This document shows positions 1 through 64,000 of a stretch of 64,000 nucleotides of DNA, one piece after another. Within the stretch, counting starts at the first letter, position 1. The number at the start of each line of letters is the position of its first letter. The stretch lies in contig JBBQZR010000028.1 of NCBI GenBank assembly GCA_038207515.1, forward strand, positions 2,308 to 66,307, given 5' to 3'. The notes beneath the pieces are model-generated. The model saw nothing but the letters and a program-made list of their open reading frames with translations, had not been told where the DNA came from and did no database searches. This DNA comes from Lysobacterales bacterium (GTDB taxonomy: Bacteria > Pseudomonadota > Gammaproteobacteria > Xanthomonadales > Rhodanobacteraceae). Position numbers and translations under genes: made by a program.

Positions 1-286
1 TCGCGCTGAACGCACCGTCGTTCTCCATCGCCTGCTTGCGCGCGATCGCGGCGAGCAGCACGTAGTCGGACAGTTCCTTGATCGCGCGCTGGCGCTGTTC
101 CGGATTGGCGAGGTCCAGGCCGCGGCCGCGCGCGACTTCGTCGAGCAGGGCCGAGGGCACCGGCAGGTCGTTCACGCGCAACGCGGGTTCGCCGGCCGAA
201 AACTGGATCACCGGCGGCTTGCCGCCGGTGCCGCCGGAACAGCCGGCCAGGGCGGCGAGCATCAGCAGGGGAATGGCTCTACGCAT
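1..286 (-). CDS. Lipoprotein, probable PpiC/SurA-type peptidyl-prolyl isomerase (N-terminal part; truncated by window edge)
   Basis: My translation: MRRAIPLLMLAALAGCSGG..., lipobox LAGC; AGGAG RBS before ATG at 286. The PPIase call rests on the common yciI-bolA-PPIase gene order; the catalytic domain is not in the window. Confidence 0.55.
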   Translation of the reverse strand, partial: MRRAIPLLMLAALAGCSGGTGGKPPVIQFSAGEPALRVNDLPVPSALLDEVARGRGLDLANPEQRQRAIKELSDYVLLAAIARKQAMENDGAFSA

Positions 287-505
287 GAAAGACTCCTGAG
301 GAAGCTCTGAAAAACTCGAAACTAGCATTTGATTCTGGAGCCCCCTTGAGTCAAGGGGGTGAAGTGTGGTCGCTCAGAACCGCGGGTTCTGACCACGCTG
401 AACGCCCAGCGGGCCGGACCGGCCAAACGCGCAGCGTTTGGCGGGGTTGTGGAGATCTGGTGCCGAGTAAAAAAAACTGGGGGCCAGGACTTGCTCAGCA
501 CGTTC

Positions 506-772
506 TCAAGACTCTTGCGGCGCCCGCGCGTCGATCGCGAGTGCGTGGATATCGGTTTGCATCAGGTCGCCGAGTGCCGCGTAGACCAGGCGATGCCGCG
601 CGAGCGCCGCGCGACCGTCGAACTGGGCACTGACGATGCGCACGCGGTAGTGGCCGCGGCCGTCGCGCGCGCCTTCGTGGCCGGCATGCTTGTGGCTTTC
701 GTCGATGAGATCCAGCTCGACCGGCTCGAGCGTGAGCAACGCGGCGCGGATACGCTCGGCGCGTTCGCTCAC
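506..772 (-). CDS. bolA: BolA family protein
   Basis: Motifs [34 protein letters not shown]. Confidence 0.93.
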
Positions 773-1068
773 GGCAGGACCTTCTTGAACGGGCGCACGT
801 CAACGCGTGCGTAGACACCGGCCTCGACATAGGGATCCGCATCGGCCCAGACCTGCGCCGTGGCGAGATCGTCGAACTCGGCGACAATCAGGCTGCCGCT
901 GAAGCCCGCTTCGCCGGGATCCGCCGCATCGATGGCCGGGAACGGGCCGGCCAGCAGCAGGCGGCCGGCGTCCTTGAGTGCGACCAGCCGCGCAAGATGC
1001 GCCGGCCTCGCGTCTAACCGGCGCGCCAGCGAGCCGGGCACATCGGTTCCTTCGATCACATACCACAT
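769..1068 (-). CDS. yciI: YciI family protein
   Basis: From ATG 1068: MWYVI...RPAHLARL...GRLLLAGP...GSLIVAEF...[14 protein letters not shown] overlap with bolA. Confidence 0.92.
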
Positions 1069-1241
1069 CGTGCTGGTCCTTCTGCAATCCGCAGCGCCGC
1101 GCAATAACGCAGCGGCACGGGCGAGGCTGTAATGGAACCGGCGCTGAGCGTAACGGCAAACGCAAACGCGGGGAATCCGCATTCTAGCGGATTGCCCCGG
1201 TTCTGCCGTGTCGCGCTTGTCTCGACGCAGATGGCGCTCGC

Positions 1242-2147
1242 TCAGCCGGCAGGATCGAAGTCGTCCGCGAACAGCGACGGCTCATAGTCCAGATGACTGC
1301 GATTGTTGCCGGGCGCGAGGTCGGTCTCGCCCATGGCCGGATTCAGGCGCGCCTCCGCGTCCAGCGTCACGACCGGGCGCGCGCTGCCCACGCGCAAGTC
1401 GACGAAGAAGGTCACGCTGTTTGCGCCCGCCAGCAGCGTCGGCGTCGCCTCGTAGCCGTTGCCTGAGGCCGCGGCCGTCGCGCACAGCGCCGGCAACGTC
1501 GATTCGCAGGTCCACTGCGGCGACTGCGCCGCATCGACGCTGGCCCGCAGCAGCGGCAGGCGGGCGCCAAGCGGATAGGCGCTGGAGAAACGGATGCTGC
1601 AGCGGACCCCGCCGCGCACTGCCCCATCGACGCGCTCGCACGCGATATCCGTGCGCAGGTCCAGCGGCACGTGGACGGGTATCTTCATGACCGCGATCTC
1701 GTCGCCGGGCTGGTTCTCGGTATCGTCGGAAGCGACGCTCGCAGAAAACTGCACGTGGTTGCGTGCGTCGGCCGGCACGCGAAAAACCGCCGTATAGAAG
1801 GCAGTGTCGCCGGCAGCAAGGGTGTCGGCCAGTGCGCACTGCGGATAGGCCGGAACACAGACATAGCTGCCCAGATAGCTCAGCTGCGGCGCCGTGGCGA
1901 CCGTGCGCACGCGATGCGCCGTCTCCGGTCCCTGGTTGCGCACGAGGACGGTCATCACGAGCTCTTCGCCAGGCACCACATGCGGCTGCGCGTCGAGCTC
2001 GATACCGAGGTCCACGCTGCCGTAGTAGCCCTGTGCCTTGAGTACCGAACTCCAGTCCGGCGACAGCAGCGCCGCGGCGCCCGTGAGGGTCAAGCCGCCG
2101 GCGAACAGAAGACGGCGCAGACCGCCGTTGGTTGCAGTGGATTTCAT
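1242..2147 (-). CDS. Secreted DUF11/Ig-like domain protein with C-terminal LFADDFD motif
   Basis: N-terminal signal-like segment; DLGIEL...[19 protein letters not shown] is DUF11-like; D...NN motifs; ends [11 protein letters not shown]. Confidence 0.7.
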
Positions 2148-3297
2148 CGATGTCCCTGATCAGTGAAAGAAACGGTGGATTGCCGTTCGAGCAGACCCAT
2201 GAGCAGTGTCCCCAGGGTCCATACCCACAAACGTAAAAAACTGGATTCCGTGATCGCCAACAGCGCGAACACGAGCAGCGCCGCCGCCGTCGCGCAGGCC
2301 CACGGCCGCAGCGTGCCGCACAGCGACGCGGCGCGACGATGCAATGTCGCAGCCACGGCGATCAGCGCGAGCAGACCCGGCGCGCCGAGCTCCGCCAGCA
2401 CTTCCAGCGGAAGGCTGTGCGGCCACGGCGTAAGGCGCGGATCGACGAGCGCTTCGACCGGCACGGCCGATGAGTCCCGATAAGCAAGGACGAAATTGTG
2501 CAGGCCTACCCCCAACGGATGATCGGCGAAGACCTGCAGCGCGGCTGTCCACAATTGCAGCCGCGCGAGCATCGACGGTGACCAGAGCGCGGCGAACAGC
2601 AGTGCGCCCAGCAGCGCCGCGGCCGCGGGCAGCAGCCAGGGCAGCGAGAACAGGCGCAGGCCGCGACGCAGCAGCGCGTGGGCCAGCACCGCGAACAGCG
2701 TGGCACCGAGCAAGGTCAGCGCGTGCAGCCACAGCGCGAGCAACGCGAGTGCGATCGCAGCGCCCAGCTCCAGCCAGCGCCCCGCGCTGACGCGAAGGAA
2801 CGGCAGCAGACAGGCGATCCAGGCCAGATCGTTCGGCACGACCAGCCAGGATGCGCCGCTGAGCCGCACCCAGGCCGCGGCGTCGGCGCCGGGATCACGC
2901 CAGGCCGCCACCAGCACCAGTGCCAGCTGCACCAGTGCCGCCGCGCCCAGGGCCGGTGCGACCCAGCGCAGCAGCGCCGAACCGGCATCGCTGCGCACGA
3001 GCAGGAACCACAGCGGCACGGCCGCGAGCAACGGCACGCTGAGCGTGAACGAGCGCCGCGCGTCCAGGCCCCCCAGCGACGCCAGCACGGCGACGAGCAG
3101 CAGCGCGAGCAGCGCCCATTCGAGCCTGTCCGGCGCTCGCGACAGATCGATCGCGTCGCGCCATAGCGCCGCGGCTGCGGCGACGATCAGGCATGCCCAG
3201 GCCAATCCGAGGCTCGCGTCGGCGCCCTGAACGGCGAGAAAGCCGACCAGGCCGGCGACCGTAGCGGCTTGCCCTCCCCGCCGCGCCGTCGTCGCGC

Positions 3298-3301
<4 letters not shown>
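2144..3301 (-). CDS. O-antigen ligase / Wzy_C family polytopic membrane protein (start uncertain: TTG 3205 or CTG 3301)
   Basis: Many hydrophobic segments; R..LW..A...F.DHPLGVG..NF and [13 protein letters not shown] are typical Wzy_C motifs. The frame stays open and hydrophobic up to the lysS stop. Confidence 0.75.
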
Positions 3302-4833
<1,532 letters not shown>

Positions 4834-4891
4834 CGCACTCTTCCCATCGAATCAGAATTCCGGGCGGGTCGGCCACTTACCTGGCGCCCGC

Positions 4892-5512
4892 TTACTTGGC
4901 GCTCGCGCGCTTCACCAGCGCGAGCATCCGGTCGTTGCCGGCACCCATTTCGGTCAGCTTGGCGGCGCCCTCCGTCGACAGCCGTGCGCCGGCGTCGATC
5001 AGTGCCTCGGCATTTTCCAGCTTGCCCACGATCAACGCCATCGACAGCGGCGTATAGCCCTGCGGCGTGCGCTGATCGAGTTTCGCGCCGCCGGCAACGA
5101 GCTGCTTGACGATGCCGGGCGTGCATTGCTGCGCGGCGAGGATCAGCGTGCCCATCATGCCGGCATCGTTCGGCCGCGCGCCTTCGCGCAGCAGCACCGC
5201 GATCGTGCGCTGGATGTCCGCTTCGGCGAGGCGCGTGTCACTGCAGGCGGACAGCGCGAATTCCAGCGTGGTCTGCGGCGTCTGCTCCAGCTTGCCGTTC
5301 GGATCGACGCCCAGCACGATCATCGCCTCGACGATGTCGGCCTTGGCGTTGAACAGATTGACCGGCAGGTTTTCCTGCATCACCGAAGTGCCGTCCTCCT
5401 CCATCAACTGCTCGGCCTGTTCGCGCGTCATACGCGCGCTGGTGTCCGCCGCGACCGCGAGCAGGCTCGCGCCGCCCATGATCGCGGCAATGAGGATTTT
5501 TTCGATACGCAT
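4892..5512 (-). CDS. Secreted ankyrin-repeat protein
   Basis: Signal peptide MRIEKILIAAIMGGASLLAVAA; ANK repeats (GYTPLSMALIVGKLENAEALIDAGA, IVKQLVAGGAKLD). Confidence 0.8.
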   Translation of the reverse strand: MRIEKILIAAIMGGASLLAVAADTSARMTREQAEQLMEEDGTSVMQENLPVNLFNAKADIVEAMIVLGVDPNGKLEQTPQTTLEFALSACSDTRLAEADIQRTIAVLLREGARPNDAGMMGTLILAAQQCTPGIVKQLVAGGAKLDQRTPQGYTPLSMALIVGKLENAEALIDAGARLSTEGAAKLTEMGAGNDRMLALVKRASAK

Positions 5513-5567
5513 CTGAAATTTCTCCGTCTGTGGAAACGCATTCCGTTGCAGCGACGCGGCGGACGTT

Positions 5568-6635
5568 CTATTTCGCCGGCTTGATCGCCTTCGCGAGGAT
5601 CGCCGCCTGCCGCGGGTCCGTCGGTTTCTCGAAGAACACCTGCCCGGCTTCCGTCGCGGTGATCCGCGCGCCCTTGCCGACGAGGTACTCGGCGACGTCC
5701 CAGCGACCGCTGACGAAAGCCATCTTGAGCGGAGTAAATTGCTGCGCGTTGACCGGATCCGGCTGCGCGCCGGCCGCGATGAGCTTCTCGATGATCGGCA
5801 GCGGGCATGGCTGCACCGCGCTCATGAGCACGGTGTTGCCCTGGGCGTCCGCGTGTTTGACATCCGCGCCGTGCACAAGCAACAGGTCGATGATCGCGAG
5901 CTGGCGGTCCAGAGGATTGTTCTGCGCGCACGAGATCATGGTCGCCGTGGCCAGCGGCGTCATGCCGGCGGGACCCGCAGCGGTCGCGTCGACGCCGGCG
6001 TCGATCAGCGCCCGCACTACCTCGACCTCGGCATCGATCAGCGCCCGATTCATCGCATCGCTCGACGCACCGATGTTGCGCGTGCGCAGGAATTCCAGCG
6101 CGCGCTGCTCTTTCGCCACGTCCATGGGCTTGGCAATGCCGGGGTTCGCGCTATGCCGCCCTCGGTTGTCCTTCCAGTCCTGCAGCAGTTCGCCACGGCT
6201 GTGGATGAAGCCGGCGCCGTCGCCCTGCGCGGACTTGGCCAGCGCGATCGCCTCGTCAAAGGCCGCGTCGGAGGCGTCCAGGCTACGCAGCGTCATCAGC
6301 GCATCGCCGCGCACGCTCCAGCCGGCATTGCCGCGCGCGGCCTCCAGCAGCACCGGCGGCGCGTTGGCGACGAGCCAGGCCTTGACCGCAGCCGGACTGC
6401 TGCCACGCGCGTCGCCGAGTTCCTCGATCGCGTCGATGTAGGTCGACTTGGCCGAGTCGTCCTTTGCCGCGCGCAGCCCGTCGAGCAGCGGCGCGAGATC
6501 GCGCGCCGGGTCGGCGCTGCCCTGCTCCACGCGCGCCTCGATCTGTGCGACCACGTCCGACGCCGACGGCGCGCGTTTCGCCGATGCGGCCAGGCTCAGG
6601 CACGACAGCGCAATCGCAACCAGCAGCCGTCTCAT
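5568..6635 (-). CDS. Secreted protein with helical (HEAT-like) N-terminus and C-terminal ankyrin repeats
   Basis: Signal MRRLLVAIALSCLSLAASA after GGGAG RBS; GMTPLATA, GNTVLMSAV, QFTPLKMAF...VAEYLVGKGA repeats. Confidence 0.8.
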   Translation of the reverse strand: MRRLLVAIALSCLSLAASAKRAPSASDVVAQIEARVEQGSADPARDLAPLLDGLRAAKDDSAKSTYIDAIEELGDARGSSPAAVKAWLVANAPPVLLEAARGNAGWSVRGDALMTLRSLDASDAAFDEAIALAKSAQGDGAGFIHSRGELLQDWKDNRGRHSANPGIAKPMDVAKEQRALEFLRTRNIGASSDAMNRALIDAEVEVVRALIDAGVDATAAGPAGMTPLATATMISCAQNNPLDRQLAIIDLLLVHGADVKHADAQGNTVLMSAVQPCPLPIIEKLIAAGAQPDPVNAQQFTPLKMAFVSGRWDVAEYLVGKGARITATEAGQVFFEKPTDPRQAAILAKAIKPAK

Positions 6636-6659
6636 CGTTGCTTTCTCCCGAATTACCAT

Positions 6660-7785
6660 TTACGCATCGATACGCTTCGAACCGGCTTCCAGGCCCAGCT
6701 TCAGGCTGGCCTCGATGTATTCGTCGAGATCGCCGTCGAGCACCTTCTGCGTGTCGGTGCGCTCGATGCCCGTGCGCAGATCCTTGATGCGCGACTGGTC
6801 GAGCACGTAGGAGCGGATCTGGCTGCCCCAGCCGATGTCGGCCTTGGTCGCTTCCAGCGCGTCCTTCTCGGCGTTGCGCTTCTGGACCTCGAGCTCGTAG
6901 AGCTTGGCCTTGAGCATCTTCATCGCGCGGTCGCGGTTGGCATGCTGCGAACGCTCGGTCTGGCAGGCCACGACCACGTTGGTCGGTACATGCGTGATGC
7001 GCACGGCCGATTCGGTCTTGTTGACGTGCTGGCCACCGGCGCCGGACGAACGGTAGACGTCGGTTCGGAGGTCGGCCGGATTGATCTCGATGTCGATGTC
7101 GTCATCGACTTCGGGCGCGACGAAGATCGACGAGAACGAGGTATGGCGGCGGTTGTCCGAATCGAACGGCGACTTGCGCACGAGGCGGTGCACGCCGATC
7201 TCGGTCTTGAGCCAGCCGTAGGCGTAATCGCCTTCGACGCGGAACGAGGCGCTCTTGATGCCGGCGACGTCGCCGGCCGAGACTTCCATGAGTTCCGTCT
7301 TCCAGCCCTTGTTCTCGCACCAGCGCAGGTACATGCGCAGCAGCATTTCGGCCCAGTCCTGCGCCTCGGTGCCGCCGGCGCCGGCCTGCACGTCGACGAA
7401 CGCGTTGGACGCATCCATCTTGCCGGAGAACATGCGCTGGAATTCGAGCTTGTCGACCTTGACCGCGAGCGTCTCGACATCCTCGGACACCGCGATCGCC
7501 GTGCCTTCGTCGGCTTCGGCAATGGCCATTTCCAGCAGCTCGGCGGCACCGTCGAAGCCTTCGATCAGGCTCTTGATGCCGTGCACGATCTTTTCGAGCT
7601 GGGCGCGTTCCTTGCCCAGGTCCTGGGCCCGTTGCGGGTTATCCCAGATAGTCGGACTTTCCAGTTCGCGACTTACTTCTTCGAGGCGCTCAGACTTGGT
7701 TTCGTAGTCAAAGATACCCCCTAAGCGACAGCACCCGACCCTTGAGGTCGTCGATGCGCGCGGAGATCGGATTCGTTTCGATCAT
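6660..7785 (-). CDS. prfB: Peptide chain release factor 2, translated via programmed +1 frameshift
   Basis: ORF1 [25 protein letters not shown] (25 codons from ATG 7785), then CTT-TGA-C and continuation [12 protein letters not shown]...; GGQ and SPF motifs present. Confidence 0.98.
7707..7722 (-). promoter_or_regulatory. RF2 programmed +1 frameshift site with internal Shine-Dalgarno
   Basis: AGGGGG-TAT-CTTTGAC on the minus strand, the canonical arrangement. Confidence 0.97.
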
Positions 7786-7854
7786 GGCTGCGGCCGGCAA
7801 TGGACAAAAGAGGCGCAGGATAACAGGCGCGGCCGAGGTCGTGAATGCAACGCG

Positions 7855-9585
7855 CTACAGCGCCTCGATATGCCGTATCAGCAGACGCAGCCGCTCGCGT
7901 CCGTTCCATTCGTCGATGCTGAGCTGGAACGCCGCGCGCAGCCGCGGCGGCGGCGGCGATCCCGTGTAGCCGCCGAACATCACGGCCTCGAGCGGATCGC
8001 GCCGGTCCGCATGCTGCAGGGTCAGGCGCAGATGGGTCTGGCCCATGAGCTTCCAGTTGACGAGGCGGAATTCGTCGTCGAACAGCGGCTCGGGAAACGC
8101 CTGGCCCCAGGGCCCGGCGAAACGCAGCTGGCGCGCGAGTTCCAGATCGTATTCGTGCGCGGCGAGGCAGCCGTCGGTATGCAGCACCGGTTCGAGCAAG
8201 CTCGCATCCAGGCGCCGCCGCGCGACCGCGTCGAATTCCGCGGCGAATTCGGCAAGGCGGCCGGCGGAAAGGCTCAGACCCGCGGCCATCGCATGGCCGC
8301 CGAAGCGCGTGAGCAGGCCCGGATTCTTCGCAGCGACCTCGGCCAGCGCATCGCGCAGATGGAAGCCGGCGATGGAGCGGCCGGAAGCCTTGATCTCCTC
8401 ACCGTCCTCATCGGCCGGCGCACAGGCGATCACGGGGCGATGCAGGCGCTCCTTCAGCTTGGACGCGACGAGGCCGATCACGCCGACGTGCCAGTCAGGC
8501 TCGAACAGCACGACGCCGACCGGCAGGGTCGCCGCGCCGTAGCGCGCGAGGTACTGCGCGACCGTGGCCTCGCCCTGTTCCACCATCTGCGCCTGCAACT
8601 CCCGCCGCTCGGCATTGATCGCGGACAGGCGTTCGGCGAGTTCCCGCGCACGGCCCGGTTCGTCGCAGAGCAGGCATTCGATGCCCAGACGCATGTCATC
8701 CATGCGTCCGGCGGCGTTGATGCGCGGTCCGAGCGCGAAACCCAGATCGCTCGCGCACAGCGTTTCGGGCGTGCGCTTGCTCGCCTCGATCAGCGCGAGC
8801 ATGCCGGCGCAGGCCTGGCGCGCGCGGATGCGGCGCAGGCCGGCCTCGACCAGCACGCGGTTGTTGTAGTCCAGCGGCACGAGGTCGGCGACGGTGCCGA
8901 GCGCGACCAGATCGAGCAGCGTCGACAGGTCCGGCTCGGCACGCTGCGCAAACCAGCCGTTGTCGCGCAGGCGCGCGCGCAGCGCGAGCAGCACGTAGAA
9001 CATGACGCCGACGCCGGCCAGCGCCTTGCTCGGGAACGCATCGCCGTCGTGATTGGGATTGACCAGCGCCGCCGCTGCCGGCAGCGAATCGCCGGGCAGA
9101 TGATGGTCGGTCACGATCACGGCGATGCCGTGCGCGTTCGCCGCGTCCACGCCCGCATGCGCGGCGACGCCATTGTCGACCGTGACGATGAGGTCGGGCC
9201 GCTGCGGCAGCAGTTCCTCGACCAGCGCAGGGCTCAGTCCGTAACCGTGCGTGAAGCGGTTCGGCACGCGGTAGTCGACGTGCAGCGCGCCGAGCAGGCG
9301 CAGGCCGCGCACGGCGACGGCCGTGCCGGTCGCGCCGTCGGCATCGAAGTCGCCGACGATGACGATGCGGCGCTGTTCACGCAGCGCCTCTTCCAGCAAT
9401 TCGCAGGCGCGTTCTATGCCACCCAGCTGCTGCGGCGAAACCAGACGGGCCAGCCGATGTTCGACGTCCTGCGCGCACGCAATACCGCGCGCGGCGAAGA
9501 TGCGCTGCAGCACCGGATGGATCGCGGTCGACCAGTCGCCAGTCGGCAACAACGGGGTGCGGCGCTCGATGCGCCAGCTTCTCAT
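7855..9585 (-). CDS. recJ: Single-stranded-DNA-specific exonuclease RecJ
   Basis: GDFDADGAT, TVDNG, TDHH (DHH motif), LGTVADLVPL, GPRINAAGR, FGGHAMAAGL. Confidence 0.98.
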   Translation of the reverse strand: MRSWRIERRTPLLPTGDWSTAIHPVLQRIFAARGIACAQDVEHRLARLVSPQQLGGIERACELLEEALREQRRIVIVGDFDADGATGTAVAVRGLRLLGALHVDYRVPNRFTHGYGLSPALVEELLPQRPDLIVTVDNGVAAHAGVDAANAHGIAVIVTDHHLPGDSLPAAAALVNPNHDGDAFPSKALAGVGVMFYVLLALRARLRDNGWFAQRAEPDLSTLLDLVALGTVADLVPLDYNNRVLVEAGLRRIRARQACAGMLALIEASKRTPETLCASDLGFALGPRINAAGRMDDMRLGIECLLCDEPGRARELAERLSAINAERRELQAQMVEQGEATVAQYLARYGAATLPVGVVLFEPDWHVGVIGLVASKLKERLHRPVIACAPADEDGEEIKASGRSIAGFHLRDALAEVAAKNPGLLTRFGGHAMAAGLSLSAGRLAEFAAEFDAVARRRLDASLLEPVLHTDGCLAAHEYDLELARQLRFAGPWGQAFPEPLFDDEFRLVNWKLMGQTHLRLTLQHADRRDPLEAVMFGGYTGSPPPPRLRAAFQLSIDEWNGRERLRLLIRHIEAL

Positions 9586-9599
9586 CGCCAGCTTCTCAT
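9572..9599. repeat. Perfect 14-bp tandem duplication of the recJ start region
   Basis: CGCCAGCTTCTCAT at 9572-9585 and 9586-9599. Confidence 0.95.
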
Positions 9600-9611
9600 C
9601 ATCGCCGGCGC

Positions 9612-10556
9612 TCAGGCACGCAGAGGCCGCACGCCGCGCCAGAAGCGCCAGCGATGGCCGTGCCGGTAGACGCCGCGTTCGCCGCTGGCCAGATGCAGGC
9701 GCAGCTCGGCCAATTTCCCGCCGGCCAGCGCGCGTTCCAGCGCCGGCAGCCACTGCGCCGCGAGCGCTGCCAGCGAGGCCGCGTCGTCGAGGTCGACCAG
9801 CGTGTGGCCGTCGAAGCCGGCCAGCGCATCGGGTTGCGGCGCAACCACGGCGCATCCGGCCTGCCGGGCGAGTGCGGCCAGCACCGCATCGCGCGTAAGC
9901 ACGCGGGCGAGCGGCGTCTTGATCCACTGCGGCAAGCTGCCGGCGCCCCAGAACCACAGGCTGTTGACCGGCAGTTGTCCGCGCGCGGCGCGCTGCTCAT
10001 TCAGCGGATGGTTGTGCAGCACGATCTGCGCCTCGTTGAGCAGACTGCGCCAGCGCTTGCCCTCGTTGCCGTCGGGCAGGTGCAGGCGCAGATCATCGCC
10101 GAGCGCCTGGTCCGGCGGCACGAACACGGGCAACTGCGCGCCGGCGGGTGCGCGCAGATACCAGCGCGACGGCACCGGCGCATCGATCGGAAAGCCGCTG
10201 TCGCCAAACAGCGGCTTCAGCGGACGCAGCAGCTCCTGGCAGTCCTCGGCGCTGAGCCCGAGTTCGCCGCAGGCGAGCATGCGCGCGGTCGCCATGTCGG
10301 CGCGCACGTGCGCCGGATCGGCGCGCAGCCAGACGTTGTCCGCCGCATCACCGCAGTCGGCCGCGCGCGTCAGCGCAGCGACCGGAATGGTTTTTGCGGC
10401 AAACTGGAAAAGTTCACGAAGGGCGACTTCGCGGCCGGCGGCCACGGGCGGCGCGGTGTCGCCGCGGGAGAACCAGCGTGCTATCGGGCCTGATGCGAGC
10501 GCTGCATCGGCAGCTAGGCGCTGGCGCGGGGGAAGCAACAGGGTGAGCGTGTTCAT
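9612..10556 (-). CDS. RpfE-like / phosphoglycerate-mutase-like protein
   Basis: WLRADP.H, LLNEAQIVLHNHPLNEQRAARGQLPVNSLWFWGAG are characteristic; it sits between greA and recJ as in xanthomonads. Confidence 0.7.
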   Translation of the reverse strand: MNTLTLLLPPRQRLAADAALASGPIARWFSRGDTAPPVAAGREVALRELFQFAAKTIPVAALTRAADCGDAADNVWLRADPAHVRADMATARMLACGELGLSAEDCQELLRPLKPLFGDSGFPIDAPVPSRWYLRAPAGAQLPVFVPPDQALGDDLRLHLPDGNEGKRWRSLLNEAQIVLHNHPLNEQRAARGQLPVNSLWFWGAGSLPQWIKTPLARVLTRDAVLAALARQAGCAVVAPQPDALAGFDGHTLVDLDDAASLAALAAQWLPALERALAGGKLAELRLHLASGERGVYRHGHRWRFWRGVRPLRA

Positions 10557-10596
10557 GCGATTGCCTCCTCTGCCACGTCACCGGCCAAGCACAGGG

Positions 10597-10939
10597 TCCG
10601 CGTAGGTTGGGGTAAGCCGCAGGCGCACCCCAACATCACGGTGACTCCGTATCCAAGAACCCATGCCGAAGGAAATCTTCGCGCTGCGTGGATGCATCGC
10701 TTCGCGCTGCGTGGATGCACCGCTTCGCGCTGCGTGGATGCATCGCTTCGCGCTGCGTGGATGCATCGCTTCGCGACGCCGAATCTCCGCTTTGCGGTGC
10801 CCGAACCCCGCGAGCGGCGCCGAACAAACGCCTCATTCGGCGCCTGGGCAAGCGAAGACATTTCCTTCGGCATGGGTTCTTTGTTGGGGTGATACCTCGA
10901 TGTTGGGGTGCGCCTGCGGCTTACCCCAACCTACGCGGA
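10597..10939. repeat. Nested REP/REPIN-like element: 41-bp outer inverted repeat, 22-bp inner inverted repeat, 4 x 23-bp tandem core
   Basis: Outer arms 10597-10637 / 10899-10939 (GTAG-type REP); inner arms 10655-10676 / 10860-10881; CTTCGCGCTGCGTGGATGCATCG x4 at 10677-10768. Confidence 0.92.
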
Positions 10940-10973
10940 TCCATTTTAGATTCATCGCGGATCCATACCTTCG

Positions 10974-11446
10974 TCAATCGTACCGAACCGCCATGACCTC
11001 GTAGCGCTTCACGCCGTTGGGGGCCTGGAACTCGAACGAATCGCCCTGGCTCTTGCCGATCAGTGCGCGCGCGATCGGCGAGCTGACCGCGATCAGGCGC
11101 TGTTTGATGTCGGCTTCGATGTCGCCGACGATCTGGTAGGTGACCTGGTCGCCGGACTCCTCGTCCTCGAGATCGACGATGGCGCCGAACACGATGCGCG
11201 TGCCGGCCTGCAACTTTGAAACGTCGATGACTTCGGCATAGCTGAGGGTCGCTTCCATTTCCTGGATGCGTCCCTCGACGAAGCCCTGCTGTTCGCGCGC
11301 CGCGTGGTATTCGGCGTTCTCCTTGAGATCGCCGTGCGCGCGTGCTTCAGCGATCGCTTCGATGATGCGCGGGCGGTCCACGGTCTTGAGCTTTTCCAGC
11401 TCGTCACGCAGACGTTCGGCGCCTTTGAGGGTCAAGGGCGGACGCT

Positions 11447-11450
<4 letters not shown>
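10974..11450 (-). CDS. greA: Transcription elongation factor GreA
   Basis: [34 protein letters not shown]. Confidence 0.98.
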
Positions 11451-14657
<3,207 letters not shown>

Positions 14658-14674
<17 letters not shown>

Positions 14675-15008
14675 TGTCGCCTCCGGGCGTCGTGTCGTTC
14701 TCGGCCGCGACTTCGATATCGCGCACCGAACTGGAAGGAATGTCGAGCTCGACGCCGCCGTCGCGCGCGCCGAGCTTCAGGCGCAGCGCCGTGCGCGTAT
14801 AGCGCACCAGCGTGCCGGCGCGGCGCGAGCCGAGCGTCGTGCGCACGACGATTTTTTCGCCGACGTACGCGCCGAGCTGTTCGTAGGAAATGATGTCGAC
14901 GATGCGCACACGGCCCTGGGCCGCGACGCCGCCGCCGACCGCGAACAGACCGGCGCAGCCGAGGACCGCCAGCGCCGCGCAGCGGCGCAGAGAGAACACG
15001 GAGGTCAT
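14658..15008 (-). CDS. Small exported hypothetical protein between carA and carB
   Basis: Signal-like N-terminus ([30 protein letters not shown]) followed by a beta-rich segment; abuts the carA stop and overlaps the carB start. Confidence 0.65.
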
Positions 15009-15018
15009 GCGGCGCAAC

Positions 15019-16158
15019 TCAGGCCGCCGCGCGCTGGCGCGACTGCATCATCTGGATGAACGGGTCGAACAGGCCGGCGACGTCCTGCGGGCCCGGACTG
15101 GCCTCGGGATGTCCCTGGAAGCTGTAGGCCGGCGCATCGGTCAGCGCGATGCCTTGCAGCGAGCCGTCGAACAGCGAACGGTGCGTGGCCTTGACGTTGT
15201 CCGGCAGCGTGGCCTCGTCGACGGCGAAGCCGTGGTTCTGGCTCGAAATCATCACCCGTCCGGTCGCGATGTCGATGACCGGATGGTTGGCACCGTGATG
15301 GCCGAACTTCATCTTCAGCGTGCGTGCGCCGGTCGCCAGACCCAGCAATTGGTGGCCAAGGCAGATGCCGAATACCGGCAGGCGCGCGGCGATGAAATCG
15401 CGGATCGCGGCGATCGCGTAGTCGCACGGCTCCGGATCGCCGGGACCGTTGGACAGGAACACACCGTCGGGCTTGAGCGCGAACGCCTCGACCGCGCTGG
15501 TCTGCGCCGGCACCACGGTGATGTCGCAGCCGCGGTCGGCGAGCATGCGCAGGATGTTGTACTTGATGCCGAAATCGTAGGCGACGACGCGGAAGCGCGC
15601 GGTCGTGTGCTTGAAATCCGTGGTGTCGAGATCGTAGCTGCCTTCGTTCCAGGCGTAGCTCGTGGCGGTGCTGACGACCTTCGCGAGATCCATGCCCTTG
15701 AGACCCGGGAACGCGCGTGCCGCGGCGAGTGCGGAGTCGGCGTCTATATTGGCACCGGTGACGATGGCGCCGTTCTGCGCGCCCTTGTCGCGCAGGATGC
15801 GGGTCAGGCGGCGCGTGTCGATGTCGCTGATCGCGACGATGCCGTTGCGCCGCAGATAGTCCTGCAGGGTTTCGGTGGAACGCCAGTTGCTCGCGAGCAG
15901 CGGCAGGTCGCGAATCACCAGGCCGGCGGCGGCGACGCCGGCGGACTCGACGTCGACGGGATTGCAGCCGGTATTGCCGATGTGCGGATAGGTCAGCGTG
16001 ACGATCTGCCGCGAGTACGAGGGATCAGTCAGGATTTCCTGATAGCCGGTCAGCGCGGTGTTGAACACCACCTCGCCGGTCGTCGTGCCCTCGACGCCGA
16101 TGCCGGTGCCGTGAAACAGGCTGCCGTCGGCTAGGGCAAGGAGTGCTGGCAATGTCAT
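15019..16158 (-). CDS. carA: Carbamoyl-phosphate synthase small subunit
   Basis: [46 protein letters not shown]. Confidence 0.99.
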
Positions 16159-16402
16159 GCGGTCGCCTTTTCGGTAGTGGCCCGGCACCGGGTCAAATTC
16201 AGGTGCGCGAAAACCCGCGGGCTGGTGCTGCCAGTCCGTGGATTGGGCGTGGAGAGGTATCGAGGCGAGGCGCGATTTTAGGGCGCGATACGGGGTGTGT
16301 CCACCGGCGCGACGCGAATTCCTGCGACGCGCTGCAGGAAACGCGAGCAGCGGCGCGGCCTCGCGACGATTTCCGCGCTGCCGGAAGCGCTCGTCGTCGC
16401 GC

Positions 16403-17215
<813 letters not shown>

Positions 17216-17468
17216 GTCGTCATACGCCCGCAGTGGAGAATCCCGATTCTCGGCCGCGGCGACGCCGGGCACAACGGGATAAGCCGTGGCGTATCTCTCA
17301 GCCGCGGCAGCCATCGACAGCGATGGCACAGGCGGGATGCGCGGGTCGATCATCCGGCGAGAACGCACCTGACCGCAGCCCACTGCCGCCACGCCGCATC
17401 GCCATCACGGCGCCTCCGCGACCGGTCATGTACATAGGCTAGTCTGTGCTTTTTGTACATGGCCAGAC

Positions 17469-19583
17469 ATGTTGAAAAACTCACAGATACCCTACGACTA
17501 CGCAGACGCCGGCACGCTCGCGAGCGAAGGGTTCCTGCTCGGGCGCTGCCGGGTCGATCCGCGCACGCTGCGCGTGACGCGCGACGGTGACAGCGTGCGG
17601 CTGGAGCCACGCATGATGCAGGTGCTGCTGGTGCTGGCGCGTCGCCATGGGCGCACGGTGAGCCGCGAGGAGCTGCTGGCCGAAGCCTGGAACAACGCGG
17701 TCATTACCGACGATTCGATCTACCGCGTCATCCACCGCCTGCGCAGCGTGCTCAGCGCCGATGCGCGCACCGATGCGGTGATCGAGACCGTGCCGAAGGT
17801 CGGCTATCGCCTGCTGCAGCCGGTGCGTCCGCTGGCTGCGGTCGAACAACCCGACACCACGACCGCTGCGCCGCGGCCGCGCGCGCGGCTGCCGCTGATC
17901 GCCGCTGCTGTCGTGGCAGCGATCGCGATCGCGACGGCGGCGTGGCTGTCGACCCGCACCGGCACACCGCTGCCGCCGGCCTGGATGACACTGACCATGA
18001 ACCCGGGCCTGGAACACATGCCGGCCTTTTCGCCCGACGGCAGCCAGTTCCTCTACAGCCGCGGCGCGGCCGGGCGTGAACAGCTGTGGCTGCGGGCGCT
18101 GGACGGCAACGCGGACATGGCGCTGACCACGCCCGGTGAGGCCATGGACTACGCCGCGGACTGGTCAGCCGGCGGCGAGCGCATCGCCTTCATCCGGCAG
18201 GATGAGCAGCGTTGCCGCGTCATGATCATGACCCTGCTGCAGCGCGAGCCGCGCGCGATCGGCGACTGCACGCCGGCCAACGGCCGCCTGTCCCTGTCAC
18301 CGGACGGGCGCACGGTGGTGCTGTCGGACCGGCCCGATCCGGACCAGCGCGTCAACGCGCTGTACCTCATCGACGTCGACAGCGGAGCGCGCCGCAGTTT
18401 GCCGGCGCCACCCGCCGAACAGGGCGACTACCGGCCGCGCTTTTCTCCCGATGGCGACTGGATCGCATTCAGCCGTGTCGACGGCCGCTTCCAGTCCAGC
18501 GTGCTGCGCCTGCGCAGCGACGGCAGTGAGGTGGAGCCGGTATGGACACCGTCGGGATTTGTCCACCAGTTGCAATGGCGCACTGCGCGCGAACTGATAG
18601 CGACGCGGCGCCTGGGTGCGAGCAGCGAACTGTGGCGGGTGCCGCTGCACGGCACGCCGGCGATGATCGCGGCGATCGACGACGGCGTGCCGTCGATCGA
18701 CATCAGTCCGGACGGCACGCGCCTGCTGCTGTCGGTGGCCGTGACGCACTACCGCAACCGTCGCCTGGCGCTGGAACGACATGACGCCGCCGCGGCCGAG
18801 GCGATGCCGGCGGCGCTCGACCGCGCACGCGACCTCACCGTTTCGCCCGACGGCCGCCGCATCGCGCTGCCCTGGGAAGCGCGCGGCGAGAGCGGCGTGT
18901 GGCTGGCCGATATCGACGGCGGCCAGTTGCGCCGGCTGTGGAGCGAATCGGGCACGTATATCCGCGACCTGAGCTGGGACCCGTCGGGCCAGCGCATCGC
19001 CTTCGAACGTTCGCGCGGTAATCGGCAGACCATCTGCGTGGTCGATCTCAACGGCCTGCTGCAATGCCTGCCCGACCAGCCGCGCAAGCGCATCTCGCCG
19101 TCGTGGTCCAACGACGGCCGCCGCCTGCTGTTCGTGCAGGAGGACGAGCGCGGCTGGTTCGCCCACCGCGCTGCGCTCGACGGCAGCGGCGACGAACAGC
19201 TGGGCCGGGGCCAGGCCATGCATGCGGTGCAGGCACCCGAGGGCGACATCGTCTACCTGCGGCCGCGCGGTTCGAACGGCATCGTGGCGCTGGATACGAC
19301 CAGCGGCAAGGAACGCCTGCTCGTCGACGATGCGCCGCATTCACGCCCGCGCGCGCTGGTCGCCGCGCGCAGTGGCCTGTACTACCTGCGCGGCGACGGC
19401 ATGCTGATGCACCGGGGGCTTTCTGAGGAAACGGCCACCGCGGTCGCGCCGCTGGGCACGCCGCTGCCGCGCACGCTGAGCCTGTCGGCGGCCGAAGACC
19501 TGCTGCTCTACAGCGAAGTGGCCGGCGAAGAAGCCGACATCGCGTTGCTCACCAACCTGGACGCACTGGTCGGCACGCACTGA
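17469..19583 (+). CDS. Membrane-anchored one-component regulator: OmpR/CadC-type winged helix + TM helix + TolB/PD40-like beta-propellers
   Basis: LEPRMMQVLLVL...VSREELL...W...IHRLRSVL...IETVPKVGYRL; hydrophobic LPLIAAAVVAAIAIATAAWL; repeated FSPDG/WSPDG motifs. Confidence 0.9.
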   Translation: MLKNSQIPYDYADAGTLASEGFLLGRCRVDPRTLRVTRDGDSVRLEPRMMQVLLVLARRHGRTVSREELLAEAWNNAVITDDSIYRVIHRLRSVLSADARTDAVIETVPKVGYRLLQPVRPLAAVEQPDTTTAAPRPRARLPLIAAAVVAAIAIATAAWLSTRTGTPLPPAWMTLTMNPGLEHMPAFSPDGSQFLYSRGAAGREQLWLRALDGNADMALTTPGEAMDYAADWSAGGERIAFIRQDEQRCRVMIMTLLQREPRAIGDCTPANGRLSLSPDGRTVVLSDRPDPDQRVNALYLIDVDSGARRSLPAPPAEQGDYRPRFSPDGDWIAFSRVDGRFQSSVLRLRSDGSEVEPVWTPSGFVHQLQWRTARELIATRRLGASSELWRVPLHGTPAMIAAIDDGVPSIDISPDGTRLLLSVAVTHYRNRRLALERHDAAAAEAMPAALDRARDLTVSPDGRRIALPWEARGESGVWLADIDGGQLRRLWSESGTYIRDLSWDPSGQRIAFERSRGNRQTICVVDLNGLLQCLPDQPRKRISPSWSNDGRRLLFVQEDERGWFAHRAALDGSGDEQLGRGQAMHAVQAPEGDIVYLRPRGSNGIVALDTTSGKERLLVDDAPHSRPRALVAARSGLYYLRGDGMLMHRGLSEETATAVAPLGTPLPRTLSLSAAEDLLLYSEVAGEEADIALLTNLDALVGTH

Positions 19584-19801
19584 CGCACCTGCAGGCGACG
19601 TGGCAATGACCGCGTTTGTGCAAACCGGCATTGATCACTTTATGGGCATCGGGGACAACGTCGCTTCTTCCATCGGAGACTCCTCAGCGCCACGGCCGTG
19701 GCCGCTGCAGGCGAGTGCGTTGGCCGCTCCTAGCCGTCATGTCCGTTGCGTGACAGCACAAACGTGACGGCATCGCCGTTTTGCGCACGGCGCGGCCGCG
19801 C

Positions 19802-19829
19802 CATCAGGAAAACATCAGGCGCGATCAGC
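19802..19829 (+). promoter_or_regulatory. Candidate winged-helix binding site: three ATCAG half-sites at 11/10-bp spacing
   Basis: CATCAGG-AAAA-CATCAGG-CGC-GATCAGC about 100 bp upstream of the ATG at 19933. Confidence 0.35.
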
Positions 19830-19932
19830 CTTTCCTCCGCGCGCTGCGGCGGCGGCCGCGGCAAGCATGACTCTCGCCAGGATGGTCAGGGGCCAGCCCG
19901 GTACTGCCACGCAGACCAGGAGACGACCACCG

Positions 19933-21798
19933 ATGTACACCTTTCCCATTCACCGCCGCGGGCGCCTGCTCGCCGCCGTAATTGCCACGGCCGCGAGCGC
20001 CGCCGCGCCCGCCGCCGATCCGCCGGGCTCGCTCGCACTCGACTGGCCCATGGGCCAGATCGTCGGCGAGCAGCTCGTGCCCGGGCACAACGTGCGCGTC
20101 ATGCAGAACTACGCCAACCCGTTTCCCAAGTACAACAACCGCCTGCATACCGCGCTGGATCTTTCCCTCGACAGCGGCTCCACCGTCAATGCGCCGGTCT
20201 ATGCCGCGGCCGACGGCGTCGTGTTCTGCTCGGTCTACTCCAACTGGCCGGGCTGGGTCGTGGTGATCGAACACACCCAGTCCAACGGCAGCAAGCTGTA
20301 CACGCAGTACGGGCATCTCAACGCGCCGAGCGTGGTGACCGGGCAGATCGTCAATCGCGGTGCCCCGATCGCCACGGTCATCAACTGGCCCGACGACACC
20401 AGCAACACGCATCTGCATTTCGAAGTGCGCAACTTCGGCACGTGGTCCGGCGGCGGCTGCCAGGGGCTGGGCTATGCGCCGGCGGGATCCACGCCCGACC
20501 AGCATGGCTACCGCAACCCCATCGTCGAGTATTTCCAGCGCCGGCCGGCCTATCCGGGCCAGGTCGTTTCCAATGTCGCGCAGAGCGTGCGCGCCACGCC
20601 GAACCGCAACAGCGGCGTGGTGATTGCGAGCGTGGCGGCGAACACGCCGCTCGTTGCCGACGCTGCGGTCGCCGACCAGGGCGGCGGCAAGGAGTGGTGG
20701 CACCGCGTGAAGTACTCCGGCAACCAGTGGGGCTATGTGCCGGCCTACTGGAGCGACAGTTGGGGCGGCAACCTCACGTCGACCGATTACCAGCGCTATC
20801 CCGGCCCGGTGGAACTCGCCGATGCCGTCGGCAGCGGCGGCGAGCTGTACGTTTTCGCGCGCCGCAGCGATGGCGCGACCCTGCTGCGCCGCCGCTCATC
20901 GGCCGGCAGCTGGACCGGCTGGCTGCCGCTCGACGGCAATGCCACGGCGCAGCCCGTCGCGGCGGTCAATAGCGACGGCCGTGTGCAGGTGTTCGCACGC
21001 GGCACCGACAGCCAGATCTGGACGCGGCGTCAGATCAGCGCCGGTTCGACGCAGTGGGACGCGTGGGCACCGGTCGGCGGCGACGCAACCTCGGCGCCGG
21101 CCGTGGTGCGCAACACCGACGGCCGCCTGCAGGTGTTCGTGCGCGGACCGGATGGCGGCCTGCGCAGCCGCATCCAGACCAGCGCCGGCGGCGCCTGGGC
21201 CAGCTGGATCGACCACGGCGGCACGCTGCACTGGGGACCGGCCGCGGCGATCAACACGGACGGCCGCGTCGCCGTATTCGTAGGTGGGCAGAACAACGAT
21301 CTGTACCAGATCGTGCAGGCCAGCGCCGGCGGCAGCTTCGGCACATTCCAGGCATTGGGCGGCAGCATCAGCTCGCATCCATCCGTGGTACGCAACAACG
21401 ACGGACGACTGGAAGTGTTCGCGCGCGGCGCCACCCAGGATCTGCGCCATATCCGCCAGAACAGCGCCGGCGGCGCCTTCGGCGCATGGCAGTCCCGCGG
21501 CGGCGTGCTGACCGCGCATCCGCATGCGGCCGTGCATGCCGACGGGCGCGTCGAAGTGTTCGCGCGCGGCGGTGAAGGCCAGCTCGCGCACATCTATCAG
21601 ACCTCCGCCGCCGGCGCCTGGGCGAGCTGGGGCAACCTCAACGGCTACCTCACCTCCGGCGTCATTGCCGCGCGCCAGGACAGCAGCGTGCAACTGGTGC
21701 TGCTCGGCATGAACGGCGAGCTGTTCCACCGCGGCGAGACCACACCGGGCGCCTGGTCGAACTGGCTGTCGCTAGGCAGCGGCTTCGGCGCGTACTGA
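19933..21798 (+). CDS. Secreted M23 metallopeptidase + SH3-like domain + seven-bladed PLL/tectonin-like lectin propeller
   Basis: HTALD (HxxxD) and HLHFE (HxH) Zn motifs; VRATP...WHRVKY...WGYV SH3b-like; 7 repeats of P...N.DGR..VF.RG.....W..W...GG. Confidence 0.85.
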   Translation: MYTFPIHRRGRLLAAVIATAASAAAPAADPPGSLALDWPMGQIVGEQLVPGHNVRVMQNYANPFPKYNNRLHTALDLSLDSGSTVNAPVYAAADGVVFCSVYSNWPGWVVVIEHTQSNGSKLYTQYGHLNAPSVVTGQIVNRGAPIATVINWPDDTSNTHLHFEVRNFGTWSGGGCQGLGYAPAGSTPDQHGYRNPIVEYFQRRPAYPGQVVSNVAQSVRATPNRNSGVVIASVAANTPLVADAAVADQGGGKEWWHRVKYSGNQWGYVPAYWSDSWGGNLTSTDYQRYPGPVELADAVGSGGELYVFARRSDGATLLRRRSSAGSWTGWLPLDGNATAQPVAAVNSDGRVQVFARGTDSQIWTRRQISAGSTQWDAWAPVGGDATSAPAVVRNTDGRLQVFVRGPDGGLRSRIQTSAGGAWASWIDHGGTLHWGPAAAINTDGRVAVFVGGQNNDLYQIVQASAGGSFGTFQALGGSISSHPSVVRNNDGRLEVFARGATQDLRHIRQNSAGGAFGAWQSRGGVLTAHPHAAVHADGRVEVFARGGEGQLAHIYQTSAAGAWASWGNLNGYLTSGVIAARQDSSVQLVLLGMNGELFHRGETTPGAWSNWLSLGSGFGAY

Positions 21799-21809
21799 CC
21801 CTGTTCCAC

Positions 21810-21834
21810 GCGGCCCGCCGCTCGGGCGGGCCGC
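21810..21834. other. Intergenic GC hairpin without U-tract
   Basis: GCGGCCCGCC-loop-GGCGGGCCGC between the two secreted-enzyme genes. Confidence 0.6.
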
Positions 21835-21858
21835 CCCTTCATCCTGCGAGGACAACCC

Positions 21859-23598
21859 ATGAAACGCTTCCGCACCGCGGCCAGCCTGGCCGCGCTGGTC
21901 CTGCCCTGCCTCTTTTCCACAGGCGCCACGGCACAGATCAAAGGCGCCAACTGGCTGCGCACCGATCACACCTACAGCAACGTGCCATCGACGGACCCGC
22001 GCCGCGTCGGCTGGAACCTCGAATTCGCGCGCGACGTGCCGTCCATGAGCAGCTGGTCGGCCAACTACAACACGCTGTGGAGTCAGTACGGCATCCGCAC
22101 CCTATTCCGCATCGGCTACGACGCCAAGCCGACGGCGGCGGAAAAAGCGCTGCTCAATGCGGCCACCTTCACCAACTGCAGCGGCATCAACGGCCTGATG
22201 AGCGCACTGGATGCCGAGGCCGCCAACGCGAACAATGCCAACGCCGCCGCAGTCGGCGGCTACCTGCTCGGCAACGAGCCGAATCTGGCCGCGGAATGGG
22301 GCATCGGCGGCCGCGCCTACGGGCGCATCTACCAGTGCTACATCACCCGCTGGAATGCCGGCGCGCTGGGCGCGCGCAACCTGTTCGCGTCCGGCCCGGG
22401 CGGGTGCTTCGACGGCACCTGTCCGACCTTCTACTCCGAGATGTTCGGCGCCATGGGCACGACCGTCGACGGATTCGCTATCCATGCCTACGGCCAGACC
22501 GATACCGCGTTCGACGGTGATTTCCGCTGGCAGCTCAGCGCGATCAACAGCGCGAGCAACGCCAACGTGCGCAACAAGCCGGTCTACATCACCGAATTCA
22601 ACGCCGGCGCCAGCGAAAACAACCCCCTGCCGGTCGCGCCGAGCGCTGCCTATTTCAACGGCGTGATGAGCAAGGTGCGCGATTTCAACGCCGCCAACGG
22701 CGGCCAGATCAAGGCGGTGATGTACTTCGTCGACTCGCCGTCGCCATGGATACGCGGTGGCCAGCAGTGCCACCCCGCCGTGGCGCCGTCGCAGGACGGA
22801 TGGTGGAGAAGTTCACTGTGCTACAGCGGAACCTGGCGCCAGTACTGGCTGGATTCGCAGCCGTCGATCGTGCTGCCGGCGCGCAACGCGAGTGTGAGCT
22901 ATTCGGGCATTCCGTCGTTCATGATGCCGGGCGAAATCCGCCGCTTCACCGCGACCGTCACCAACACCGGCGCGGAGACCTGGACCGGGTCCGGCTCGGC
23001 CAACTGGTATCGCTTCGGCGCGGTCGGCGCCAACGGCTTCATGTTCTCGGCGTTCACCGGCTGCGGCGGCTACGGCAACAGCGTGCTGGATGCGCGCGTC
23101 TATACCTGCGGCAACGTGGGCAACAACGCGACGACGACGTATCCGGTCGATGCGCGCGCACCGACGTCGGGTTCCAATGCGACCTTCCAGGGCCGCATGG
23201 TACGCGACGGCATCGAGTGGTTCGGCAATTCGCCACAGCAGTCGGTGGCCTTGGGCCAGGCCTACTGCGGTACGGCGCTGACCCAGTGCATACTCGGTGC
23301 GCGCAGTGACATCCTGCCGTTCTTCCAAGGCAACGGCTGGAACACCGCCTGCTGGAACCGCGACGCGATTGTCGCCAACTGGTGCGGCCTGGATGCGGCC
23401 GGATGCAACGCACTGCGCAACGGCATCTGCGCGACGTACAACAACAGCTGCCGCTGCTCCGGCGGCACCCACCTGGGCGGCGCCGCCATCGACCCCAACG
23501 GCACTTACTGCGGCTACCAGGTCTGCGGCACCAACCGCCAGATCTACAGCTGCAGTACGGGGAACAGCTGGACGGCTACGGGGCGTGGTTGCAACTGA
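21859..23598 (+). CDS. Secreted clan GH-A-like glycoside hydrolase + NBR1-like Ig domain + Cys-rich C-terminal module
   Basis: Signal peptide; LLGNEPN (acid/base) and VYITEFN (nucleophile); PGE..RFTATVTNTGAETW Ig-like domain; 12 Cys in the last ~110 aa. Confidence 0.75.
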   Translation: MKRFRTAASLAALVLPCLFSTGATAQIKGANWLRTDHTYSNVPSTDPRRVGWNLEFARDVPSMSSWSANYNTLWSQYGIRTLFRIGYDAKPTAAEKALLNAATFTNCSGINGLMSALDAEAANANNANAAAVGGYLLGNEPNLAAEWGIGGRAYGRIYQCYITRWNAGALGARNLFASGPGGCFDGTCPTFYSEMFGAMGTTVDGFAIHAYGQTDTAFDGDFRWQLSAINSASNANVRNKPVYITEFNAGASENNPLPVAPSAAYFNGVMSKVRDFNAANGGQIKAVMYFVDSPSPWIRGGQQCHPAVAPSQDGWWRSSLCYSGTWRQYWLDSQPSIVLPARNASVSYSGIPSFMMPGEIRRFTATVTNTGAETWTGSGSANWYRFGAVGANGFMFSAFTGCGGYGNSVLDARVYTCGNVGNNATTTYPVDARAPTSGSNATFQGRMVRDGIEWFGNSPQQSVALGQAYCGTALTQCILGARSDILPFFQGNGWNTACWNRDAIVANWCGLDAAGCNALRNGICATYNNSCRCSGGTHLGGAAIDPNGTYCGYQVCGTNRQIYSCSTGNSWTATGRGCN

Positions 23599-23640
23599 GT
23601 GCGCGCCTGATCAGGGCTGCTGGCTAATGCGATGAGCAAC

Positions 23641-23670
23641 CGTCGCCTTCCCCTGACCGGGAAGGCGACG
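23641..23670 (+). terminator. Probable terminator hairpin
   Basis: CGTCGCCTTCCC-CTGACC-GGGAAGGCGACG, 12-bp stem downstream of the GH gene; weak U-tract. Confidence 0.6.
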
Positions 23671-23749
23671 TCGTTTCGGGCGATCGCGCGCCGGCTAGCA
23701 ACGCACGCAAACAAGCTTGGGAGCCTGAGCCGCCGTGCGGAATGCCTGA

Positions 23750-24066
23750 TTTTCAGTCATCGATGGATGAATTTCAGTCAACGATGGGTTCGGCGAAGTC
23801 ACCGTTGAGTAGCAGCTTGCCCAACCCGGAGTGACAGGCAGTCACCGATGATTGCTGGCCCCCCGGCGATGGGTGCGCCGCGGTGACCGGCGCGTTCGAA
23901 GAAATCACCGTTGAGTAGGAATTACCCTACGACAAGTAGCGAGGCAGTCATCGCTCGCTGCTGACCAACCGACGATGGCTGCGCCGCAGTCAGCGGAGAC
24001 TTCCGGCCAGTCAGGCGTCACTGAAAATCAACCGAAGCTGGCTAACGCAGAGTCGCCGCTACGCAA
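23750..24066. repeat. Degenerate ~21-bp-period tandem array (about 15 units) with a 106-bp higher-order duplication
   Basis: Core (C/A)AGTCAnCG(A/T)TG or variants at 23754, 23775, 23796, 23839, 23860, 23881, 23902, 23945, 23966, 23987, 24008, 24029; 23792-23897 resembles 23898-24003. Confidence 0.8.
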
Positions 24067-24158
24067 GCGAGGACAGTAACGGCGACATCAGCCAGAACGA
24101 AAAGCGGCACCTGGAAAAACGCCGGAGCGGCGCACGGCCGCCCCGGCAGCGAGGCGAT

Positions 24159-24437
24159 CTACAGGCGCGCCTCGATATGCGCCTCCATCAGCCCAAGCAC
24201 ATCGCGCGACAGGATCGCGACCGCTTCGAGAATGCCGCTGTGCGAATCGGAGTCCGGCGATTCCAGCTTCGCCGTCGCCACCGTCTCGCTGAGCAGCTGG
24301 ATCGCCGAGAGGCGGCACATCACCTCATACTGCCACGCCTCGCGCTGCGCGCGCGTATCAACGAGAAACGCAAACATCACGGGATCCGCCGACGGAACGT
24401 CGCGGCGCATGGGGTAGAACGAACCGTGAGGAGTCAT
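24159..24437 (-). CDS. Small hypothetical protein (92 aa) downstream of c4-like RNA
   Basis: MTPHGSFYP...ILEAVAILSRDVLGLMEAHIEARL; GGAGG RBS; ATGA overlap with the upstream 32-aa ORF. Confidence 0.6.
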   Translation of the reverse strand: MTPHGSFYPMRRDVPSADPVMFAFLVDTRAQREAWQYEVMCRLSAIQLLSETVATAKLESPDSDSHSGILEAVAILSRDVLGLMEAHIEARL

Positions 24438-24532
24438 GGCGCGCGCCTCCCAGTCCCGGGAACAACGCGACCGATACCAACGAAGCAACCCGACGAACGC
24501 CGGTTGCCAAAGCACACAGACCGAATATCCAT
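24434..24532 (-). CDS. 32-aa leader ORF translationally coupled to the 92-aa ORF
   Basis: AAGGGAG RBS, then MDIRSVCFGNRRSSGCFVGIGRVVPGTGRRAP*; its stop overlaps the next ATG. Confidence 0.45.
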   Translation of the reverse strand: MDIRSVCFGNRRSSGCFVGIGRVVPGTGRRAP

Positions 24533-24578
24533 GGACAACTCCCTTTGCGTGGAGTCGCCACCCCGAATAGTGGAAAAA

Positions 24579-24654
24579 GGGTGGCGAACGGTGTGCGGGT
24601 TGGCAGACCGGTGCAGGACCGGCGAGCCTTGCGGCTCCCCACGCACCGTCCGCC
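24579..24654 (-). ncRNA. c4-antisense-like structured RNA (phage P1 c4 / P4 CI type)
   Basis: Outer stem GGCGGACGGUG/CACCGUUCGCC enclosing GAGCC-GCAA-GGCUC and CCGGU-CCUGC-ACCGG hairpins plus single-stranded CUGCCAACCCG; matches the c4 architecture as I recall it. Confidence 0.65.
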
Positions 24655-24690
24655 AGAAATCGACAGATCACGCCGCACGAATTTCGGGCG

Positions 24691-24720
24691 TAAAAAAACG
24701 CCGTCTTTCGGTGCGGCGCT
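24691..24720 (-). terminator. Intrinsic terminator/attenuator upstream of the c4-like RNA
   Basis: CGCCG-CACCGAAAGA-CGGCG followed by TTTTTTT on the minus strand. Confidence 0.7.
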
Positions 24721-24733
24721 GTGCGCCTGCATT

Positions 24734-24769
24734 CGGGCTGCCAAGCCCGGTTGCCGAATTGGCGGCAAC
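24734..24769 (-). promoter_or_regulatory. a1/b1-like antisense target hairpins
   Basis: GUUGCC(G)-loop-(C)GGCAAC then CGGGC-UUGGCA-GCCCG; CGGGCUUGGCAG is complementary to CUGCCAACCCG of the c4-like RNA with one bulge. Confidence 0.6.
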
Positions 24770-24775
24770 GGTCGG

Positions 24776-24804
24776 ATTGTTTACCTCGATGCGGGCGGCG
24801 TCAA
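24776..24804 (-). promoter_or_regulatory. Sigma70-type promoter driving the c4-like locus
   Basis: -35 TTGACG (24804-24799), 17-bp spacer, -10 AACAAT (24781-24776), directly upstream of the target hairpins. Confidence 0.6.
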
Positions 24805-25182
24805 GGGTGTGGATTTGTCCCCTACGCGTGCGCCCGCATTTCTCTGTGCGCACTGCTCTACCCGACACGAGATGAGGGACTTCCAACAATTTCGCTGTCG
24901 ATCGCTCCCCGCACCACTAACCAATGGCGCTGGCAATCGCGCCTCAAGGTGAGAGGTTACTCCGTGTCGAGGCAGAGCATGAACCCATCACCTCGCTGGC
25001 GACTTCGCAAAACCAACAGTCCGCTTTTGTGCGTCGCGTCAACCCGAATACACAAACGTGAACAGACCTACCGCCTTCGTCGCAAACAAATTTGCCGCCA
25101 AGTATTGATTTACACGCACACCTTGCGACTACACTCAGACCACCATCAGCGTCACGCGGGCCGCCAACCAGCCCGCAATCAC

Positions 25183-25560
25183 ATGGCAGGGGGCCATATC
25201 GGACGTAGGACCAGCTTCCTTGGCGCCATGGCCAAGGCACTTGCGCGTTCCGTGCGAGAAGCGGAAGCCCAGCGCCGGGCCCGATCCGCCGACCAGATAC
25301 GACGGGAGCGTTTGCCGGCGGCAGAAGCGCGCACAGAGCGGCAGAGATCAGGGCTGCCGATGTCAGGGCGAGAGCCTATGCACTGCATCAGATCGCGCTG
25401 CAAAGCAATCGGAACGCGACCAAGGCAGGGGCAAAAGAGGCCAAACGCGAGGCCCACGAAGATGCTGCCGACGCCGCAGAGCGGCGCACGAAGGAGGTCG
25501 CCGATGAAGTCGACGATCTGAGGAACCTCCTGCCATATACGCTTTCGTCGACGATTGAAT
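25183..25560 (+). pseudogene. Frameshifted, truncated coiled-coil N-terminus resembling that of some restriction endonuclease-domain proteins
   Basis: MAGGHIGRRTSFLGAMAKALARSVREAEAQRRAR..., then in another frame RAADVRARAY...EAKREAHEDAA...EVADEVDDLRNLL..TL. No catalytic domain remains; the family call is from recall only. Confidence 0.3.
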
Positions 25561-25822
25561 CTGCTTCGGCGACGTTCTTATCAATAAGTCAGTGCTGGCC
25601 TCGGCGCTCCGTCGCTGAAAATGTCGACTTACTACGCACTGCGAAAAATTGTCATTCCGACGCCGCCCGCGCTCCTGCAGTCCTACATCGAGGCAATCCG
25701 TGCGCACACTTGCTGGAGAACTGTTAGGCGCAAGCGCAATCACAGAGAGAGGAAGGAACCAAGCTCCGCACGCAACTTAATCCGACGCTGTTAGTTGGGC
25801 CACATTTTCAAACTCGCCACAG

Positions 25823-27283
25823 ATGGAGCAGTCAGTGGATCACGCTGAGATAAACACAATTCGTACTCAGTATCAGGGAGGTCTCTGGCCGCAATTTCTC
25901 CAAATGGCAAAGATTGAGGGGCTTCGCGGCTGGACTGGTCAGTCGGTTGAGTTCAACTTTCCGGTCGTTGCGCTAGTCGGTGAAAACGGAAGCGGAAAGA
26001 GCACTTTAATGAAAGCTGCTGCTTGCGCCTACGACAACAAGGACAAAGATAAACGATTTTATCCCTCATCGTTCTTTGTGGATACGCACTGGGATACCAT
26101 TGAGAAGGTAACCATCGAGTTCCGCATCAAGCGTGGTACAAACGTCGACACCTATCGTATTACTAAGCCTACTAAACGTTGGCGCGTTCCGCAGAATGCA
26201 CCTAAAAGAGATGTCTATCTTCTGGACATCGCGCGAACTTTACCGCTTGATGCCTCCGCAGGGTACGCCAAGATCGCACGATCCGCCGCCGCGGAAGTCG
26301 AAAGCTCGGAGATTGACGACACGTTCCGCGAGAGGCTATCTCATGTACTGGGGCGGAAGTACAGAAAAGCCCGCTTTGCTACATCTGATGTAGACAAAAA
26401 AAGAATGGTGGGCGTACTAGAGCGAGAATGGGGAGAGCTTTCGCAGTTTCACCAGGGCGCCGGCGAGGACGCAACACTCGATTTGTTTCGCACTCTTCAA
26501 GGTCTCCCCAACCACTCTCTTCTGTTGGTCGACGAAGTGGAGGCCTCATTGCATCCGCGTGCTCAGCGGAGGCTCGTGCGATTCCTACTTTGGCTCGCGC
26601 GGCAACGACGAATACAAGTCATCCTCTCTACACATAGCCCATTCGTCTTGGAGGAACTTCCTCAAGAGGCCCGCATTCTCCTTTTGCCAGGACCGCAAGG
26701 GTTAAGCGTTGTTTACGGAATTTCTGCTGATTTTGCGATGAGCAGATTAGATGATGAGGTACACCCTGAGGTCCATGTATTTGTAGAAGATAGAGACGCA
26801 GAAATTTTGCTTCGTGAGATTCTTGCATCCTCTGAAGAAACAAGCCCGCTTCTCAGTCGTATTGCAATCAGTCCAGTGGGGCCAGTTAACGTCGTTTCTA
26901 TGCTCGGAGAACTAGGAAGAAACGGCAAGCTTCCCTATAAATCCATAGCTGTGCTGGACGGCGACTATAAGCACAACGACTGCCTGAATCTTCCGGGAAA
27001 CATAGCCCCTGAGAGAATGGTTTACGCCGATCTTATGGCTGCTGGCTGGCCAAACCTGCCGCAGCGCTTTGGGATTGGTGCAGGTACATTACTCACGGCG
27101 CTGGAAGACGCGATGCTGGAACCTGATCACCATCGGTGGAATGCATTGGTTGGCGACCAGGTTCACAAAAGCTCCGTCAGCGTTTGGGAAGTGCTCGCCA
27201 ATGAGTGGTGCCGATCCTGCCTTGAACTAGCCGACAGGAAAGCAATCGGCGACGCGATCATTGCAGTCGCAAATCCTGTCTAA
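25823..27283 (+). CDS. OLD-like ABC (AAA_21-type) ATPase with C-terminal TOPRIM domain; candidate anti-phage protein
   Basis: Walker A GENGSGKST, Walker B/D-loop LLLVDEVEASLHP, H-loop STHS; TOPRIM VFVED...LDGD; visibly more AT-rich than the flanks. Confidence 0.8.
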   Translation: MEQSVDHAEINTIRTQYQGGLWPQFLQMAKIEGLRGWTGQSVEFNFPVVALVGENGSGKSTLMKAAACAYDNKDKDKRFYPSSFFVDTHWDTIEKVTIEFRIKRGTNVDTYRITKPTKRWRVPQNAPKRDVYLLDIARTLPLDASAGYAKIARSAAAEVESSEIDDTFRERLSHVLGRKYRKARFATSDVDKKRMVGVLEREWGELSQFHQGAGEDATLDLFRTLQGLPNHSLLLVDEVEASLHPRAQRRLVRFLLWLARQRRIQVILSTHSPFVLEELPQEARILLLPGPQGLSVVYGISADFAMSRLDDEVHPEVHVFVEDRDAEILLREILASSEETSPLLSRIAISPVGPVNVVSMLGELGRNGKLPYKSIAVLDGDYKHNDCLNLPGNIAPERMVYADLMAAGWPNLPQRFGIGAGTLLTALEDAMLEPDHHRWNALVGDQVHKSSVSVWEVLANEWCRSCLELADRKAIGDAIIAVANPV

Positions 27284-27396
27284 ACGGACTATTCCGGCCA
27301 ACGAATAACTTTAGAAAACCTTTTGCTAATAAGTAAATGCAGAAAATGACGACGACTAAACGATTTTCGCCGTGTCATTAACGCACTAGAGATGAA

Positions 27397-28566
27397 CTAC
27401 CCTTTACTTGAACCGCCAAAGGCGAAGAATAATTCACTGAATTGTTCTTCGGCTATGTTCGCGGGATTCTCGCCCGGAAAGCGAATGTGTTCTGGCCAGA
27501 CGATCTCACTAGCTTCGAAAGGACCAGCGAACTTTGGGCCCTGCATCCTCAAGTATGTGTAGTCCGCACCTGTATACAAGCAGGTCATCAGAAACGGGAG
27601 TTCAGATTGGCTATGATGAAGGCACTCACGAATCACATGGGCGAAAACAAAGAACACATCTTTGTGCCGCGCCGAAACGATGGTCCGCTCCAAGCCTACG
27701 CCGATGTTAGCCTGTACCTTCTCGCGCTCGTGATTGGCAACTACTAGGGATAGGTGGCCATTTTGAGAAATGTCCAATTGCCAGTCCCCTCCATTGGCAC
27801 GCCATCCATCGATCGTAGGTCGTCCGGACGACGCCTTGAGGTCACAGAATTTGAATTCTCCTACTCGGTCGTACCCTCGCCACACTCTATCAAAGGCCGT
27901 TGATCGGACTTCCCAAGGACGCGGCAAACCGGTTAGTGGCACGGCCTGCAACAAGAAATAGGCGCCGGCACGGCGCGAGGCATTCCAAGCTATTCTGTCG
28001 CGGGCTAGTTGGCGAGCTTTACCCTCAGCGGTAGCCGACGACAATACCGATTCACGAATTTCATGGGTGTCCATTTCGGTCGTGGACTCTGAGTGTCGAA
28101 TATGAAACCCGCGGTAACCTTGAGAAACCACCATGTGAGGCTTCGTAAAGCTCGAGGGGACATACACGATGAGAAAGCAACGTTCGTCTGCGAATTCTAG
28201 AAGTTTGAATCGTAGACCACTGATCTGCGGATCAAGACCTGAGGCGGCAATTTGTTCTACCTGACGAGCAATTTTCTCGTCGACCTTCGTGCCTACCATA
28301 CGTTCTTCTGGTGTCAGCGAAGCTTTCGGTTCCAGAGCACCGAAAACAAGCATTCCCCCCACGGCGTTAGCAAAGCCGCTTATATCCTTGAGAAGCTCCT
28401 TTTTTCCAGCATCGTTCAGGGGTTTCATGTGGAGTTTGTAGTCTAAGTAGACTCCCTCTGGAACTCCTAAGGCCATGAACTCGCGGAAAGTTTCCTCTGT
28501 CAGAAGGCCGACCTCGTTTGACGTTAAATGCATGAAGAGATCCGGAGTAGTTAAGTTAAAAGCCAT
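27397..28566 (-). CDS. Schlafen/AlbA_2-domain protein with uncharacterised C-terminal region; candidate anti-phage protein
   Basis: EGVYLDYK...LLKDISGFANAVGGMLVFG...IVYVP.S..KPHMV....F..R is AlbA_2-like; AT-rich codon usage. Confidence 0.8.
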   Translation of the reverse strand: MAFNLTTPDLFMHLTSNEVGLLTEETFREFMALGVPEGVYLDYKLHMKPLNDAGKKELLKDISGFANAVGGMLVFGALEPKASLTPEERMVGTKVDEKIARQVEQIAASGLDPQISGLRFKLLEFADERCFLIVYVPSSFTKPHMVVSQGYRGFHIRHSESTTEMDTHEIRESVLSSATAEGKARQLARDRIAWNASRRAGAYFLLQAVPLTGLPRPWEVRSTAFDRVWRGYDRVGEFKFCDLKASSGRPTIDGWRANGGDWQLDISQNGHLSLVVANHEREKVQANIGVGLERTIVSARHKDVFFVFAHVIRECLHHSQSELPFLMTCLYTGADYTYLRMQGPKFAGPFEASEIVWPEHIRFPGENPANIAEEQFSELFFAFGGSSKG

Positions 28567-28648
28567 TCAACGATCGCAAGAGCGATCTGACTCGCGCCAC
28601 CATCGACGTTCCGAGGTTGTACCTCGCAAGAATTGCCGCCGCAGGAAC

Positions 28649-28726
28649 GAGGTCAGGTTCACTTTCTACACGATGCCCGAGGCAACAGAAAGCAGCCAGC
28701 AATGCGGTCAGGTTAACTTCTAGAAC
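28649..28726. repeat. Two direct copies of a GGTCAGGTT(C/A)ACTT REP-like motif
   Basis: 28649-28665 GAGGTCAGGTTCACTTT and 28704-28720 GCGGTCAGGTTAACTTC; 28706-28726 is 20/21 identical to 43865-43885. Confidence 0.65.
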
Positions 28727-30232
28727 TTTTTTCGGCGATAGCATGGCCGCCGAAAAGCGTGAAAACCGGCCGCCCCACCAGCGCATTCGCGAAACACTGA
28801 TTCCCACCTCACCACACCCGCCACCCGCTCCGCCGCCGCCACAAACAACGTCGCCTCACCCCCTACCCCAAACGCCTCATACCAAGCCTGCAGATTGCGC
28901 ACCGCGCCATTGACACGGTAGTTGGCCGGTGAGTGGTAGCCCGAATCGATCTCGGCGCGCAGCGCCGCTTCAGTCGTCTGCGTTCGCCACAGTTGCGCCC
29001 AGGCTAGGAAGAAGCGCTGTTCACCGCTGAAGCCGTCGCGCTTGGCCTTGATGTCTATACCGTTCGCCGCGGCGTGCAGGCGGTAGGCGTCCAGCGCGAT
29101 GGTCACGCCGACGAGGTCGGACAGGTTTTCGCCGAGGCTGCGGCGGCCGTCGAGGTGCGCGCCGGGTAGAGGCGCGAAGGCGGAATACTGCGCGACCAGC
29201 ACGTCGGCCTTGGCATCGAACGCGGCGCGTGCGGCGGTCGACCACCCGTCGCGCAGGTTGCCTTTGTCGTCGAAGCGCGAGCCCTCGTCGTCGAAGCCGT
29301 GCGCCATCTCGTGGCCGCGCACCGCGTCGGTCGCGGATTGCCGTATCGGTGTTCAGCACCACCGCGTCGACGGCCGGATAGCCGCTGGCGGCAACGAACT
29401 CGCGCCACGGAAAACCCGGCGCGTAGCGCAGCAGTTCGTCGAAGGACATCGGGTGATAGTTCAGCCGTCTGTCGCGCAACTGCTGCGGCTTCCACTGCAG
29501 CGCGGCGAGTTTGCCTTCCAGCGCAAGGATGGCGGCGGCGCGCGCAGCGCCGTCGGCGATGCCGGCGCGGGCCAGAGTCTGCGCGATGTAGGCCGCATAG
29601 GCGGTCCGCTGAGGCGCGTATTGCTCGCTCGCGGTGTCGTAGTAGCGCGCGTCCGGCAGGCCGACGATGCGCTTGCCGGCGGCCTGCTGGTCGAGGTGCA
29701 GCCGGCTGCGGCGTGTGTCGCCGGCATCGAGGAAGACGTAGCGCGCGGCAATGGTGTTGGAGAGCGGATGCGCCATCCGCTGCGCGACCTGGACGTGCGT
29801 CGTGATCGCGAGAATCGCATCCAGGTCGGCACGGACCGGCGCAAGGCCGGCCTTGTCGATCGCGTCCAGATCGACGTAGCTGCGATAGAGATCAGATAGC
29901 CTGCTTTTGCCCGCGCCCTGCCCCGCCGCATCGTGGACGATCGCGCGGATGCGCGCTTCGGTGCGCAGGAACATGGCATTCATTTCGCCGTATTGCGCAT
30001 AGCCCGCCGGCCGCGCGGTATCGTGCAGCCAGCCCGCATTGACGAATTCGTAGAAATCGTCGCCGGGCTTGACCGTGGCACTGAGGTGGGCCAGGTCGAC
30101 GCCCCAGCCGCCCGCCGACGGTTTTTCCAGCGCCAGCGCGCGACGCGTGGCAACGGCAAGCGGCAACAGCGCGAGGCCTGCGCACAGGCGCCGCTGGGCG
30201 CGATTGCAGTCCGGCGATTGGGGAACGGTCAT
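28720..30232 (-). pseudogene. M13 (neprilysin-like) metallopeptidase with internal deletion and frameshift
   Basis: N-half (PGDDFYEFVNAGWL, GLPDARYY) breaks at NTDTAIR near 29335 and resumes out of frame at GHEMAHGFDD...GENLSD...HSPANYRVNG; the middle part of the protein is missing. Confidence 0.85.
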
Positions 30233-30611
30233 GGGCACACTCCTGCGGATGGCCTCGGCAACCGCTCGCGCGCACCGTAGCCGGTGAATGCGAACGAACA
30301 CGCGGCGGCGTCGGTGGACGGGGCGAGTAGAGCCGGGATGCCGTGCGGCGACGAAGGGCCGCGGCGCACGATTGCGGCAGCTACGCGCGTCGCTTCACGC
30401 CAATCGCGCTTCGGACGGACCGAACGCCCCCCAAAGGCAAACCTGACTCCGTAAGCCGTTTTTCTCCGCATTCCGAGGCCCAGCGTGGAGCCCGCTTCGC
30501 CAGAGCCCGTTTGCCGCGGAGTTCGTCGGCTTGCGCCGCGTTAAATTTGCAGACGGGATTTGCGCATTGGCCGAGCCATGCGACGGGACCGCCCGCGCTG
30601 GTATCGACCAC

Positions 30612-30689
30612 CTGCCCGACGAACCAATGGTTGCGACACTGTCGCAACTATTCAGCTGGTCGCACTTCGTCGCACTGATCAAGATCGAC
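30612..30689 (+). pseudogene. Tiny remnant resembling YhcG/DUF1016 N-terminal domain
   Basis: LPDEPMVATLSQLFSWSHFVALIKID matches the conserved VATLSxxLSWSHFxxL segment; flanks are not homologous. Confidence 0.45.
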
Positions 30690-31093
30690 GGCGTGTTCGA
30701 CGCCGCCGTCATCAGGAAGCCGGATCAGCCCACTTTCGTACTGCCCGGCACCAGCACGCCGACCTTGGTGCGGGTCCGGTGCGTCCGGCAAGCGCCAGCA
30801 CGGGGTCAGGTCAAATTCCTGAGCATGGCAAATAAGCTCGCCTGACCCTGCTTTCCGCCGCTTGCGAACCGGATGGGCCGGCGGCATTCATGCTTGTCCA
30901 CCGAGACGTTCGCCAACCTTCCTGGCTGCTGCAGATTGACGCTGCGACCGGTTCGCTTCGCTGGATACGCCAGCGCATGCCGCGAGATCGTCGGCTATCG
31001 GTCTACTATGCGATCCTGTTTCGCGGCCAAGAACGACAGAACGCAGCGGACCGTCGTTCGCACCAGCAATGAAGGTATTTGACGATGCACACA

Positions 31094-33904
31094 ATGAAAG
31101 CTCGACTCCAGCAATGGGCGCTTCTCCTGTTCGCGCTCGCTGGCGCGGCGAGCGCTGGCGCGGGCTGGCAGCACGACTGGAACGAAACTGGCCCCGCTTT
31201 CAGCCTGGACGTCGTCGATCGTCTCGAGATCGCGGGCACCGCGAACGGTTCGGCGCTGATCGGATCGTTGGATGGATACGAATACCGCCTGTCGCACGTT
31301 CGCGGCGATGGCAGCATCGCCTGGCACGCCGCCGTGCCGTCCTCGGAATGGATACCGTCGCGCGTTTCGCCTGAGCCCGATGGCGCGGCCGTCCTGCTGT
31401 TGACGGGGCCGAGCTATTCCAGCATCGCCCGCTTCGATGCGTCCGGCGCGCTGCAGTGGAGTTCTGCGCTGCAGGGCACGCACTTTGCTGTCGGCGCGGA
31501 CCGGATTGCCGCCCTGTCGGTAGCAAGCCTCCGACCTGCCCTCGTCACGGCGATCGACCGGTACAGCGGGCAATGGCGCTGGCAAAGCACCATTCCCGGC
31601 CTTTACGGCAGCGGATTCGAGGAATCGCCGCTGGCCGTCGACAGTGACGGCAGCACCTATGTCAGTGGTCGCGGTAGCAGTGGCGAATCGCTGCTCGCCA
31701 AGCTGGATCCGCAAGGCGCCCTGCGATGGCTCAGGCGCGTCGCGGCCTCGCAGGTAGTTTCCGTGCGCGACGGCCGCGTCTACGTGGCGGGTTCTTCCGC
31801 GCTGCAGGTGCTGAATCCGGCCGATGGTCAGACGCTTTGGCACATCGACGAGTGCGGGGCCTACCAGGGCGAACTGTCGTTCGTTGCGGCCGATCCGCTG
31901 TGCGTCTCCGCCACGACGCTCAGCCGGCGTTCGGCAGCCAGCGGCGCCGAGGTCTGGCACCGCGACATCGCCGGCAACGTGCTGGGTGTATTCGGCGACG
32001 ATGTATACATTGGTTCAGATCCGGTCTCGTTCCCGGCTGCCGACGGCATGCTGCAGCGTCTGGCCGGCAGCGATGGCGCACTGCAGTGGCAGCAGACGAT
32101 GCCGTTCCCCCTGCGTGGCCGCATCTGGCAGGTATCGGACGATCTGATCGGCATCGCCTGCGCCACGCCGACAACGGATGCCGTTGCGCTGCACCGCTAT
32201 CGCATGCAGGACGGCGGTCTGTCCGACATCCGCAGTGTGGCCGATGTGCCGCGCGGTGTCAGGGATGCGGGCGAGACGTATGGCGGCGCCGACCTCTTCG
32301 TGCTCGGCCAGGCACCGTGGAAAGCACTGCCGGCGCGCGTGCGGCGCCTGGCAACCGACAGCGGCAGTGTGTTGTGGGAAAACGCCACGACGCAGCGCAG
32401 CACTTTCCCGGGCCTTGCGCTGACGCCCAACCGGCTGCTGCTGGCTGAGATGGACGAGCTGAGCAATGCGGTCGTTCGCAGTCTCGACCGGGCAAGCGGG
32501 GCGTTGCGTTGGGAGCGACGCATCACCGAAGGCCGGACGTACAGCTCGCGCAGCAAGCCGCCGCGTATTGTTGGCCTTGGCGGCGACGACGCGCTCGTCA
32601 GCTTTGGCTACGTTGATTTGGAAGGCCCGTCGTTCTTGCACCGCCTGCAGGAGCTGCAGCGGCTCGATGACGCCGCCGGTGATGTCGTATGGAGACAGCA
32701 GGTCAACGAGTGGGTCTATCCGTCCGTGTCCACGCCATGGACGGAACCTGCGCTGTTCGGCATCGGCGAGGACGTACTGCTCTGGGCTGCCGTTGGCGCG
32801 TCCGCTCCGCCGGTCATGGGTTTGCAGCGGCGCTTCGGCAGTGACGGCGCGCCGGATTTCGTCGTAGCCGCAGCACCGCTTTCCGAAATGACGCGCCTGT
32901 CCGTCGCCGCGGACGCGGTATTCGCCATGACACGGCTAGACGGGGACACCCTGCGCCTGGTGAAGTACAGCGCATCATCCGGCGCGCTACTGTGGCAGTT
33001 CGACTATCCCAGGGCATCGTGGCCCGAGGTGCTGATCCTTGACCTGCTGCCGCTGGCCGACGGGGACGTCCTGGTGTTGCTGCACCTGTACCACCCGACG
33101 GCGACCGGAGCACGGGCGACCCACCTGCTGCGCGTCAACGGCGACGGCAGCGGACTGCGCTATGTCTACCGCACGCGCATGCAGGGCAAGACGCGTGACC
33201 TCATGACCCGTGTCGTCCTCGCCCCCAACGGCGAAGCATTGTTGGGGCGGCAGCTTTACTACGACCGCCGCGGCATTGATTTCCTGCAGCGTTTCGATCT
33301 GGAACAGGGGAGCGTGATCGGCTCGCAGGCGCTCGGCCTGCGCGGCGTCGATCCGTTCGCGCAGCGCTCGGCCTGGGGCAGCACCTTTATCCCCCACGGC
33401 GACGGCGTGCTGATTTCCGGCACCGCGCTGCGCTCACCGCTGCCACCAACCCGGCGTACTGCGCTGCTCGACCTGGGTGTCGAACAGCGCGGCGACCTGG
33501 CACTGCAGGTGCGGGCTTTTCCCGTCGGTATCGCCCCGGGCGACAGCGTGCCGTTTGCGGTGGGCGTCCGCTATACCGGCGATACCGCGGTCACGGACGC
33601 CACGCTGATCGTGGAATTGCCCTGGCAAAGCGGCGAAAGCGGCTTGAGCTGCAGTGGCACCGGCGTCGATCGCTGCGAGCTGCAGGTTCGCCACGGCCAG
33701 ATCGTCGCGCGTTTCGACGCAACACCTGGCGCGCAACTCGAACTGGTCGGCACCGTGCGCATGCTGGCCGTGCCCACATTGGACAAAAGCGTACTACGCG
33801 CCGTCGTGCATGCGCCGACCGGGTTGCTGGAAAGCGACGTGCACAACAACTTCCGCAGCGTTCCCGTGGAAGGGCCGATCTTTGCCGATGGCTTCGACGG
33901 ATAA
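31094..33904 (+). CDS. Large secreted PQQ-like beta-propeller repeat protein with DUF11-like Ig domain and C-terminal IFADGFD motif
   Basis: Signal peptide; many D..SG...W repeats; DLALQV...PGDSVPFAVGVRY; ends PIFADGFDG. Confidence 0.8.
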   Translation: MKARLQQWALLLFALAGAASAGAGWQHDWNETGPAFSLDVVDRLEIAGTANGSALIGSLDGYEYRLSHVRGDGSIAWHAAVPSSEWIPSRVSPEPDGAAVLLLTGPSYSSIARFDASGALQWSSALQGTHFAVGADRIAALSVASLRPALVTAIDRYSGQWRWQSTIPGLYGSGFEESPLAVDSDGSTYVSGRGSSGESLLAKLDPQGALRWLRRVAASQVVSVRDGRVYVAGSSALQVLNPADGQTLWHIDECGAYQGELSFVAADPLCVSATTLSRRSAASGAEVWHRDIAGNVLGVFGDDVYIGSDPVSFPAADGMLQRLAGSDGALQWQQTMPFPLRGRIWQVSDDLIGIACATPTTDAVALHRYRMQDGGLSDIRSVADVPRGVRDAGETYGGADLFVLGQAPWKALPARVRRLATDSGSVLWENATTQRSTFPGLALTPNRLLLAEMDELSNAVVRSLDRASGALRWERRITEGRTYSSRSKPPRIVGLGGDDALVSFGYVDLEGPSFLHRLQELQRLDDAAGDVVWRQQVNEWVYPSVSTPWTEPALFGIGEDVLLWAAVGASAPPVMGLQRRFGSDGAPDFVVAAAPLSEMTRLSVAADAVFAMTRLDGDTLRLVKYSASSGALLWQFDYPRASWPEVLILDLLPLADGDVLVLLHLYHPTATGARATHLLRVNGDGSGLRYVYRTRMQGKTRDLMTRVVLAPNGEALLGRQLYYDRRGIDFLQRFDLEQGSVIGSQALGLRGVDPFAQRSAWGSTFIPHGDGVLISGTALRSPLPPTRRTALLDLGVEQRGDLALQVRAFPVGIAPGDSVPFAVGVRYTGDTAVTDATLIVELPWQSGESGLSCSGTGVDRCELQVRHGQIVARFDATPGAQLELVGTVRMLAVPTLDKSVLRAVVHAPTGLLESDVHNNFRSVPVEGPIFADGFDG

Positions 33905-34007
33905 AGGTAACGGGACCCGGTTCGAATGGCGCTTCCTTTAGGCGCTTCTCGTAGGGCGAGCGGTCGAAACCTTTCTCGCTTTCCTCGAAGACCGACGACA
34001 AACCACC

Positions 34008-34988
34008 TCAACGCGCCACCGTCGTCGTCGCGCGGAACTGCCTCGGGCTGGCACCGGCAGTCTTGCGCATGAGCCGCCGCAGCGCCGTTGCGTCGCGGTA
34101 GCCGACTTCGCTCGCGATCTGCTCGACCGTCATGCGGCTGTTCTCGAGCAAGGTACGCGCGCGCCGCAGCTTCACGCTCTGCACGAGGCCGCTGGTGCTC
34201 TTGCCCGTTGCGCGGCGCACGTGGCGGCTCAGGGTTTTCTCGGACACGCAGAGCTCGCGCGCGAGTTGTGAGATCGGTGGGACGTCGGGCAGCGACTTTT
34301 CCAGCCGCGCGGTGAGCTGCGCGACCAAGGCGTGGCCGCCGGCAAGCACTTCGGGCACGACGAACGGGGATTGCGACTGGCGGTGTTCAAGCAGCAGCAT
34401 GCGCGCGACGGTTTCACTGAGGGCCGGCCCGCACCGTTCGCGCAGCAGGTGCAGCATCAGATCCGCGTGCGCGAACGCCGCGCCGGCCGTGACCACCTGG
34501 CCGTCCGCGCAGACCATGCGCGCCGCGTCGACGGTGCAGTCCGGCGCCAGACGCGCGAGCGCCGGCGCGAGCCACCAGGTTGTCGTCGCGCGCCGTCCGA
34601 CGAGCAGTCCGGCGGCGTGCAGCACGAAGACTGCGGAACACGATGCGGCCACCTGCCCGCCGCGTTCTACCTGAGCCACGAGGCGCCGCGCGGTCGCTCG
34701 GCCATCGGGCGAGGCCATGCGTAGCGCGATGACGTCGGGGTCGGCGCCGAGTCCCGGAATCACGAGCGTGGACCGCGTGCCGTGCCGCCGCGGTGGCAGC
34801 GCGCGTGTTTCGACGCTGATGCCGTCCCGCAACGGCACGCAGCCGCCGGCCAGCGAATACAGACCCCAGGTCGGCACGGCAATCCCCATCTTCGCCGCGA
34901 TGTGTGCTGCGGCATCAAGGATGTCCCGGCTCATGGCGACACTGCTCGGGTAGGCGCCGTCGATGATGAAAACCTCGAAATCCTTCAT
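34008..34988 (-). CDS. GlxA-family AraC regulator (DJ-1/PfpI + HTH)
   Basis: AASCSAVFVL...GLL.GRRATTTWW, LARELCVSEKTLSR, IASEVGYRDATALRRL. Confidence 0.92.
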   Translation of the reverse strand: MKDFEVFIIDGAYPSSVAMSRDILDAAAHIAAKMGIAVPTWGLYSLAGGCVPLRDGISVETRALPPRRHGTRSTLVIPGLGADPDVIALRMASPDGRATARRLVAQVERGGQVAASCSAVFVLHAAGLLVGRRATTTWWLAPALARLAPDCTVDAARMVCADGQVVTAGAAFAHADLMLHLLRERCGPALSETVARMLLLEHRQSQSPFVVPEVLAGGHALVAQLTARLEKSLPDVPPISQLARELCVSEKTLSRHVRRATGKSTSGLVQSVKLRRARTLLENSRMTVEQIASEVGYRDATALRRLMRKTAGASPRQFRATTTVAR

Positions 34989-35197
34989 GTCGGTTTTGGC
35001 CTGGAAGACGTCCCATTGGACACTGGGCTCGCGGCGCTGTCGAGGCTGTAATGTCCTGCACGACGACGGTACGGATGCCATGAGCTGTTGCGGACGCTGT
35101 GTGCGATCCGCTTGCGCGGCGCGGGGCGCGTGGGCATCGGCATTTCGATAGTTTGGCGTCCAGCGAGATGTCTACCAACGGGCACCCGTCGTGGAAG

Positions 35198-35233
35198 CCC
35201 TCCCCTTCAAGGGGAGGGTTGGGTGGGGATGGG
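35198..35233. repeat. REP-like palindrome CCCTCCCCT-TCA-AGGGGAGGG plus G-rich tail
   Basis: 9-bp stem at 35198-35218 followed by TTGGGTGGGGATGGG, in the divergent AraC/hydrolase intergenic region. Confidence 0.6.
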
Positions 35234-35297
35234 GTTGATGTTGCCTCTTCGGGCAATTCGCGCTTCTGCTGGTTGATCGCTCTCTCCGGAGCAGACC

Positions 35298-36146
35298 ATG
35301 AATACCGCCGACAGTACCCGCGACGACGTTCTGACCGACTTCCAGGCGCGCACGCTGACGCTGGATGGCCTGAGCAAGCGCGTCTACGTGTCGGGTTCTG
35401 GCCCCGGTGTCATCGTGCTTGCGGAGATGCCCGGCATCAGCCCGCACGTGGCGCGCTTTGCGCGCTGGGTGCGCGACGACGGATTCACCGTGTACCTGCC
35501 ATCGCTGTTCGGTGTGGATGGCGCGGTGCCGCGTGCCGACGAAGGGTTGGCCGTGCTGCGCCGTGCCTGCGTCAGCGCCGAGTTCCACGCGTTGGCCGGA
35601 CGCGGCGCCAGTCCCGTCACGGCATGGCTGCGCGCGTTGGCGCGCCACGCGCTTGAGGAATGCGGCGGACCGGGCGTCGGTGCGGTCGGCATGTGCTTCA
35701 CGGGCAACTTCGCGTTGTCGATGATGCTGGAACCCGCGGTGCTCGCCCCCGTGCTGGCGCAGCCGTCGTTGCCGCTAGATGATCCCGCCGCGATCGAAAG
35801 CGATGCGGAGGAACTGACCGCGATCAGGACGCGGCTCGAGCGCGAGGACCTCACCGTTCTCGCCTACCGGTTCGATGGCGACCGTCATTGCCGCGCCGAA
35901 CGCTTTGCAGCGTATCGCGCGGCGCTTGGAGAACGTTTCGTCGAACAGGTTCTTGCCGACACGGCCGCGAATCCCGACCCGCCGCCGTTCTTCAAGCACA
36001 TCGTCGCGAGCCCGCACAGCGTGCTGACCGCGCACCTGATCGACGCGGCCGGCGAACCCACCCTGCGCGCGCGCGATGAGGTGCTGGCTTTTCTGCGGCG
36101 CCGCCTCTACGGCACGCCACTCTTCGACGCGGAGACCCTCCTGTGA
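35298..36146 (+). CDS. Dienelactone hydrolase family protein
   Basis: PGVIVLAEMPGI, GAVGMCFTG nucleophile elbow, HSVLT. Confidence 0.88.
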   Translation: MNTADSTRDDVLTDFQARTLTLDGLSKRVYVSGSGPGVIVLAEMPGISPHVARFARWVRDDGFTVYLPSLFGVDGAVPRADEGLAVLRRACVSAEFHALAGRGASPVTAWLRALARHALEECGGPGVGAVGMCFTGNFALSMMLEPAVLAPVLAQPSLPLDDPAAIESDAEELTAIRTRLEREDLTVLAYRFDGDRHCRAERFAAYRAALGERFVEQVLADTAANPDPPPFFKHIVASPHSVLTAHLIDAAGEPTLRARDEVLAFLRRRLYGTPLFDAETLL

Positions 36147-37048
36147 GCATTGGCTTCATCGGCATCGGCCATATGGGTTTGCCCATGGCGCGCAACCTGC
36201 TGAACGCGGGGACGCCGCTGACGGTATGGAACCGCTCGCCGCGCAAGGGCGAGGAACTCGAGCCGCTCGGCGCCATTCGCGCGCGATCCCTCGACGATCT
36301 GTTCGCACACTGCGACATCGTATTGATGATGCTGCTCAACGAATCCGCGATCGATGACGTGCTGGCGCGAGGCACACCGTGCTTCGCCGCGCGTATCGAC
36401 GGCACGACACTCGTCCATCTCGGAACTACGTCGCCCGAATATTCCGCTGCACTGGCGCACGACGTTCACGCCGCGGGTGGTTCGTACGTGGAGGCGCCCG
36501 TGTCGGGCTCGCGCGTGCCCGCCGAGGAAGGCCGTCTGGTCGGCATGGTCGCGGGCACCGACGACGCCGTGGAACGCGTGCTGCCGTTGCTCGCGCCGAT
36601 GTGCGCGAGCGTGTTCCGCTGCGGCGACGTGCCCGGCGCGCTGCGCATGAAGCTGGCCGCGAATCATTTTCTGATCGGCATGGTGACCGTGCTCGCCGAA
36701 ACCGTACACGCGGCGCGGCTCTCCGGCGTGAACATTGATACTTTGCGACAGGTGCTCGACGCCGGTCCGATGGCCAGCGCGGTGTCGCGCATCAAGCTCG
36801 ACAAGCTCGTGCGGGATGACTTCTCCGCGCAGGCCGCGGTCCGCGATGTCGCCACGATTGCGCGCCTCGTCACCGCGCAGTGCGAGCGTGCCGCAGCCGA
36901 TGCGCCGCTGATCCGGCGCTGCGCCGAACTCTTTCGCGCGGCCGACGCAGCCGGGCACGGCGAACACGACATGAGTGCCGTGATCCATGCCTTCGCAACA
37001 CAGGTTTTCGCCGAGGCTGCGGCTGCCGTCGAGGTGCGCGCCGGGTAG
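36143..37048 (+). CDS. NAD(P)-dependent oxidoreductase, 3-hydroxyisobutyrate dehydrogenase family; C-terminus runs into antisense M13 remnant
   Basis: GFIGIGHMGLPMA, WNRS, EAPVSGS, MKLAAN; GTGA overlap with the upstream gene. Confidence 0.9.
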   Translation: MSIGFIGIGHMGLPMARNLLNAGTPLTVWNRSPRKGEELEPLGAIRARSLDDLFAHCDIVLMMLLNESAIDDVLARGTPCFAARIDGTTLVHLGTTSPEYSAALAHDVHAAGGSYVEAPVSGSRVPAEEGRLVGMVAGTDDAVERVLPLLAPMCASVFRCGDVPGALRMKLAANHFLIGMVTVLAETVHAARLSGVNIDTLRQVLDAGPMASAVSRIKLDKLVRDDFSAQAAVRDVATIARLVTAQCERAAADAPLIRRCAELFRAADAAGHGEHDMSAVIHAFATQVFAEAAAAVEVRAG

Positions 37049-37305
37049 TGGCGCGACGCTGGAATATTGCGCCACCAGCACGTCGGCCTTGGCGTCGAAC
37101 GCGGCGCGCGCTTCCGTCGTCCACCAGTCGCCCAGGTTGCCCTTGTCGTCGAAGCGCGAGCCCTGGTCGTCGAAGCCGTGCGCCATCTCGTGGCCGAGCA
37201 CCGCGCCGATCACGCCGAAGTTCACCGCGCTGTCGGCGCTTACGCTACGCGGGCACCTGCAGCAGGCCGGGAACGTCAGGGCGTTGAGCGGCGGACTGAC
37301 GCATT
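37001..37305 (-). pseudogene. Second M13 peptidase fragment around the HExxH motif
   Basis: PLNALTFPA / LLQVP / SADSAVNFGVIGAVLGHEMAHGFDDQGSRFDDKGNL...GENL; 37001-37205 is a near-identical direct copy of 29122-29326. Confidence 0.85.
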
Positions 37306-37383
37306 CGACTGGTAAAACCGATGATGTCAGCTACGCCATCGCCAATGCCTTTTTTACGCCAGGCAACAACCAAGGAGATATGC

Positions 37384-38499
37384 ATGTCCGCCGTGACCAT
37401 ACGAACGGGCGAAATCGTGGCGACTCGATTATTCGATGTTTCCTACGCCATCGACCTCGCCACGGCCGAAGCCCTGTGGGCCAAGCATGTCGGCACTGCC
37501 GGCAGTCGCGGCCGCCTGAACACGGCTGCGCCCAAGGCCGTCTCGTTCAATGTACCGCCCCTGGAGGTGCCACTTGGTGAGACGACGATCGAGCTCGCTG
37601 CCCTCGCCACGCAGGCAGTGCTCAGCGCGAGACTCTACGATTTCGGTGTAGTCGCGTTGTCGGCACGCGTCCCTGTCCGTGACCTGTCGTGGACCGAGTT
37701 CTCCGCCAGTTGCAACGAGCTCGACCGCGTGATCGGCCCGTCATCTGAGGCGGTGCTGTGGAAGAGCCTGCTCGACCAGGTGCGGGAGATCATCGCCCCT
37801 GCGCTCGAACGCCCCGGTCCGTCGCTGCTGCAGGAGGACTACCTGCTTTGCGTGGTACATACGCTCGCGCAACCGCTGAGCGGCGCTGAGCTTCAGAAAA
37901 CCGTCGATTTGGCCGCCCTGTTGTCGGGCGAATCAAGGCCCCTGTCGGACGACGCCTCGCGGGATATTTTGCGGCGCAGTTTTTCCTACTACACCGACGA
38001 TCTCGTTGTGCTCACCTGGGACCGCGCCTTCATCTACGAGCCGCGCGGTGATTCCGATGTGATTGACGTCATCGAGATCGCGAATGCGCAGCTCGTCGAG
38101 CTCCGCTACTACGATGAGCTGCTCGACGACGAGCTGCCGCTGATGTATGACCGCGTTGAAAAGGCGCGCGGGGCTACCTCACTGCTCGCTTCACGCCGAT
38201 TCGCCCACCTCGCCAGACGCCTGTATACGATGGTGGCGGAAGTTACCGAGCTGACCGAAAAAGTCGACAACGCCTTGCAGGTGACCGAAGACGTCTATCT
38301 GGCGCGCGTCTACACGGCGGCGTTGGATCTGTTTCGTGTACCGAGCGTCAGCGCAGCAGTCGACCGCAAGCTCGCCATCATCCGCGATACCTATTCAGCG
38401 CTTTACGAAGAAGCGTCGAGCCGGCGCGCTGAAGTACTTGAGATTGCCATCACCTTGCTGATCGCGCTGGAGATCGGGATTGTCGTGTTCCAGCACTAG
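37384..38499 (+). CDS. RMD1/DUF155-like hypothetical protein with C-terminal TM helix
   Basis: AAGGAG RBS; LRYYDELLD...ELTEKVDN...D.YLARVY...R....DRKL...LEIAITLLIALEI resembles this family. Confidence 0.55.
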   Translation: MSAVTIRTGEIVATRLFDVSYAIDLATAEALWAKHVGTAGSRGRLNTAAPKAVSFNVPPLEVPLGETTIELAALATQAVLSARLYDFGVVALSARVPVRDLSWTEFSASCNELDRVIGPSSEAVLWKSLLDQVREIIAPALERPGPSLLQEDYLLCVVHTLAQPLSGAELQKTVDLAALLSGESRPLSDDASRDILRRSFSYYTDDLVVLTWDRAFIYEPRGDSDVIDVIEIANAQLVELRYYDELLDDELPLMYDRVEKARGATSLLASRRFAHLARRLYTMVAEVTELTEKVDNALQVTEDVYLARVYTAALDLFRVPSVSAAVDRKLAIIRDTYSALYEEASSRRAEVLEIAITLLIALEIGIVVFQH

Positions 38500-38731
38500 G
38501 GACGTTCTGAACAGGTCCTGGAACTACGGGTCTCGTACTCAGCGCCCGATCTCCACAACCCGCCAAACGCCGGCGCTTCGGCGACTCGGCATACGCGTAC
38601 GCGAGCAATCACAGGCGTCCGGCAACGGCCGCGCCAAGGGAGCGAGACCCAATGATCCATAGCGGTCGACGGGTGCATGACAGCGAAGAAATCGCTACTG
38701 TTGCTGCTTGCGTCCCTGCGTACGTGATGCC

Positions 38732-39592
38732 ATGAATGACCGCTTGCTCACGCAGCCATCCGGCGATTCCGTTGAGCCTGCGGACCTGGGTACCGCCTTG
38801 CAGGCGACCCTGCTCGCGCACCTCTACCGGATTGATGAGCATTTGAAGCACCGCGGCCGGCATCCGCACGGAGCGATCCATCAGGTACGCAAAGCGGTAC
38901 GCGGGTTCCGATCGATTCTTGCGCTCTGTGTGAGCGTCCATCCTGGCATGCTCTCCCGAGTGGATGCGAGCATTCGCGGCATCGGCAAGAAGCTGTCGCG
39001 GTTGCGCGACGCGCATGTCGCGGCCGAGACAGTCACTGCGATGCGCCAGCAAAGCGACAAAGGTGAACTTTGGCGCGACGCGCGTACCGCACTGAAGAAG
39101 GCGCGGGACGATCTACTGACGAGGATGCTTGCCGACGACCCCGCCTTTGCGCGATTGCGCAAGCGCGCGGTGGCTGGTGCCGAGAAGGTGGTAGCCGTGT
39201 CATTCAGCGCGCTGACCTGCGAGGAAGTGGTGCTTGCCCTGCGCGAGAGCGCCGCGCGCATGCGCAAGGCCGAACGCGACGCGAAAGAGAGTCCGCGTCC
39301 CGCTGCGCGCCACCGGTGGCGCCGGCGAGTTCTTCGGCTGCGCCTGCAACTGGAATGTTTCGAAGAGATCGCGCACGACGACGCGGTGCCGGCCGCCGTG
39401 CGCGTTGAAGCCCGGTGGGTGCTCGGCGAAGCATTGGACACCATGCCGTCGGCGGCGATACTGACCAGCCTTGCCGACAAGCTCGGCGCGCAGCAAGACC
39501 TCGCCGGACTCAAGGCCGCTCTGCGGCGCCAGGACGACTTACCGTTCCGCGATGAGTTGCTCCATTCCCTTGAACGGCGCCGCGCCACCTGA
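38732..39592 (+). CDS. CHAD domain protein (putative polyphosphate binding)
   Basis: AIHQVRKAVRGFRSIL, LSRLRDAHV, RHRWRRRVLRLR, LGAQQD. Confidence 0.85.
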   Translation: MNDRLLTQPSGDSVEPADLGTALQATLLAHLYRIDEHLKHRGRHPHGAIHQVRKAVRGFRSILALCVSVHPGMLSRVDASIRGIGKKLSRLRDAHVAAETVTAMRQQSDKGELWRDARTALKKARDDLLTRMLADDPAFARLRKRAVAGAEKVVAVSFSALTCEEVVLALRESAARMRKAERDAKESPRPAARHRWRRRVLRLRLQLECFEEIAHDDAVPAAVRVEARWVLGEALDTMPSAAILTSLADKLGAQQDLAGLKAALRRQDDLPFRDELLHSLERRRAT

Positions 39593-39618
39593 GCGGATAG
39601 AAGCTATCCGCTCAGGTG
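39586..39618. terminator. Perfect 15-bp hairpin between convergent CHAD and pstS genes
   Basis: CACCTGAGCGGATAG-AAG-CTATCCGCTCAGGTG. Confidence 0.7.
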
Positions 39619-39628
39619 ACTCCAGGCG

Positions 39629-40642
39629 TCAGTGTTTCCACGAATCCTTGACCAGGCCGACGAGACCCGGCGGCAACGGCGTGTAGCCCAGCGAATCGGC
39701 GATTTCACCACCGCGATCCAGCGCCCAGCCGAAGAACAGCAACGCGGCGCGACCTTCCTGCGATTTCTGCACATCGCGCGGCATCACGATCCACGTACTC
39801 GCTGCGATGGGCCAGGTGTCAGCACCCTGGATGCCGACCAGCAGCAGATTGAATTCCGAGGCACTGCGCCAGTCAGCCGATTCGAGGGCGTTGCGAATCG
39901 TAGTCTGGGTCGGCGAGATGGCGCGCTCGGGCGTTGCGAACAAATTCACGATCTGAAGTTCGTGCTGGAGTGCGTAGCCGTATTCGACATAGCCGATAGA
40001 AAACGGCGTTTGCGAAACGAGCTGCCCAACACCGACATTCCCTTCAGCCGCGATGCCCACCGGCCATTTGACCGTCTTTCCCGTGCCGATGGCGGTGGAC
40101 CATTCGGGGCTGATCTTGGAGAGATAGGCGGTAAAGTTGTACGTAATGCCTGAGCTGTCGCTGCGACGCACGACAATGATCGGCTCGTCCGGCAATGTGA
40201 AGTTGCTATTGGCTGCAACCAATGCCGGATCACTCCAGCGGGTAATCGTGCCCTGGAAGATCTGCGCCAGCAGCGGTCCGGTCAGTCGGACACGTTTGCG
40301 CCCCGCGCCGCGCATATTGGTCACCGGCACGATGCCGCCCGCCACGACAGGAAACTGCCGAAACCCTCCGGCCTTCAATTCCTCGCTTTTCATCGGCGCA
40401 TCGGTGGCCGCGAAATCGACCTTGCCCGCTTTCAACTGATCGATGCCCGCACCGGAACCTACGCCCGCATAGGCGACTACCGCGCCCTTCTGCTGCGACC
40501 ACTGCGCCGCCCATTTTGTCAGCACCGGCTCGACGAAGGTCGAACCCGCGCCGGTTATCTTCTGGCCCGCAGCATTGGCGAACCCGGCACCGCACATGAA
40601 CAGGAACAACCCCGCGACAGCGTTGCGAACGACAACATTCAT
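39629..40642 (-). CDS. pstS: Phosphate ABC transporter substrate-binding protein (orphan)
   Basis: TGAGSTF, Y.GVGSGAGI, VDFAATDAP, RSDSSGIT.NFT.YL, GYVEYGYA, WPIAASTW; no pstCAB adjacent. Confidence 0.93.
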   Translation of the reverse strand: MNVVVRNAVAGLFLFMCGAGFANAAGQKITGAGSTFVEPVLTKWAAQWSQQKGAVVAYAGVGSGAGIDQLKAGKVDFAATDAPMKSEELKAGGFRQFPVVAGGIVPVTNMRGAGRKRVRLTGPLLAQIFQGTITRWSDPALVAANSNFTLPDEPIIVVRRSDSSGITYNFTAYLSKISPEWSTAIGTGKTVKWPVGIAAEGNVGVGQLVSQTPFSIGYVEYGYALQHELQIVNLFATPERAISPTQTTIRNALESADWRSASEFNLLLVGIQGADTWPIAASTWIVMPRDVQKSQEGRAALLFFGWALDRGGEIADSLGYTPLPPGLVGLVKDSWKH

Positions 40643-40931
40643 GAGATACGCCCCCTGAGGCATGCGGCAGTTGCCGCGGGGCGGAGGGTGCCCCCAAATT
40701 GTTGCGTTGCAGTGTCGGGCCTGTTCAGGAACGAGCGCTTTCCGCTAGGTTCCGAGACACGTTGAAAATAGGGGCAAAAAATCGCCCGAGGTCGCGAATC
40801 CGCAAACACGCTCGTCATCCACATATCCCGCCCCATAGAACACGTCACAACCTGTTGCCTGCCCCCGCTGTCGCGCGCACCTCGCCCGTAGGTATCCTCA
40901 AACCCCGGCACCGCAAAGTGCGAGGCGCGAC

Positions 40932-41870
40932 ATGTGCTACAGCGCCATGGTCTGGCAGGACTACCACGCGTTCACGCGGCGCTTCGGTGCGCGGCTGAGC
41001 ATCGAAGACTTCGTCCGCCTGTTCGAAGTGCGCGAGAACGGTGGCAAGGTCAAGATTCCCAAGGGGATGGAAGCCGCGTTCTCGAATGCCGGCGAAGAAG
41101 GCGAAAAGCGGATCTTCGATCTGGTCCGTCGCTACCGTGACCAGCAATCCAGCACGCACATGGCCGAGCTGATCAAGCAGCGCGAGCGACTGCAGCTCGC
41201 GCAGGAAGCATTGGCCCGCAAGCCGACCAAGAAGGCGACCGACGAGGTCCGCATCGCCGGCAACAAGATCGCGGCGGCGCAGCGCAAGATCGCCGACCTC
41301 GACCGCACCGACGAGGAGCCCCGCGATTCGCGCATCTACCCCGGCGACTATGCGCCGGTGATGATCATGCAGGGCGGTGAACGCCTGGTCGTGCCGATGC
41401 GCTACCAGTGCCGCGTGGCGGGCAAGCCGGCCAACTACGACGAGCGGTTTCCCGGCACTTACAACGCGCGGCGCGACAATCTGGAAGGGTTCTGGCGCGA
41501 CCTGTTCGGTCGCAGCCATGGCGTGGCGGTCGTGCAGCGGTTCTACGAATACGTCGAACGCATCGGCCCGGACGGCAAGCCCTACAGCCAGGTCCTCGAG
41601 TTCACGCCCGCCGACGGGCAGGAACTCCTGATCGCCTGCCTCTGGTCCCGCTGGACCGGCGCCGACGGCGAGGAACTGCTGTCCTTCGCCGCGATCACCG
41701 ACGACCCGCCGCCGGAAGTGATCGCCGCCGGCCATGACCGCTGCATCATCCCGATCAAGGCCGAACACCTGGATACCTGGCTGTCGCCCGACGCGCACGA
41801 CCTCGATGTGCTGCACGCCATCCTGGACGACCGCGTGCGGCCGTACTACCAGCATCGCGACGCCGAGTAG
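40932..41870 (+). CDS. SOS response-associated peptidase (SRAP/YedK/HMCES family)
   Basis: MCYS (catalytic Cys2), YNARRDNL, FYEY, AAITDDPPPEV..AGHDRC; coiled-coil insertion. Confidence 0.9.
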   Translation: MCYSAMVWQDYHAFTRRFGARLSIEDFVRLFEVRENGGKVKIPKGMEAAFSNAGEEGEKRIFDLVRRYRDQQSSTHMAELIKQRERLQLAQEALARKPTKKATDEVRIAGNKIAAAQRKIADLDRTDEEPRDSRIYPGDYAPVMIMQGGERLVVPMRYQCRVAGKPANYDERFPGTYNARRDNLEGFWRDLFGRSHGVAVVQRFYEYVERIGPDGKPYSQVLEFTPADGQELLIACLWSRWTGADGEELLSFAAITDDPPPEVIAAGHDRCIIPIKAEHLDTWLSPDAHDLDVLHAILDDRVRPYYQHRDAE

Positions 41871-41928
41871 CCATCGCAGCGCATGAGACGCACCTGCGCA
41901 CAATCGCCCGCACCCACCCGGAGGCGCC

Positions 41929-42135
41929 ATGGAACCTACCCCTGAAGGCAGGCGGCGCTATGCCGACGACGCCGGGCACTATCGCCCGGCACGCATACCC
42001 GAGACCCGCGTCGCCTGCCGCTGCACCGAATCCTGCCGGCATCCGTGCCTTGGCCGCTGCGGCTGCGCCGCCTGCCTGGCCGCGTTCGAGGACTGGGACA
42101 GTTTCGGATGCCTGCATCAGCCGGACGGTCCGTAG
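41929..42135 (+). CDS. Small Cys-rich protein (68 aa, 8 Cys)
   Basis: GGAGG RBS; ACRCTESCRHPCLGRCGCAAC...GC. Confidence 0.55.
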   Translation: MEPTPEGRRRYADDAGHYRPARIPETRVACRCTESCRHPCLGRCGCAACLAAFEDWDSFGCLHQPDGP

Positions 42136-42495
42136 CGCCGCAGGCAGGGTCGATTCACCGGCTGCATTCAGCGAGCGAGCCTCCCCGCCACGCACAGGCC
42201 CGGTACCGCCAGCGCCACGGCCTGCGCGGTGCACCACGCGGGCAACGCGAGTGGCATGAACGCCCCATTTCCGGTTAGCGCTAGCCAGTGACCCGGGCTA
42301 TTGCACGACATCAGCGACGCGTCACGCCCTTCCAGAGCAACAAGCCGACGGCAGTGGCCAAGCGCAACCGCGAGGGCCCCGCACTCTCGGGATGGTGAGA
42401 GGTTCCAGATCATGGTGACAGAAGCATGGTCAGGTCCGGCCTACCGACGTCGACGTGAGTGGTGCCAGGCGAACAAACTGGATTCGGAGATGATC

Positions 42496-43842
42496 ATGCG
42501 CGTCTATCTGGCGCTGGCAGTACTGATGTTGCTGGCGGGATGCGCCAGCGGCATACATAGCTCAAGGCAGATTCTCGTCGCGGACGAGTCCGATTCGTTT
42601 GCCGGCGCGGCGGGCTACTGGGAGACAACCAACGGTAAGCTCGTCGCATTGATCGAAGACGAGTCGACAGGAGCGTTTTTCAAGGACTACGTATACAAGC
42701 TCACGTTCCTGTCATCGGATGGCGGCGAAGCGCAGATTCGAGTAAAGCGACGTAACTCGACCTACGCCGTGCAAGCTTGCGTCAACGACAAGACCGAGCC
42801 AAAAAAGGTCGCCTGCTTTTTCGTACATGCGATGTGGAAGCAGGCAGGTCAGCTAATGACTATCTCAACCACAGCAGACGAGAATCTGTCTGCAGAAGTC
42901 AAGGACAGTTTAGGCAGCTTGTATATCCAGGCAAGCGACAAAAACAGCATCAAGCTGCCCGACGAATTCGTCAGTTCGAAGGGAAAGGCTCTGTTGGCAG
43001 CAATTGCTGGAATCCAGCCCCGTCCCGGGGGGAGCGGAAATGTTGTCGACGCTCGGAAAATAACAGGTGAGCAGGCCCGGGCCCGGGTTGCGCAGAATGC
43101 CGAAGCGGAAAGAAAAGAAAAGGCGGAGAAGGCAGCACGAGAAGTGGAGCGCAAGAAGCTTGCTGACGCTGAGAAGGCTGCAGCTGAAAAACTGGCGGCC
43201 GAGCAAGCAATATTGGCTGAACGCGCCAAATACGGCATCAATTTTTGCAACAAGTCAGTTGAGGATCTCTATTTCGCTTATGGGCGGCTTGAAGGCTCAG
43301 CTTGGGAAACTATCGGATGGTACGAACTGAAAGTCGGCACCTGCAGGGTCTTGGAGAAGGGACGCGAGATATCCGGAAAGACGTTCTACGTACATGCCAA
43401 GGGAAATCGTGGGAGCACCTGGGGAGAGAAATACATTTTGTGCGTTCATCCGAGCGCTGCCTTCGCGATAAAGGGCAACGAGAACTGCAGCGCTCGCGGA
43501 TACAGTCAGGCCAAGTTTTTTTCCGTCAATGTCAAGAACGGCGACAATCAGGCTGAACAAAGCTTCACGGGTGGAACGCCCAGCAAGATGGCGAGTCTCG
43601 CGGTCGGTGACGGCGTGTACGTTCGAGGGTTTCTTTCCGACGAGCTGGGCTATATCGCCGGTCTTGATGCAGCCAACAATCGCGTGAAGGTGAGGCGCGC
43701 GGAAGATGGGACCACGATTTGGGTCGATGAGAGCCGTGTGATAACACGAGAGGAGTCTCGCTTGAATGACGTAGGGCGAGTAGTCGGCGGTGCTGCGTTG
43801 TTGTATTGCCTGTTCAATCCGGATGAATGCAAGAAGAAGTAG
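42496..43842 (+). CDS. Lipoprotein with coiled-coil linker, DUF1036-like domain and C-terminal SH3-like segment
   Basis: Lipobox LLAGC; FCNKS...W.TIGWY.L..G.C...FYVHA...WG...LCV...C..RGY is DUF1036-like; AT-richer than the flanks. Confidence 0.75.
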   Translation: MRVYLALAVLMLLAGCASGIHSSRQILVADESDSFAGAAGYWETTNGKLVALIEDESTGAFFKDYVYKLTFLSSDGGEAQIRVKRRNSTYAVQACVNDKTEPKKVACFFVHAMWKQAGQLMTISTTADENLSAEVKDSLGSLYIQASDKNSIKLPDEFVSSKGKALLAAIAGIQPRPGGSGNVVDARKITGEQARARVAQNAEAERKEKAEKAAREVERKKLADAEKAAAEKLAAEQAILAERAKYGINFCNKSVEDLYFAYGRLEGSAWETIGWYELKVGTCRVLEKGREISGKTFYVHAKGNRGSTWGEKYILCVHPSAAFAIKGNENCSARGYSQAKFFSVNVKNGDNQAEQSFTGGTPSKMASLAVGDGVYVRGFLSDELGYIAGLDAANNRVKVRRAEDGTTIWVDESRVITREESRLNDVGRVVGGAALLYCLFNPDECKKK

Positions 43843-43862
43843 ATCGGGCAGCCTGAGGAAGC

Positions 43863-43965
43863 GGGGTCAGGTTAACTTCCAGAACGCTCTGTTCAGCGGC
43901 ACGTGGTTACCGCCAGCGACGTTCCATTGACACCGTTCGCGCCACTCCACAGTGAACCTGACCCC
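43863..43965. repeat. Inverted pair of GGGGTCAGGTT(A/C)ACT REP-like motifs
   Basis: GGGGTCAGGTTAACT 43863-43877 and AGTGAACCTGACCCC 43951-43965 (one mismatch). Confidence 0.7.
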
Positions 43966-44033
43966 TTGCAGCCACTGCTTGCAGTAACCTCACAGCCGTG
44001 CGCGGAACAGCCTCCGTGATCAAAGGTCGCCTG

Positions 44034-44492
44034 ATGAGATCGCTGATGGTTTCACTCTTGCTGTTGGTCGCCGTGCCGATGTTCTCGCCGCCGGTTCGCG
44101 CGGAAACCGAAACCGCATCCGTACGCAACGTCGGCAAGTCCGATCCGCTGCGCAAGCCGCTGCTCGATGCGTTGCGTGGACCGGTGGAGAAGGACCTGGG
44201 TCAGCCGGTGCAGTTCGTCGTCAGCCTCTTGCGCGTGCAAGGCGCGTGGGCGTTTGTCATCGCGACTCCGCAGACAAAAGCCGGCCACCCGATCGACTAT
44301 GCCCGGACGCACTACGCGCAGGCGATCGCCGACGGCGTGTTCGATGGGGGCACAGTGTTCGCGCTGCTCAAGTCGGACGCGGCCGCCTGGTCGGTCAAGG
44401 AGTTCGTCATCGGCCCGACTGACGTCGCCTTCCTCGCGTGGCCGGAGCAACACGGCGCACCGGCGTCACTGTTCGAGCTTCCGTTTGACTGA
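44034..44492 (+). CDS. Small secreted hypothetical protein
   Basis: Signal peptide MRSLMVSLLLLVAVPMFSPPVRA; RKPLLDALR, WAFV, W.VKEFVIGPTDV; normal codon usage. Confidence 0.75.
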   Translation: MRSLMVSLLLLVAVPMFSPPVRAETETASVRNVGKSDPLRKPLLDALRGPVEKDLGQPVQFVVSLLRVQGAWAFVIATPQTKAGHPIDYARTHYAQAIADGVFDGGTVFALLKSDAAAWSVKEFVIGPTDVAFLAWPEQHGAPASLFELPFD

Positions 44493-44657
44493 CGAACGAT
44501 TCGGCGTGTGGCGCTGAGTCGGCGCGCTACGCTTTTGGCCTTGCCAGCCACTTCAGTACTTCCCCGATCGCGACACGCCCTTCCCCGCCGATCGCGACCG
44601 TAACGTCGTCAATGGCCGCCGGATCGTTTCCGCTCGGCGTGGCGTGCGTTTTCCGAC

Positions 44658-46214
44658 TCAGGCCGTCGCCCGCTGCGCCGTGCGCGTTCCAGACAGTTCC
44701 TCGACGAGATCGCGGTGTGCCGGCAGGTCCTTGATGGCGTGCTGGCTGACGGCGCGCAGCATGGCGAATTCGCGTCGCGCTTCCTCGGCGCGCGGATAGC
44801 GCCCGCGCTGGTCGCGCAGGTCGGTCTGGAATTCCATGCCGTAGAGAATGAACTGCCAGCTGGCCGGCATGAACATTTCCAGGTCGGTGACGAAGTCGAG
44901 CCGGTGCGGTGCGCGCAGGCGCCATTCGGCGAGGCGGTCGCGCAGCGTTGCCGGAATGGTGGCCGTGTCGGCGTTGTCGATCCAGAACGCGCTGTCGCGG
45001 CGCTGGGTCAGGCAGTAGTGAAGCTTGAGAAAATCGACGATGCGCGTGTAGCGCTCGCTCATCATGTGGTTGAAATGCGCCGCGGCGCGATCGAAGCAGG
45101 CGTCCATCGGCAGCAGGTGGGCGAGCAGATAGGTGCCCATCTCGACCAGGCCGATGCCGGTCGCTTCGAGTGGCTCGAGGAAGCCGGCCGAGAGGCCGAT
45201 CGCCACGCAATTGTGCTTCCACTGCACCGGTCTATAGCCGGTCTCGAAAGGCAGGCGGCGCGCATTCAATCCCTGCGCCGCCGGACCGATGTATTCGCGC
45301 AGCACGGCTTCGGCGCGATCATCGCTGGTGTGCCGGCTCGAGTAGACGTAGCCGACGCCACGTCGCTCCTGCAGGCCGATGTCCCAGGTCCAGCCGGCTT
45401 CATGCGCGGTGGAGATCGTATGCGAGGCGATCGGTGCGTCAGGGCCGGCGTTGGGCACCTGGATGGCCACGGCACGGTCGGCGAAGAGCACATCGCCCAC
45501 GTGCGTGAGCGGTTGCCCGAGTGCCTTGCCGATCAGGCCCGCACGCATGCCGGTGCAATCGACATAGAGGTCGGCCTGCAGGGTGCCGAGTTCGCGCGTG
45601 ACCACGCCGGCGATCGCACCGTTCGCGTCGAGCGTCACGTCGCAGATGGTGGCGAGACTATGGTCGACGCCGAGTGCGCGGCCTTCCGCGGCGAGCAGGG
45701 CCGCGACCTTCATCGCATCGAAGTGGTAGGCGTAGTTCATCGGCCCTTCGTAGTCGGGGTCCTGGCGACGCTTCGGCGCGCGGCCGGCAGCGGCAACCGC
45801 CGTCTGCAGGGTCACCGCATCGGCGAACGCCCTGCCTTCGCCGGCTTCGCCGAGCAACCAGTACGGCACCAGATCGAGTCCGTCGACGCGCGAACTGGGC
45901 AGGTTGAAGGGATGGAAGTAGTGATCGCGCCCAGGCGAACCGGCTGGCCGTACCCAGTCGACGAAGCGGATGCCCTGCTTGAAGGTGGCCTGGGTTTCGC
46001 GGATGAAGCGCGCCTCGCTGATGCCGATCTGCGAGAGCGCGCCGCGAATCGACGGGAACGTGCCTTCGCCGACACCGAGGATGCCGATCTCGGGCGACTC
46101 GACGAGCTGGATGCGGACCGCACCCGGTGTGCGGATATTGAGGGTCTTCGCGAGATAGCAGGCGCACAGCCAGCCTGCCGTTCCGCCGCCCGCGATCAGT
46201 ACGCTCCGCAGCAT
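44658..46214 (-). CDS. Tryptophan halogenase family flavin-dependent halogenase
   Basis: GGGTAGW, GVGEGT, ATFKQGIRF (catalytic Lys equivalent), YAYHFDA, WTWDIGL, GFLEPLEATGI. Confidence 0.92.
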   Translation of the reverse strand: MLRSVLIAGGGTAGWLCACYLAKTLNIRTPGAVRIQLVESPEIGILGVGEGTFPSIRGALSQIGISEARFIRETQATFKQGIRFVDWVRPAGSPGRDHYFHPFNLPSSRVDGLDLVPYWLLGEAGEGRAFADAVTLQTAVAAAGRAPKRRQDPDYEGPMNYAYHFDAMKVAALLAAEGRALGVDHSLATICDVTLDANGAIAGVVTRELGTLQADLYVDCTGMRAGLIGKALGQPLTHVGDVLFADRAVAIQVPNAGPDAPIASHTISTAHEAGWTWDIGLQERRGVGYVYSSRHTSDDRAEAVLREYIGPAAQGLNARRLPFETGYRPVQWKHNCVAIGLSAGFLEPLEATGIGLVEMGTYLLAHLLPMDACFDRAAAHFNHMMSERYTRIVDFLKLHYCLTQRRDSAFWIDNADTATIPATLRDRLAEWRLRAPHRLDFVTDLEMFMPASWQFILYGMEFQTDLRDQRGRYPRAEEARREFAMLRAVSQHAIKDLPAHRDLVEELSGTRTAQRATA

Positions 46215-46284
46215 GGTTGCAGCTCCCGTTTCTTGCGCTGAGGGCGCGCCGGTCGACACCGAAGCGGCGCACCGTACGCCGGAA

Positions 46285-46364
46285 TGACTGCGCTGTCATT
46301 TTGCATTGCAGCACTGATTTTCATCGAATGACAGCGCTATCAAATTTGATTGACAGCGCTGCCA
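46285..46364. promoter_or_regulatory. Three LacI-type palindromic operators
   Basis: TGACTGCGCTGTCA (46285-46298), TGACAGCGCTATCA (46329-46342), TGACAGCGCTGCCA (46351-46364) between the divergent halogenase and TBDR genes. Confidence 0.75.
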
Positions 46365-46450
46365 TCGGTATGCACTCTGCGTCGCCATCAGGTATTCAAA
46401 GGCGCTCGGGGACTGGCTCAGAGGGCGTCATCAACGGGAGGGTTACACCC

Positions 46451-48886
46451 ATGTTCGTTCGCAAAACCCTGCTCTACCGTTCCATCGCCGCGGTGCTCGC
46501 GGCCAGTTCGGCCGTGGCGGCGGCGCAAGGCGGAGCCGGCGCGGATTCGAAGTCGGCGCCGGATGGCGGCGATGCCGAGACCACCGCGCTCGACCTGGTC
46601 ACGGTGACGGCGACCAAACGCAGCACGCCGCTGCAGAAGACCCCGGTCGCGATCACCGCGATCAGTGCGCAGGCGCTGGACAAGGAGCGCGTGATCACGG
46701 TGCAGGACATCACCAGCCTCGTGCCCGGCTTTGCCGCGACCACCCAGGGCGACCACGGCGTGATCACGCTGACCCTGCGCGGCATCGGCAACGACAGCGC
46801 GAAGACCGAATATGCCGATCCGGAGGTCGCCCTGTTCGTCGACGGCATCTACACGCCGCGCGCGGAAGGTGCCGCCTCGTTGTTGCTCGATCTCGAATCG
46901 GTCGAGGTACTACGCGGACCGCAAGGCACGCTGTGGGGCCGCAATTCGACGGTCGGCGCGGTGAATATGCAGACCGCCAAGCCCGTGATCGGCGACAGCT
47001 CGGGCAATGTGCAGTTCGGCCTCGGCAACTACGCGCGCCTCGGCGGCCGCGGCGCCTTCAACCTGCCGATCAGCGAAAGCTGGGCGGTGCGCGTCGCCTT
47101 CGCCCACGAGCAGCATGAGGGCTACGTCGACTACCAGAATCCCGGCGCGCTGCTGCCGTCGCTCGAGGCACAGCGCGCCGCCTACCTGGCGTCGGGCGGC
47201 GATCCTGCCGCATTCCAGGCGATCAATCCGAACCTGTTCGTCGCCGGCGGCGAAAAGTACAACGCGCAGAACCAGAGCGCGGTGCGGATCAGCAGCCTGC
47301 TCCAGCCGAGCGACACCTTCAGCTGGAACGTGTCCTACGAATACTTCCGCGATACCGGCACGCCGAGCATGAACCTGATGCAGACGCCGCGCGCGGGCCA
47401 GGATTTCTGGTCCGCCCTGATCGACACGGCGCCGTCGCTCGATCGTGAGGCGAACAGCCTGCGCAGCCGCATGGACTGGGAGCTCAGCGACTACCTGTCG
47501 TTGTCCTACATTGCCGGCATCAGCCGCTTCGAAGGATCGGCGGATTTCGATCAGGACGGCGGCGTGCAGGTGCCGACCAGTTTCACCACTGGCGCGACCT
47601 ACCAGCAGGACCGCACCAACTATTCGGTCTATCGCAATCACAGCCACGAACTGAACCTGACGTCGAATGGCGAGAACACCATCGACTGGATCCTCGGCCT
47701 CTATTACGCCGCCGAGAAAAACAAGATCCGCTTCGATATCCCGATCTTCAATGGCACGCAGCAGGGTACGGTCGCCTGGCAAGGCTCGTTCATCCAGCCC
47801 AAGCAGACCGTCGATTCCAAAGCCGTTTTCGGCCAGGCAACGTGGAACGTGTCGGACGTATTCCGCCTGACCGGCGGTCTGCGCTACACCGATGACGCGA
47901 AGGAAAACATCGGCGGCCGCGGCTGGGGCTGGCAAGGCTACGGCAATCCCGACATTCCGCAGGTACCGATCGCGCCGGGCACGATTCCGAGCAACGCGAA
48001 CGGTTTCGGATTCGGCATCGGCGGCATCAACGACGGCCAGTACGACCACGGCCAGCTGACCTGGCTGGCGCGCGCGGACTACGACGTGGCTGAGGACTTC
48101 CTGGTCTACGCCAGCGTGTCGACCGGCTACAAATCCGGTGGCCTGCAGGACGGCGGCGTGCCGTACCGGCACGAGGAGCTGACCAATTTCGAGATCGGCA
48201 CCAAGTCGTCCTTCCTCGATGGAAACGTGGTCTGGAACAACGCCATCTACTACGAGGATTTCAAGGATTTCCAGCTGGCCGCGCCGATCACGTTCGTCGA
48301 CGGCAGCCGCGGACTCGGCTTTTCGAACGTGAAGGGCAGCACGAAGGTCTGGGGCTTCGAATCGGAATTGAATGCGCGCCTGAGCGACGACGATCGCCTG
48401 CAGTTCGTGTTCTCGGCGATTCCGCACAAGAAGCTCGGCACTCTGCTGTACGCCGGCTCCAACGACTATCAGGGGCTGCCGCCCTGCCCGGCCGCATCGG
48501 GCATCGGCAACTGTCTCGACGTCTCGGGCAACGAACTCGCGCATGCGCCCGATGCCGCGTTCACCCTGGTCTACGAGCACGATTTCCGCTTCGCCAGCGG
48601 CGCGCGGCTGACCCCGCGCATCAGTACCCACTACGAAACCGAAAGCTGGCTCAGTGCGTTCAACCTCGGCGACGGCGACAAGCAGTCCAGCTACACCCGT
48701 ACCGATCTCAGCGCGCGCTATCTCAATCCGGACGGCACCTGGTACGTCGACCTCTACGTCGACAACGTCGAGGACAAGAAGATACGCACCAGTGCAGGCA
48801 GGACCGCCGTCGGCAGCGGCTTTGAATACCTCTCGCAATACCTGCCGCCACGAACCGTCGGGATGAATTTCGGCTTCTGGTTCTGA
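46451..48886 (+). CDS. TonB-dependent receptor
   Basis: Signal peptide; VTVTATKR, VEVLRGPQGTLWGRNS..GAVN, GYKSGG; C-terminal Phe. Confidence 0.95.
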   Translation: MFVRKTLLYRSIAAVLAASSAVAAAQGGAGADSKSAPDGGDAETTALDLVTVTATKRSTPLQKTPVAITAISAQALDKERVITVQDITSLVPGFAATTQGDHGVITLTLRGIGNDSAKTEYADPEVALFVDGIYTPRAEGAASLLLDLESVEVLRGPQGTLWGRNSTVGAVNMQTAKPVIGDSSGNVQFGLGNYARLGGRGAFNLPISESWAVRVAFAHEQHEGYVDYQNPGALLPSLEAQRAAYLASGGDPAAFQAINPNLFVAGGEKYNAQNQSAVRISSLLQPSDTFSWNVSYEYFRDTGTPSMNLMQTPRAGQDFWSALIDTAPSLDREANSLRSRMDWELSDYLSLSYIAGISRFEGSADFDQDGGVQVPTSFTTGATYQQDRTNYSVYRNHSHELNLTSNGENTIDWILGLYYAAEKNKIRFDIPIFNGTQQGTVAWQGSFIQPKQTVDSKAVFGQATWNVSDVFRLTGGLRYTDDAKENIGGRGWGWQGYGNPDIPQVPIAPGTIPSNANGFGFGIGGINDGQYDHGQLTWLARADYDVAEDFLVYASVSTGYKSGGLQDGGVPYRHEELTNFEIGTKSSFLDGNVVWNNAIYYEDFKDFQLAAPITFVDGSRGLGFSNVKGSTKVWGFESELNARLSDDDRLQFVFSAIPHKKLGTLLYAGSNDYQGLPPCPAASGIGNCLDVSGNELAHAPDAAFTLVYEHDFRFASGARLTPRISTHYETESWLSAFNLGDGDKQSSYTRTDLSARYLNPDGTWYVDLYVDNVEDKKIRTSAGRTAVGSGFEYLSQYLPPRTVGMNFGFWF

Positions 48887-48926
48887 GCGCTGCTCGTCCG
48901 ATCCATCGGGCAACCCCGTTCCCCGG

Positions 48927-50458
<1,532 letters not shown>

Positions 50459-50560
50459 CCAGCGCCGCGCCGAAAGCCGGTCGCGCGCATCACGCAACAG
50501 GCGGGGCGCGCTGCGCTGTCGCGCCGCCCCTTCGTACGCAGCCGGAGTGAACCCGCAACC

Positions 50561-51946
50561 ATGAACGCAATCCCTGTCGCGGCACCCGCGGAGCGGCTGC
50601 CGACGCGACGCTATCTCGGCTATGGGCTCGGCGATTTCGCCTTCAATTTTTACTGGCTGCCGCTGCAGGTCTTTCTGCTCAAGTACTACACCGACGTGCT
50701 CGGCCTCGACAGCGGTGCGGCCGGCATCATCGTCATGATCTGCCTGATCTGGGACGGCCTGGTCGATCCGCTGATCGGCATCGTCGCCAACAAGACGCGC
50801 ACGCGCTTCGGACGCTATCGCCCGTACATGCTGTTCGGCGCGATTCCGCTGGCGGTGACCTTCAGTTTCGTGTTCCTGCCGGTGCCGTTCCACGATACCG
50901 CGCTGGTCGTGTATGCGCTGGTCACCCAGCTGCTGTTCCGCACGATCTACGCCGCCGTCAACATCCCCTACGGCGCCATGATGGCGTCGATGACCCGCGA
51001 CTCGATGGAGCGCAACTGGCTGGCCGGCGCGCGCATGCTGTTCGCGTTCAGCGGCTCGGCCGTGGTCGGCTATGCGACACCGCGACTGGTGGCCTGGCTC
51101 GGTGTCAGCAATCCGGACTCGGCCTATTTCTGGTCGGCAGCAATCCTGTCGTCGTTCGCGACGCTGATCATCTTCGCCAGCTACGGGTTGACCGAGGAAC
51201 GTCTCGAACCGGTGGCCGAGCAGCAACGTCATCCACCCCTTCGCGAACTGCTGCGCATGCTGGCCAGGAACACGCCTTTCCTGCAGGCTGCGGCGGCGAT
51301 CGCCCTGTTCGGCTTCGCCAGCACGGTCACCAGCGCGAGCCTGCCGTACTTCGTGCAGTACTACATGCGCGGCGCGCCGACCATGACCGGCGATCTCGCC
51401 AGCATGATCCCGTTCGTGCAGATGCTGGCGATCCTGCCGTGGACGCTGATCAGCCGCCATACCGGCAAGCGCGCGGCGTGGATCATCGGCCTGCTCATCG
51501 CCACGGCGGCGCTCGGCGTGCTGAACCTGATCGACAAGCCGGATGCGACCGTGGTGTTCGTGCTGGTCGGAGTCACCGCGTTCGGCTCGGCCGCGATCGC
51601 CGTCAACTTCTGGTCTATCGTGCCGGACACGGTCGAATACGGCGAGTGGCGATCCGGCGTGCGCGTCGAGGGGTTCGTGTTCGGCCTGGTCACCCTGATC
51701 CAGAAGTCGGCGCTCGGCCTTTCCTCCGCGTTCGTCGGCCTGTATCTGGTCTGGATCGGCTATGTGCCGAACCAGGAACAGGCGCCGTCGACGGTCGAGG
51801 GACTCAAGCTCATGTTCACGCTGTTTCCGATGTTCGGCATGCTCGCCTCGTGTGCGGTCATGCTGTTCTACCGGCTGGACGCCGGCACGCATGCGCGGCT
51901 GGTCGCCGAAATCGCCGCACGCACGCCGGTGCGGCCGGCTGCATGA
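50561..51946 (+). CDS. MFS glycoside-pentoside-hexuronide (GPH):cation symporter
   Basis: WDGLVDPLIG..A.KTRTRFGRYRPY, NIPYGAM, WSIVPDTVEYGEWRSG.R.EG. Confidence 0.93.
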   Translation: MNAIPVAAPAERLPTRRYLGYGLGDFAFNFYWLPLQVFLLKYYTDVLGLDSGAAGIIVMICLIWDGLVDPLIGIVANKTRTRFGRYRPYMLFGAIPLAVTFSFVFLPVPFHDTALVVYALVTQLLFRTIYAAVNIPYGAMMASMTRDSMERNWLAGARMLFAFSGSAVVGYATPRLVAWLGVSNPDSAYFWSAAILSSFATLIIFASYGLTEERLEPVAEQQRHPPLRELLRMLARNTPFLQAAAAIALFGFASTVTSASLPYFVQYYMRGAPTMTGDLASMIPFVQMLAILPWTLISRHTGKRAAWIIGLLIATAALGVLNLIDKPDATVVFVLVGVTAFGSAAIAVNFWSIVPDTVEYGEWRSGVRVEGFVFGLVTLIQKSALGLSSAFVGLYLVWIGYVPNQEQAPSTVEGLKLMFTLFPMFGMLASCAVMLFYRLDAGTHARLVAEIAARTPVRPAA

Positions 51947-52040
51947 CCGATCGCGCCACGCCGGCCCAGGCGGGAGCTTGCCTATACAATCGGCGCCACA
52001 ATCGGCGCAAACGGAGCGCTTCGGCGTGGAGGCCGAACCG

Positions 52041-53066
52041 ATGAGCAAGGCGATCATCGACGATGTGGCGGCCAGGGCGGGCGTGTCGATCAAGACCGTC
52101 TCACGCGTCGTCAATCGCGAACCCAACGTCAGGCAGCCCACGCGTGAGCGCGTCGAAGCGGCCATCGCCGAACTCAACTACCGGCCGCGACTGTCGGCGC
52201 GCGGCCTCGCCGGCAATCGCTCCTTCATGCTCGGCCTGATCTACGGCAAGCCCGGTGCGCACTACGTGCTCGACATCCAGGAGGGCGTGCTCGAGATGTG
52301 CCGGCCGCACGGTTACGAGCTGGTGATTCATCCGGGCGAGTTCCGCGATGGCGATCTGGCCAATGAAATCTCCGATCTGATTCTCGACCGGCGTATCGAT
52401 GGCGTGCTGCTGTCGCCGCCGATCTCCGACCACATGGAGGCGATCGCACTGCTCAAGGACGCCGGCATTCCGCTGGTCCGGATCGCACCGACCATCGACA
52501 AGGCCGCACATCCGTTCGTCGAGACGAACGATCTCGACGCCTCGTTCGAGCTGGCCGAAGTGCTGATCGGCCTCGGCCACCGCCGCATCGGCTTCATCAC
52601 CGGCCATCCCGATCACCGCGCGGTCGGCCTGCGTTTCGAGGGCTATCGCAAAGCCTTGCGCGCGCATGGCATCGCCTTCCAGGGCGAGCTGGTCGTCGTC
52701 GGCGACAACCGCTTTCATGCCGGTGAGGAAGGCGCGCGCCAGTTGCTGCAGCTGGCGTCGCCGCCAACGGCAATTTTCGCCGCCAATGACGAAATGGCCG
52801 GCGGCGTGATCAAGACGGCGCTCGTCCACGGCCTGCGCATCCCCGAACAACTTTCCGTGGTCGGCTTCGACGATGCGCCGATTTCGCGCCAGGTCTGGCC
52901 GTCGATCAGCACGATCCAGCAGCCGATCCGCGAGATGGCCAAGACGGCAACGAGCATCCTGCTCGAGCAGTTGCGTGCCGGCGAGGCCGAGGAACATCCG
53001 AGCATGCATCCGGCACGGCTCGTGCTGCGCGAATCGATCGCACCGCCACCGACCGGTAAAGCCTGA
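52041..53066 (+). CDS. LacI family transcriptional regulator
   Basis: IDDVAARAGVSIKTVSRVVN, PTAIFAANDEMA, LSVVGFDD. Confidence 0.96.
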   Translation: MSKAIIDDVAARAGVSIKTVSRVVNREPNVRQPTRERVEAAIAELNYRPRLSARGLAGNRSFMLGLIYGKPGAHYVLDIQEGVLEMCRPHGYELVIHPGEFRDGDLANEISDLILDRRIDGVLLSPPISDHMEAIALLKDAGIPLVRIAPTIDKAAHPFVETNDLDASFELAEVLIGLGHRRIGFITGHPDHRAVGLRFEGYRKALRAHGIAFQGELVVVGDNRFHAGEEGARQLLQLASPPTAIFAANDEMAGGVIKTALVHGLRIPEQLSVVGFDDAPISRQVWPSISTIQQPIREMAKTATSILLEQLRAGEAEEHPSMHPARLVLRESIAPPPTGKA

Positions 53067-53069
53067 TCC

Positions 53070-53990
53070 GTGGCGACCCGGATCATCGCCAGTTTCGACA
53101 TCGGCGGCACCAACATGCGCGCGGCCGTTGTCGCCGTGGATGGCCGCAACGCCGAAGTGCTCGAGCAGCAGCGCCGGCCGACGCCGAGCCACCTGCTCGC
53201 CCCGGCCGTCACGGCGCGCCAGCGGCTAGACGATGTGATCGACTTCATGGTGGCATTCGCCGACCGGGCCCGCCGGCGTGCGCGCGCCGATGCCGTGGCC
53301 GCGGCCTTTCCCGGTCCGATCGATGCACAGGGGCGCGTCGCTGCCCTGCCGACCCTGTGGGGCAGCGAAGGCGCTAGCCTGTGCCCACTGGCGCTCGACC
53401 GTCTGCTCGCCGAGCGCCTGCCAGGCATGCCGGTGCGTATCTACAACGACGTCAGCGCAGCCGGTTTCCGTTTCGTCGCCGAGCATCCCGATTTCGCCCT
53501 GTTCACACTCGGCAGCGGTGTCGGCCTCAAGGTGTTCATCGATGGCCAGCCACAGGTGGGCCCACACGGCCGCGGCGGCGAACTGACCCACATGGTGTTC
53601 GATGCGTCACCCGACGCACCGCTGTGCGACTGCGGCGGTCGCGGCCATCTGGGTGCACTGGCGTCCGGTCGCGCCTGGCAGCGCCGGGTCGAACACCTTG
53701 GAAGCGAACGCGCAGCGGTCGAGCTCGATGCCTTCGCCGAGCCGCTGGCGCGGGCGGTCGCGATGATCCACTACACACTCGGCATGGAAACGTTCCTGTT
53801 CGCCGGCGGCCTGGCCGAAGGGCTCGGCGAACCGCTGCGCGCGGCGATCGTCCGGCGCCTTCCGGCGCAGGGCTGGCAGCAGGGTCAGGAGTGGGACGCG
53901 ATGATCCGACTCGCGCCGGCCGACGATGCGCATGCGCTGATGGGCGGCGCGCTCGCGCTTGCGGGTGAGCCGGCACCGACCACCGGCTGA
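53070..53990 (+). CDS. ROK family sugar kinase
   Basis: DIGGTN, NDV.AA, LGSGVG, GELTH...CDCGGRGHL. Confidence 0.88.
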   Translation: MATRIIASFDIGGTNMRAAVVAVDGRNAEVLEQQRRPTPSHLLAPAVTARQRLDDVIDFMVAFADRARRRARADAVAAAFPGPIDAQGRVAALPTLWGSEGASLCPLALDRLLAERLPGMPVRIYNDVSAAGFRFVAEHPDFALFTLGSGVGLKVFIDGQPQVGPHGRGGELTHMVFDASPDAPLCDCGGRGHLGALASGRAWQRRVEHLGSERAAVELDAFAEPLARAVAMIHYTLGMETFLFAGGLAEGLGEPLRAAIVRRLPAQGWQQGQEWDAMIRLAPADDAHALMGGALALAGEPAPTTG

Positions 53991-54183
53991 CGGCGTGGGC
54001 AGTCCGCCAACCGTCAGGCGTGCCGTGATCGGCGCGCCGGAGCCGGTGCCTGCCGAAAATCTCTATGGCCACTTGCCGGAAGACATCGGACTGGCAGATC
54101 AGTACATTCGTACACGTTGCCGCATGTTCTCGGCCGTAGTTTCATTGCGGCAGCAAAACCCGACACTGACAGGGAGCATCGCT

Positions 54184-54654
54184 ATGACAACTCCAGAACA
54201 GGGTGACTCGCAGATTCCGAAATTCGATCGGGACGTGCTGGAAATCCTTTCCAATCCGCCGGACGGTCATCAGAAACTGCTGGATGGCGCAAGCCTCGAC
54301 GACGGGAGAAGACTGGCCATCATCAGTGCGTCCGGTGGATACGATCGGGATTCCGGTGAAATCTCGGGCTGGATCACCTACGGTCTGTTCGAGCGAAAAA
54401 TCAGGTTCCAGACAACCCGGTTCACGTCGCGGTTGCTCAGCTTCCACGGCACCGGTGGATTCCTGACCAGCGCCCTGCCGCTTGAGCGACTGGCAGGACA
54501 AACGGGCACATTTTCCATGTCCGGGAACCGGGAAGTGAGCGCGCTGTGGCTGTGGCTGGGCAACGAGTCGGTGTGCGTGCCGCTGGTCATGATAGGCCAG
54601 GGAGGAATGGGCCACTACGCCAAGGGTGAAGTAACCTTCAGGGCAGTGGCCTGA
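54184..54654 (+). CDS. Hypothetical beta-rich protein
   Basis: GGGAG RBS before ATG 54184; 156-aa open frame; no family recognised. Confidence 0.55.
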   Translation: MTTPEQGDSQIPKFDRDVLEILSNPPDGHQKLLDGASLDDGRRLAIISASGGYDRDSGEISGWITYGLFERKIRFQTTRFTSRLLSFHGTGGFLTSALPLERLAGQTGTFSMSGNREVSALWLWLGNESVCVPLVMIGQGGMGHYAKGEVTFRAVA

Positions 54655-54704
54655 TCGTGCAGTCCCGGAACGCGGGTTCACCGTAAAACGGCCCCGTCAG
54701 TCGG

Positions 54705-55127
54705 TCAGGTCGGCCCGCGCCGAAGACTGTTTGCGCTCACGAGCCCGCAAAACACGACGAAAAGCGCGAAGTAGAAGCCACCGTTGAGGTGCGGCGTCGA
54801 GAGAGCGAGATAGACGCCCACCGCACCACCGGCTACGACCACGGATAGCACGCCGAGCCAACCGGGGCGGAGCGCGAGCAGTCCGGCGAAAAAGCAAAGT
54901 GTGAAAAGTGGGAGCGTAAATTGAGGGTTAGGGATTCTCTCGAGATGCTCCCAATTGGCGCCGACGAGAAAGGCTGCCATTCCCATCACGGCGGCGAGCA
55001 TCCAGGTCAGTACGAACAGCCAGATCCGCAAGCGGCGGTGAAGCACGGGCGGCGCCGATGAACGGGGAATTGCCGCAGGCCGATCGGCCACGTTGAGCCA
55101 GTTGATTGAGGGTTCCACTCGCTTCAT
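54705..55127 (-). CDS. Hypothetical membrane protein (about 4 TM)
   Basis: Four hydrophobic segments after MKRVEPSINW; AT-richer DNA. Confidence 0.55.
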   Translation of the reverse strand: MKRVEPSINWLNVADRPAAIPRSSAPPVLHRRLRIWLFVLTWMLAAVMGMAAFLVGANWEHLERIPNPQFTLPLFTLCFFAGLLALRPGWLGVLSVVVAGGAVGVYLALSTPHLNGGFYFALFVVFCGLVSANSLRRGPT

Positions 55128-55322
55128 AGGTCTTGCGCCGTGTTGAGCCGCCAATGCAGGCAGCGTTGCTGACGAGCTGAGCCATCGCGCCAGAACGGCG
55201 TCAAGGTACCTTCCCCATTGCTCGATTGACGGCGGGCACGCTCGTGGCTTCACCCATACCAATCTTCGGACAAGCCGCTGCGCTCGCCCACCGTCACCCT
55301 GCCCCGCTGGTGGGCAGCCGGT

Positions 55323-56726
55323 CTACACCAGAAAGCCCAGATCGGGGGTCGGGAAATTCGCCACATTTGGCACGATGTCGTGGATGTTGGAAGCCGGAAC
55401 GCCAAACCAGCGCGCGAGTGTGGCGGCGTACTGGTCGACCGATGTGGTGGGAATGATCTGGCCCCAGCCGGCGTCATCCGGACCGCCGGCAGTCATGTCC
55501 GGCATGCGGCCGTAGAAGCTGCCGCCGCGCACGGAACCGCCCAGCACGAAGTGATGGCCGCCCCAGCCGTGATCCGAACCATCGCCGTTGGACGACAAGG
55601 TGCGACCGAAATCCGACGCGGTGAAAGTGGTCACGCTTTCACTGACGTTGAGCTCCTGCGTCACGGCATAGAACGCGGAAAGCGACTTGGCCAGATCGGC
55701 CAGCAGCAGCGGATGATCGACGAGCTGCGTGTCGTGGGTGTCGTAGCCGCCGGCTGAAACGAAGAAGATCTGTCGCTGCATGCCCAATGCCTGCCGCACG
55801 GCGATCAGTCGCGCCACCATCTTCAGTTGAGCCCCGAGACGCGACGCCGGAAACGGCGTGGCCAGGGGCGCGCCGCCACTCAGGGCGACGGCGACCATGT
55901 CGTAGTGATCCATGGCGCGGTTCATGGCGCGCGCATAGCCGCGTTCCAGCGCGTGGGTCTGCGTGGCGCTGCGCATCATGGCCATGAATGCCGCACGTCG
56001 GCTCGCGTTCCAGGAATTCTCCAGATCGCGGATCGGCACGGCGCCCTGCGGATCCGGGTTGAGCGCGTACTGGCTGACGATCGCACCGCGCTGCAGCAAG
56101 TTCTCGCCGCCGACCGTCATGGTCATCGGCAGCTTGGTATTGGTGTTGGTGCTGTACAGCAGGTCCGCGATCCGGCCGCCCCAGCCGAGGCTGTCGTCCG
56201 GGCGCGACGTCTGCCAGTAGACCGCCTGATCGTCGTGCGAGAACAACTGCGGCGGAAGCGGATGACCGGGCGACTGGTACTGGAGCTTGGTCGTAGGCCG
56301 GACCAGTGTGCCGACATTGTTCACAATGGCCATTCGCCCGCTGGTGAACAGATCGCGAAGCGGCGTCGTGCCGACCGGATCGCTCGCGCTGATCGCGGAC
56401 TGCAGGCCATAGGCGCAGCCGTCGGACGGCGGTGTGCCGCCCGCGGCCGGTGTCAGCGGCAGCAGTGCCGACGTCGGCAGCACGAGCGTGCCACGCGATG
56501 CCTGGTACGTGCTCCGCGCGATGCCGTCGCGCGGAACCACGGTGTTGCCGGAGTCGTTGCCACCGTGGAGGAACACGCAGACCAGCGCACGGTAGTTGCC
56601 GTCGCCACGCAGGGAACCGGCCTGTGTGGCCGCCTCGACCAGGCGCAGATTGCCGAGCATGGAGGTTGCTGCCACGCCGCCCAGCGCGGTTTTCAGACTG
56701 CGGTGCAGGAAGTCGCGTCGTTGCAT
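55323..56726 (-). CDS. DUF1501 domain protein, Tat-exported
   Basis: MQRRDFL twin-arginine; LVCVFLHGGND, LFSHDDQ, GYDTH, SDFGRT, GSDHGWG. Confidence 0.93.
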   Translation of the reverse strand: MQRRDFLHRSLKTALGGVAATSMLGNLRLVEAATQAGSLRGDGNYRALVCVFLHGGNDSGNTVVPRDGIARSTYQASRGTLVLPTSALLPLTPAAGGTPPSDGCAYGLQSAISASDPVGTTPLRDLFTSGRMAIVNNVGTLVRPTTKLQYQSPGHPLPPQLFSHDDQAVYWQTSRPDDSLGWGGRIADLLYSTNTNTKLPMTMTVGGENLLQRGAIVSQYALNPDPQGAVPIRDLENSWNASRRAAFMAMMRSATQTHALERGYARAMNRAMDHYDMVAVALSGGAPLATPFPASRLGAQLKMVARLIAVRQALGMQRQIFFVSAGGYDTHDTQLVDHPLLLADLAKSLSAFYAVTQELNVSESVTTFTASDFGRTLSSNGDGSDHGWGGHHFVLGGSVRGGSFYGRMPDMTAGGPDDAGWGQIIPTTSVDQYAATLARWFGVPASNIHDIVPNVANFPTPDLGFLV

Positions 56727-56735
56727 GGCCTGCTC

Positions 56736-58520
56736 CTATTTCTGCACCGCGTATTCGGGTGAGTTGACGATGAGATACAGCGCTTCATGAACACGTTGGC
56801 GCAGGTAATTGGGCATGTCGCTGGTGATGCCGTCGAGATAGGAAACCAGGTGCGCGCGCATCCACGGCGACATCTGCCCCGACAACAGCAGCAGGTTGTA
56901 GCGGTCGACCAGCGCAGCCGGATTCGCCGCCAGCGCGGCATCGCGGGTGGTGTCGATCAGGATGCTGTTGGGCTCGGCGTAGGTCTGCCCGACATAGCCC
57001 CAGAAGATCTGGCTGCCCAGCGCATTGGTCTGCGCGGTGATCTGGCTCTCGGTGTGGATCTGCAGCTCCGGCGCCAGCAGTCCGCGCGTCGACAGCTCCC
57101 CGGGCGGGCTGTAGTCAGGTTTGAAAAAATTGAATACCGACGGCGAGGCGAGCGGAGCCTGGGCGTAGTCGAATTCCGGGTTCCAGTCCTGGAAGCGGCC
57201 GATCTGCGAGCGCGCCTCCATCGCCCGGCGCAGGTGCGCCAGACGCAGCAAGGGCTCGCGCACCTTGCCGAAGGTATCGGGGCGCGTATATGGCCCCAGG
57301 CGAGCCTCGGCATCGAACACGATTGCACGCACGACGGCGCCGAGATCGCCTCGCACGCCGCTGCCGTTGTTGTCGAACACGGCCGCTACGCGCGCGACAT
57401 AGGCGGGTGAAGGGTTGCTGCTGACCAAGCGCTGGATCAGCGCGCGTGCCATGAACGGACCAACGTTGGGATGCCGGAAGATGTTGTCCATCGCGGCAGC
57501 CATATCCGATCGGGCGTTACCGCCCGCGGGCAGTCGGCCATTCGGCAGCGCAACACCGGGGTAGTTCAGCAGCTGCTTGTAGCGCACGCCCGTGCCGTCG
57601 ACTTCCGGCCCCGCGGTGTCGTGCATGCTTTCGACCGGCTCCAGCGGCTGTTCCCAGTAGGCGCCATTGGGGCCCGGCTCGCAGTACTGCCAGTCCCAGC
57701 TATTGCCCTGGTCGCAGTTCTTCCAGTTCCATCCGGTGAACACGTGCGCGAAGCCGCGCACCGTGGTCTGGTTGTAGGTCGGAATGGGCTGCCCGCCGAG
57801 CAGCCGCGGCGTACCGTCCGGATTCAGCTCGACCAGACCGATGGAGAACAACTGCAGAACTTCGCGTGCGTAGTTCTCGTCCGGTCGGATGTTTTCCGCC
57901 AGATCGGGCTTGCGGTTCTTGAACATCGACAGGTAGTGGCCCATCGCCGGGTGCACGGTCACGTCTTCGAGCAGGTTGCGGAAATTGCCGAACGCGTGCG
58001 TGGCCAGCCGGTCGTAGTAGTGCGCGGCGGAACGCGTCTGGCCGCTGACGGCGCCGTTGACCTTGGAGATGACGAAGATCTCGCTCAGTGCAAAGGCCAC
58101 ACGCTGGCGCAGCTGATCGCGATGAATGAGGGTCGGCATTGCCGGATCGGGTCCGCCCAGGGCGCCAAGCCACCACGCTTCCATGCGGGCATTCTGGTAG
58201 ACCGGCTCGGGAATCGACGCGACCCAGTTCAGATAGTCCAGCTGGTGCGTCATGGGCACGGCCAGCTGTTCGTCGAACCACGCCCGGTAACCCATGGTGC
58301 GCAGATGCTGGATGTCCGGCGCGGTGGGCCCGAACGTGGTCTGGGCAAGGAATCGTGCCGCGTCGGTATCGCTGCGCGGACCCACATCCAATGCCTCGAA
58401 TCCGTGGTGAAACATCGGATCAGGCCAATGGCTGAGCGAATCCTGCGCCAGGGCATTGCTGCTTGCGATCAATAGCGCGATCGCGCCGATGTGGCACCGC
58501 AGCCGATTGGACTGATGCAT
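56736..58520 (-). CDS. DUF1800 domain protein
   Basis: AARFLAQTTFGPT, LRQRVAFALSEIFV, PDENYAREVLQLFSIGL, PSVFNFF.PDY. Confidence 0.93.
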   Translation of the reverse strand: MHQSNRLRCHIGAIALLIASSNALAQDSLSHWPDPMFHHGFEALDVGPRSDTDAARFLAQTTFGPTAPDIQHLRTMGYRAWFDEQLAVPMTHQLDYLNWVASIPEPVYQNARMEAWWLGALGGPDPAMPTLIHRDQLRQRVAFALSEIFVISKVNGAVSGQTRSAAHYYDRLATHAFGNFRNLLEDVTVHPAMGHYLSMFKNRKPDLAENIRPDENYAREVLQLFSIGLVELNPDGTPRLLGGQPIPTYNQTTVRGFAHVFTGWNWKNCDQGNSWDWQYCEPGPNGAYWEQPLEPVESMHDTAGPEVDGTGVRYKQLLNYPGVALPNGRLPAGGNARSDMAAAMDNIFRHPNVGPFMARALIQRLVSSNPSPAYVARVAAVFDNNGSGVRGDLGAVVRAIVFDAEARLGPYTRPDTFGKVREPLLRLAHLRRAMEARSQIGRFQDWNPEFDYAQAPLASPSVFNFFKPDYSPPGELSTRGLLAPELQIHTESQITAQTNALGSQIFWGYVGQTYAEPNSILIDTTRDAALAANPAALVDRYNLLLLSGQMSPWMRAHLVSYLDGITSDMPNYLRQRVHEALYLIVNSPEYAVQK

Positions 58521-59084
58521 GAGGGTTCCTCCCCGGACTGGCGGCGACAGTACCGGCGTCGCTACGGGCGCAGGCAGCAAGCCGCGCACTCGATCACATT
58601 CACCGCGACGAATGGCGCGTTGAGCGCGATCAGCGGACGCGTTCGCGCCGGGCAACCTGCGCATCGATCCGACCGGCGGTAGTTGACGCGCCGGCCTGGC
58701 GGCAGCGATGGCTCATGACCCCGGAACAGCCACGTCGTGATCGCGACCGGAGCCGGAATGACCGCTGCGCGGATGCGCGCGTCGGAATCGATGGACGCGG
58801 CCGGCGCCAGCAGCGGGAGCGCGTGTCGCCATGCGTCGAAGCTCAGCTCGAAACGTCAGCACTAGGCTGACGCTCATCGCCGAGCGGCGTGTGTGACGAC
58901 GCGCGCGGCGCATGGAACCGCGCCCTGAAACGACGACCGGAACCGTGCACGCTGCCGAAGCAAAAGCGGCAGACCACGCCGTACATCGGTCGCGCGTCGG
59001 GACATCCGGCGCGCGTCAAGCCAATGCCATTCGAACCTGACCGCATCAACCGGCCGCGCAGGAACCTGCGCGGCCCGCGACCAT

Positions 59085-61073
59085 TTACCAATGCACGCCG
59101 CGCATCAATGACGCAACCGCGATCTGCTCGTTGGTCGGCTGATCCAGTTCGGAACGGCCCGCCATACCCTTCGCGGCGGCGGAGTCCGGGAACAGGCGGA
59201 AGGCCGAGTTCATGATGATTTCGTAGGCGCGCGGCGCGAGCGAGTACAGGATGGACGCGAAGATGCCCAGGCGCGTGGCAATGCGTACGGGCCGTTCGAC
59301 GATGGCTTCGACGACGAGATCGGCCGCTTCGTCGGGCGACAGCGTCGGCACGTGGTCGTACATCTTGGTCGGCGCGATCATCGGCGTCTTCACCAGCGGC
59401 ATGTTGATCGTGGTGAAGTGGATACCGAGGTCCGAATACTCGGCTTGGGCGCAGCGCGAGAACGCGTCGAGCGCCGCTTTGGACGCGACGTAGGCCGAGA
59501 AGCGCGGCGCATTCGTCAGCACGCCGATCGAGGAGATGTTGATGATGTGGCCGCGGCGCTTTTCCGACATGCCCGGCAGAACGCCCATGATCAGCCGCAG
59601 CGCGCCGAAATAGTTCAGCTGCATCGTGCGTTCGAAATCGTGGAAGCGATCGAAGCTCAGCGCGATCGAGCGGCGGATCGAACGGCCGGCGTTGTTGACC
59701 AGCACGTCCACGCCGCCGTGATCGGCGACGACCTGCTTTACGAAGGCATCGCAGCTGCCCAGGTCGGACAGATCGACGACGTAGGTGAAGCAACTGCCGC
59801 CGGCCGCTTCGATCTCTGTCTTCGCAACGGCCAGTTCTTCTTCGCCGCGGGCGCAGATCACGACCTTCGCGCCGGCTGCGGCGAGCTTCAGCGCGACCGC
59901 CTTGCCGATGCCCGAAGATCCGCCGGTCACCACGACGACGCGGTTCTTGACCTTGCCGCTGAGCGAGTGGTCGATGAACAGGTCCGGGTCGAGGTGGCGC
60001 TCCCAGTAGTCCCAGATGCGCCAGGCGTAGTCTTCGAGCTTGGGCAGCTTGATCTTCGAGCCCTTGAGCGCGCGCTCGGTTTCGCGGCAGTCGAAGCGCG
60101 TCGGATAGTTGATGAACTTCATGACTTCGCGCGGGATGCCGAAGTCGCGCAGGATCATGTTGGTCATACGCTTGATCGGCGGCAGACTGCTCAGCGCCGT
60201 GCGGATGCCGCTGGGTATGAACGCGAACATGCGTGCGTCGAGACGCATGGTCATCTGCGGCGCATGGCCGGCGCGCGCGAAGATGTTCAGCACCTCGCCG
60301 ATGCGCCGCGGCGCCGGGTCGGTCAGGTGGAAACAGTGGCCGTCCAGCCCGGTCTTGTGTGCGATGTGGTCCATCGCCGCGGCGACCCAGTCCACCGGCA
60401 CGAGGTTCAGGCGTCCGCCTTCGAGGCCGATGGTCGGCATCCACGGCGGCAGCGCCTGGCGCAGTTTCTTGATCAGGCGGAAGAAGTAGTACGGGCCGTC
60501 GATCTTGTCCATCTCGCCGCTGCCCGAATTGCCGATCACGATGCCGGGACGGTAGATGCGCCAGGGAAGCGCGTATTCCTTGCGCACCAGTCCTTCGGAA
60601 TCGTGCTTGGTGCGGAAGTAGGGGTTGTCGAGGTCTTCGGCCTCGTCGAACATGTCTTCGCGGAACACGCCCGGATACAGGCCGGCCGCGGCGATCGAAC
60701 TCGTGTGATGAAAACAGCCGGCCTTGACCGCCTCGCCGAGTTCCATGGCGTGACGCGTGCCGTCCATGTTCGCGGCGCGCTGGCTCTCGGCGTCGGCGGA
60801 AAGATCGTACAAAGCCGCAAGGTGGAAAAAGTGCTGCACTTTGCCGGTCAGCGTCTTGAGCAGCGCCGGCGTGACGCCCAGGCGCGGCTTGGACAGATCG
60901 CCGGTGACCGCGACCAGCCGCTTGTCGTCGGCGCCGAGGCTTTCCTTGAGCTGCTCGAACTTGTCCGCGGAACCCTTGCGCACGAGGCAGTAGATCGTCC
61001 CCTTGCGCTCGAGCAGCTTGGCGACGAGATGACGACCGATGAAGCCGGTGGCACCGGTGACGAAATAAGTCAT
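59085..61073 (-). CDS. Two-domain SDR oxidoreductase (fatty acyl-CoA reductase type)
   Basis: N-domain TGATGFIG, Y..TK, YRPGIVIG; C-domain TGGSSGIG, NNAGRSIRR, YVASK. Confidence 0.9.
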   Translation of the reverse strand: MTYFVTGATGFIGRHLVAKLLERKGTIYCLVRKGSADKFEQLKESLGADDKRLVAVTGDLSKPRLGVTPALLKTLTGKVQHFFHLAALYDLSADAESQRAANMDGTRHAMELGEAVKAGCFHHTSSIAAAGLYPGVFREDMFDEAEDLDNPYFRTKHDSEGLVRKEYALPWRIYRPGIVIGNSGSGEMDKIDGPYYFFRLIKKLRQALPPWMPTIGLEGGRLNLVPVDWVAAAMDHIAHKTGLDGHCFHLTDPAPRRIGEVLNIFARAGHAPQMTMRLDARMFAFIPSGIRTALSSLPPIKRMTNMILRDFGIPREVMKFINYPTRFDCRETERALKGSKIKLPKLEDYAWRIWDYWERHLDPDLFIDHSLSGKVKNRVVVVTGGSSGIGKAVALKLAAAGAKVVICARGEEELAVAKTEIEAAGGSCFTYVVDLSDLGSCDAFVKQVVADHGGVDVLVNNAGRSIRRSIALSFDRFHDFERTMQLNYFGALRLIMGVLPGMSEKRRGHIINISSIGVLTNAPRFSAYVASKAALDAFSRCAQAEYSDLGIHFTTINMPLVKTPMIAPTKMYDHVPTLSPDEAADLVVEAIVERPVRIATRLGIFASILYSLAPRAYEIIMNSAFRLFPDSAAAKGMAGRSELDQPTNEQIAVASLMRGVHW

Positions 61074-61408
61074 TCGTTTCCCCTTGCGAAATCGCGCCCG
61101 CATCATGGCGCGCCTGGACGGGCGTGTTGCCCCGCAGCGATGAGCGACTAGCAATGAGCAGTGAGAGCAGGCGGCCGGCGCCTTCTGTCAGTGCTCACTC
61201 CTCTCCCCTCGGTTCTCTCCTTCCGGGGCATAAGATAGTCCTGCAACGGTGCGCTTTCCAAGCGGGTTTAAAACGACCGATTGATAGGCATGTTGATGGG
61301 CGTGTCGATGGCCCTGCCGGTCGCGTTGACCGCCCTGGGGTCGCGTGATACAAGCTCGCATTCACCGCACGCGCAGATGCGGGATACCGATCACCCCGAG
61401 AGCGAGCC

Positions 61409-61666
61409 ATGTCCGACCTGACCAGCAAATTCGAGGAAGCGGCGAAGCAGGCGATGAGCCTGCCGGAACGCCCCGATAACGACACGCTGCTGAAGCTGTA
61501 TGCGCTGTACAAGCAAGGCTCCGCCGGCGATGTGTCCGGCCCGAAACCGGGGTTCTTCGATTTCGTCGGCACTGCCAAGTACGAAGCCTGGGCAAAGCTC
61601 AAGGGCACCAACGCCGAAGAAGCGATGCAGAAATACGTGGACCTGGTAAAGAAGCTGGGCGGCTGA
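61409..61666 (+). CDS. Acyl-CoA-binding protein (ACBP)
   Basis: LLKLYALYKQG..GD, KYEAW..LKG...EEAM..Y. Confidence 0.93.
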   Translation: MSDLTSKFEEAAKQAMSLPERPDNDTLLKLYALYKQGSAGDVSGPKPGFFDFVGTAKYEAWAKLKGTNAEEAMQKYVDLVKKLGG

Positions 61667-61706
61667 TGCCCAACCTTGGGTTGCGCGGACTGCGCGGAGA
61701 TCGCTG

Positions 61707-62339
61707 ATGGCCCGACGTACGCGCGAGCGGATTCTTGAAACCGCCCTGGTCATGTTCAACTCCCAGGGCGAACCCAACGTCACCACGAACCACATCGCCG
61801 ACGAGCTGGAAATCAGCCCCGGCAATCTTTACTACCACTTCCGCAACAAAGACGACATCGTCGAGCAGCTGTTCACCGCGTACGAGACGCGCATGGACCA
61901 AGCGCTGCAGGTGCCGCAGGAACGTCTGCCCAACCTCGAAGACATCTGGATGCAGCTGCATCGCGTGTTCGAGTGCATGTGGGAATTCCGCTTTCTGTAC
62001 CGCGACCTCGTCGACATCCTCTCGCGCAACCGCAAGCTCAAGCTGCATTTCGGCCGCATGCTCAATCGCGCCGCGGCCAGCGCATCCGAAGTGCTCAAGG
62101 GACTCGCCCAGGCCGAGATCCTGCGCGCGACCGCCGACGAGATCCGCGCCAGCGCCGAGAACGTCCTGCTGCTGACCACGTTCTGGCTCAACTTCAATGC
62201 GGTGCGCAATTCGCGCGTCGATCCGAACCAGGAAGATCTGAACCAGGGCATCTACCAGGTCATGCTGCTGATCGCGCCGTTCCTGCGCGATGCGGAACGT
62301 CTGCATCTGAACACCCTGGCCCAGGCCTACCGGCGCTGA
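61707..62339 (+). CDS. TetR/AcrR family regulator
   Basis: TRERILETAL.MFN.QG...TT..IA.EL.ISPGNLYYHFRNK. Confidence 0.94.
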   Translation: MARRTRERILETALVMFNSQGEPNVTTNHIADELEISPGNLYYHFRNKDDIVEQLFTAYETRMDQALQVPQERLPNLEDIWMQLHRVFECMWEFRFLYRDLVDILSRNRKLKLHFGRMLNRAAASASEVLKGLAQAEILRATADEIRASAENVLLLTTFWLNFNAVRNSRVDPNQEDLNQGIYQVMLLIAPFLRDAERLHLNTLAQAYRR

Positions 62340-62491
62340 CGGTCGCGGGAAGTTCCGGACACGCGCTGGCCGTATCGCTGTTTTGTTCCGCCCTCAAACG
62401 CTGCAACCCGCCGCGCGCTTCGCGTGCGGACGGTGTGTTGCTGCGACCCGATTCCACAGGCCCGGACGAACTGCGCGTCCATCGCCATCGG

Positions 62492-63067
62492 TCACTCGCG
62501 CCGGCTCAACGCCGGCATCGCCAGTACGCGGCTGTGCTCGCGGATATCGTCGGGCCAGCCCGCGGTGAACTGGGCGAAACGCGCCGCATCGCCGGCGAAC
62601 AGCGCACGCAGCGCCTCTTCGAAACCGGGCGCGTCGCCAGCCATGGCGGTCATGAACCGGTGCGCCGATTCCTGAGCGCGGCGGCTGGCTCCACCGCTGT
62701 CGTTGTGGCGCGCCTGATCGATCAGGCGGCGCAGCGTGACCGACGCGCCGCCGCGCTGTTCAGCCAGCCATTCCCAGTGCCGCGGCAACAGCGTGACTTC
62801 GCGCGCGACCACACCCAGGCGCGGACGTCCCCGCGCCGGCGGCCCGCTTTCTTCCGCGACGGGTCGCAATCGGGCGATCGCATCGTCGGGACTGCCACGC
62901 CAGTCGATGTCGATGGGCTTGCTGGTTTCGGCATCGAACACCTGGATTTCGGTCACGGCCTCGCCCAGCTGTTCGTGGGCCGAGCGCGCGGCCTCGGCCA
63001 GTGGACCGGCCGCGATGCGGCGCTGGTGGTGGAAAACGATGCAATAGATCGGGCTTAGCGGGTGCAT
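62492..63067 (-). CDS. DUF2239 family protein
   Basis: RGRPRLGVVAREVTLLPRHWEWLAEQRGGASVTLRRL, MAGDAPGFEEALRALFA. Confidence 0.9.
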   Translation of the reverse strand: MHPLSPIYCIVFHHQRRIAAGPLAEAARSAHEQLGEAVTEIQVFDAETSKPIDIDWRGSPDDAIARLRPVAEESGPPARGRPRLGVVAREVTLLPRHWEWLAEQRGGASVTLRRLIDQARHNDSGGASRRAQESAHRFMTAMAGDAPGFEEALRALFAGDAARFAQFTAGWPDDIREHSRVLAMPALSRRE

Positions 63068-63312
63068 GACGGGCCTCCTGAAGTGGGCGAAATTTACCCG
63101 GATAATATTTGATCGTCAATATTGTCCGGGTGAAAATCTATTCACCGACGTCCCGTCTGTGCCCGCTGCTCACCCTCTATCGCACCGATGCCACAACCGG
63201 TAGGCTGCGCGCCCCGCCCCGGAGCCCAGCACTTGTGTGTGGGGCTTTGCAAAGGCGTAACCGACTGCTATTCTCGCGCGTCTTTTTGCAAGCTGTTTCG
63301 AGGAGCTATCCC

Positions 63313-63438
63313 ATGAAAGTACTGAATTCACTCAAGTCCGCGAAGCAGCGTCACCGCGACTGCAAAATCGTGCGCCGCCGCGGCAAGGTGTTCGTGATCT
63401 GCAAGAGCAACCCGCGCTTCAAGGCGCGCCAGCGCTGA
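63313..63438 (+). CDS. rpmJ: 50S ribosomal protein L36, type B (Zn-independent)
   Basis: [41 protein letters not shown]; AGGAG RBS. Confidence 0.97.
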
Positions 63439-63462
63439 GATCACGGCAGACGCCGTAGTTAC

Positions 63463-63486
63463 AAAAGGGCCGCTTGCGGCCCTTTT
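63463..63486. terminator. Bidirectional intrinsic terminator
   Basis: AAAAGGGCCG-CTTG-CGGCCCTTTT. Confidence 0.88.
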
Positions 63487-63596
63487 GCTTTTCCAGGGAT
63501 TCAAACCGCTTGCGGCATTTTTGCTTTTTTCAACTTGTCGCCCCCCCCCTCTTTGCTCAACGTCGTGACGCGTAGCGGTGCCTGATGCGCCATTGC

Positions 63597-64000
63597 CTAG
63601 GACACGGCGGGCCCTTGCGCGTCGAGCCATGCGCGCGGCGACAGCCCCACCTTCTGCGCGAATACGCGAGAGAGTGCGGTTGCGTTGGCGTACCCGAGAC
63701 TCAGTGCGATGGCCTTGACCGAACGGCCTTCCCGGAGCTGCGACTGAGCAATCGCCAGCCGCCAGTGGGTCAGGTAGTCCGCGGGCGTTTGCCCTACCAC
63801 CGTACGGAAACGGGCAGCGAACGCGCTGCGGGACATGCCCGCTTGCTGCGCCATGCGCTGCAGACTCCAGGCGTGTCCCGGCTGCTCGTGCACGGCGACC
63901 AGTGCGCGCGCCAGCCGTGGATCGGCGAGGCCTGTCAGCAGACCTGACGGCAATTCAGCGTGGTCCGGATGATCGATCAGCCAACGCAGCAGTTGCAGCA
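63597..64000 (-). CDS. AraC family regulator, C-terminal part (truncated by window edge)
   Basis: DPRLARALVAVHEQP...W.L..MA..AGMSRSAFAARF...VG.TP..YL..WR, LGYA..TALSR.F. Confidence 0.9.
   Translation of the reverse strand, partial: LQLLRWLIDHPDHAELPSGLLTGLADPRLARALVAVHEQPGHAWSLQRMAQQAGMSRSAFAARFRTVVGQTPADYLTHWRLAIAQSQLREGRSVKAIALSLGYANATALSRVFAQKVGLSPRAWLDAQGPAVS

Follow-up and report, generated by a model that had tools for sequence, protein, structure and literature searches.

A C4/IsrK antisense-RNA cassette beside defence-type genes in a Rhodanobacteraceae genome and a proposed attenuation switch in its leader

Architecture of the locus

The locus lies on the minus strand of a 64,000-nt stretch of DNA (the window, to whose numbering all positions refer) and comprises one promoter, followed by an IsrK-like leader, a C4 RNA, a hairpin hiding the SD sequence, a 32-codon leader ORF and an ATGA-coupled ORF for a 92-aa protein (ORF92). 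The 5' edge of the repeated cassette is formed by a conserved box (GGGGACAAATCC, 24811..24822), which is situated just upstream of the -35 hexamer, recurs in the majority of this genome's ten copies as well as in those of relatives, and is a possible operator or UP-like element. The sigma-70-type promoter (TTGACG-17-AACAAT, 24776..24804) has both hexamers conserved in the paralogues. The leader then carries, in this order, an a1 hairpin (GUUGCCG-CCAAUU-CGGCAAC, 24750..24769), a b1 hairpin (24734..24749), the 'a' site (UGCAGG, 24726..24731), hairpin H3 (GGCGC-ACA-GCGCC, 24715..24727) and the intrinsic terminator T1 (CGCCG...CGGCG plus U7, 24692..24718, with the U7 tract at 24698-24692). The a1 hairpin is covered by the c4-a1b1 and isrK alignments, could be parsed in 30 cassettes and is conserved, without complementarity to C4 in this cassette family. 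C4 segment b' has its target in the loop of b1 (UUGGCAG, 24744-24738). The 'a' site, 3' of b1, is complementary to the loop of C4 hairpin 2 (CCUGCA), and its final two G residues are the first two bases of H3. The predicted antiterminator H3 shares its 3' arm with T1, where it serves as the 5' arm; T1 corresponds to the third hairpin of the Rfam isrK model and would constitute the 3' end of an IsrK-like short RNA.

An earlier note on this DNA, made from its letters alone, had proposed an Infernal search with the Rfam C4 and c4-a1b1 models. Both gave matches on the minus strand, C4 (RF01695) at 24577-24660 with 65.3 bits where the cut-off is 45, spanning model positions 1-87 at E = 2e-10 in the 64-kb window, and c4-a1b1 (RF03163) at 24730-24782 with 50.5 bits against a gathering score of 46.7. 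The isrK model (RF01394) was positive as well, although marginally so (24694-24769, minus strand, 50.8 bits against a gathering score of 50). All three matches thus reach their gathering scores, and they stand in canonical order with the leader upstream of C4, in agreement with the RNA assignments and the overall P1/P4-like layout of the note, whose promoter, hairpins, U7 tract and two ORFs were recovered within a few bases on the same strand. The C4-like RNA is present as it had stated but is longer, with 84 nt (24577..24660) in place of 76. Its two recognition segments are a' (CCUGCA, 24617-24612), which forms the hairpin-2 loop, and b' (CUGCCAA, 24606-24600), which lies in the single-stranded stretch CUGCCAA(CCCG) (unpaired, 24606-24596). 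The C4 fold has a computed energy of -50 kcal/mol (z = -5.8 versus shuffles), and in an alignment of 36 copies double changes were seen in 5/18 consensus pairs of its helices (for example, G-C to C-G in 12).

Downstream of C4, GGGGUGGCGA (24555..24564, minus strand) is complementary to the C4 3' strand CGCCACCC, as noticed previously for a sequence that can re-pair with the 3' end of the RNA. The counterpart in a second cassette subfamily covaries (GGUGACGG with CCGUCACC), and GGGGUGGCGA is possibly a processing determinant. A role of its re-pairing with the C4 3' strand as an SD-freeing switch was rejected, given that the SD stays paired in all folding models, and the ribosome-binding site likewise stays unreleased in these models when GGGUGGCG re-pairs with the 3' end of C4. 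The SD-sequestering hairpin itself (24536..24556, minus strand) joins the anti-SD GACUCC (24556-24551) to the SD GGGAG (24543-24539) and is conserved and local, with an SD unpaired probability of at most 0.04 in all 23 cassettes modelled.

The leader ORF (24434..24532, minus strand) has 32 codons in 24/26 cassettes, while its peptide is not conserved (dN/dS about 0.86-0.92) and has no match in Pfam, PHROGs or NCBIfam. Its stop codon overlaps the start of ORF92 (ATGA; 24532-24434 and 24437-24159), so that the translational coupling previously assumed for the two frames is also predicted here. ORF92 (24159..24437, minus strand) belongs to a small lineage-restricted family: a profile search of 1.84 billion representatives returned only 41 clusters, all of them short unnamed proteins. 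It is under purifying selection (dN/dS ~0.36) and is predicted by AlphaFold to form a helical hairpin, soluble and charged. Profile searches of Pfam, PHROGs, NCBIfam and PDB gave no significant match, and Foldseek comparison of the model with PDB and BFVD gave generic coiled-coil matches only (E > 0.7). Homology to the ~108-aa protein carried by cassettes of the second subfamily was considered and rejected (hhalign probability 0.1%). The cassette ends with a terminator-like GC hairpin plus T5 (24115..24148, minus strand); the hairpin is shared by all copies, and on the 3' side cassette homology does not extend beyond it (about +545 relative to C4).

Judged from its sequence, the locus belongs, complete and intact, to the C4/IsrK family of antisense-RNA cassettes, which takes in the c4 RNA of phages P1 and P7, the CI RNA of satellite P4 and IsrK of Salmonella Gifsy-1. 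It is itself not a new kind of system, because its RNA parts are textbook phage elements.

Paralogous cassettes and their defence-type neighbourhood

Ten C4 matches were found in the genome, all with one architecture, in cassettes of ~710 bp with unrelated flanks, and DNA homology among them is confined to -165..+545 relative to C4. Since the entire unit recurs ten times, the locus is far beyond chance, and its description as an orphan chromosomal copy has to be withdrawn: it is one of ten paralogous cassettes within a genus-wide expansion, with congeners carrying 0-19 each. Truncated copies occur elsewhere (C20, lacking leader and C4, and C56, an orphan ORF92). Shared flanks or a larger mobile element were rejected, as DNA homology ends at the cassette edges and the proteins encoded in the flanks have almost nothing in common. 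The islet ends carry no terminal direct or inverted repeats longer than 8 bp. An empty site was not recovered; orthologues of the left-flank glycosyl hydrolase are present in three congeners, with synteny breaking at the stop codon. Ten complete copies (up to nineteen in congeners) with diversified recognition segments were not found described in the open-access literature, and the same holds for the hypervariable pairing that overlaps the terminator and for the frequent adjacency to defence genes. With every copy distinct, the cassettes are natural candidates for a set of orthogonal RNA regulators.

The earlier statement that no phage surrounds the locus held for ±10 kb, within which no prophage genes, including any for integrase, replication or virion functions, were present. 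Phage DNA matches are limited to the 83-nt C4 core, which is 80% identical to its counterpart in lambdoid Stx phages, and the rest of the cassette matches neither phage nor plasmid; a phage or plasmid origin of the cassette as a whole was rejected for this reason. The neighbourhood is instead of the defence type, again as first noted. An ABC/OLD-type AAA ATPase gene (25823..27283, plus strand; Pfam AAA_21 and AAA_15) of low GC content diverges from the cassette and matches the PADLOC candidate defence family HEC-04 over its full length (5.6e-63). It is followed by a gene for a Schlafen/AlbA_2-domain protein (27397..28566, minus strand; Pfam SLFN_AlbA_2, 2.8e-8; no PADLOC match), the second gene of a low-GC islet of ~5 kb.

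Across the cassettes, known or candidate defence genes occupy the promoter side in 13/25, against 0/10 control genes (n = 10, taken from the same window; p ~0.004 as a hand-calculated hypergeometric term). The known or candidate anti-phage systems that roughly one cassette in two adjoins are HEC-03/04, PD-Lambda-1, DRT UG5-nitrilase, Pycsar, and type I and type IIG restriction-modification. By extension, uncharacterised genes beside the remaining cassettes become candidates for new defence genes, and ORF92 a candidate effector or regulator of such islets. If this is borne out, defence islets outside Enterobacterales could be located by way of their C4 cassettes, used as a genomic beacon.

Pairing of C4 with its leader and the proposed attenuation

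Cognate and non-cognate duplex energies were compared in 30 cassettes by a permutation test. Two C4 segments covary with two sites in their own leader, the b1 loop and the hypervariable 'a' site. The b/b' pairing (cognate -14.0 versus non-cognate -11.2 kcal/mol, permutation p≤1e-4) corresponds to the UUGGCAG/CUGCCAA match proposed in the earlier note, which is thereby upheld and covaries across the paralogues. The a/a' pairing (cognate -8.8 versus non-cognate -3.3 kcal/mol, permutation p≤1e-4) had been missed there; it joins the C4 loop CCUGCA to UGCAGG, is hypervariable and overlaps the terminator switch. Among the ten copies of this genome, every a/b combination is different.

The switch was modelled by equilibrium MFE folding of 30 leaders, a procedure that does not represent co-transcriptional kinetics. 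In the free leader, H3 was present in the MFE structure of 24/30, predicting read-through, and 4-6/30 free leaders were already in T1 or in neither structure. When the nucleotides of the cognate a-duplex were blocked, T1 formed in 29/30 leaders, predicting termination, and it formed in 30/30 with both a and b blocked. T1 pairs are canonical in 149/150 cells and H3 likewise stays canonical, both showing a small number of compensatory changes; because both helices are mostly invariant, covariation support for the two as alternatives is thin.

In the mechanism proposed on this basis, C4 would be set free from read-through transcripts and would then bind the nascent leader of its own cassette. At the 'a' site it would occupy the first two or more bases of H3 and free the shared arm, whereupon T1 could form and transcription would halt before C4 and the ORFs. 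The outcome would be antisense-RNA-driven attenuation with negative feedback, keeping ORF92 nearly silent; since the terminator that C4 would promote precedes C4 itself, the supply of the RNA would rely on leakage. A second lock would be provided by the hidden ribosome-binding site together with the required translation of the leader ORF. The cassette, seated in a small, apparently horizontally acquired, non-phage islet with defence-type genes, could thus act as a portable, self-insulated RNA gate before a small effector. A C4/IsrK cassette under C4-driven attenuation with negative feedback, placed in a defence-type islet, is on the folding models probably the best explanation of the locus. 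The hypervariable pairing over an antiterminator/terminator pair would give the upstream (a1/b1-side) targets of C4-type RNAs, long without explanation, a concrete mechanism of attenuation.

Parts of this mechanism have precedents. P4 CI RNA is processed from the transcript it controls and pairs with that nascent transcript to cause premature termination, and is therefore self-regulating; its termination sites lie downstream of cI, with seqA upstream of cI and a seqC target after it. The attenuation proposed here resembles P4 in that an RNA from its own transcript would pair with the nascent leader and elicit premature termination, whereas C4 here is preceded by the terminator and by all the targets that covary with it; no downstream target was seen in the 110 nt after C4, and the P4 genes int, alpha, epsilon, sid and psu are absent within ±10 kb. 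In pT181, pIP501 and pAMbeta1, an antisense RNA acting on the nascent leader switches an antiterminator to an intrinsic terminator fold, and in these plasmids the antisense RNAs come from the strand opposite the leader and regulate replication genes. The proposed change from antiterminator to terminator on antisense binding is of the same type, but the RNA here belongs to the C4 family and is encoded in cis, downstream of the leader and on its strand. The immI region of P1/P7 has the order c4 RNA, icd, ant, with C4 excised from its precursor by RNase P. It shares with the present locus a C4 fold with two exposed recognition segments, upstream sites of the a1/b1 type and the coupling of a small ORF to the gene after it, and the specificity differences among cassettes resemble P1/P7 heteroimmunity. 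It differs in that the cassette has no a2/b2 pair at the ribosome-binding site and no icd or ant homologue, that the second target is in the linker 3' of b1, overlapping the antiterminator, and that the context is neither phage nor plasmid.

An isrK-then-C4 tandem in a GC-rich, non-enteric proteobacterium is also known from Burkholderia cenocepacia J2315, where dRNA-seq placed ncS23/ncS24, isrK (81 nt, with terminator) followed by C4 (90 nt), in one transcription unit (PMC4603805); only one copy was reported there, compared with ten here. The Gifsy-1 isrK-orf45-anrP region dissected by Hershko-Shalev et al. (2016) yields a short terminated RNA and a processed RNA of ~80 nt and has an upstream ORF with an AUGA overlap; the effect demonstrated at the bench is translational activation by short IsrK, and C4-driven termination was only suggested (PMC4825925). 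Common to Gifsy-1 and the present locus are an island-encoded unit with one promoter, a short RNA with a partly read-through intrinsic terminator (the RNA species being predicted here), a downstream RNA of ~80 nt complementary to the short RNA (its processing here predicted from the layout), and a non-conserved upstream ORF peptide whose stop overlaps the next start (AUGA). Unlike Gifsy-1, the leader ORF here begins downstream of C4 (by 44 nt) and does not overlap it, the cargo is an unrelated 92-aa protein and not the AnrP antirepressor, there is no lambdoid prophage, and ten mutually distinct copies are present per genome.

The comparison with Gifsy-1 bears on a reading in which the short terminated leader would have the read-through transcript or free C4 as its target in trans, either remodelling the mRNA for translation of the leader ORF and ORF92 or sponging C4, so that C4 would mainly be a target or partner and not a terminator-inducing repressor. 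Such a role, which is compatible with the attenuation model, appears possible but somewhat doubtful. The isrK model match above its gathering score speaks for it, as do the complementarity of leader and C4 at two sites, the activation of orf45-anrP translation by short IsrK through AUGA coupling in Gifsy-1 (PMC4825925), and the strong sequestration of the SD, for which an activator would be needed; against this, the 44-nt gap between C4 and the leader ORF leaves no overlap, the SD hairpin is a local one that stayed unaffected in models when the C4 5' strand was occupied, and inspection of the sequences revealed no complementarity between the leader and the anti-SD arm. Translation would also be the point of control if C4 paired with a2/b2 sites at the ribosome-binding site of the leader ORF and so blocked it, ORF92 being subject to Rho-dependent polarity. 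This mechanism of the founding family member is described, in the part of PMC2864571 that cites Citron and Schuster (1990), as the canonical one of P1, and the layout of leader ORF and coupled ORF is the same here. In 30 cassettes, however, the 110 nt after C4 contain no cognate-specific complementarity (b segment, p = 0.56; a segment, -7.3 versus -6.9 kcal/mol, p = 0.04) and C4 has no complement of the SD region, so that control of the P1/P7 type is disfavoured and very improbable.

The remaining alternatives concern what the cassette is for. ORF92 might be growth-arresting and an unstable C4 its cognate antitoxin, a toxin-antitoxin-like addiction module that would stabilise the adjacent defence islet, with the diversified a/b specificities keeping the copies independent. 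In Ibs/Sib-type multi-copy type I systems each RNA represses only its own cognate, and the multi-copy cassettes with mutually distinct RNA specificities are reminiscent of such families. Purifying selection on ORF92, the location of the cassettes in mobile, defence-rich islets and the toxicity of the first small proteins of known c4/CI operons (Icd behind c4 in P1, Kil behind CI in P4) also fit. Of the type I features, cognate-specific RNA pairing is predicted to be present and the proteins are predicted not to be hydrophobic; ORF92, as a presumably soluble, charged helical hairpin, bears no similarity to any toxin. Because C4 is co-transcribed with its gene and lies upstream of it, loss of the DNA would remove both. 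An addiction module is considered unlikely. The earlier note had suggested a sensor switch, in which the cassette's own C4 would hold it off until a phage or satellite transcript titrated the RNA and released ORF92 as an abortive effector, or alternatively superinfection immunity, which would act against elements sharing its specificity. The adjoining defence genes, a b site (UUGGCAG) that equals the consensus of the phage-derived c4-a1b1 model and the 80% identity of the C4 core to its counterpart in lambdoid Stx phages are in keeping with sensing. Titration by a foreign C4 is unlikely because foreign C4 RNA adds repressor; a foreign leader would have to match both a and b, of which a is hypervariable and unique to each copy, and no matching leader was present among the phage or plasmid sequences searched. 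Ten mutually distinct copies fit insulation between paralogues better than sensing. The suggestion is considered improbable. A decaying prophage or satellite immunity remnant without present function would account for the absence of integrase, replication and virion genes nearby and for the truncated copies C20 and C56. It is disfavoured, and hardly to be expected, in view of ten complete copies that keep every element, intermolecular pairings maintained by covariation, an ORF92 dN/dS of 0.36 and the expansion of the same design in congeners.

A broader reading can be put forward tentatively, in which C4/IsrK cassettes might be the maintenance, control or mobility backbone of non-phage defence islets and ORF92 a new host- or phage-directed effector. 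If this were true, C4/IsrK cassettes would not be only phage immunity devices. This Rhodanobacteraceae genus would carry 10-19 portable RNA locks per genome, each insulated by its a/b code and gating a small effector (ORF92, the unrelated ~108-aa protein, or RadC). Mini defence islets with otherwise nothing in common would share the cassette as their single conserved feature, their defence cargo lying directly on its promoter side.

Islet palindromes and the adjoining 21-bp array

Palindromes (GGTCAGGTTAAC) in the islets raised the hypothesis of an integron with attC sites. This was rejected, as no integron integrase was found: the best TIGR02249 match scored 75 bits against a cut-off of 265, the matches resemble XerC/D-type recombinases, and the palindrome cores deviate from the attC consensus RYYYAAC/GTTRRRY.

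Beyond the 3' end of the cassette, an iteron-like array with 21-bp and 106-bp periods extends over 23740..24030 (unit about CATCGATGACTGAAAATCA). A 21-bp repeat at 23747-23787 (TRF, 2 copies) lies inside this degenerate 21/106-bp array (~23740-24030). The array is present where the earlier note had placed it, but does not belong to the unit with which it was grouped there, since it accompanies only 2/10 cassettes and occurs at two C4-less loci. The genome has four such arrays in all, two of them after C4 cassettes and two beside RadC-like genes without C4. The 21-bp array is a separate element that adjoins the C4 cassette.

Elements of the C4/IsrK cassette

Rfam searches at gathering thresholds gave three matches in the whole 64-kb window, all of them on the minus strand and at the C4 locus: c4-a1b1 (24782-24730; 50.5 bits, cut-off 46.7), isrK (24769-24694; 50.8 bits, cut-off 50) and C4 (24660-24577; 65.3 bits, cut-off 45, E 2e-10). 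The C4 RNA (84 nt) has the family structure, with a fold of -50 kcal/mol (z = -5.8). A promoter scan of 23500-26000 returned a single site, TTGACG-17-AACAAT (24804-24776, minus strand). The same strand carries a U7 tract (24698-24692), the segment GGGGUGGCGA (24564-24555), complementary to the 3' end of C4, a leader ORF of 32 codons (24532-24434) and, joined to it by an ATGA overlap, ORF92 (92 codons, 24437-24159), which is followed by a hairpin and T5. UUGGCAG is exposed by the b1 hairpin and CUGCCAA by C4. Every element listed for this strand in the earlier note was present in the sequence, and the locus is a bona fide C4/IsrK cassette; the interpretation given there held in this respect, not in its inclusion of a 21-bp array in the RNA switch. 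It is set apart by targets that lie only upstream of C4 and overlap a predicted attenuator, a new cargo family, the diversification of multiple copies into mutually distinct ones, and the setting in a defence islet rather than a phage. A box (GGGGACAAATCC, 24811-24822, minus strand) lies directly upstream of the -35 hexamer; it is kept in most cassettes, forms their 5' edge and may be an operator for a regulator.

Antisense pairing and a proposed terminator switch

Pairing was analysed in 30 distinct cassettes from the same genome and its congeners, whose elements were parsed. Two intermolecular pairings covary. Pair b joins the b1 loop heptamer to the single-stranded b' segment of C4, and the loop variants (UUGGCAG, UUAGCAG, UUGGCGA, CUGGCAG, UUAGCGG and UUUGCAG, among others) are each accompanied by their complement. 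Pair a, missed in the earlier note, joins the loop of C4 hairpin 2 (CCUGCA here) to the stretch directly 3' of the b1 hairpin (UGCAGG here) and is hypervariable in sequence and length alike; the a-loops are mostly distinct among the 30 cassettes, each with a matching target. Mean duplex energies were -8.8 (cognate) versus -3.3 kcal/mol (non-cognate) for pair a and -14.0 versus -11.2 kcal/mol for pair b, with the observed cognate mean beyond all 10,000 permutations for either pair, although the sequences are related and the p-value overstates their independence. The a/b combination differs in each of the ten copies of this genome and, by inspection, among the nine and eight cassettes parsed in two congeners (G008 and G006, respectively). 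The 110 nt that separate C4 from the leader ORF gave no cognate signal comparable to pairs a and b, so that the cassette lacks the a2/b2 arrangement of P1.

The a-duplex invariably extends over the initial 2-5 nt of H3, a short hairpin (GGCGC-loop-GCGCC) whose 3' arm is the 5' arm of the terminator T1 (CGCCG...CGGCG-U7), so that H3 and T1 are mutually exclusive. With the leader free, minimum-free-energy folding paired the shared arm in H3 in 24/30 cassettes. When only the nucleotides of the cognate a-duplex were blocked, it folded into T1 in 29/30; blocking of b alone changed the leader fold little, and blocking of both a and b gave T1 in all 30. Both helices are canonical across cassettes, with few compensatory changes (GACGC/GCGTC, accompanied by CGACG or a G-U wobble). 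The most economical reading of this switch would be antisense-driven attenuation, which we infer on thermodynamic grounds from the folding models. Read-through transcripts would supply C4, which would bind the next nascent leader, by b kissing first and a invasion second, and leader-bound C4 would force termination upstream of C4 itself, resulting in negative feedback. The mode of action proposed for P4 CI is in principle the same, and plasmid countertranscripts act in this way. The same idea was raised, as a suggestion only, for the C4-like STnc1160 by the authors of the IsrK paper (PMC4825925).

The earlier note also lists a possible re-pairing of GGGGUGGCGA with the C4 3' end. The complementarity is real, and in a second cassette subfamily it covaries (GGUGACGG with CCGUCACC). 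A conserved local hairpin (GACUCC...GGGAGU) encloses the Shine-Dalgarno (SD) sequence of the leader ORF, whose unpaired probability did not exceed 0.04 in any of 23 modelled cassettes; the SD sequence was not released in folding models in which the C4 5' strand was blocked, leaving the 3' strand to pair with GGGGUGGCGA. The leader ORF is 32 codons long in 24/26 cassettes and its peptide evolves almost neutrally (dN/dS 0.86-0.92), with ORF92 under purifying selection (dN/dS 0.36). The same selection pattern is reported for Gifsy-1 orf45/anrP (PMC4825925) and fits a role for the translation of the leader ORF, not for its product.

Cassette copies and their cargo

RF01695 has ten matches over the cut-off in the assembly of the window, which comprises 6.2 Mb in 126 contigs and is 94% complete. 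The ten copies agree in having the promoter, the two hairpins, the U-tract terminator, C4, the GGGUGGCGA box, a ribosome-binding site, the ATGA overlap, an ORF of 91-92 aa and a terminal GC hairpin; each also has a leader ORF, of 32 codons in nine copies and 28 in the tenth. Pairwise BLAST of 24-kb neighbourhoods showed 74-85% identity limited to about -165 to +545 from the C4 start, with unrelated flanks. On contigs C21 and C56, tandem units were found (cargo-cassette-cargo-cassette). With tblastn, three or four additional copies of ORF92 were detected for which no C4 could be recognised (C20, C26 and a second copy on C56); that on C20 is truncated within the leader ORF, and a weak group II intron D1-D4-6 match (L076 3708-3844; 30.7 bits, under the gathering score of 49) lies ~140 nt past it. 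Of 40 relatives, 12 carry C4, with 1-19 copies in each genome, and most of them belong to the same genus.

Pfam, PHROGs and NCBIfam gave no match to ORF92, and PDB none that was meaningful; a profile search of 1.84 billion representatives matched only 41 clusters; the homologues with names come from Rhodanobacteraceae metagenome-assembled genomes. In an AlphaFold2 model (20-sequence alignment, pLDDT 73), the N-terminus is disordered and two long helices span 29-59 and 63-91; fold searches with this model retrieved only generic helical hairpins. Other C4-type RNAs precede icd, kil and anrP, and by analogy ORF92 could plausibly be a small regulatory or growth-affecting effector, a function that we infer, like the mechanism of the cassette.

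The second subfamily has the same RNA design, with a variant closing stem (GUGACGG/CCGUCAC) and the b1 loop AUUGGCA, and is represented by 19 copies in the complete genome of a congener (G007; including L020, L047, L050, L059, L062, L065 and L068) and by L055 (G006:C9:18366-18447). Its cargo is a 42-64-aa leader ORF followed by a ~108-aa protein unrelated to ORF92; one such cassette directly precedes a gene for a RadC-like JAB protein.

Islet, defence neighbours and repeats

Between 24 and 30 kb, the GC content falls from about 0.67-0.70 to 0.51-0.61. The islet (~23.7-28.7 kb) consists of no more than the array, the cassette, a gap of ~1 kb with no convincing ORF (24805-25822, from the cassette promoter to the ATPase gene), an AAA ATPase (Pfam AAA_21; PADLOC family HEC-04, 5.6e-63) and a Schlafen/AlbA_2 protein; it is flanked by ordinary high-GC3 genes, and no phage, integrase or tRNA genes were found around it. 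Within the gap, ~570 bp (24705-25275) match, in inverted orientation and at 73% identity, a stretch located 3.3-3.8 kb upstream of the C9 cassette; that stretch holds a second promoter-like copy (GGGCAGATCC...CTTGACGCC). This similarity is probably non-coding, as it crosses frames with stops.

The promoter-side genes of other cassettes are of a similar kind. In the same genome, they encode type I restriction-modification HsdS/HsdR, PD-Lambda-1 (3e-112), PDC-M02A/B and HEC-03A/B (1e-127), and in G008 and G006 DRT UG5-nitrilase (2e-118), Pycsar PycC (2e-217), a type IIG restriction-modification enzyme, a SAVED-HNH-type nuclease, an NsnA-like protein, PDC-S59, PDC-S60 and PDC-M36A. In 13/25 evaluable cassettes, a PADLOC or restriction-modification match fell on the closest gene or the closest two on the promoter side, compared with 0/10 ordinary genes of the window at the same threshold; these counts do not independently prove a functional link. 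Two metagenomic homologues conform to this pattern, each with one large divergent gene upstream, in one case for an AAA_15/AAA_21 ATPase. Low-GC3 promoter-side genes of the C9, C53 and C8 cassettes (L010:5059-7646, L016:8373-9398, L015:5722-6378) encode proteins of 497, 243, 342 and 219 aa that had no match in Pfam or NCBIfam, nor in PADLOC for the three searched (497, 243 and 342 aa); their position makes these genes candidate defence genes of undescribed type.

Tandem Repeats Finder placed the 21-bp repeat at 23747-23787, where it forms the best-kept end of a degenerate array (~23740-24030) whose periods are 21 bp and 106 bp. Its unit, CATCGATGACTGAAAATCA, has 20 matches in the genome at up to 4 mismatches, 16 of them within four clusters: the window locus, the C92 cassette (~0.7 kb downstream of C4 at both), C27 and C5. 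The array, assigned to the switch in the earlier note, is a separate element, two of the four clusters (C27 and C5, adjoining RadC-like genes) being without C4; in another congener, a fragment lies near C4 cassettes, on the opposite side. It is probably a binding-site cluster for one DNA-binding protein at islet borders. The arrays of this iteron motif at C27:56802-56980 and C5:53310-53555 (L074, L075) lie beside RadC-like JAB genes, at boundaries of high-GC3 and low-GC3 genes, and one also adjoins an HTH_3 (XRE) regulator, a C-5 DNA methylase and a PRTase-CE protein.

Variable islets are punctuated by imperfect palindromes or half-sites of ~50-60 nt, (A)ACGGGGTCAGGTTAACTT...GTTAACCTGACCCCGTT, located in the window at 28649-28720 and 43863-43965 and elsewhere in the genome on C8, C9, C20, C21, C26, C44, C88, C92 and C101. 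From their sequence they look attC- or REP-like; no integron integrase was found in this genome. Three lie on C101 at a spacing of 1.4-2.6 kb, one coincides exactly with the point at which the C20 cassette is cut short on its 5' side, and two half-sites form the right border of the window islet. To the right of this border, an M13 peptidase gene (28720-30301, minus strand) is split into two overlapping frames, with the N-terminal domain in ORF 29021-30301 and the C-terminal domain in ORF 28720-29322, and is either a frameshift pseudogene or a draft-assembly error.

Follow-up and report, generated by a model that had tools for sequence, protein, structure and literature searches.

The question raised by this locus is what a block of short, helically phased repeats is doing between a glycosyl-hydrolase-like gene and a c4 antisense RNA module, and whether it serves that module. 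An initial annotation, made from the letters alone, had described a non-coding array of about 15 units of 21-22 bp with an internal 106-bp duplication, and had proposed either a nucleoprotein scaffold, with the neighboring 92-aa protein as candidate binder, or a decayed heptad-coding repeat. We analyzed the array in the window, i.e., the whole 64,000-nucleotide stretch of DNA under study, together with its relatives in other genomes. In the window, the array occupied positions 23742-24063 and comprised 15 phased units of 21-22 bp in which a 106-bp block was present twice, and its parts were as follows.

23742 to 24063, forward strand: the element, a head followed by 15 units of 21-22 bp (periodicity, unit chain and skeleton score).
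23747, 23768, 23789, 23811, 23832, 23853, 23874 and 23895: starts of array units 1 to 8.
23916, 23938, 23959, 23980, 24001, 24022 and 24043: starts of array units 9 to 15.
23792 to 23897, forward strand: first copy of the 106-bp block, five units (repeat search, autocorrelation and BLAST).
23898 to 24003, forward strand: the 106-bp block again, at ~73% identity to its first copy.

Autocorrelation over positions 23740-24080 was strongest at lag 106 (z 9.5), followed by lag 21 (z 7.2), and harmonics were seen at lags 42, 63/64, 85, 127 and 148; for shuffled sequences, the 95th percentile of the best lag was z 3.6. Dynamic programming yielded a chain of 15 units that scored 139 on the 13-position skeleton of the family, as compared with 79 ± 3.4 (maximum 88) for shuffled sequences, and the 106-bp duplication was recovered both by repeat search (e.g., 23836-23897 vs. 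23942-24003, 74%) and by BLAST (73% over 104 bp). The period, the number of units, the duplication and the 21-bp phasing of the palindromic units were therefore all borne out. Two 22-bp units were likewise present as annotated, although in a slightly different register, being the third (23789) and the ninth (23916) unit in our parse. Of the two checks that had been suggested for the period, autocorrelation confirmed it, whereas Tandem Repeats Finder saw only the first two units (23747-23787) because the remaining units are degenerate, and the window array is thus real but degenerate. As few as three units kept 12-13 of the 13 skeleton positions and another three kept 10-11. The head, ATGCCTGA, began at 23742 and was immediately preceded by GTGCGGA.

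The array sat between convergent genes, namely a 579-aa gene on the forward strand (21859-23598) whose product is secreted and glycosyl-hydrolase-like, and the 92-aa ORF on the reverse strand (24437-24159), and it was flanked by two convergent terminators. The surrounding features are listed below.

23641 to 23670, forward strand: hairpin with a perfect 12-bp stem that closes the 579-aa gene and forms the outer boundary of the intergenic region (inverted-repeat search).
23599 to 28800, no strand assigned: lower-GC island with the array at its outer edge (GC profile, Pfam and synteny).
24117 to 24821, reverse strand: multi-copy module of 705 bp holding a1/b1 targets, isrK-like RNA, C4 RNA, the 92-aa ORF and a terminator (Rfam).
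24694 to 24782, reverse strand: a1/b1 targets and isrK-like RNA (Rfam c4-a1b1, RF03163; isrK, RF01394).
24577 to 24660, reverse strand: C4 antisense RNA (Rfam C4, RF01695).
24159 to 24437, reverse strand: 92-aa open reading frame downstream of c4, the neighbor of the array.
24120 to 24148, reverse strand: intrinsic terminator with a T-run after it, which ends the c4/92-aa operon and separates the 92-aa ORF from the array.
25823 to 27283, in the island past the c4 module: AAA_21/AAA_15 ATPase (Pfam).
27397 to 28566, in the island past the c4 module: gene for a Schlafen AlbA_2 protein (Pfam).

The terminator of the c4/92-aa operon coincided with the end of the multi-copy module (boundary 24117), and the array lay outside the module. 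Similarity to the genomes G005, G008 and G004 ended at the stop codon of the 579-aa gene (window 23598/23599), and because each of the three carried different DNA after this gene, the junction is a rearrangement or insertion hotspot. In G005, the 579-aa gene was 94% identical to that of the window; the hairpin after it was not that of the window, and neither was the array-like stretch there, which could not be aligned with the window array. At the far edge of the island, an M13 peptidase gene (28720-30301) was split into two overlapping ORFs, one for the N-domain (29021-30301) and one for the C-domain (28720-29322), and a 215-bp fragment that was 90% identical to part of this gene was seen at 37000-37214.

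The source genome (G000) belongs to the genus Tahibacter, and a genome-wide scan for consensus units located four arrays in it, designated C28 (the window), C92, C5 and C27. BLAST of the window array against its own genome gave only weak matches, yet these led to the other copies; a query built of ten consensus units recovered all four arrays at E < 3e-8 with zero false matches. Further arrays were present in at least six other Tahibacter species (G005, G007, G008, G010, G013 and G015). Ten of the new arrays were measured, and eight spanned 294-349 bp, while the other two spanned 234 and 169 bp. Most arrays shared one conserved end, or head, of the form (GTGCAC)G-ATGCCTGA(A/T)(A/T)(A/T)TCA, which was conserved in 11 arrays. 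The unit skeleton was TGA-www-TCA-s-TCA-nCGn-TGA-s, and the logo over 65 Tahibacter units read T G A w w w T C A s T C A n C G a T G A s. Within this design, the inverted hexamers GAsTGA and TCAsTC alternate with spacers of 3 and 6 bp, and each 21-bp unit has two dyad centers, TGAwwwTCA and TCAnCGnTGA.

When the flanks of all module copies were scanned, the C92 array was found to occupy the same position and orientation beside a module copy as in the window, with lags of 106, 85, 21, 64 and 43. The lag-106 peak was also seen in the C5 array, such that the superperiod was common to C28, C92 and C5. In both C92 and C5 the 22-bp units fell at the same two positions, 106 bp apart, which explains the shared superperiod; judged from sequence, this placement argues for arrays descending from one structured ancestor.

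A coding explanation of the 21-bp period was weighed first against these copies. According to this explanation, the array once encoded, or in a short ORF still encodes, a protein of heptad repeats (MPDFQSSM..., 7 aa being 21 bp), and the consensus unit does leave one frame open per strand, the arrays start with ATG CCT GA, and several first ORFs end in ...AVLxxx by our own reading. Against it, the window array contained stops in all six frames, and the first ORFs of the Tahibacter arrays extended for only 23-64 codons, each stopping at the first 22-bp unit, with no Shine-Dalgarno-like sequence seen before the ATG. The orthologous C27 pair differed by 19 substitutions that were distributed 7/7/5 over the codon positions and by a 1-nt frameshifting indel, while all four substitutions in the C92 ORF changed the amino acid. 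The same frame could be followed into the acidobacterial genome G481 described below, where two arrays read by eye (L127 and L258) carried a unit variant, GGTGATCGATCACC, that places a TGA in the frame open in Tahibacter, and in L258 all three frames were soon stopped. Because the frame is closed in both, it is the DNA that is conserved and not a protein. The comparison of codon positions that had been suggested as a check for a coding relic thus gave no third-position bias between orthologues, a decayed heptad-coding repeat is refuted for the present sequences, and the element is non-coding, as originally annotated. That it encodes, or once encoded, such a protein is in our estimate extremely improbable.

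The 705-bp module was represented in G000 by nine full copies (window, C8, C53, C9, C56, C21 twice, C92 and C101) and several partial ones at 75-84% identity, and many copies were present in other Tahibacter species. Two of the four G000 arrays lay within ~60-160 bp of one of the approximately nine modules in 6.2 Mb, for which our own arithmetic gives a chance of ~1e-6, and an array also stood beside a c4 module once in G008 and twice in G010. The association with c4 is therefore far above chance, but the array is no component specific to the c4 locus, nor is the association obligatory: at least seven of the nine full modules had no array, half of the arrays adjoined XRE/radC genes without the 92-aa protein, and at least 17 loci with matches were found in G481. 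The C4 RNA itself had no special complementarity to the array, as evidenced by duplex energies inside the shuffle range on either strand. Beside another c4 module, at G000:C53 (~36800-36960), the position of the array was taken by a different repeat with four copies of approximately (A/G)GTAGTGGGTGTCCAGAAA.

Contexts were typed by clustering the flanking ORFs of 11 oriented arrays. In type C, the array is followed by the convergent 92-aa ORF with c4 (window, C92, G008:C141 and G010:C21); the arrangement at G010:C8, which was outside the clustered set, is type C by sequence reading. In type R (C5, C27, G008:C47, G008:C97 and G013:C17), a 159-aa gene and a terminator precede the array, and a RadC-like JAB gene comes after it, in some loci with an XRE HTH_3 gene of opposite strand in between; the 159-aa gene of these loci had no family match. 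The genes beside other arrays were XRE, radC, CHAT or peptidase genes. Random insertion does not account for this close and oriented association with c4 or radC modules in Tahibacter, and the link between array and c4 is one of neighborhood on the same type of island and not one of mechanism.

In all three loci profiled (window, C5 and C27), the array lay at the outer edge of a short lower-GC stretch. Three arrays had orthologues in G008, and identity between G000 and G008 extended through the array and the adjacent module and was then lost, so the cargo differs; between genomes that were 92-98% identical in the flanking genes, this difference began immediately inward of the array with its c4 or radC module. 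At the C5 array (G000:C5 ~47600-52000), a Dcm-type cytosine methyltransferase-like gene was followed by genes for P-loop-like proteins of 323 and 676 aa, which by its gene content looks like a defense-type cassette. At G008:C127, a 5.4-kb insert was located between the array and radC, with direct repeats of ~58 bp at its ends (~90400-84930, locus L236; corresponding G000 site C27:57250-57310). These ends look like attL/attR, and the insert, which starts with six copies of a different, 23-bp repeat, TTCCGGnCCATGnGAAGCCAGCA, contained ABC-ATPase-like and nuclease-like genes; the att-like 58-bp repeat was absent from the window and from the other arrays.

Outside Tahibacter, scans of 400 genomes from the order and 400 from the class found no arrays, and a 16-mer search of 120 genomes of the family gave chance-level matches only. 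A plasmid collection had no array match. Viral contigs had no arrays and only six single matches, at least one of them in a tape-measure-like ORF (DFQSSM), and two metagenome scans produced zero arrays, the three loci inspected out of seven with matches being isolated palindromes. An exact-pattern scan of all species genomes likewise returned mostly chance matches, but it found one acidobacterial contig: DASWMP010000387, from a Thermoanaerobaculia (Acidobacteriota) MAG (G481), begins with a very regular array of the unit GGTCATCGATGACTGAATTTC. The pnp gene lies ~3 kb from this first array, and because the encoded PNPase is only 49% identical to that of Tahibacter, the contig is not misbinned. 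Matches occurred at 17 or more G481 loci, and 14 loci that were examined yielded 13 arrays, mostly ~300 bp long (168-403 bp), with the logo y G A w w w T C r G T s A T C G A T s A C over 140 units. Several shared one conserved end, TGGATCACCGGAAATCGGTGATCGATCTGTGGAAATCACT, which resembles the Tahibacter head, and several contained a single special GC-rich hairpin unit each. They were located in ordinary intergenic regions with housekeeping-looking neighbors, taken to be clpB and queC/queE from N-terminal sequences, and two lay in divergent promoter regions. Two of 80 relatives of G481 carried arrays, one or two each. The array-bearing intergenic regions of G481 also held at least two more repeat families (L254, L255, L256, L259, L261 and L265), including a palindrome, GGACAGACA...TGTCTGTCC, and a conserved stretch of ~60 nt, ATCTCGGAGTGCGGTGGCG..GGAGGGTGTCTCAAAACGG.

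This distribution bears on whether each array arose independently in place, through slippage amplification of a single palindromic operator and with no common mobile ancestor. Local expansion of tandem repeats is possible, and by BLAST the 106-bp blocks within an array were more alike than blocks of different arrays, as such growth would predict. Length, polarity and head, however, were the same at unrelated loci in two phyla, and the C92 and C5 arrays both have their 22-bp units 106 bp apart. The absence of relatives with only one or two units at loci where others have full arrays likewise speaks against local growth, and we regard independent origin as very improbable. Since head, skeleton and length are common across loci and genomes, and the 106-bp superperiod recurs in three G000 arrays, the family seems, on these sequence features, to have been copied as a whole unit and not grown locally.

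A functional explanation is that ~15 dyad-symmetric sites at two-turn spacing load a dimeric DNA-binding protein cooperatively on one face of the helix. The putative complex at the island border would then serve as a handle of centromere or iteron type, as an insulator or as a nucleation site for silencing. The dyad-symmetric skeleton, with 1.7-1.9 bits at its TG, CA, TC and TG positions over the 65 Tahibacter units, speaks for such a protein, as do the strict 21-bp spacing and the constant position and orientation at island edges, where the adjacent genes are regulatory (either XRE, of the helix-turn-helix type, or the c4 module). The three orthologous G000/G008 pairs differed at 5-10% of sites, which is about the level of the flanking genes and below that of some adjacent non-coding DNA, so that the arrays are at least as conserved as neighboring genes, which also speaks for binding. 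Within recognizable units, however, skeleton positions were no better protected than variable ones (7.3%, 39/533, vs. 7.7%, 25/326; Fisher p 0.89), and the equal rates mean that no constraint on the motif is detectable, with limited power at 64 substitutions. A weak constraint could be hidden, as the conservation relative to some adjacent non-coding DNA would allow, because the skeleton test has only 64 substitutions to draw on. The window copy, moreover, retains only about six good units, and the G481 arrays adjoin unrelated housekeeping genes.

Also against this explanation, no rep, parA, parB or ribbon-helix-helix gene adjoins the arrays, and no Rep, ParA/ParM or ParB/ParR/ParG gene was found among the neighbors of the window array and five others. 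The 92-aa protein, which the initial annotation had put forward, had no match in family-library searches; its family comprised 11 clusters, whose only source names were 'hypothetical protein' and Rhodanobacteraceae. Its predicted structure consists of a disordered N-terminus and a bare helical hairpin (helices 22-59 and 64-91; pLDDT 75.7), a model that lends no support to sequence-specific DNA binding. With a terminator between its gene and the array, and with the protein missing from half of the arrays, its role as a binder is not supported. Overall, we consider protein loading at these sites a minority reading and unlikely.

Single-stranded folding gave a mixed picture. Most copies folded far below their shuffles (z -6 to -22; e.g., -96 vs. 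-39.5 ± 2.5 kcal/mol), while the window copy folded only marginally better (z -2.5 as DNA; -2.7 and -3.1 as RNA). The strong folding of well-kept copies is one argument that the array acts as a single strand or as RNA, either as a single-strand origin or ssi/Frpo-like hairpin in transfer of the island as single-stranded DNA, or as a multi-hairpin transcription barrier or 3' stabilizer between convergent genes, as in REP/BIME. The ssi/Frpo elements, at ~300 nt, are similar in size to the array, DNA acquired through conjugation typically carries genes of the radC type, and the position of the window array between two convergent terminators would suit a transcript-level role. Yet the folding of the window copy is marginal, and no promoter-like site was found in 23500-24500. 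No relaxase or conjugation genes were seen beside any array, the G481 copies have housekeeping genes beside them, and the C4 RNA is without special complementarity to the array. Rfam 15 covariance models gave no match to the array at the gathering threshold and two chance-level matches at E up to 10. A single-strand or RNA role is accordingly rated as rather doubtful. Independently of folding, A/T cores at every second helical turn should confer intrinsic curvature on the DNA, as expected from established knowledge of phased A-tracts.

With moderate confidence, we therefore interpret the window array as a decaying, degenerate copy of a discrete, polar, non-coding interspersed repeat of ~300 bp, REP/BIME- or MITE-like and of a kind undescribed so far. 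In structure, a single conserved head unit leads into ~14-15 phased 21-bp quasi-palindromes, and several copies contain an internal 106-bp (five-unit) duplication. The element would have spread in the past as selfish DNA, possibly via single-stranded hairpin intermediates handled by an enzyme in trans, or by hitch-hiking on islands; no mobilizing enzyme for the element was identified. Present copies drift without detectable selection on the motif, and since no near-identical copies occur anywhere (G481 copies are 65-85% alike), there is no sign of recent movement. Whatever the copies may now do, be it to block read-through by a hairpin or cruciform or to bend the DNA, would be incidental and not a specific service to the c4 locus. 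If the interspersed-repeat interpretation is true, no special role in the c4 switch has to be invoked for the array, and the 92-aa protein should not be followed up as its binder.

A bolder form of the interspersed-repeat interpretation, which we offer only tentatively, is that the arrays constitute an undescribed class of non-autonomous mobile DNA, made of phased palindromes with one head, that has been exchanged between Acidobacteriota and Gammaproteobacteria and perhaps co-opted in Tahibacter as the outer border or landing pad of fast-turnover islands. The constant position of the array at the edge of islands that swap defense-type cargo would make it usable as a hotspot marker in Tahibacter, and the array is a candidate recombination or insulation border.

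Unlike CRISPR repeats, the units of the element abut with no spacers; the initial annotation had correctly excluded CRISPR. The neighboring locus resembles immI of phage P1 (c4 antisense RNA, icd and ant) in its C4, c4-a1b1 and isrK matches and in the small downstream ORF at the position of icd; the array, by contrast, lies past the operon terminator, is not complementary to the C4 RNA, occurs without the module and has no phage around it. Iterons (P1, R6K, RK2 and F) and centromeres (parC of R1, parH of TP228 and sopC of F) are built of repeats of ~21-22 bp on one face of the helix, and the short sites of the array recur at the same interval, which is the analogy drawn in the initial annotation. 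Unlike iterons, the 15 units of the array are dyad-symmetric, present in both orientations, degenerate and without excess motif conservation, and unlike iterons and centromeres, copies stand beside housekeeping genes in G481. The ssi/Frpo elements agree in size and single-strand folding with the well-kept copies, whereas the window copy has no promoter-like site and no conjugation genes nearby.

A close likeness is to repetitive extragenic palindromes and their tandem clusters, REP/BIME (Di Nocera et al. 2013, PMC3733652), and to REPINs (PMC3116915). As in REP/BIME, the units are short imperfect palindromes (21 bp, within the 20-40 bp criterion) arranged head-to-tail and in both orientations, the elements are extragenic, dispersed and patchy, with a copy number that varies by genome, and the units could form hairpins in transcripts as those of REPs do. 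REP units bear a GTAG or CGTC tetranucleotide tag at one end (PMC3733652); the array logo has neither, and GTAG is sporadic (e.g., twice in the window copy). No RAYT transposase is associated with the arrays: Y1/HUH transposases (PF01797) numbered zero in G000 and G008, nine in G481 and three in G013, none of them beside an array. Copy number is low for REP/BIME, with four copies in G000 and matches at no fewer than 17 loci in G481, all copies being extragenic, and where REPs stand singly or in pairs, the array is a composite of constant size (~300 bp) that combines one conserved head with an internal 106-bp block.

MITEs are matched in that the element is non-coding, 250-350 bp long, highly self-complementary, dispersed and apparently copied whole, but the element differs from them in being polar, with one conserved end and no terminal inverted repeats distinct from the internal units. 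In 20 elements, the first 60 nt compared with the reverse complement of the last 60 nt were no more similar than internal windows; apparent terminal inverted repeats in G481 were rejected, as they proved to be only elements in opposite orientation. Neither a target-site duplication nor a parent insertion sequence was found for the elements, and no empty site was recovered for C27, C28, G008:C47 or G008:C39 because the flanks were rearranged or too divergent, with synteny broken. The element thus lacks at least one defining feature each of REPs, MITEs, iterons, centromeres and CRISPR arrays. If the interspersed-repeat interpretation is true, a family that bears the marks of neither REPs nor MITEs would point to some other way of being copied. 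For repeat biology, the family would be a small curiosity: a fixed-size composite of 21-bp palindromes that is shared by two phyla.
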